Assembly: GCF_000002075.1 (NCBI RefSeq)
Contig: NW_004797602.1
Location: forward strand, 452,977-516,976
Source: Aplysia californica
Taxonomy: Eukaryota
Length of the DNA: 64,000 bases
Direction of reading: 5' to 3'
Under the pieces are notes generated by a model. The model saw only the letters and a program-made list of their open reading frames with translations. It was not told the DNA's origin and searched no databases. This document shows, in pieces, positions 1-64,000 of the stretch; positions within the stretch are counted from its first letter, which is position 1; each line of letters begins with the position of its first letter. A program made the position numbers and the translations under genes.

Positions 1-1398
1 CACACACACCAACACTCTCTCTCTCTCTCTAACACACACACACACACATCCACATACCCCCCCACACACACACAAACACACACTCAAATGAATACAGCAA
101 CATCAGTAAACTGACTAAAACAATGTAGTTCTTTCTGTCTCACTCTCTTGACCCCGAAACCCCTAATACCGCGGTAAGGGCACTATAACAATACCTTGTA
201 CCCCAGCGCGGCAATACCGCAGCAATATGCCGCGCTGCGGTACAAAGTATTGTCATAGTGCCCTTACCGCGGCATTTTCTCTCAACACGTGAAAAACGCA
301 CGAATCGCGACACATCATGTTGCAAAATCATTAGTAGCCATTTATCCACCAAATAAATAATAATAGACGTCATTAAGAAAACACCCTTTTAATATGTGAT
401 AAAAAGTGCAAACACACCTGAAAACTAAAAAAGCGAGGTCAAAATTGGTACGATGGCAAAATTTCGATCCCTGCTGGTTCGCAATTGTCATGTGTTCGCA
501 ATGGACCAGGAAAGAAAGAAACGGAACAGCGCAAGTTGGGTGGTTGGTGGGTGCTCTGATGTGGTCTGCTCCTTCTCTCCTATTCAACATCTATCATCCT
601 TATCTTTCTCTTCCTTCTTTTTGTGTTTGTTACTCTCTTGTAACACTAATGCCTCTAATCTTCGGCACTCATATGAACAGTGCTAACTCTTTCGAAAACA
701 AAAGATAGTTTTAGGTATGAACAGGGCGCTTTGGCGGCAAGCGTAAGTGTATGCGTGGTACCGAAGCTCGATCTACTTTCGCTTTCTTTACCACCCAGAA
801 ATTTGCCGGTAGCAGTCTGATTAACGCAACATTTGTAACATACAGGTTGTGCATTACAAATGCTGTGTCACCTTGAAAATAAATCATTGTCCTGTGCTTT
901 CACTTGCGGGAAAAAAAGAAAGTTATACAAGCGTCTTGTCAGGCTTGACATTGTGACCAGTCAGTGAACCTGTACCTTCGCATCACATTGTGAGTACCAG
1001 AGATCGTTGGGGTCTCCAAAGTTCGTTCATAGTGTGTGCTGCGCGAAGAATAGGGCTCCGGAATGGGGGGATTATTGATTTTTTAAAAAGGTACAGTTGG
1101 GGGGAGGGGTGGGGTTGAAGGCCACATCGGATGACAAAAACTGAACTTGGAAGCAAATTTTAGTATTTAGAATTTTGATTATTACTAGAGCTTCATGCTA
1201 CGGAAAAGCGTGCATTGGTGCAAGCCCTGTACGGAATTGGGATCCGTCATACTAATACCTAGTAAACCGTGTTTTTTAACTAAAAGGTCCGCGTTTTATT
1301 GGATGGGTGATAGTCAAGGATCTCCTTGGTGATAGTACGTTTGTTTCATTGTCCTTTGTTTTAAGAGAGGTATGACCACTTCAAGAGCATACTTTTTT

Positions 1399-1433
<35 letters not shown>

Positions 1434-1647
1434 TCTCTCACTCTCTCTGTTTTCTGAGTCTCGTTCTCTCTCTCTCTCGTGATAGTATTTCATGTTTTTT
1501 GTAAACATCTATATTTTAGCTTTCTGTTCCAGATTCGCAGATTTTCAGTGTCACTGCATTTTGCTCTCCCTCAGGAAAGATGACAGGGGGTAGATTGGGA
1601 TCATTAATTTTGGGATTACATTCCGCTCACAACACACAAAAAGCGGA

Positions 1648-2640
1648 GTGAAAAAGGAAAAATGTCAAGGTCATGAAGGGAGCGAAGCAGTTACCGTGTA
1701 CCTAGTTCAGGCGCGCCCCCCTCACACCTCACGAAACAAAATACCCGGTTACCGTGTTCGTAGATAATGAGAGGCGCCCGGTTGCCGGTTACTGTGTACG
1801 TAGATATTGAGGCTACGAGCCCGGTTACCGTGTATGTGACATTGAGACTACACGCCCGGTTACCGTGTACGTAGATATTGAGGCTACGTGCCCGGTTACC
1901 GTGTGTGTGACATTGAGACTACATGGTGTGAAAAAGGAAAAAGGTCAAGGTTATGAAGGGAGCAAAGCAGTTACCGTGCACCTAGCTCAAGCCCCCTACG
2001 AAACTAAATACCCGGTTACCGTGTACGTAGATATTGAGGCTACGCGCCAGGTAACCGTGTGTGTGACATTGAGATTACACGGTTAAAAAGAAAAAAAGTC
2101 AACGTCATGAAGGGAGCAAAATTAAAGTAAAGCAGTTACCGAGCGTGCACCTAGCTCATGCCCCCTTCCGACCCCCCCCACCCCCCCACCCCCCCACCCC
2201 CCGAAACTGAGTACACTGTTACTGTGTACGTTTATATTGAGGCTACGCGCACGGTTACCGTGTATGCGACATTGAGACTACACGGTGAAAAAGGAAAAAT
2301 TAATGTCAACGTCATGAAAGGAGCTAAGTAGTTACCATGCACCTAGTTCAAGCCAACCCCTCCCCCTCCCCCACGAAACTAAATATCCGCTTACCGTGTT
2401 CGTAGGAGAGGCACCCGGTGGCCGGTTACCGTGTACGTAGATTGAGGCTACGCGCCCGGTAACCGTGTATGTGACATTGAGACTACACGCCCGGTTGCCG
2501 GTTACCGTGTACGTAGACACTGAGGCTACCATACGTGCCCGGTTACTGTGTACGTAGATACTGAGGCTACGTGCCCGGTTACCGTGTACGTAGACCCTGA
2601 GGCTACGTGCCTGGTTACCGTGTACATAGACACTCCGTAT
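1648..2640. repeat. Minisatellite of ~35-36-bp units with higher-order structure
   Basis: Units CCGGTTACCGTGTACGTAGATATTGAGGCTACGTGC and CCGGTTACCGTGTATGTGACATTGAGACTACAC, with an AAAAGGAAAA..GTCAA.GT.ATGAAGGGAGC block recurring at ~1650, 1930, 2085, 2288. Confidence 0.9.
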
Positions 2641-4462
2641 TATCAAAGCCTCAGCACCAGAAAAACACATTGTAANNNNNNNNNNNNNNNNNNNNNNNNN
2701 NNNNNNNNNNNNNNNNNNNNNNNNNNNNNNNNNNNNNNNNNNNNNNNNNNNNNNNNNNNNNNNNNNNNNNNNNNNNNNNNNNNNNNNNNNNNNNNNNNNN
2801 NNNNNNNNNNNNNNNNNNNNNNNNNNNNNNNNNNNACGCCAGCTAGGTTCGAACCATATGAATGGATTCCAAGACAAACCCCTTATGACTGATGTACATA
2901 AATAATAGATTCATCCTTTCCACCGGTGGATCCAGGTTTAATAATTTATGAATATTCAGTGTTTTAGCCACTATATGGTTAGATTCGATTATAATTGTTA
3001 GAGGGTGCCGGGTGATCTTCAAAAAGAGAAGTACCGATATTTGTTCAACTGCTGAGTGATGCAGAGTGTGTCAGACCTGCCAACAACTATCAGTCTCAAT
3101 ATAAAAAAATATAGGATAATAATGCCTTCAGATCTCCTGCTCAACTGCAAGAGCGCAAACAGTATCCAACAGGAACCCAGATGTTGGAAAATTTGGATGT
3201 AGCGATTACTAGTACTCGATGCGAACGTTGTGTTGGAGTCGTCTGTTACCCCGCTAGATATGGATAAGAATAACTTGAGTTTTTTTCCTCTTTGGAGAGT
3301 GGGAGCAGAAATGACCCCGCCGGGCGAAAAAGGGTCGTTTCGAAATATGACCGCTGGTCAAAAAGATACTTTACCAATTGCGATTTACTTTTCATAGCAA
3401 TCTGTCAAAATGATGTTTTGAGGAATACTGAAAGTTTCAAAGAGATCTTCAGTACTCTAAAGTAAAAAATACAACCCCTGGGGTACAAAATGACTCCAGG
3501 TGTATGGATACGGTTACATAACATGCCATGCAAGAAGTCTCTCTGTTCATGCATTTGCCCGCTCGCAATACAGACAGCTGTCTCTGCTCCAGTGTTTGGC
3601 ACAAGGAAATCTGCACAAGCAAACAATTCGTTATTACTTTGTTTACGAGTATTGCCAGCAAACCGTTTGTTACTCCGGGATTTTGAATTAGCGAGCTGAC
3701 CCTACTCACACTGCTAATGCACTACTTGTAGGGACCTAATGAAATTGGCTGTGGAACACAATTTTACCAACATTCTTTTCAATTGTCCATGGGTATAATT
3801 ATGACAGTCCTCATATGCAAGTCTTTTGGGTGCAGTGAAGGCAAGGAAACTGTCTGGGGTGTTCAGGGGCAGCGATTGACGACTTTCTGTCAGCCCACCT
3901 GAACCTAGCGTCCGGGAAAAATCCCCATTTTTAAAACCGGAATGCATAACATTCCCTATCATAAACATCAAATTTATGGGAAAGTATGGGGGACATCCCT
4001 TTCCCCTTGCCCCCCCCTTTTTTCGAAAACTCATTTCAATGACTTGGTCCTTCGTCTTATGACAATGAATTGCTAGCATGGTCGCCACACATCAACAATT
4101 CATTACACTTACCGGTACTATGCATTTACAATGTCATATGAACAAGAACTGTAGTATCACTCTCAAATCCTGATACACACTATTTTTAAAAAATCATGGG
4201 GGACAACATCTTCCCTTAAATTCTAGTGGTATTTTTCAATTCTATTATAATTTAATATTTTACAGCCCTGATTTCAAACTGAAAAACTTTTCTATTATAA
4301 TTATATGAGAGTTTACCTGCCTCAATAGTCAATAGAACTTCTGATGCAGCTTTTCAGGTAATTTTTTTTTTACCTTTATGGCCTACTTTCACCTCTGATA
4401 CATCAATAAAATACTAGTTGCGTAATGTTTTCACCTTGCTCTTCTCTCTGTGTGTTTTGCAG

Positions 4463-23338
<18,876 letters not shown>

Positions 23339-24212
23339 ATATTGGCGTTGTTTTTCAATTATGTCAGTTCATTGTTTTTGAAGCTGAGACTTTGTGCTAT
23401 TGAGGCTAGAGAGGTGAGCAGAGTAAGCCTGATTCCTCATTTGGACTTCTCTGTTGACATCAACCCCTTGGCGCTCATATGGCCTTATGCAGTTGCGAGC
23501 GCCGTAAAACCTTACTAAAACTAAAGCTGTGTGTTATCTGAATCGATAACAACAACAGCAGCACCTGGATCTATAACAACAGGATCGATAACAAAAACAA
23601 CTGGATCTCTATAACAACATGAAGCTGTTGGCTTGTGAAGGGTGGCTCAAAAATTCTTTTGAGTTGTAAACTCCTTTGATTAATGCCATGGTTATCATTT
23701 TTTGTTTTTGAAAGATAACTTTTCCCTTTGTTTTATCATGGAGATGATGATCAAAAAACTTCCAGAATCAAGGCACTTGCATTTGTTTTAGACCAGGCTT
23801 TTCGGGAAGGAAAAATGTGAACTTTGGGCAATTATTGTTTACTGTCAGGAGTTTTTATTGTTTACAAGTTTGTGTTTGGTTGATGCCTCTGTTTATTCTA
23901 GACATTGGTAACTGCCATGAGCATGTTGGGAAATGTAAAGTTCTTATAACTCCTTCTGTGTTCGTCTTTTTACTGTTGAAGATGATAACATAGAAAGTTA
24001 TTTTTTGTGCCACCATATAGAATATAATATTTATAATAATATGTATATATAGATCTATATGTTAATTTATGGAGGGAGCTCTGTTATGTTGTTCACTGTT
24101 GCAAGAAAGGTTGAGGTTCTGTCCTGTATTTTCTGTATATTTTATTGAGGTTACTGGAAAGGTTGAGTTTTTTTTTTTCAGAATTAACTTCCATACCTGA
24201 ACTCTATCCTAA

Positions 24213-26870
24213 CTCTTTCAGTACGCATGGGATTCCACAATTTTACGCAGCTGATTTGAGACGGCAAAGGGGTGTTATGTTAAAACTTCTCTCATTCGGT
24301 TAATAATTGATGGATTTGTTTGTGTTAGCACTCAAACTATTCGTAATTGGACATAGAATCACAATATGAGTGAAAATGGTTAGTAACTGTAGCACAAAGT
24401 AGGCAATAGAGGATAAAAGTAGTGAAAAGTGAGAAAAATAACCAAAAATGAGACTGAAATTTTCAACTCACCACAAAAATGCTCGTACAATCCATCGAAT
24501 AGGCAGCAAAGAGTGAAATCTAATCAAAGTTTATCCATTTAGGAAGGTCCAGGCCAAATTTCAACTGTATAGCAGCAAAACTGTTCATTTCACAAGCAAA
24601 TGAAAATTGTCACGAAAACAGACAAAAATGTATCCACAAAGTCCACATCCCTAACAAGTGTCACTGTCCCCCCCCCCCCCCCCGCCCCCAAGCCCTGTAT
24701 TTACATCACAGGGCAAGATGATAGGCCTCAAAGCATGGGGTGGGATGCAAAAATGGCTGGTTTGGGCATCCCTTGCAGTAGAATGAGGTCCTTTTCCTGT
24801 TTGTTGGGGTGTTGCAATGTCGACAAACGCGTGTAAGGCTGGACTTCACTGCAAAATGATTGCTTTTCATTCCAGCCACAGGGTTGTTTGATGGGATGTG
24901 GCCTCTATCATCAGGCTGCTGCTGTTCAATGTCCTCCAGAAGGAGTGCTGCTGTATGAGAGCACATCTCTGAAATCAGATCATGCTTGAATTTCAATAGT
25001 GGCGTTTTCCTACCCTCGGCTTTCATGTGCAGAATGTGGGCATTCACTTGACTGACCTCAAAAATCCAAAAAAAGATTTTTTTCCACCATTTAGTGCTCT
25101 TCCTGGTGTACATGCCGTAGGTTTGGACAGCTTGATCAACCCTGTCGCACCCATTCATGTTGAAATTATACGCGTTTATCATCGATGGTTTTTCGACATC
25201 TTTTACTGTCACCGTGGCAACGGAAGAACTGTTGGAGACAGCAGCACAGGACTTTTTCGCTTTTTTATCTCTAAAAAGAACACAGAGAAGCTGCTTCTCT
25301 CTGTGCAGATACCACTGTATTTCCCTGTGAGCCAGTTTGGCTGTTTTGAGCTCAGCAGGGAAGCCTTTCCGGTTTGCGTTCACTGTGCCGGTGAAGTAAA
25401 ACTGCTTTTCCCTCAGATGATTTAGGAGTTGCATACTGGTGTAGTATCTGTCAGCGTATATATGGTGGCCTTTGACGAGAGGGGACAGGAGTGTTTCAAA
25501 GACTCTCACAGATTGTTGTGCGTCTGCTGTCATGGGGTCGAAGGAAGTCTGTGCGCCAAAGTAAATACGTAGGTTGATGACATAACCAGACTCGCTTTCG
25601 CAGAGACCGAAGGTCTTGACATGGTATTTACTTGGTTTGGTAGCGTTGTACTGCTTGTGAGCCCATCTTCCTTTCCAACCAATGACCATTTCATCCAAAG
25701 AAAGCTCTTGTGTTGGATAATATGCAGCCTGAAATTGCACCAGAAGTGAAGAAACGAACGGCTCAATTTTTGCTTTCCCTTGTGCGTCCAATTCACAGGC
25801 ATGCAGCATCGTGTGAAAAATGTGCTGAAACCGGTCACGACGAAATATTTGCCGAAACCAGGGTGTTGCCATATGTGACAAGTCGGTGTTCCAGTAGTCA
25901 GAGACACTGGGCTTCTTTGTAATCCCCATTGCAATGATTACTGCAAAGAATTTGAAAAGTTCACCTGGTGTGATCTTACGCCACTTTTTGTATACGGAGC
26001 GCTCCGTTGCCGTTGCTGCTCTAGCCTCACATCTTTGATTTCCGTAATCGTTGATGTTTTTACATAGCTCTTCCACAATTTCATCAGTAAAATAGAGCCT
26101 GAAAAAATCAAGAGGCACCATTCCTCTGGTGTCAATATCTGGGTTGATCCCTGTGAATCGAGGGGCGAAACGAAAAGCGTTGTTAGCAGAACCCTCAGTC
26201 ACTTTCTCCCACTCCGGAGCTAAAGGTCTCAACGGAGATCTTGATCTAGATCTAGATCTAGATCTAGATCTGGGCCTGTTATTTCTGTTACTTTGCCCCT
26301 TCCCAATACCCTTTCCCTTGTTTCGAGGCCTGCTAGTAGACTGGCTTGTCACAGGACCAGGTGTTGTTAAACAGTTAGTTCTAGAACTAGAGCAAGAACT
26401 AGATCTAGAAGAAGGGCCAGGCTGGTCATAGTCAGAATCGCTAGAGGATTCATTCCCACCACCATCAAGTTCGATGTCAGACACTTCACTACAGTCACTT
26501 TCTTCATCTAGTAAAGTTTGAAAAAACTGACTAGCTTGTTCAGCAGAAAGCCGCGTTGATCGAGGTCTTGATCCAGACATAATTGAGAGCTAGCACACAA
26601 GCCACGAAAATGTAAACAAATGTAGAAATAAATACTCTGCACAAAACAGCGTTCAAACTGCGTACTCGTAGCGGTACAAAGTGGCCGATAATGGGAAAAG
26701 ACGCTATTTTTACCGCCTTTTAGAATCACTAAACTTGGACTGGAAAATGTTTCGTATTTCTTGTAGTTTTCGTGGCTTGAAATCGGTACCCCGCAAACGC
26801 CATTTAAGTGGCGTGCCGTAAAAACGCGGAGCCACAAACGCCACTTAAGTGGCGTGCCGGATTCAAAGAG
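24213..26870 (-). mobile_element. Full-length piggyBac-superfamily DNA transposon
   Basis: Termini CTCTTT...AAAGAG flanked by identical CTAA (24209-24212, 26871-26874); intact transposase inside; two palindromic subterminal repeats at 26797-26855. Confidence 0.93.
24706..26580 (-). CDS. piggyBac transposase (PGBD4-like), 624 aa, uninterrupted
   Basis: Catalytic DDD motifs LSLDEM, IYADRYYTS and GCDRVDQ; KWWKKIFFW motif; C-terminal Cys/His-rich domain CRHC...CKGC...HPTPCFEAYH; acidic N-terminus. Confidence 0.95.
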   Translation of the reverse strand: MSGSRPRSTRLSAEQASQFFQTLLDEESDCSEVSDIELDGGGNESSSDSDYDQPGPSSRSSSCSSSRTNCLTTPGPVTSQSTSRPRNKGKGIGKGQSNRNNRPRSRSRSRSRSRSPLRPLAPEWEKVTEGSANNAFRFAPRFTGINPDIDTRGMVPLDFFRLYFTDEIVEELCKNINDYGNQRCEARAATATERSVYKKWRKITPGELFKFFAVIIAMGITKKPSVSDYWNTDLSHMATPWFRQIFRRDRFQHIFHTMLHACELDAQGKAKIEPFVSSLLVQFQAAYYPTQELSLDEMVIGWKGRWAHKQYNATKPSKYHVKTFGLCESESGYVINLRIYFGAQTSFDPMTADAQQSVRVFETLLSPLVKGHHIYADRYYTSMQLLNHLREKQFYFTGTVNANRKGFPAELKTAKLAHREIQWYLHREKQLLCVLFRDKKAKKSCAAVSNSSSVATVTVKDVEKPSMINAYNFNMNGCDRVDQAVQTYGMYTRKSTKWWKKIFFWIFEVSQVNAHILHMKAEGRKTPLLKFKHDLISEMCSHTAALLLEDIEQQQPDDRGHIPSNNPVAGMKSNHFAVKSSLTRVCRHCNTPTNRKRTSFYCKGCPNQPFLHPTPCFEAYHLAL

Positions 26871-27871
26871 CTAAATTACTTTTGGGTATCAGTACATCAA
26901 TTTTTTCATGCAACAAATAAGATAAAGATTAAGATGGTTGTTTTCTTTAACATCAATTAGGGATGACCACTGTTCCACAAATTTCTGAAATACATTTCAC
27001 AGCTGGAGGTCTTTATTCTTTCTTTTTTTTGTGCAGTATCTGTATTTATTTATTTTTTTCAATTTCCCTTAAGTTTGAGATTTTTTTCAAAGCCATAACC
27101 GAAAAACCAATCATCTTTGTAAGAAAATCACAGACAGAATGGAAATTAATATTGATCACACAAAGGTTGCATGAGAACTGTGGAATAAGTTTCAGTTATG
27201 GTAAGCCTGAGCAATGTTCTGTTTAATGCAAGTAACGAAACCGGTCTTGATCAAAATCAATGAAATTATTATTGTATCTTTTCTTTACACAAACAAGATG
27301 AGGTCTGTATAGTATATAGCCCTATATTGGGCATGAAAACATTTCGAACATTGTTGGTGAAATAAATGTAATCCAATGAATGCAGCCCCTGAACTAAAAA
27401 AGTTATAGAGCCAAGCTCGTACACATCTGTCTGAGGACTTCATTTTCTAGTCATAAGGTGAACTTCATAAGAGGATTCGCGTGGACCAGTACAAAATATA
27501 AGAGATGTATAGACTGAGGGATGTATGGAAGAGGGAGCATGCCTTTTTTTTTTGTACTGTCGAATTATCCAAGATGGCTACCTATTGTCGAGAAAAAAAG
27601 TGATTGTCTTAGATAGGTAGACATCTTGGATAATGTGATTATAATATTTTAAAAATGTTTGACTGTAGTTTTTTTGTTGTTGCTTGGAATTAATTAACTT
27701 CAAGAGCAAAGCAGTTCATTTTTAGTTTTTAGCTAAATAGATGATTGACTCTAGCTATGGCAGTTCGGATACAAGAGATTGTTGGCCTGGATGTATACAA
27801 TGGCCATAAAGTTTTCATGTTCATATTTTTGGGTTTCCTGGGGTCTGGGGCCCATTTAGTCTCAGCAATTG

Positions 27872-28565
27872 CAGACCTGCCAACCTTCCTGGATTGTCTA
27901 GGAAATTCTCGGTTGCACTGCCCCATTCCTGACCTCCCGCTTTTGGCCGATATTACCCGGATTGGGGTCGTCGCTAACGTGGTGCAGCTATTATTAATTA
28001 AATTCTGTACTGAAATTTCGAAGTACTAAGAGACTAGATGGTCGAGCATCCGCCTCATTCTTCCAGTGTTCGTATTTGTCACGTTGACCGTATGTAGGCC
28101 AAACACCTGAGGTAGACTATGCGTTGCCAGTTGTTTTGGCCCTAGTGGGGTAGATCGGGTCAAGATTTTGGCACAAAACTGGGAAAGGTATCTGAAAAAA
28201 GATTTAGTACTGCTTGGTCTATCTTTCAGCCCGTCTCCCGTTTAGGGCCTAGGCCCACCGCGCCCACGGCCCGTTCTGTCAAATTCTAGTGGAAATGATC
28301 AACTCTTTTCATTGTTGAAATTTGGCATTTTCGTGTTTCTGTTCTTGGTTAATTGTCTAATTTTCCTGTCACATACTGCCTACTACTATTTTATTCTTGT
28401 TCTCCTTTGTTTTTTCTTTTTCAGTTTTGCACTAGTTAATTCTAAGTACCATATTTTTGTTCTTATATGACACGTGTTTATATGCCCGTCAAGTGCCAAT
28501 GGTCGGTACCCTTAAGTGCTCGGGAAATTTTCCCTCTTTTTGACTTTGAAAAGTTGCCAGGTCTG
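27872..28565. mobile_element. hAT-like MITE with 6-bp TSD
   Basis: TIR CAGACCTG(C/G)CAAC; CAATTG on both sides. Confidence 0.75.
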
Positions 28566-30878
28566 CAATTGTCAAATTGAAGACATGTAAAAAGGAAATG
28601 ACTTACATGTATTTATGTCTAACAAAATAATATGCTCAAAAGAGAAAAATATTAGGCCTAAATGAAAATTATATAAATATGTGTGTCGTTGCAGTTGAAT
28701 CAGGCACTCTTCAAATTTTAGGGAACGGAGAAATCAATATTTTTCCGACTGTCGGACGATTGTTATCTAAATTTTTTTTCATGTTTTTTTGACAGACACC
28801 CTTTCTATCCCCTGAAGAACACATTTCCCACAAAATGTATTGTTTTGTAGAATGACAAAAAAATGTATTGTTTTGTAGAATGAGAATAAGTATTACACCT
28901 CACCAGTCTCCAATCTTTGGAGACCATTTTCTCACTTATTTACCTCTCACTAATTTACTTGATAATATCAGGTAACCCGTCGTCTTCTTACATCGCACTG
29001 AAGACCAAAATGGAAAAACAATCAAAGTCACATAATTTCACATTTTGAGAAAAACGAAATTTATAGTTTGAAACACCAGGAAACATCATGAATAACTGTG
29101 GACTGAAATGCTGCTGCTAATATCCATTGTGGGACCATTTTGCAAATGAAAAATAACCATTTTAAGGTACCAGTAAGTGGTAAAATATCTAATATCTTTA
29201 CAGATAATTTTCTAACCTACCCCTCCCCCACCGGACTCTGATCCTTTTTCCTCTGCAAACATTTTCCATGAACTATGAATGAGAAAAATAACCTATAAAA
29301 ATATCTTTAATGCTTTATTGCAAATCAAGTACAAGCAAAGTATGTTTAGGTTTTGCTTAATAGAAGAGCTCAAAACAACTGTAAACATTGAGATAAACTA
29401 CATAATACAAGTGGGAGAACGGAAAATCTCCGTTCTAACAAAAAAGAATGATGCCAAAGCAAAGCACTCCCCTTTTCTCAACAAACTGAGCAAGTAAATT
29501 CAAATCATGTATAAACAAAGGCTAAACTTTAGATTTTAGTGGTTAATTCATCCACTGTATGTAGGTACCACAAACAGAAATTTCAAAGTCCTCTGATTTC
29601 ATAGTTATCTGCACCACCTTATAGAACTTATTATTCTGAGCATTTTGATACCAAAGTTATACATATATATATAGCTTCATTTTTAACAAAGTTATGAACA
29701 TCTGAAGTTGCAGAAAAGTGTTGCATTTTTTAAATTGCGAAATGTCTGCACTTTGGGATGTCATAACATTCTTAAATTTGAATGGACATTCACAAAAACT
29801 TGTAAACACACACCCATGCACATAGAGTATAGAGAACAAGCCCAATTTTTTTCAGGGGTATCATATAACCAGAAGATGGAATTTTGTTGACGTAAACATG
29901 GCTTTTCGACCAAAATGGCAAAAAATACAAGGGGAGGTAAAATTGTGACTTTTTCAGAAACTTTCAGAGACCATTGGGAGAACAAATATTGACTTATCTG
30001 GACACCAAAATGTCAAGCAATTCTAGATCTACAAGTCTATACTGCTCTGATACATGTATTAAAATTGGATCTGATACTGATATTAAAATCTACTGATTTG
30101 AAGCATATATTGAAAATGTCATAATTTTCTGCAACATACAGGCGAGAGCCATACACCAACGGACTCTATCACTGAGTGTCAAAGCACATAACTGAAGCCT
30201 CAAAACATCCAACTGTTGTAAAATACATAATAATAGCAGAATTCATTAATATAAAACCACTTGGAACATGAGTTTGAGGCCCTCGAAGGGCAGCTTGTTT
30301 GATCCAAAAATTAACTCAAAACAGACAGTATTTATTGCTAAACTATCTCATAAGTAAGACCAATTAAAAAAACAACAACCACCAACAACATAACTAGTAT
30401 GGTAGTAAAACAAGCCACTGACATGTCTAATTTATACCAAAGGGAGTCTTAGTAGAACATGACAAGTGATAACCACATAGTGAAGTGTGACAGTAAAATC
30501 CTAATGAAATTTTAGACTAGCTCTACCCTCCTTTGGTCTGAAACAAAAGTCCAGATTCGCTGTCCTAAAAGAAAGTCTTCATTACAGTAGGATAGAATCA
30601 TGTGAAAACAAACCAATGACATAATGTGACAATTATACCGGAGTAAAAGAAATAAAAGGTCCATACTGGTGCCACAGATGAGTCGGACTCTTAATACGAC
30701 TTTACTGTTTTACAAGAGGTGTAACACCAAGAACAATAAACAGATCACCTGAACTGTGAAAATGGAAATCATAGCAAAAAAAACATGGTAAGACATCATG
30801 ACTCATGGACAATGACAGTATGATAGCTTAACTCTCTTGCAAGGTGTTGGGTTGGGATCAATGATCAAAACAAGTCTT

Positions 30879-44123: not shown

Positions 44124-45328
44124 TTTAAAAAATGTTTTGCTATCGAGTTTCCCCATCTATCTGCTGTTATGTGATTCCTCTCAGCTTGGGTTGGCCTTGA
44201 CATACTCATGGTCAAAGAAACCCGCCTCATAAAAGATTTAAATTGTGCCGATTGGGGCGTAAAACATTAACGATGACATTTACAACCCCCTGAGTGCGAA
44301 CAAAAGAATTAGAGGACATTCATTTTCTTCAAGTTGCAGTTTATGTGAACTTGACATTACAGTGTGACCTTCATTAACCAACGAGACTGGATGAAGCTTT
44401 TGTCGATGCTCGTGGCGGGAGATTAAATGTACGCCGGGAGACAGCCTTTGAGAACATCACTGGACAATAACTAATACTGTAAGTCATCAAGATTCCACAG
44501 ACCTTTTTTTACTTTGTTCTTCAAATGAATATACCGGAAATTTACAATGTTGATTACTTTCTTTTTCGGATGCTTAGTCTTACCTTTTCTTTCTTTAAAA
44601 AAAAAATTAATTAATCAGTGTTGAGTAAATTGATGCAGAGTGAATTAATTAGGTAGAACTATTTCAATATATATGTAATATNNNNNNNNNNNNNNNNNNN
44701 NNNNNNNNNNNNNNNNNNNNNNNNNNNNNNNNNNNNNNNNNNNNNNNNNNNNNNNNNNNNNNNNNNNNNNNNNNNNNNNNNGCGACAGCAGAGGACAATT
44801 TTTAATATTGATTTATTTTCAAGGCGACACAGCGTTCATAATGCACAACCTGCATGTTACAAATGTTGCGTTTTCTATCAGACTATTACCGGAAAATTTC
44901 TGGGCGGTAACGAAAGCAGATCTTGATTCTTCCCGATCGAGCCTCGGTGTCACACATACACTTCCGTCACAGCGGTTCAATTACGTTTCCTCTTTAGGAT
45001 TTATCAACCATACAGTCTAGATAGCTGCACATTACACAGGCCCTATCCTTTCCCGACTTACCGACCCATCACAAAATTCCCGACTTTTTCCCGACCTATC
45101 TCAAAATTCCCGACTTTTTCCAGATTTCCCGACCCTGTGGGGACCCTGTAACTATGTTATACTATTGTAGAGCGCATGAAACACTTTCCCCAGTGGAAAT
45201 ACGCTGCTATATGTGACTTATTTCTATCATCTCAGACATTTCTGGAAAGGGGTCTTCCCCAGACAGCGATGAATGAAAGATGTGAGCAAAGTGAAAAGAA
45301 CAAGAAGTTGTGAGACAGTGATAGCCTG

Positions 45329-45887
45329 TCAGGACTGCTGCATCTCCTGATCATCGAACGTCTGGAAAAAGTCTCTGTGCTCCCCACCCAGCCCAACACC
45401 CACTCCGCTTCTGCTGGTTCTCATAACATTGTTGTTGTTATTGTTGTTGCAGTTGTTGTCGATGTGACCTTGGCTTCTGTTACTTAGGTCAACATTGAAC
45501 ATACTTGGCTCACACGATGATGAAACTCGACAAGAGGAAACCTGCGTCAGAATGGTCGATGACGGGGAACAACAGAAGCCCCCTCTCGATACGACACGCT
45601 CGTGAAAACTGCCAGATGATAGTTTCTCAGTTGTTGCACCACCGTCATCGACATTGACGTCCATGCTACTGTCGTCTGCGTTTGTTGAAGTTAAAAAGTT
45701 CTTGTTGTTGCTGTTGTGTCTATTGTTTGAGGGACTCACACACGTGTTTTGAGAAGACACGTTGAGATTGGAAGAGGAGGTAGTCACAACCACTGATGAA
45801 TTGCTCTGTGGGTCGTCACATTTCAGAAACTCTCTGATGGCTGCTGCAGGTGACTGCCACAGCACAAGCTGCATGCACGGTTTTTGT
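45329..45887 (-). CDS. CCDC117-like last exon (QKPCMQLVLWQSP...DDQEMQQS*)
   Basis: tttcag acceptor, open to TGA, S/N-rich low-complexity tail. Confidence 0.85.
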
Positions 45888-46369
45888 CTGAAAAAAAAAC
45901 AACAACAAAAAACAAAACAGTTGAATCTGCTCAAACGCTTATGGCCATCTTTCTAAGACAATCTGTACCTTTGCAATTGACCACTAAATACTCTTGTCAG
46001 TTATAAAAATTAAGAATGCCTTCAAAAGTGGTACAAAGGTGAGGGGCAGAGGGACACGCCATTCTAGTCTAAGTGAGAAAACGGGTTGAAATACTCAAGC
46101 TCTCAAAAGTTTACCAAGAATTGACATCATAGTATATGTCACTCAAGAGCATTTCATGAGGAAAAATATTAGATCTATTGTTCCTAGCTGGGGTGGAAAC
46201 CATATATAACAAGCCCGGTAATAACAGGGATCCGGTAATAACAGGAATTTTTTAAATACACGTTTTTTCCTACTTTTTGTCTCTATTATAAGTTATCGGC
46301 AATAACAGGGCCTCATCGGAGCCCAATCGGTTATAGCAGGGACAAAGGCTTGTATACAATGTGTAAAAA

Positions 46370-46401
<32 letters not shown>

Positions 46402-49400
46402 TGAGAGAGGGAGAGAGAGAGAGAGTGAGAGAGAGAGAGAGAGCAAGTCCACGCAAGCCACGCCACTGCAAGCACACGCAGCGGGTAAAGCNNNNNNNNN
46501 NNNNNNNNNNNNNNNNNNNNNNNNNNNNNNNNNNNNNNNNNNNNNNNNNNNNNNNNNNNNNNNNNNNNNNNNNNNNNNNNNNNNNNNNNNNNNNNNNNNN
46601 NNNNNNNNNNNNNNNNNNNNNNNNNNNNNNNNNNNNNNNNNNNNNNNNNNNNNNNNNNNNNNNNNNNNNNNNNNNNNNNNNNNNNNNNNNNNNNNNNNNN
46701 NNNNNNNNNNNNNNNNNNNNNNNNNNNNNNNNNNNNNNNNNNNNNNNNNNNNNNNNNNNNNNNNNNNNNNNNNNNNNNNNNNNNNNNNNNNNNNNNNNNN
46801 NNNCCCACAAACCCTAACATGCAATAATCATTACCTTGTCTAAAACCCTTGTTCATGGGTACTTGTGGCAAGGGAAACTACCCATGAATAAATACAGCTG
46901 GATTAGTCCACAAATGTTTACTTCCCTTGTATTTCTGATTTAACAGGGATCGGATGTAACAGGATTTTTTTCTCTGGTCCCACCATCCATGTTATATCAG
47001 GTTTCCACTGTATTGGTTTTAATTTTCAAGACGGGCAGTTTTATTTTATGATAAACTCACCAAGAGCTGCATTTATTAATAATTACTGGGACCAGACAGA
47101 AACAACTCGCGGGCTGAATATGGCCCCTGGGCCGTAGTTTCCCCATGCTTGGACTACACAAACCATGGCATGACAAACACTTACACTTCTGCAATCACTT
47201 CTCTCGGCAAAATGGGCTCAGCAGACACCAGCTTCTTGTGTTTGTCAACGTCCAGGATGCCGTCTGCGACCTTCAGCACGGGACCGTCCTCCTGTGTGTT
47301 CCCAGGGTCGACACAAGTGTTCACGTCCTCTTCCAACTCTTCGTCCAGCCTGGGAAAGAAAAAGGTCAACCACCACACATAAATAGATTCTTTATAATTT
47401 GACAACCATAACAAATAAGTAATAATAAATTACATTTTTATTAATCCCTTAAGGGCAATTTGGTTTACAATGGCAGCATATATACATGATACAAAAATAC
47501 ATACACATAAATACTACACAATATTACATGAATAGAGAACAATTTCACAATCAATGCTTTGCTAGTCGCCACTGTTTTTTTAGATAGGGTTGTCATGTCT
47601 TGCTTAAGGAAACACCTCAGTGACCACCCATCTGATCCCCATTTCACCGACATTTACTTGACTTTACTCTTGGGTCTAAACTCATTACCCACTTAGCCAC
47701 TGGAGCCCCCCAGACAGCAAAGGCCCCATTTAGAGCTAGAGATAAAGTCAGCAGTGTCTCTCCTTTTGCTTTAGTCACATCATCGTCATGCCGGTATGTA
47801 TCATATGATGTTTTCAGGTGAAGCAAAAATCTGTTTTATATCATGCAGGACATTGTATAAACACAAAATGTTTCCCCAAAACGCCATTTAAGTGGTGATT
47901 TACTAAAATAGGGAACAAAAAATGCTACTTAAGAGGTTGTCCCGAATCAAAGAGTGAACAGGGGTGGACTACTGTTGACATGAGGAAAAACAGGGAAGAC
48001 CGAGAGAAATCTGGAAATGACAAGAGGAGAGTAAAAACAGAGGAGAAGGAAAAGACCTGAGGCCATAAATGTTGATGGTGAGTACAGGTGATAGTACTAT
48101 GCATAACTCTGCAAAGAGGGTCAATTAGTTATTTATTTTTTCCACCCAATGACAATGAGTTTACCTGTTTTCTATTTCTTGGAAATGCTGCCAAATCGAA
48201 TTGATATTCTCTGTTTGGTCCGCGTAACTTGCAGCTGTCCCTACATCTCTGCTGTGTTCACTTGGACTGATGTGCAAGTTTGCAAATTTATCCAAACATA
48301 AGTACACTTTGGAAGAAGGGGCCCTGTGAAAATAAATATTTAAAGACAATAAAATAAATATAATATTAATAATAATAATAATAATAATATATATCAATAA
48401 TAATCATAATAATAATAATAATAATAACAACAGAAAGTGTCAAACAACAAAGTTTCGGTACCCTGTGACTGCTTCAGATAGGTCCAAACATATTTCAATC
48501 CAGCTAAAACATAATAAAAATGTACAAAGAAAGAAGTGTGAAGAAAGATATTTCTACAACTTTATTTTACTCATTTAAAAATGTTTTCCATTTAGGCAAA
48601 TTTGTGTGCGTTGTCTCAATGCTCTAATATCGACAAACTTCCAGGACCTTACTTTGTGTTTGTTTGTTTGTTTAGTAACTTTAAAAAAAAGTTTTTTCAA
48701 TCTGATATGAGAAACAGTCAATGTCACAGTACTTACTCATTTGGTTCATCTAATGCTCTGCGCTTTGGTCGTTTGATAGGGCTACTGCAGGAAGGGACAT
48801 TTATGCTGCAATAAACACAATATATGAGGTACAGGACAGTGGTGTAGTGAAAAACAAATCAGAATTATTATGTGAGCTGTCATTAAGTGAAAAAAAAAAG
48901 ATAAGAATTTTCAAGTGAGATTCAATGAAGGAGAAAAACAATGAACACGGGCGAACCCATATTTGTGATTTAACCAACCGGTCAATGATCAAACCCAGCT
49001 ACTGAAATTGTATCTTGGCATTAGAAATAACAATAGAAAAGCTTAGAAGAATAATAACATGATCAAACCACACATCTCCATTAGCAGCAGCTGTGGCTAT
49101 AGAGCAGAGCTGCCGGGTAACATTTTACACAAGAGTCCTGACATTCTGCAAAAAAACAACATATTAAGCTATTACAAGGTTCCCACTCATCAAGGAGAAA
49201 AAATTTCCAGGCTTTTTCCTGGTTGACGCCTGGATTTTGTAACTATTTTCAAAATGGCTTTTTTAAAAAGATGACAGAGCTAGGGAAGAAGAAATGAAGA
49301 GAAACGCAAGATAAAATTGTAACGTGGGTGGTCACGTTTCCTGTAGTGCCAAGGGCAGGGATTGTTGGGTAACTAACATAAACAAAGGTGTGATGAAAGA

Positions 49401-52156
49401 GGTCTCGACTTAGGGCAAAAAATGGGGGGGGGGGGGAGAGGGTGTAACTTATTGACTGTTGGCTTGACATTTGCAAAAACAAAAGAAACCAAGGGGACAC
49501 GTTGGAAGCCCTTGATTCTGATTGTGCATCACATACACAACACAACGCTGCAACTGATTTTTAAAGTTTCAAACTGGATCTATTTTTGTTTTTTGTTGTT
49601 TTTAAAAGCTTGACCTAAGCTGTCATCCACAACACAAAGGCACCGAAATTTTTAAACACCTTGTCAAAATAATGTTGGCTGTACTCCCAGCTATTGTTTT
49701 TCTAAGGGCACAGCGGCACAGAGTGACTACAAGGCTTTAAGCACAGAGGGTGTTGAAGTTAGATGTAGACTGTTGGGATCTTCCTCTTCCTTACCTACGT
49801 GCCGGGAAGGAGGGGATGGGTTGGGGTAGCCAAACAGAAAATAGCGTCTCCAATACATTTTCATTCATTTTCAAGGTGTTTTAGCGACCGGGAAATCTGA
49901 AAATAAAACTGGATTTTTTCCATTTTCCCGGTTGAATGGGGAACCCTGCTAATAGTTACAAGTCAAACTTTCCTTAGCAGTCACCTCTCCATGACTATCA
50001 CTTGTAAGTCAACTAAATGTCACTGTTCCATGACCCCCTAGCGTTTTTCCTATTTTCTTAACCTGCCCTTAGCGGTTTTTGTTCAAAGCGGAAATGGTCA
50101 GTCACTTTTGTTACAAGTCAGCTTCAAAAATCTGCTCCTAGCAGTCAATTGCTACAAAAGTTTTTCACCAACTCATCTGTGTATATGTTCGGCAGCTCTT
50201 ATGATGTCTGTCAATTTTTATGGATATGACATGGGAAGAGAAAATTAAGATTTCAGCTTTTAAAGTATCTGTTGACTTTATCAAGTCTTAATAAGTGACC
50301 ATAACTCAAGATATTTTTCTGTAGTCTTGGGTGACCCTAATGGACAGGTTCAACAGCACTGAAAAGAAAAATCAAAACCAGACCACATCTGAGCACCCAC
50401 CAATCTTTAACAAAAAGCTAAGACGCCTTGACCGCTATTTCACCCTAGAAGTCCATGCGTCTGGCGGTAACGAATCAACGAAGAGCCTCCGCCGGCAACA
50501 AAATCAATGCCCATGCGGACAGGTAAGTCCCGCTGGAGAAAGCATGCCCAGAACCTCGTAGCTGAAACTGAACTAGGTATGTACTCAAGTGAGGAGCTGA
50601 TTATTTTACACCCCCACCAAATGTGGAAGGCTGCATCATGCAACTTGAAATTAAGCACCAATCTCGTCATCCGCCTCTCATACGGCCCTACTAACCAAAC
50701 GGAAAAGGTGGCGTGCTCGATCTGGCAGTGTCTGCACACCCTCCATCAACGCTCCGAATGTTCCATCCACTTACAGTGGATTCCAGTCCATGCTGGACTG
50801 GCTGGGAACGAGGAAGTTGACAGCATCGCCAAAGAAGCAACAGCGCTTACCCAGACTGACACACCAATCGATTTCTCGACAGCTGAAGCCATCATCCACC
50901 GGTCGACCTGCGTAAAGTGGAAGAGAGAGGCGAAACCCAAACTGTCGTCTGCCCAGCCGCCATCGTACCAGCTTGAGGCTTCGCTCAGATGACAGGACTG
51001 CCAGCTTCTCTCCCAAATGAGAACTGGTGGAAAATCGCCCAGGCTGAGATCATATTTCTACAAAATTGTGCCAGCGGACTACCCAGATCCGTCCTATCAA
51101 GCCTGAACGGAGTTTTTTTTAGTTTTAGTAAGTGTTTTACGACCCTTGCAACACAATGAGGTCAAATAAGTGCCGAAGATTAGAGGTGTTCCAAGAGAGT
51201 AACAAACACAAAAAAGAAGGAGGGGAGATAAAGACGATAGATGTTTGATAGGAAAGAAGAAGCAAACCACACCAGAGCACCCGCCAACCAACCACCTGCA
51301 AGGAGTAGGATGAGACTATGGACCATGTGTTCCTGAAAAGTCTTGCCAACTATCGTGCCAGAACAAGTCTGCTGGGACATTTCAGGGACCCACGTTAAGC
51401 GCTTTCCAAGGACCCCGAGCAAGTGTTGAGTTCCTGTGTGCTGTTGGCATCCCTGACCCTTTATGACACCACAGCGCCAGAAAAGAGAGCAGAGAGAGAG
51501 AGAGAACAAAAAGCTAGTGATAAAAACTCATTCTTTTCTAATGAGTTTTTCCGGCCAGGGACCATGAGCTTGGGACAGTTTACAATTAAATGGTTATTCA
51601 AGTACTGAAAAAAATAAATACAACAGCAACTACAACAACAATGAAAAAACATAAAAACTCACTGCGAAGGGATGCCAGTAAAAAGCGAGGCATTACCCAG
51701 GCCAACCTGGCGCATAGGTACAGCTTGTGTGGCGACCCACGGCATTGTTGTGGGAATGGAATGTTGCCATGACGCTCCCACACCTGGAGCACTGAGGTTG
51801 CTGATTCGGCTGGTCGTCTGAGGAGCAAAAAAAAATAAAATATTTGCTTATTGTTTTGGTTTTGAGTTATTTTTGCTGAAGTAAAATGCCTTCCACAGGG
51901 GAAAAGGGTCAAAGGGAAGGCCATGTGGAACCTGAAGTAGAGTCACAGAGAATGATGTCCAGAAAAGTGGAAAGACAAAAAATATGTCAAGAAGCTAGCT
52001 CAGGAAAAGAAAAAGATATGGAAAATGGTTTTTTTTATATCATGTTCCTGATGAAGCCCTTTACTGGGCGAAACATTGAACCTGTATAAATTTTGAAAAT
52101 TCTACCACTCTCAACCCTTTTTTATTCCTTGCTATTTACAATGATTATGATGATGT

Positions 52157-52214
<58 letters not shown>

Positions 52215-55200
52215 AATGATGGCCTACTAAGGCAGGACGTATCGTGCAGAAAAAAGATCCGCCCTAAGAGGGGCTGACAGGAGTTCAACACTCTGAAAAA
52301 GGACACACATACAACTGACAATACATGAAAAAGACAGAGCAGCAAAAATCTACAGTGGGTCTATTACAAACAATTGTGAATTCCATTACACTTTGTTTCA
52401 GTAAGAGTTTTACGACACTGGCAACACAATAAGGTCATATAAATGCCGAAGATTAGAGGTGTTAAAAAAGAGTAACAAACACAAACAAGAACGGGAAGAG
52501 ATCAGGACAATAGACAGATGTTGGATAGGAAAGAAGGAGCAAACCGCACCACAGCACCCGCCAACCACCCACCCATTACACATGATCTAGTCTGAACTTT
52601 TTGTCAACATATTGTCCCAAAACTGTTCATGATGTTACTACTAAGCCCAAATTTGATTTTTTTTAATGGTCTAAATATGTGGTACCATATTGGTTGCATG
52701 TGCTCGATAAATATTTTGTTTAAATTTTAAATTCTAAAAGTTGAAAAAAAAAAGGTATAGAAATACTATATATGTATATTGGTAGATGAAATAAAGCAGT
52801 AAAAAAAAAAAAAATGTCTTGTAAGTTGTTTTTTTCCTTTCTGGGCTTACAATAGTTGAACAGCACGCTTGCAATAACAAATGTTGGTCTTATGTCCACC
52901 CACCTTACTAAGGGCAGGAAACAGTGAAAGGGGACCACAGCTTGAATAGTCATAACATAAGGGGTCAAGGTCAGAGAGTTCATAAGTTTTTGTTGCTTTA
53001 AATCTATTGTGCATGGATCCTCAAGATCCACTTTTGACAGCTTAATCCTTTCAAGGACCAGACATCAAATTCATATGAGAAAAAATAAAACCCAGTAAAC
53101 AAATATACAAAATTCTTTTTCAATAGCATGTTAAGACTAAGATTTTAAATGTTTTTTCAATATTTACCTGAATACAAGGCCGAGGGGTGGCAGAAGTGTT
53201 ACACTGAGTTGGTGTGGTGAATGTAAAACTATTTTGCGGCACTGACCCACTTCGGAAGTGAAGAGCTGTTGGTAAAACATGTGCAAATGTTGCTGCAGAG
53301 ATATCTGAAAGAGGCGTAAAAAAAGTTTATTATAACATATGTATAAAGACACAAGTTGAATGAAATATATTGTGTTTTTCAAAATTTGAAAAAAAAAACC
53401 CTTTCGCTTTCGGACTCGCGACTGTAAGGTCACGGGTTCAAATCTCTTGAGGGACCAGACATTGTGTCCTTGGGAAAGGCACGCCTCACTTTTCATGAAT
53501 TTTCCTCACTTCATCCAGGTAGGAATGGGTACCTGGCTATAGTCAGCAGAAGATCTTGTCAGTTTGTTAGTGCTTAAGCGTGTGCAATCTGCAGCTTGCA
53601 CTGTAAGCTTCTCAAGATGTTGAGAATGTTTCCGAGTGTTGTAGAGTCTGCTGGGGTAATATTAGTTATAAAATGCATTGAGCATGCTATGGAGCGGGGA
53701 TATAATATAAGCTAATATATAAATACTATGTGTCTCGATGGGGTAGGATCAGACGATCGTCAATTTTTTGGCATATAGAGAAGTAAATATCATCTTAAAG
53801 CTTGTTCATTAGTTATTTGGCAAAAACCCCCCCCAAAACAGCCCATCTATCTTGAATAGAAGTCGAGATAATAGCGATTTAATATAATTTAAAGAGATAG
53901 GGGTCGCCTGGTGTGAGAGGTAAAATTAGTGAGAAAATGGCTGCCAAAATTCGGTGACTTCCGAAGCGTGAGTGCCCATGGAAACTGGAAATTTACATTT
54001 TTTGTGCCCTAAATCAACCTCTTTCTGAAACATCCACACAGAAATGTGTTTTTAAAAAGATATAAAAGGTGCTGAGCAAAAAAAATTGACAAAAATTGAC
54101 AAAAATTGCCAAATGCCCCGAAAAATGCTGGTTTCTTCTATTTCATTATTTTTGACGAGCGCCTGATTTCATTATTCTGCCTCACATATATATGTAATAA
54201 TAATCACAGAGTTTTAATTTAATGGTAGTTTTAAGTTGGCCATTTAAGTTTCACAAAACATTAATGACTAGACAAATCATATGAAATGGGACTAAACCTG
54301 GTAGTAGTCAGTAACACTGAGAAACTAGTTTGCAAACAGGTTTTTTTTAAGTTACACAAAATCAAAACCAATCTTAACATGATGAGGTGAGGGCACTGTC
54401 ACGTCACTCATTAGACCATGAATGCCTGAGTCTCAAGGTCAATATTGTTTCCACTCCCCTTTCTATTCCTTACACCTCACCGTGATAGAGTCGAACAACA
54501 TTGTCGCCACTCCCTGATATAAAAGTCATAGAGGCAAAATATTGTAGGATCAATTGTGAAGGTGTTTGTTATACACATGGGTATAGTTAATGTGAACAAC
54601 ATTATAACGCAATGGTAATGAAAAAGTTAATTTCAAATTCTTTTTAAAAAGTCACTACAACAACTGTTAAACTCATTTTGCACACTGTACCATTATACTA
54701 TCACCACCCTTTCTTAGATCCTCTTAAAACCTTTTCTATTACTGTACAGTCAAACCCTGTTATACCGTCAATCTTGGGACAAGCATGAGATTGGTGGCAC
54801 AACGAAGTTTCTATGTTCTCTGTTAAATAACATGTATGTAGCATCGACTGCCCAATGTCAAGGGAACCTGTTTACCAATCACTAGATGAAGTAATGAGTA
54901 ATTGACAGATATTTTGCGGGGGGCCAGCCAAGATGAAGAGGTTCCCTTAAAGTTTCTCCATGTGACTTAAAAATGTAATTCCATTTCTTAAAAAAATATT
55001 GACCAAGGTCTAAAAATAAGAGCATTTTTATAATCAGCGTATCAAATATAGTCGGACTCACACGTGAGCAAAGTTTGATGCTGAATTACAAAGTTATGTT
55101 TTATTTTAATTGTACTTGTACTCTTCTATATTACAACACCAAAAAAAAAATATGTTGTGTTCACTTGCGACACATTATATCACTATATAGATCTACCCAC

Positions 55201-58200
55201 ATATATATATAAAATTTTATTGCCTGAAATATCTACAAAACAGAGGAGTAGGGAAGTAGGATGAGTAGGAAGGGAGCAAATCTGCAAAAAGCGTTTGATC
55301 AAGACCTAGGCCTGCCGTGCTTCGTGTGTACTGTGTACTTCTGGCGGCCAGTTCGCTGGCAGTACAGCGGGATAAATTTACAAAGTTGAATAAGGACCGT
55401 ACAACTGAGACAGTTGGCGGACAGAGAAGCACAAATACTATGTTTATATAGGGAGTTCTTTTTGTACATAGGCAAAACCTGGCAGTAAGCGGGGTTGGTG
55501 GTACAACAAGGTTTGATTACAGGTGTCAATTTTTCTTTGTTCTCCCATCGCAGTAACATGATATATTGGCTCTGGATTTTTTCTGTTCTACTTAAATTCT
55601 TAAAGCAACGTGACTTTGAAGAACACAATTTTGAGGGGAAAAAAGTACCGTCTAACATTTTATTCAGATTTTGAAAATTCAGGGAATTGGGTGAAATTCG
55701 ACTAGGCCTACCACATTTCCTGTTAACTGTTGCTGCAGAACACACAAATATATTATATATATATATATATATGGCCAATAAAACCCTTTTGCAAATCAAC
55801 AGTTTCAAGAAAATATCAAATCTAATTTTTGCCAAAAACATCAAATTATGGTGAAATACAGAGGGGCAAGCCACCGTCTCAGTCACCCTGACACCCCCCC
55901 CCCCCCATTTTTTTAAGGCGGACAGGGCTGAAACCCCTCATGTTACTATAGATCTAAACATGCCAAATATTACAAAGCCGTTGGCCATACTGAAATATAG
56001 ATCAAGTTCGTATTTCTCAATAAAACTAAGGAAGAGGCTAGCCATACTTAATGACTGCCAGACGCCAAAGCTAGTCGTACTTAAGGACGGCTAGATCTAG
56101 ACAGGCAGGCTAGTCACAGTACTTAAAGACAGCTAGACTAGCAGGCTAGTCGTACTTAATGACAATTAGACGGCTAGGCTTGCCGTACTTTTTTCCCGCA
56201 AAAAACAAAAGTAGGATAGTTCGAAAAATGTTATCGATATTGTCTGGGATCGCCGACCCGGGTCTTCCCTTAACGATGGCTAGACTGACTAAATATAAAA
56301 AATACTGAATTGTAAATACAATTTTAGTTTGTAATACCTAAAGTATTTGTGAGGCATCATGGTGAAATCAGGCACATGTCGTCATCAATTCCAGGTGTTT
56401 AAAATTTAAAAAAATAAAAAGTTTCATCCATATTTGATTTTTATGGGTATACTGTATAATTCTGATAGTCGAAGCAGACTCTGTCATTGTGCTGCTGAAG
56501 CTAGAGGGTTGAGCAGAGTAAGTCTGATTCCCTGTAAGGATTTAATCTTTGTTGACATCCACCCCTTGGCGCTCATATATATGCAGTTGCGAGCGCCGTA
56601 AAACCTCTACTAAAACAAATAAAACAAGTCATTCTTGTCAAAGTAACAGGGGTCTACTAAAGGAAAAGGCTTTTCCAACAGCATATTTTACATGATGTTC
56701 AAAATCAGGACAATACAATACATATTCTGATAGTGTTTAAATGGGATGCCCATTGAGGATTAGATCAGGTCGGGTTGTGGGCGATCGCCCCACTTGTCGC
56801 GTTAAAGCAAAAACGCATTTTTTTAGTCGACTAGTCGGGAGCGATCAGCTTATTATAAATGCCACCATAGCCATTTTGTGCCCTCATTATCAGGATTGCG
56901 AACCGCCCCGACCAAGTCCGATTCCCCAATGGGCAACCCTATATATCCGCACAAGGAGTTTGAGTCTGAAATAGCTACTGGAGGCTATTCAGACTCGGGT
57001 ACGAATAGCCACTTCGTTGTCATAATTTTAGTGGTACCAGAACCCCACACACAGAGAAATAACAGGGGCCAAGACAGGTTTCGAGCCTAAGTACCTCTAG
57101 ACTGGGAGGCTAGCCGTACTTAAGGACAAGTACTGCTCGGTACTTAGAAAAACTAAACTAAATTTTTCTGTGGATATAATAAACTTATACAGTCAAAATT
57201 CAAAGCAAAGCAGATAAAAAAGAACAACAAGAAAAGTGCTTTAGAAAGCCTATATTCTGAGTATGAGACAGTTCCATTAGAGTCTACCCCCCCCCCCCCC
57301 AACTAAGATATCTAGATTTAGAATCTCTATATTTAGGCCTATTCTTACACAAATTAAACATAAAATTTACATTGTTGATGGGTGCTGTGACAGTTAAGTA
57401 AATGGCGATTTTGCAGCTTCGTTCGTTGAAGTCCAAACAAAGTTGAAAGCCAGAGACCTTGAATAGCAAGATAGCCATCGTTGAGGAATTGATTTTGAAT
57501 TAAAAGCATGAGACTAGGAAACTACTGATGCCAGAAAATCAAAATTCAAGCAAAGAATGGCGCTTTTTCGGTAGTTCCCATCCCCAAATTATAATTCGCT
57601 GGTTAAGGCCCCACGAGTCAAGAGTAGATGGATTTCAGGAGGACACCCCCCAAAAAAACAACAACTTGGGGGAGTCTCATGCCCCCCTGAATTTAACCAT
57701 AATTTGATGTTTTGCAGTTAGGTTGCATCCCTGTTCTTTGTGTTGCTTATTTGGTCATCAAGACTTATGGATTTCTGCTATGGATGTAAACAAATGGATC
57801 ATGGACTTAAGCGAACGGAACTGCAAGATCTAGTCTAGGCCTAAAAGAATACAAGATCACCCAGCAAATAACCAGCCAGAACTGTTCACTTTCAAGTAAG
57901 AGTTGTAAGTGAGACCCAATCAGCATTCCGAAAGAACCTATCGCATGATTATTTATGGAAGAGGCTAGCCGTACATAAGTACGGCCAGACTGGCAGTCTA
58001 GCCGTACTTATTCTTAATATATGATGGCTAGACTGACCATTTAAAAAAAAATAGGCCAACTGAATTGTGCAGTACCTAAAGTATTTGTATTTGAGACGAA
58101 ACCAGGTGCCTTAATGACAGTGCATCATGTATTTTAAACCTCCTGTTTTCTAATGTTAATAGGGCAGGAAGATAAGTACGGCTAGACAGGCAGGCTAGCC

Positions 58201-60166
58201 GTACTTAAGGACGGCTAGACTGTCAGTCTAGCCGTACATATTGATAGCTGAATTGTAAATGAAATTTTTAGTTTGCAATGCCTAAAGTTAAAGTATCTTG
58301 GGTAAATTTTTACTTTCACTCCCGCACACAGATGCACTGTTTCAGGGGTCAAACTGCTGTACTGTTTGCTGCAGATCACACATAAAGCCACTAAAACTGT
58401 CGCAAATCAATTATTTTCAAGACAATTTCAAATCTAACAGTAAAATATCAAATTATGGGTAAAAACAGGGGGGCATGCCCCCCTGTAACCCCCCAGATTT
58501 TCTTTTACCCCAGTTTGGCAGGCCCCCCTGGAACCCCCCGATTGGTCCAAAGCATGTCGATCTCGGTTAAAAACAATCAAATATTTCAAAAACTATTAAT
58601 TTGCGACGGAAATGAAGTTGATATTCGTGTTCAGTGCATCAATATTTAGTAGAAAATAGACAACTAACTGGTAGCTGAGTGTGAGACGGGAGGGAAAGGA
58701 AAAAAATACCGTATCTTGTATTTCAGACAAAACCAAAAGGTGCCTTACTGACTTTCATGTATTTGAACCTGAATAATTACTAGATCTAGATCTCGATCTA
58801 ATGAGACCTGTGTACTTAACAGGCTTGAGTCGATAGGGCCAAACCTCTAACTCTAAGTACGGCTAGACTGGCAGTCTAGCCGTACGGCGTACTAGCCACT
58901 TAGACTTAGATTATTTATTGTATGGCTATAGATGGCTTCAAGGAGCACATAGCCCAGATAACATCAAAAGCAAACGTTTTGCTCTACAAGAGTTTAGTGA
59001 GGCCTTTATTACAGTATACACTGTGTTTGGCAACCCTTTGAAAAAGGACTATCTATGTTAGTGAAATTGAACAAGTTCAAAGGCGGGCTACCAAAATGCT
59101 GAGCCACCTCAAAGAAAAGCCGGTATTTTTTTCCTTTCCCTCCCGTCTCACACTCAGCTACCAGTTGTCTATTTTCTACTAAATATTGATGCGCTGAACA
59201 CGAATATCAACTTCATTTCCGTCGCAAATTAATAGTTTTTGAAATATTTGATTGTTTTTAACCGAGATAGACACGCTTTGGACCAATCGGGGGGTTCCAG
59301 GGGGGCCTGCCAAACTGGGGTAAAAGAAAATCTGGGGGGTTACAGGGGGGCATGCCCCCCTGTTTTTACACCCATAATTTGATATTTTACAGTTAAATTT
59401 GAAATTGTCTTGAAAATAATTGATTTGCGACAGTTTTAGTGGCTTTATGTGTGATCTGCAGCAAACAGTACAGCAGTTTGACCCCTGAAACAGTGCATCT
59501 GTGTGCGGGAGTGAAAGTAAAAATTTACCGAAAAGCCTATTTATTCTGAAAGACTGAAAAAACTAAAGTCTAAAGCTTCCATCCGTGGAACATTGTAGTG
59601 TAGGTTACCTGGTGATATGATTGAAACGTACAAATACATCAAAGGCTACTACTAGATTCTAGATCTACATGATCACTGAAAGACCATGCAGCGTTTACAA
59701 AGGCAACAACCACCACACAACTCCGTGCCGTAGTGAAGCTCCAGAAGCAAAGTTAAGAAGCAGATTGTGTGTGAGGGCAAACTTTTTTGAGAATAGGGTT
59801 TTAATAAATATTATTTGGAACAATCTCCCCGAATCAGTGGTGTCAGCTCCAAACGTGGACACATTTAAGAGACGTCTGGACGAATACTGGAAAGCTGATC
59901 TCCCATATATAGATCTAGATTCTAGATCTAGATCTATATCCCCACTTGCCAAAACTGATTTGTCTAGCCTGCACGCAATGCATCCAGATCGAAATTCCTT
60001 ACCAGATAGTTGAACAGGCTCTACTTAGAGCCTCAAACAACTAAATCGTCAATGTCAATGAGATTAAAATGAAATGCAACGTCCTGTGCACAACAAACAT
60101 TAACCTACCTGAAGGAAATCCAGGTAAATAGTTGTTATTATTGAACTCATTTGCCATGTTTAGCAT
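45329..60166 (-). CDS. CCDC117-like (CCDC117/HCFC1R1-related) protein, 7 coding exons, about 433 aa
   Basis: Minus-strand GT-AG exons: 60166-60109, 53304-53168, 51817-51663, 48805-48737, 48323-48165, 47349-47185, 45887-45329. Total 1302 nt with consistent phases. Motifs FQEIENRLDEELEED, PVLKVAD, KPCMQLVLWQSP and terminal DDQEMQQS resemble my recollection of vertebrate CCDC117 (LQEIEDRII, PSLVLSD, RPSMELVLWKP, EEEMEL). Basic NLS-like SPIKRPKRR. The start could be 60166 or 60157. Confidence 0.8.
46191..47010. mobile_element. pogo-like MITE (gapped)
   Basis: GTGGAAACC...GGTTTCCACTG-TA ends with internal ATAACAGG repeats. Confidence 0.65.
47185..47349 (-). CDS. CCDC117-like exon (LDEELEED...ILPREVIAE)
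   Basis: tcccag acceptor, gtaagt donor. Confidence 0.85.
48165..48323 (-). CDS. CCDC117-like exon (APSSKVYL...FQEIEN)
   Basis: tcacag acceptor, gtaaac donor. Confidence 0.85.
48737..48805 (-). CDS. CCDC117-like exon (INVPSCSSPIKRPKRRALDEPN)
   Basis: ttgcag acceptor, gtaagt donor. Confidence 0.8.
50300..51470 (+). mobile_element. Decayed non-LTR retrotransposon fragment with RNase H end, interrupted by a short retroposon
   Basis: LQWIPVHAGLAGNEEVDSIAKEA, followed by SQMRTG and ETMDHVF Zn-knuckle remnants split by the insertion at 51111-51295. Confidence 0.8.
51663..51817 (-). CDS. CCDC117-like exon (TTSRISNLSAPG...TGIPS)
   Basis: cctcag acceptor, gtgagt donor, 155 nt phase 0/2. Confidence 0.72.
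52044..52081 (+). ncRNA. Degenerate minimal type I hammerhead ribozyme (Penelope-type)
   Basis: GTTC-CTGATGA-AGCCC-TTTACT-GGGC-GAAA-CATT-GAAC: conserved core with stems I and II; the ACGT stem III palindrome is altered to ACAT. Confidence 0.6.
52145..52220. repeat. (GAT)n microsatellite; other simple repeats (AG)n 12600-12669 and 43030-43109, (CA)n 32377-32434, (TTA)n 16920-17050
   Basis: Directly visible. Confidence 0.95.
53168..53304 (-). CDS. CCDC117-like exon (DISAATFAHVLPTALHF...PCIQ)
   Basis: tttcag acceptor, gtaaat donor, 137 nt phase 1/0. Confidence 0.72.
53405..53720 (+). mobile_element. Old CORE-type tRNA SINE remnant
   Basis: GGGTTCAAATC B-box, TGTGTCCTTGGGAAAGGCAC and CCAGGTAGGAATGGGTACC core-like motifs. 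Confidence 0.55.
53730..54185. mobile_element. Sola-type MITE related to the 28681-34328 element (another relative starts ~19420)
   Basis: GTG...CAC-ATAT ends, GAGCGCCTGATTTCA subterminal motif, similarity to the reverse complement of 28690-28950. Confidence 0.65.
58301..58710 (+). mobile_element. Non-autonomous DNA element (Merlin-like, GGTA...TACC), copy 1
   Basis: 8-bp TSD GTATCTTG (58293-58300, 58711-58718); near-identical inverted copy at 59122-59529. Confidence 0.85.
59122..59529 (-). mobile_element. Non-autonomous DNA element (Merlin-like), copy 2, inverted
   Basis: 8-bp TSD GAAAAGCC (59114-59121, 59530-59537). Confidence 0.85.
59600..59900 (+). mobile_element. CR1/L2-type LINE 3' remnant
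   Basis: GDMIETYKYIKG and NFFENRV...WNNLPESVVSAPNVDTFKRRLDEYW, typical of CR1/L2 ORF2 C-termini. Confidence 0.8.
60109..60166 (-). CDS. CCDC117-like first coding exon (MLNMANEFNNNNYLPGFPS)
   Basis: ATG, cag|gtaggt donor in phase 1 matching the next exon. Confidence 0.65.
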
Positions 60167-60429
60167 AGTATCTGTTGGCGTCGTGGCTGCAGATGGATAT
60201 CTTGCACAGCAAAGCAAAGGCTGCAACGATGTACCATCCCACAAATGAATCTTGAATAGACTTCTCTGGTGCTTTTGTCAAACAGTGCACCTCAGCAATA
60301 ATCCGCAAAGAAATTAAAACTGACAACGTTGGAAGAAACACACAAGACACAGCACTGACTGACGTGCACAGGACCTTTGTTAGAAGAGTGGAGAAAGAAA
60401 CTGCAATGCAAGAAAAAAAATCTTATTTA

Positions 60430-60990
60430 CGTCCCCTGTCATCCAGAATCGACCAGGAAGTTCTTATTATATCAATGGACACCACTTTGCACTCATCTGC
60501 GCATGCGTGTGCTATTTACACCTAGAAATAAAAGTATTATTTTCACATAATATGATGTGTTAGAAAAGGGGTGTTTAGACATCTGCATCTTTGGGTGTAA
60601 GGATTAGTTTGCTATTGCATTAAATTGTTGCTATTTTACAATAGTTAAGCTTAAAAACGAAGTACTGTAGAATATTATTTATACTGAAGAAGATTTAACC
60701 GAAAGAGCGAATAGATTTTGCAGTACCAAAGCTTGTTCCGACTGTTTGGGGTCACAGGTCATGTAAGTTCATCATGAGTTCACGACGAAATGGCGGGGTT
60801 GTGTGAAGTCTGAAAGAAACCAAGACTCATCTACTGTTGTATTTCTGAAATATACCCACCTTTTAATTCATGTGAACTTCTACTTCAAAGTTTTGGTGAT
60901 TCCCAGGTCTCAGTCTGTTTGACTCAACTGTAAATTATGCTTATTAAAGATTTCAGACGTGACTTTTACGATGTTCTTCAACATCAGGTA
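60430..60990. promoter_or_regulatory. Probable bidirectional housekeeping promoter
   Basis: ETS-like CCAGGAAGT (60453-60461), NRF1-like TGCGCATGCG (60498-60507), YY1-like AAATGGCGG (60788-60796); minus-strand donor at 60430 and plus-strand CAG|GTAAGC at 60987. Confidence 0.55.
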
Positions 60991-61063
60991 AGCCAAGCCC
61001 AAGCTAGGCTAGCTAATAAGCATAGCAGTCAGACTTTTTTTTGTGAGTGCTAAAAGTACTCTG

Positions 61064-61143
61064 CTAGATCTAGTGTGCTAGATTCTAGATCTAGAACTAG
61101 ATCTAGATCTAGATATCTAGATCTAGATCTAGATATATATCTA
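61064..61143. repeat. (GATCTA)n self-complementary microsatellite
   Basis: Directly visible; shorter runs at 33437, 58780, 59650 and 59911. Confidence 0.9.
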
Positions 61144-61196
61144 AGCTGAAGGCTTCATAGAGATTGGGCAATCTCATCATAATCATGTATTATGTA

Positions 61197-62190
61197 TTGC
61201 GGAGTTCACCAACAATTTTTAATTCGGATTCGAGTCCGAATATGAAAAAATGTTATTCGGACTCTGATTCTTATCCAGCATGACATCACTTCCGACTTCC
61301 TGTGACTCGTGACTCCGGCTTCCTGTCCTCCCTCACTCGTGACTCGTCTCAGGCTGGATAGAGACCGGGATCACTTCGGGCAAAATGGCGTTTTGTGCAG
61401 GAGCCGAGTTTTTATCTTACGATGAATTTGAGGCCGGCCTGAAAAGTTATAGCGCTTCTAATAAATGTTTATTTGTCAAGAGGTCATCAGAAGCATTGAA
61501 GGATGGCTTGTTAGCGTGTGTCGGGGTCGGATGGGTGGCCTGCACACGTGTGGCTGTGTGCATGTCGGGGAGGGGAGTGGGGGGGCACTATCGGTCCGGG
61601 CGTTGAACGTGGCATACTCGTCAGTCTTTTTTCCCCCTGGCAACTGATCATTATTACAATAATAAGCTAGTCTTGACGTAGATCTACGTAATAAATTGTG
61701 CGCTGGTCTATGGAATCAAAAGTTGCCGTATGCTCAGCTCTACACAGCAACGCAACTTTTTCTTGGTAAACAATCGAGATGACACAGGCTTGTGTATTTG
61801 AACGAATCAGTCTTTTTTTTTTTTTTACACAGCTCATAATATGCAGGTACCAGGTGGTCTGCTAATCTTCAATTTTACCTTTTTCTACAACAAAGAAAGT
61901 GGGAAACATGGGGGGGGGGGGGGAGGCGTATCAATGAAGCGGCGGGCATTGGATCGGCAGAAAAGGTGTGGGGGAAACTAAAAAAGGGCGGAAAATTGGA
62001 AGCACTGAACGTTAAATCTATAGAACGAAGACACTTCCTTTTTTCCGGACCCGAGTCCGAATAAGATTTTTTCATATTCGGACTCGAGTCCGAATAAGAA
62101 TTTTTTTTATTCGGACTCGAGTCCGAATATGAAAAAATGTTTTTCGGACTCGAGTCCGAATGAAAACGGCCTTTTATTCTTAACTTTCAC
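61197..62190 (+). mobile_element. Mutator(MULE)-derived non-autonomous element with palindromic subterminal repeats
   Basis: TTCGGACTCGAGTCCGAA-type palindrome once at left and four times at right; ORF start MAFCAGAEFLSYDEFEAGLKSY...FVKRSS resembles MULE/ZSWIM3-type N-termini; exact ends uncertain. Confidence 0.6.
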
Positions 62191-63263
62191 ATAATGGAAT
62201 TAGAGACATTGAGTCAAGTAGGCTGGAGAGCAATTGCCAAAGTATAACAAAACATCCTCAAAAACAATTTAAGCCCCCCATGAAAGCATCTGTCATTCAT
62301 ACCTGACCTATAAATTACTGGTATAAACACAAATTTCACAGAGGAGCTATCAAGATAACATTCAAACCAGCCGCAAAATTTGATGGAATTGGGAGTGTCA
62401 GAAAACAGACAAAAACCATCTATTGCCAAGCTGAAGACCAGAGTGAATGCAAGATGTGTTCTAAGTGTACAAACTAAGAGACAACTGCTAGATTTGGAGC
62501 AAGTCTTAAACCAGCCAGCCTGGCCCCTGCTCCCCCAAACCCATACATGTATGTATTTTATGTTTCTATAAAGCCTTGCCAAGCCCAAGAACTTCTCAGT
62601 TTTTCCAGGGAATGTAATTAAAGGTTCAAAATGAGGTGTTAAAAATGTCACATGGACTGGGCACAAACTCAAATTTGTCCACTGATGTTTCTCACATATT
62701 TGTGCCTGGAGTGAGTTTCAGATACATTTTCAAGAAATTGACCAAAAAATGGCATGTCAACAATTGTGGGGAACAATAGGACCATGATGACAACTTGCTG
62801 TATGGCACCGAAGAAACAAAATCAACAAAGCTGTCAGAAACATCACATAGGACATCAGGATCTTCCTTGTCCTGTGGCATTTCCAACATGTGTTGACATT
62901 CTACCCTTGTAGCTACATAACTGTTGGTCAAAACTAAAAAAAGAATATACTGGCAATAAAGCCACTGCAAACCAAAAGCGGCTTACTTAATGGAAGTGAC
63001 AGGAATGCTTATTTGTTCTGGAGCAACCATTTTTGAAAAATTAAAATTGTTGGAAAAGTCACACTGGACATGAATGGCTTTTTTTGTCCCATTTGAAGTA
63101 TAGTCTTCCGAAAGACGTTTAGCAAGACAACACCAAACACAGACAACATAACATTACAAAGTGCTCTTAAGGTAATTTTGTAAAATAGCTTTTGGAACAA
63201 CTCTACACATCAACTTAGAACTGATCAGACACAATGAAATATTTCGTTAGGAATCTTCACATA

Positions 63264-63745
63264 CAGTCGAACCTGTGTAAGACGGAATCGCGAGGGAGCG
63301 GGGGGGAAATTCCGTCTTAGGGGAATTTAGAGGAGGAGGGGGGGGATCAAAGGCCCAGCCGGTAGGATCAAGGATCGCTTGTCCGATCGGCAAGCAGTGG
63401 TCAAAACTTCACACCTCTCAGCTCCTATCCTGTCTGATAATGACATGCGTCAGTCTTACTTGTCCAATTACCACCAGTGCTTGCCTTTCATAGGACCACT
63501 GTTTGACCTATTAAAAACAGAAAGGTTTGAACATCTCATTTGATTCCACCCTTAGCCCCACCCACCACTGCCATCGTTGCATTTTCCGTCTTAGACAGGT
63601 GAAACCCTCGGAAGGGAGCGGATTTTTCTTTCCGTTTCCGCGTTGGACAGGTTTCCGTTTTATACAGGTAATTAAAGAGGAATGTATCAAGGGGGGAGCG
63701 GGGAGATTCTGTTAAGACAGGTTTCTGTTAAGGCAGGTTCGACTG
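63264..63745. mobile_element. Tc1/mariner (pogo-like) MITE
   Basis: TIR CAGTCGAACCTG, TA TSD. Confidence 0.88.
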
Positions 63746-64000
63746 TATATGATACGCTTGATGTTAGAAACTTCACACAATGAAATTGGGAGGACAAAAA
63801 AAAGAAAAGACCACCTTGCTCACTGTCCGCCATTGTAGAGAATGAAACGAAAGTGCTGCACGTTCTTGTAGTGATCTCCCTTTTCGGACGCGCTGTTATT
63901 TTAATAAATAATAATAAATTACACTTTTTTTTTTCCCAGTAGGGCACTTTGGTTTACAATGACAAACATACATATAAATACATATAATTATAATTTATAC

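What the first reader, a model, noticed from the sequence alone, without database searches (positions are those of the whole stretch)
24209..26874. Intact piggyBac with non-canonical CTAA target duplication and barely matching ends
Seen: an uninterrupted 624-aa transposase with DDD triad and C-terminal Cys-rich domain. Both ends are flanked by CTAA rather than TTAA. The TIRs agree only in CTCTTT plus scattered bases (CTCTTTGAATCCGGCA vs CTCTTTCAGTACGCA). Known: piggyBac normally duplicates TTAA, and non-TTAA insertions are a minority. Inference: a young, possibly active element with relaxed target choice and asymmetric end recognition, and a candidate new transposon tool.
Basis: partly seen in the sequence, partly recalled or inferred. 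Interest (0 to 1): 0.75.

Follow-up and report, generated by a model that had tools for sequence, protein, structure and literature searches.

The report
Young piggyBac, one-off CTAA insertion
An intact, low-copy piggyBac transposon in the sea hare genome, present at this site in two samples and absent in a third, sits in a CTAA target that is likely a one-off off-target insertion by an ordinary TTAA-targeting element, and its mismatched ends follow the layout already known from the bat transposon piggyBat.

Summary
Window 24213-26870 is a 2,658-bp piggyBac with an intact 624-aa transposase and CTAA on both sides; the host is Aplysia californica (named protein match). It is young and polymorphic. 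Of 3 contig sets laid, 2 carry the insertion and 1 has the empty site with a single CTAA, and element depth is about 3-4 times flank depth. CTAA is not the family's target. Contig break points show no second CTAA-flanked copy in the two filled samples. In the third, the copies share a 4-mer that differs from CTAA by one letter, inferred to be TTAA; that letter was not read directly. CTAA is among the commonest off-target sites of T. ni piggyBac (about 2-3% of its insertions are non-TTAA). The ends match at 6/6 and 10/13 bases. A core motif plus palindrome is repeated twice on the left end and the right end has no palindrome, as in piggyBat, its closest solved relative. Verdict: a new, probably active member of a known kind; at most a modest tool candidate.

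The parts
24209..24212 (+). Target-site duplication CTAA (right-end side)
   Evidence: single CTAA in the empty-site contig, X7 record 17
24213..24225 (+). Right (3') end, 13-bp imperfect TIR; core motif TACGC at bp 10
24244..24248 (+). Second right-end core motif (bp 32); no palindrome in the 493-bp right end
24706..26580 (-). Transposase ORF, 624 aa: acidic Ser-rich N-terminus, basic RS-repeat linker, DDD core
24718..24858 (-). C-terminal Cys/His-rich domain, H575-C586-C589-C602-C605-H612-C616-H621 (5 Cys + 3 His, piggyBat type)
   Evidence: alignment to 9c0f; conservation; PMC11707139 passage
25144..25695 (-). Catalytic triad D296 (25693-25695), D377 (25450-25452), D479 (25144-25146)
   Evidence: D in 20 of 20 rows
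26771..26852 (-). Two 41-bp subterminal direct repeats of the left (5') end, each a core motif T[AC]CG[GC] followed by a palindrome
   Evidence: (D4)
26797..26814 (.). Inner left-end 18-bp imperfect palindrome; predicted CRD-dimer site
   Evidence: (I17); function by analogy to piggyBat
26838..26855 (.). Outer left-end 18-bp palindrome; predicted CRD-dimer site
26858..26870 (-). Left (5') end, 13-bp imperfect TIR (10/13 identical to the right end)
26871..26874 (+). Target-site duplication CTAA (left-end side)
22446..23338 (+). Context only: last exons of host Vps53; the element lies about 870 bp past the probable stop, on the opposite strand
   Evidence: VPS53_C hit for 22446-22550 and Vps53_N for 9590-9715. 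Exon 23138-23338 has no Pfam hit; it is assigned by frame and position (inference)

Best explanation
This is an intact, low-copy piggyBac of Aplysia californica, polymorphic at this site, that likely targets TTAA like other piggyBacs and landed here in a CTAA site as a rare off-target event. Shown: intact ORF and triad, exact ends, CTAA duplication, an empty site with one CTAA and no footprint in one sample, and several near-identical copies. Inferred from contig break points: the other copies are flanked by TTAA. Predicted by analogy with piggyBat and T. ni piggyBac: transposase dimers bind each core-motif-plus-palindrome unit on the left end through paired C-terminal domains. The palindrome-free right end would be captured by the core motif, and hairpin excision would reseal the site. 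The melted 4-nt target would tolerate a single T-to-C change at low frequency. Present-day activity is likely but untested.
For:: X7 record 17 joins 23677-24209 directly to 26872-27800 (single CTAA). In X1 and X5 the flank contigs end at 24239 and start at 26841. X7 record 23 (26563-26874, depth 191 against flank 63) runs 4 bases past the end with 1 other letter. (k=31 simulation, 40 runs per scenario): 'others TTAA' gave 24239/26841 in 40 of 40 runs and 26874 in 38 of 40. No listed outcome with another CTAA copy gave these values; relatives L004 and L007 have TTAA on both sides, and L003 has TTAA at its right end. T. ni target-contact residues Y283, Y439, N440 and R372 correspond to Y311, Y471, N472 and R404. 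Literature: CTAA and TTTA were the commonest non-TTAA junctions of 2.3% in HeLa (PMC3499692). In S. pombe 96.7% of sites were TTAA, TTAG/CTAA were among the rest, and excision from TTAG left no footprint (PMC3064801). piggyBat end layout: PMC11707139 section 7.
Against: The first target letter of the other copies was never printed: a high-copy SINE filled the loose-end table (24 of 1,359 rows shown). The one other letter of X7 record 23 could lie inside the element, in a row not shown (40 of 239 shown); then X7's copies would be CTAA-flanked. Break points in X1 and X5 do not exclude a minority TTAG copy. Logan contigs drop rare variants. The family is small (a few copies in 3 samples), so a modestly raised off-target rate cannot be excluded. 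The T. ni L416 position is Ala here (3 of 20 rows). The one RNA run shows almost no reads over the ORF core.
Confidence: 0.85

Rival explanations
1. The family has a relaxed or shifted target preference, so CTAA/TTAG is used far more often than by T. ni piggyBac.
For: One of only a handful of copies sits in CTAA, and the empty site shows that CTAA was the true target. The L416-equivalent pocket residue is Ala. Non-TTAA duplications were reported for some mined elements (PMC10813416 passages).
Against: No second CTAA copy in X1 or X5, and one shared 4-mer in X7. Y311, Y471 and N472 are conserved. The L416 pocket holds the second T (PMC7351741 section 11), not the first base that differs here. 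The finding was picked because of its CTAA, so one such case carries selection bias.
Confidence: 0.08
2. The element inserted at TTAA and the CTAA arose later by mutation or assembly error.
For: Non-TTAA flanks of unique copies were attributed to mutation in PMC5381638. Five ORF positions differ from all laid contigs, so the window copy may hold private changes or errors.
Against: Both sides are CTAA. The empty allele in X7 has the window's letters across the junction, and the X1 flank contigs have 0 differences.
Confidence: 0.02
3. It is a domesticated PGBD4-like host gene, as the RefSeq name suggests, or a recently silenced copy no longer able to move.
For: The RefSeq model XP_005102686.2 is named 'piggyBac transposable element-derived protein 4'. 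RNA coverage is very low in X24. Three amino-acid positions differ from the multi-copy contigs.
Against: The site is empty in 1 of 3 samples, both ends and the duplication are intact, and near-identical copies exist elsewhere. The RefSeq model is a chimera with an unrelated upstream ORF. Domestication is excluded; silencing of this copy is not.
Confidence: 0.05

Closest known systems
piggyBat (Myotis lucifugus; PDB 9c0f)
   Same: Best solved match (E 2.8e-50). Same 5-Cys/3-His C-terminal ligand set. Left end has core motif plus palindrome units and the right end lacks the palindrome (against PMC11707139 section 7). Acidic Ser-rich N-terminus with CK2-like sites.
   Different: Two left-end units 41 bp apart, against three units 44 bp apart in piggyBat. 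Different motif and palindrome sequences; 6 rather than 4 identical tip bases. Activity not shown here.
T. ni piggyBac (PDB 6x67/6x68)
   Same: DDD(D) core, 4-bp duplication, conserved target-contact Tyr/Asn residues; known low-rate use of CTAA/TTAG.
   Different: More distant (E 4.6e-28). T. ni has identical 19-bp palindromes on both ends and a different CRD fold.
piggyBac-like elements of structural group SG3 (TIR plus direct repeats), and AcaPBLE of Aplysia californica (PMC5381638)
   Same: The tip CTCTTT fits the reported 6-nt motif. TIR 8-20 bp with a 12-42-bp direct repeat defines SG3. AcaPBLE has five CRD cysteines, as here.
   Different: Whether AcaPBLE is this family is unknown because the supplement could not be read. 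At least two other A. californica transposases exist at 41% identity (P0005, P0035).
Unnamed gastropod and marine-metagenome piggyBacs (P0002-P0021; loci L001-L003)
   Same: 39-51% protein identity. L003 has the same layout: two left-end palindrome units and a right end flanked by TTAA.
   Different: L003's ends match better (12/13). Its left tip and left duplication are not clean, and no ORF of 200 aa or more from ATG was found in it.

Membership tests
piggyBac superfamily (autonomous PBLE) | Single ORF with RNase H-like DDD catalytic core (PF13843) | tested here: met
piggyBac superfamily (autonomous PBLE) | C-terminal cysteine-rich domain | tested here: met
   8 Cys/His ligands aligned to piggyBat, conserved in 17-20 of 20 rows
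piggyBac superfamily (autonomous PBLE) | Short TIRs starting with C and fitting C[CAT][CAT][TGA][TAG][TGA] | tested here: met
   CTCTTT on both ends, 10/13 identity; motif from PMC5381638
piggyBac superfamily (autonomous PBLE) | 4-bp target-site duplication with precise empty site | tested here: met
   X7 record 17, single CTAA
piggyBac superfamily (autonomous PBLE) | TTAA as the family's target | tested here: inconclusive
   This copy is CTAA. Other copies are inferred xTAA with x not C, TTAA being the simplest reading; the letter was not read directly
piggyBac superfamily (autonomous PBLE) | Cut-and-paste activity through hairpin intermediates | not testable with these tools
   Polymorphism and near-identical copies are indirect support only
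piggyBat-like subgroup | Core motif plus palindrome units on the left end only | tested here: met
piggyBat-like subgroup | C1-like CRD fold | tested here: inconclusive
   Ligand pattern matches; the structure job had not finished
Domesticated PGBD gene | Single fixed locus without TIRs or duplication | tested here: not met
   Multi-copy, ends intact, site empty in 1 of 3 samples

The most novel reading that the evidence does not exclude
A natively active mollusc piggyBac whose transposase tolerates non-TTAA targets much more than known members, with a small residue in the thymine pocket, and whose left end naturally has the two-unit arrangement that made engineered piggyBat hyperactive: a ready vector with a wider target range.
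Probability: 0.07. Interest if true: 0.6.

Novelty: new member of a known kind. Interest (0 to 1): 0.23.

Why it matters
As best explained it is ordinary: one more intact piggyBac among 116,216 putatively competent elements already mined (PMC13461360). It has two modest values. It is a natural, polymorphic example of off-target CTAA insertion. It is also a young element native to a neurobiology model animal, with a two-unit left end like the shortened, more active piggyBat ends, so it is a reasonable candidate for a transposase screen. It would matter more only if an assay showed a real shift from TTAA, which is a stated limit of piggyBac tools.

Tried and rejected
No whole genome is held, so a direct census of copies was impossible. 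No RNA holder was listed. The one raw RNA run laid (X24) gave a depth of 0-7 over the element, too low to judge expression. Structure prediction was submitted but was unfinished at 8 collection attempts up, so no fold search was run. Earlier-findings look-ups returned nothing. Supplements of PMC5381638 (too large) and PMC10813416 (108 characters held, no hits) could not be used; they may list this family or its target site. Six literature searches listed no paper on this family by name, which does not show it is unpublished. Rejected: mutated-TTAA origin, domestication, and horizontal transfer (no support: best other homologue 50-51% identity).

Full report
Observation. The window holds CTAA at 24209-24212 and 26871-26874 around a 2,658-bp element, 24213-26870. 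The minus-strand ORF 24706-26580 gives 624 aa without a stop. It matches Pfam DDE_Tnp_1_7 at E 1.6e-71 and zf-Tnp_2 weakly. The best solved relatives are piggyBat (9c0f, E 2.8e-50) and T. ni piggyBac (6x67, E 4.6e-28). The ends are identical at 6/6, 8/10, 10/13 and 11/20 positions. Three end pairs near the ORF pass a 4-bp-repeat plus 6-bp-inverted-repeat test, so the boundaries needed outside evidence.

Host and context. The top homologue P0001 (XP_005102686.2, Aplysia californica) is identical over 77% of the query, and its N-terminus equals window ORF 31731-32270. It is therefore a chimeric gene model of this very locus, and the window is A. californica. The element lies about 870 bp past the probable stop of Vps53 (Pfam hits; last exon assigned by frame). 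Other homologues are at most 50-51% identical; the named ones are mostly gastropod (88 hits among the 8,000 candidates scored).

Population evidence. I laid 3 of the 20 runs that hold the stretch, plus one raw RNA run. X5 and X7 are labelled RNA by guess; their flat depth over intergenic DNA suggests genomic DNA (inference). X1 may be the source of the assembly. X1 and X5 carry the insertion. In X7 one 1,914-nt contig joins 23677-24209 directly to 26872-27800, which is an empty site with one CTAA and no footprint. This fixes the boundaries, shows that CTAA was the real target, and excludes domestication. It cannot tell a never-filled site from a seamless excision. Long element contigs have a median depth 4.2, 3.8 and 3.1 times the flank in X1, X5 and X7 (the tool warns that depth is not copy number, so this is a rough guide). 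Among the 40 of 239 variant rows shown, five ORF positions differ from all laid contigs: 2 synonymous and 3 amino-acid changes at codons 78, 133 and 543, none catalytic. The family is young and small.

Target of the other copies. The loose-end table was swamped by a SINE, so the flanks of other copies were not printed. Contig geometry answers indirectly, since neighbouring contigs overlap by 30 bases (k=31). In X1 and X5 the flank contigs end at 24239 and begin at 26841. In X7 the shared contig runs to 26874 with one other letter. In simulation (40 runs each) 'other copies TTAA' gave 24239/26841 in 40 of 40 runs and 26874 in 38 of 40. Listed outcomes with another CTAA copy gave 24236-24238/26845-26847, or 26870 for the empty case. 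'All TTAG' gave 24242. A TTAA/TTAG mix fits X1 and X5 but not X7 (26873). The other letter in X7 most likely sits at 26871, for three reasons. X1 and X5 contigs match the window over 26563-26870. The first 30 bases are covered by X7 record 22, whose two differences lie elsewhere. At the one variant row shown in the interval (26794), the depth left over for the window's letter equals this contig's depth. The other copies therefore read xTAA with x not C, and TTAA is the simplest reading. This is inference: the letter was not seen, hidden rows could hold an internal difference, and Logan contigs drop rare variants.

Ends. The left end has the motif T[AC]CG[GC] at bp 10 and 51, each followed by a palindrome (bp 18 and 59), in two 41-bp repeats; the motif also occurs at bp 41 and 207. 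The right end has the motif at bp 10 and 32 and no palindrome in 493 bp. piggyBat has the same plan: a core motif at bp 11, 55 and 99 with a palindrome 3 bp on, none on the right end, and four identical tip bases (PMC11707139; section 7, passages and abstract seen). Relative L003 (48% protein identity) repeats the layout and has TTAA at its right end, though its left tip is not clean. L004 and L007 (31-32%) have TTAA on both sides and 11-12/13 matching ends. TIRs of 4-24 bp and duplications such as TTAG and CTAA were reported among mined elements (PMC10813416; passages seen, supplement unusable). Only the first six TIR bases are generally conserved (PMC5381638; passages seen, supplement unreadable).

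Protein. The triad and D482 are invariant in 20 of 20 rows (P0001 left out as the same locus). The T. ni residues that hold the TTAA hairpin and target, Y283, Y439 and N440 (PMC7351741; abstract and sections 11-12 seen), map to Y311, Y471 and N472. V414 and L416 map to C445 and A447; Ala occurs there in 3 of 20 rows (mapping from the sequence alignment, no model obtained). That pocket holds the second T of TTAA, not the base that differs here. The C-terminal domain has piggyBat's five Cys and three His. The N-terminus carries CK2-like sites, which inhibit piggyBac in mammalian cells (10.1101/2022.09.26.509586; abstract only).

Mechanism. Shown: anatomy, duplication, empty site and several near-identical copies. 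Inferred: TTAA at the other copies. Predicted by analogy: dimers on the two left-end units and capture of the palindrome-free right end, as in the piggyBat tetramer (10.64898/2026.07.15.738711; passages seen), followed by hairpin excision and seamless resealing. CTAA use fits known off-target activity: 2.3% non-TTAA junctions in HeLa with CTAA and TTTA commonest (PMC3499692; passages), and 96.7% TTAA in S. pombe with footprint-free excision from TTAG (PMC3064801; passages).

Against this reading. The family is small, so a raised off-target rate cannot be excluded. The decisive letter is inferred. The single RNA run shows a depth of 0-7, with several empty bins in the ORF, so expression is not shown. 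No activity test was possible, and the structure job did not finish.

Novelty. A new member of a known kind. An A. californica element with five CRD cysteines (AcaPBLE) is already described, and a survey of 31,565 assemblies kept 116,216 putatively competent piggyBacs (PMC13461360; passages and first third of the main text seen). I could not check whether this family is among them. Interest 0.23. The bold reading, an active vector with widened target choice, has about 7% probability and would merit 0.6.

Noticed in passing
window 28977, 31731-32270 and 24706-26151: RefSeq model XP_005102686.2 ('PGBD4') is a chimera: it joins an unrelated upstream ORF and a short piece near 28977 to the transposase, replacing its real N-terminus.
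   Followed up: yes
window 47879-47954: Degenerate left end of a related piggyBac, 53 of 76 bases identical and with both palindrome units, followed by TGAA. A possible partner end starting CTCATT lies at 47681 after TAAA, which would make a 274-bp old MITE.
   Followed up: partly
window 24206-24356: Depth is about 40-50 times flank near the right end, with joints skipping 59-78 bp in all three contig sets. This suggests many non-autonomous or diverged relatives sharing the right subterminal region; diverged contigs with 13/193 and 19/189 differences also lie on the element.
   Followed up: no
window 23390-23530: Very high-copy, transcribed SINE-like repeat just past the Vps53 stop.
   Followed up: no
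window 26236-26271: A hexamer microsatellite inside the ORF encodes an RSRSRS run in the basic N-terminal linker; similar repeats occur at about 58780, 59900 and 61090.
   Followed up: no
window 30879-32270 (-): Three adjacent ORF fragments (131-217 aa) with no Pfam hit at cut-off, possibly a broken transposon of another kind.
   Followed up: partly
window 17415-18886 (-) and 50471-50992 (+): Broken non-LTR retrotransposon pieces: RNase H hit for 17418-18308; the others are judged by eye.
   Followed up: partly
L001:599-700, L003:254-330 and L003:3700-3736: A 48%-identical relative in marine metagenomes has two 19-bp imperfect palindromes 42 bp apart on the left end only; L001's left tip is folded back, probably an assembly artefact.
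   Followed up: partly
   Followed up: no
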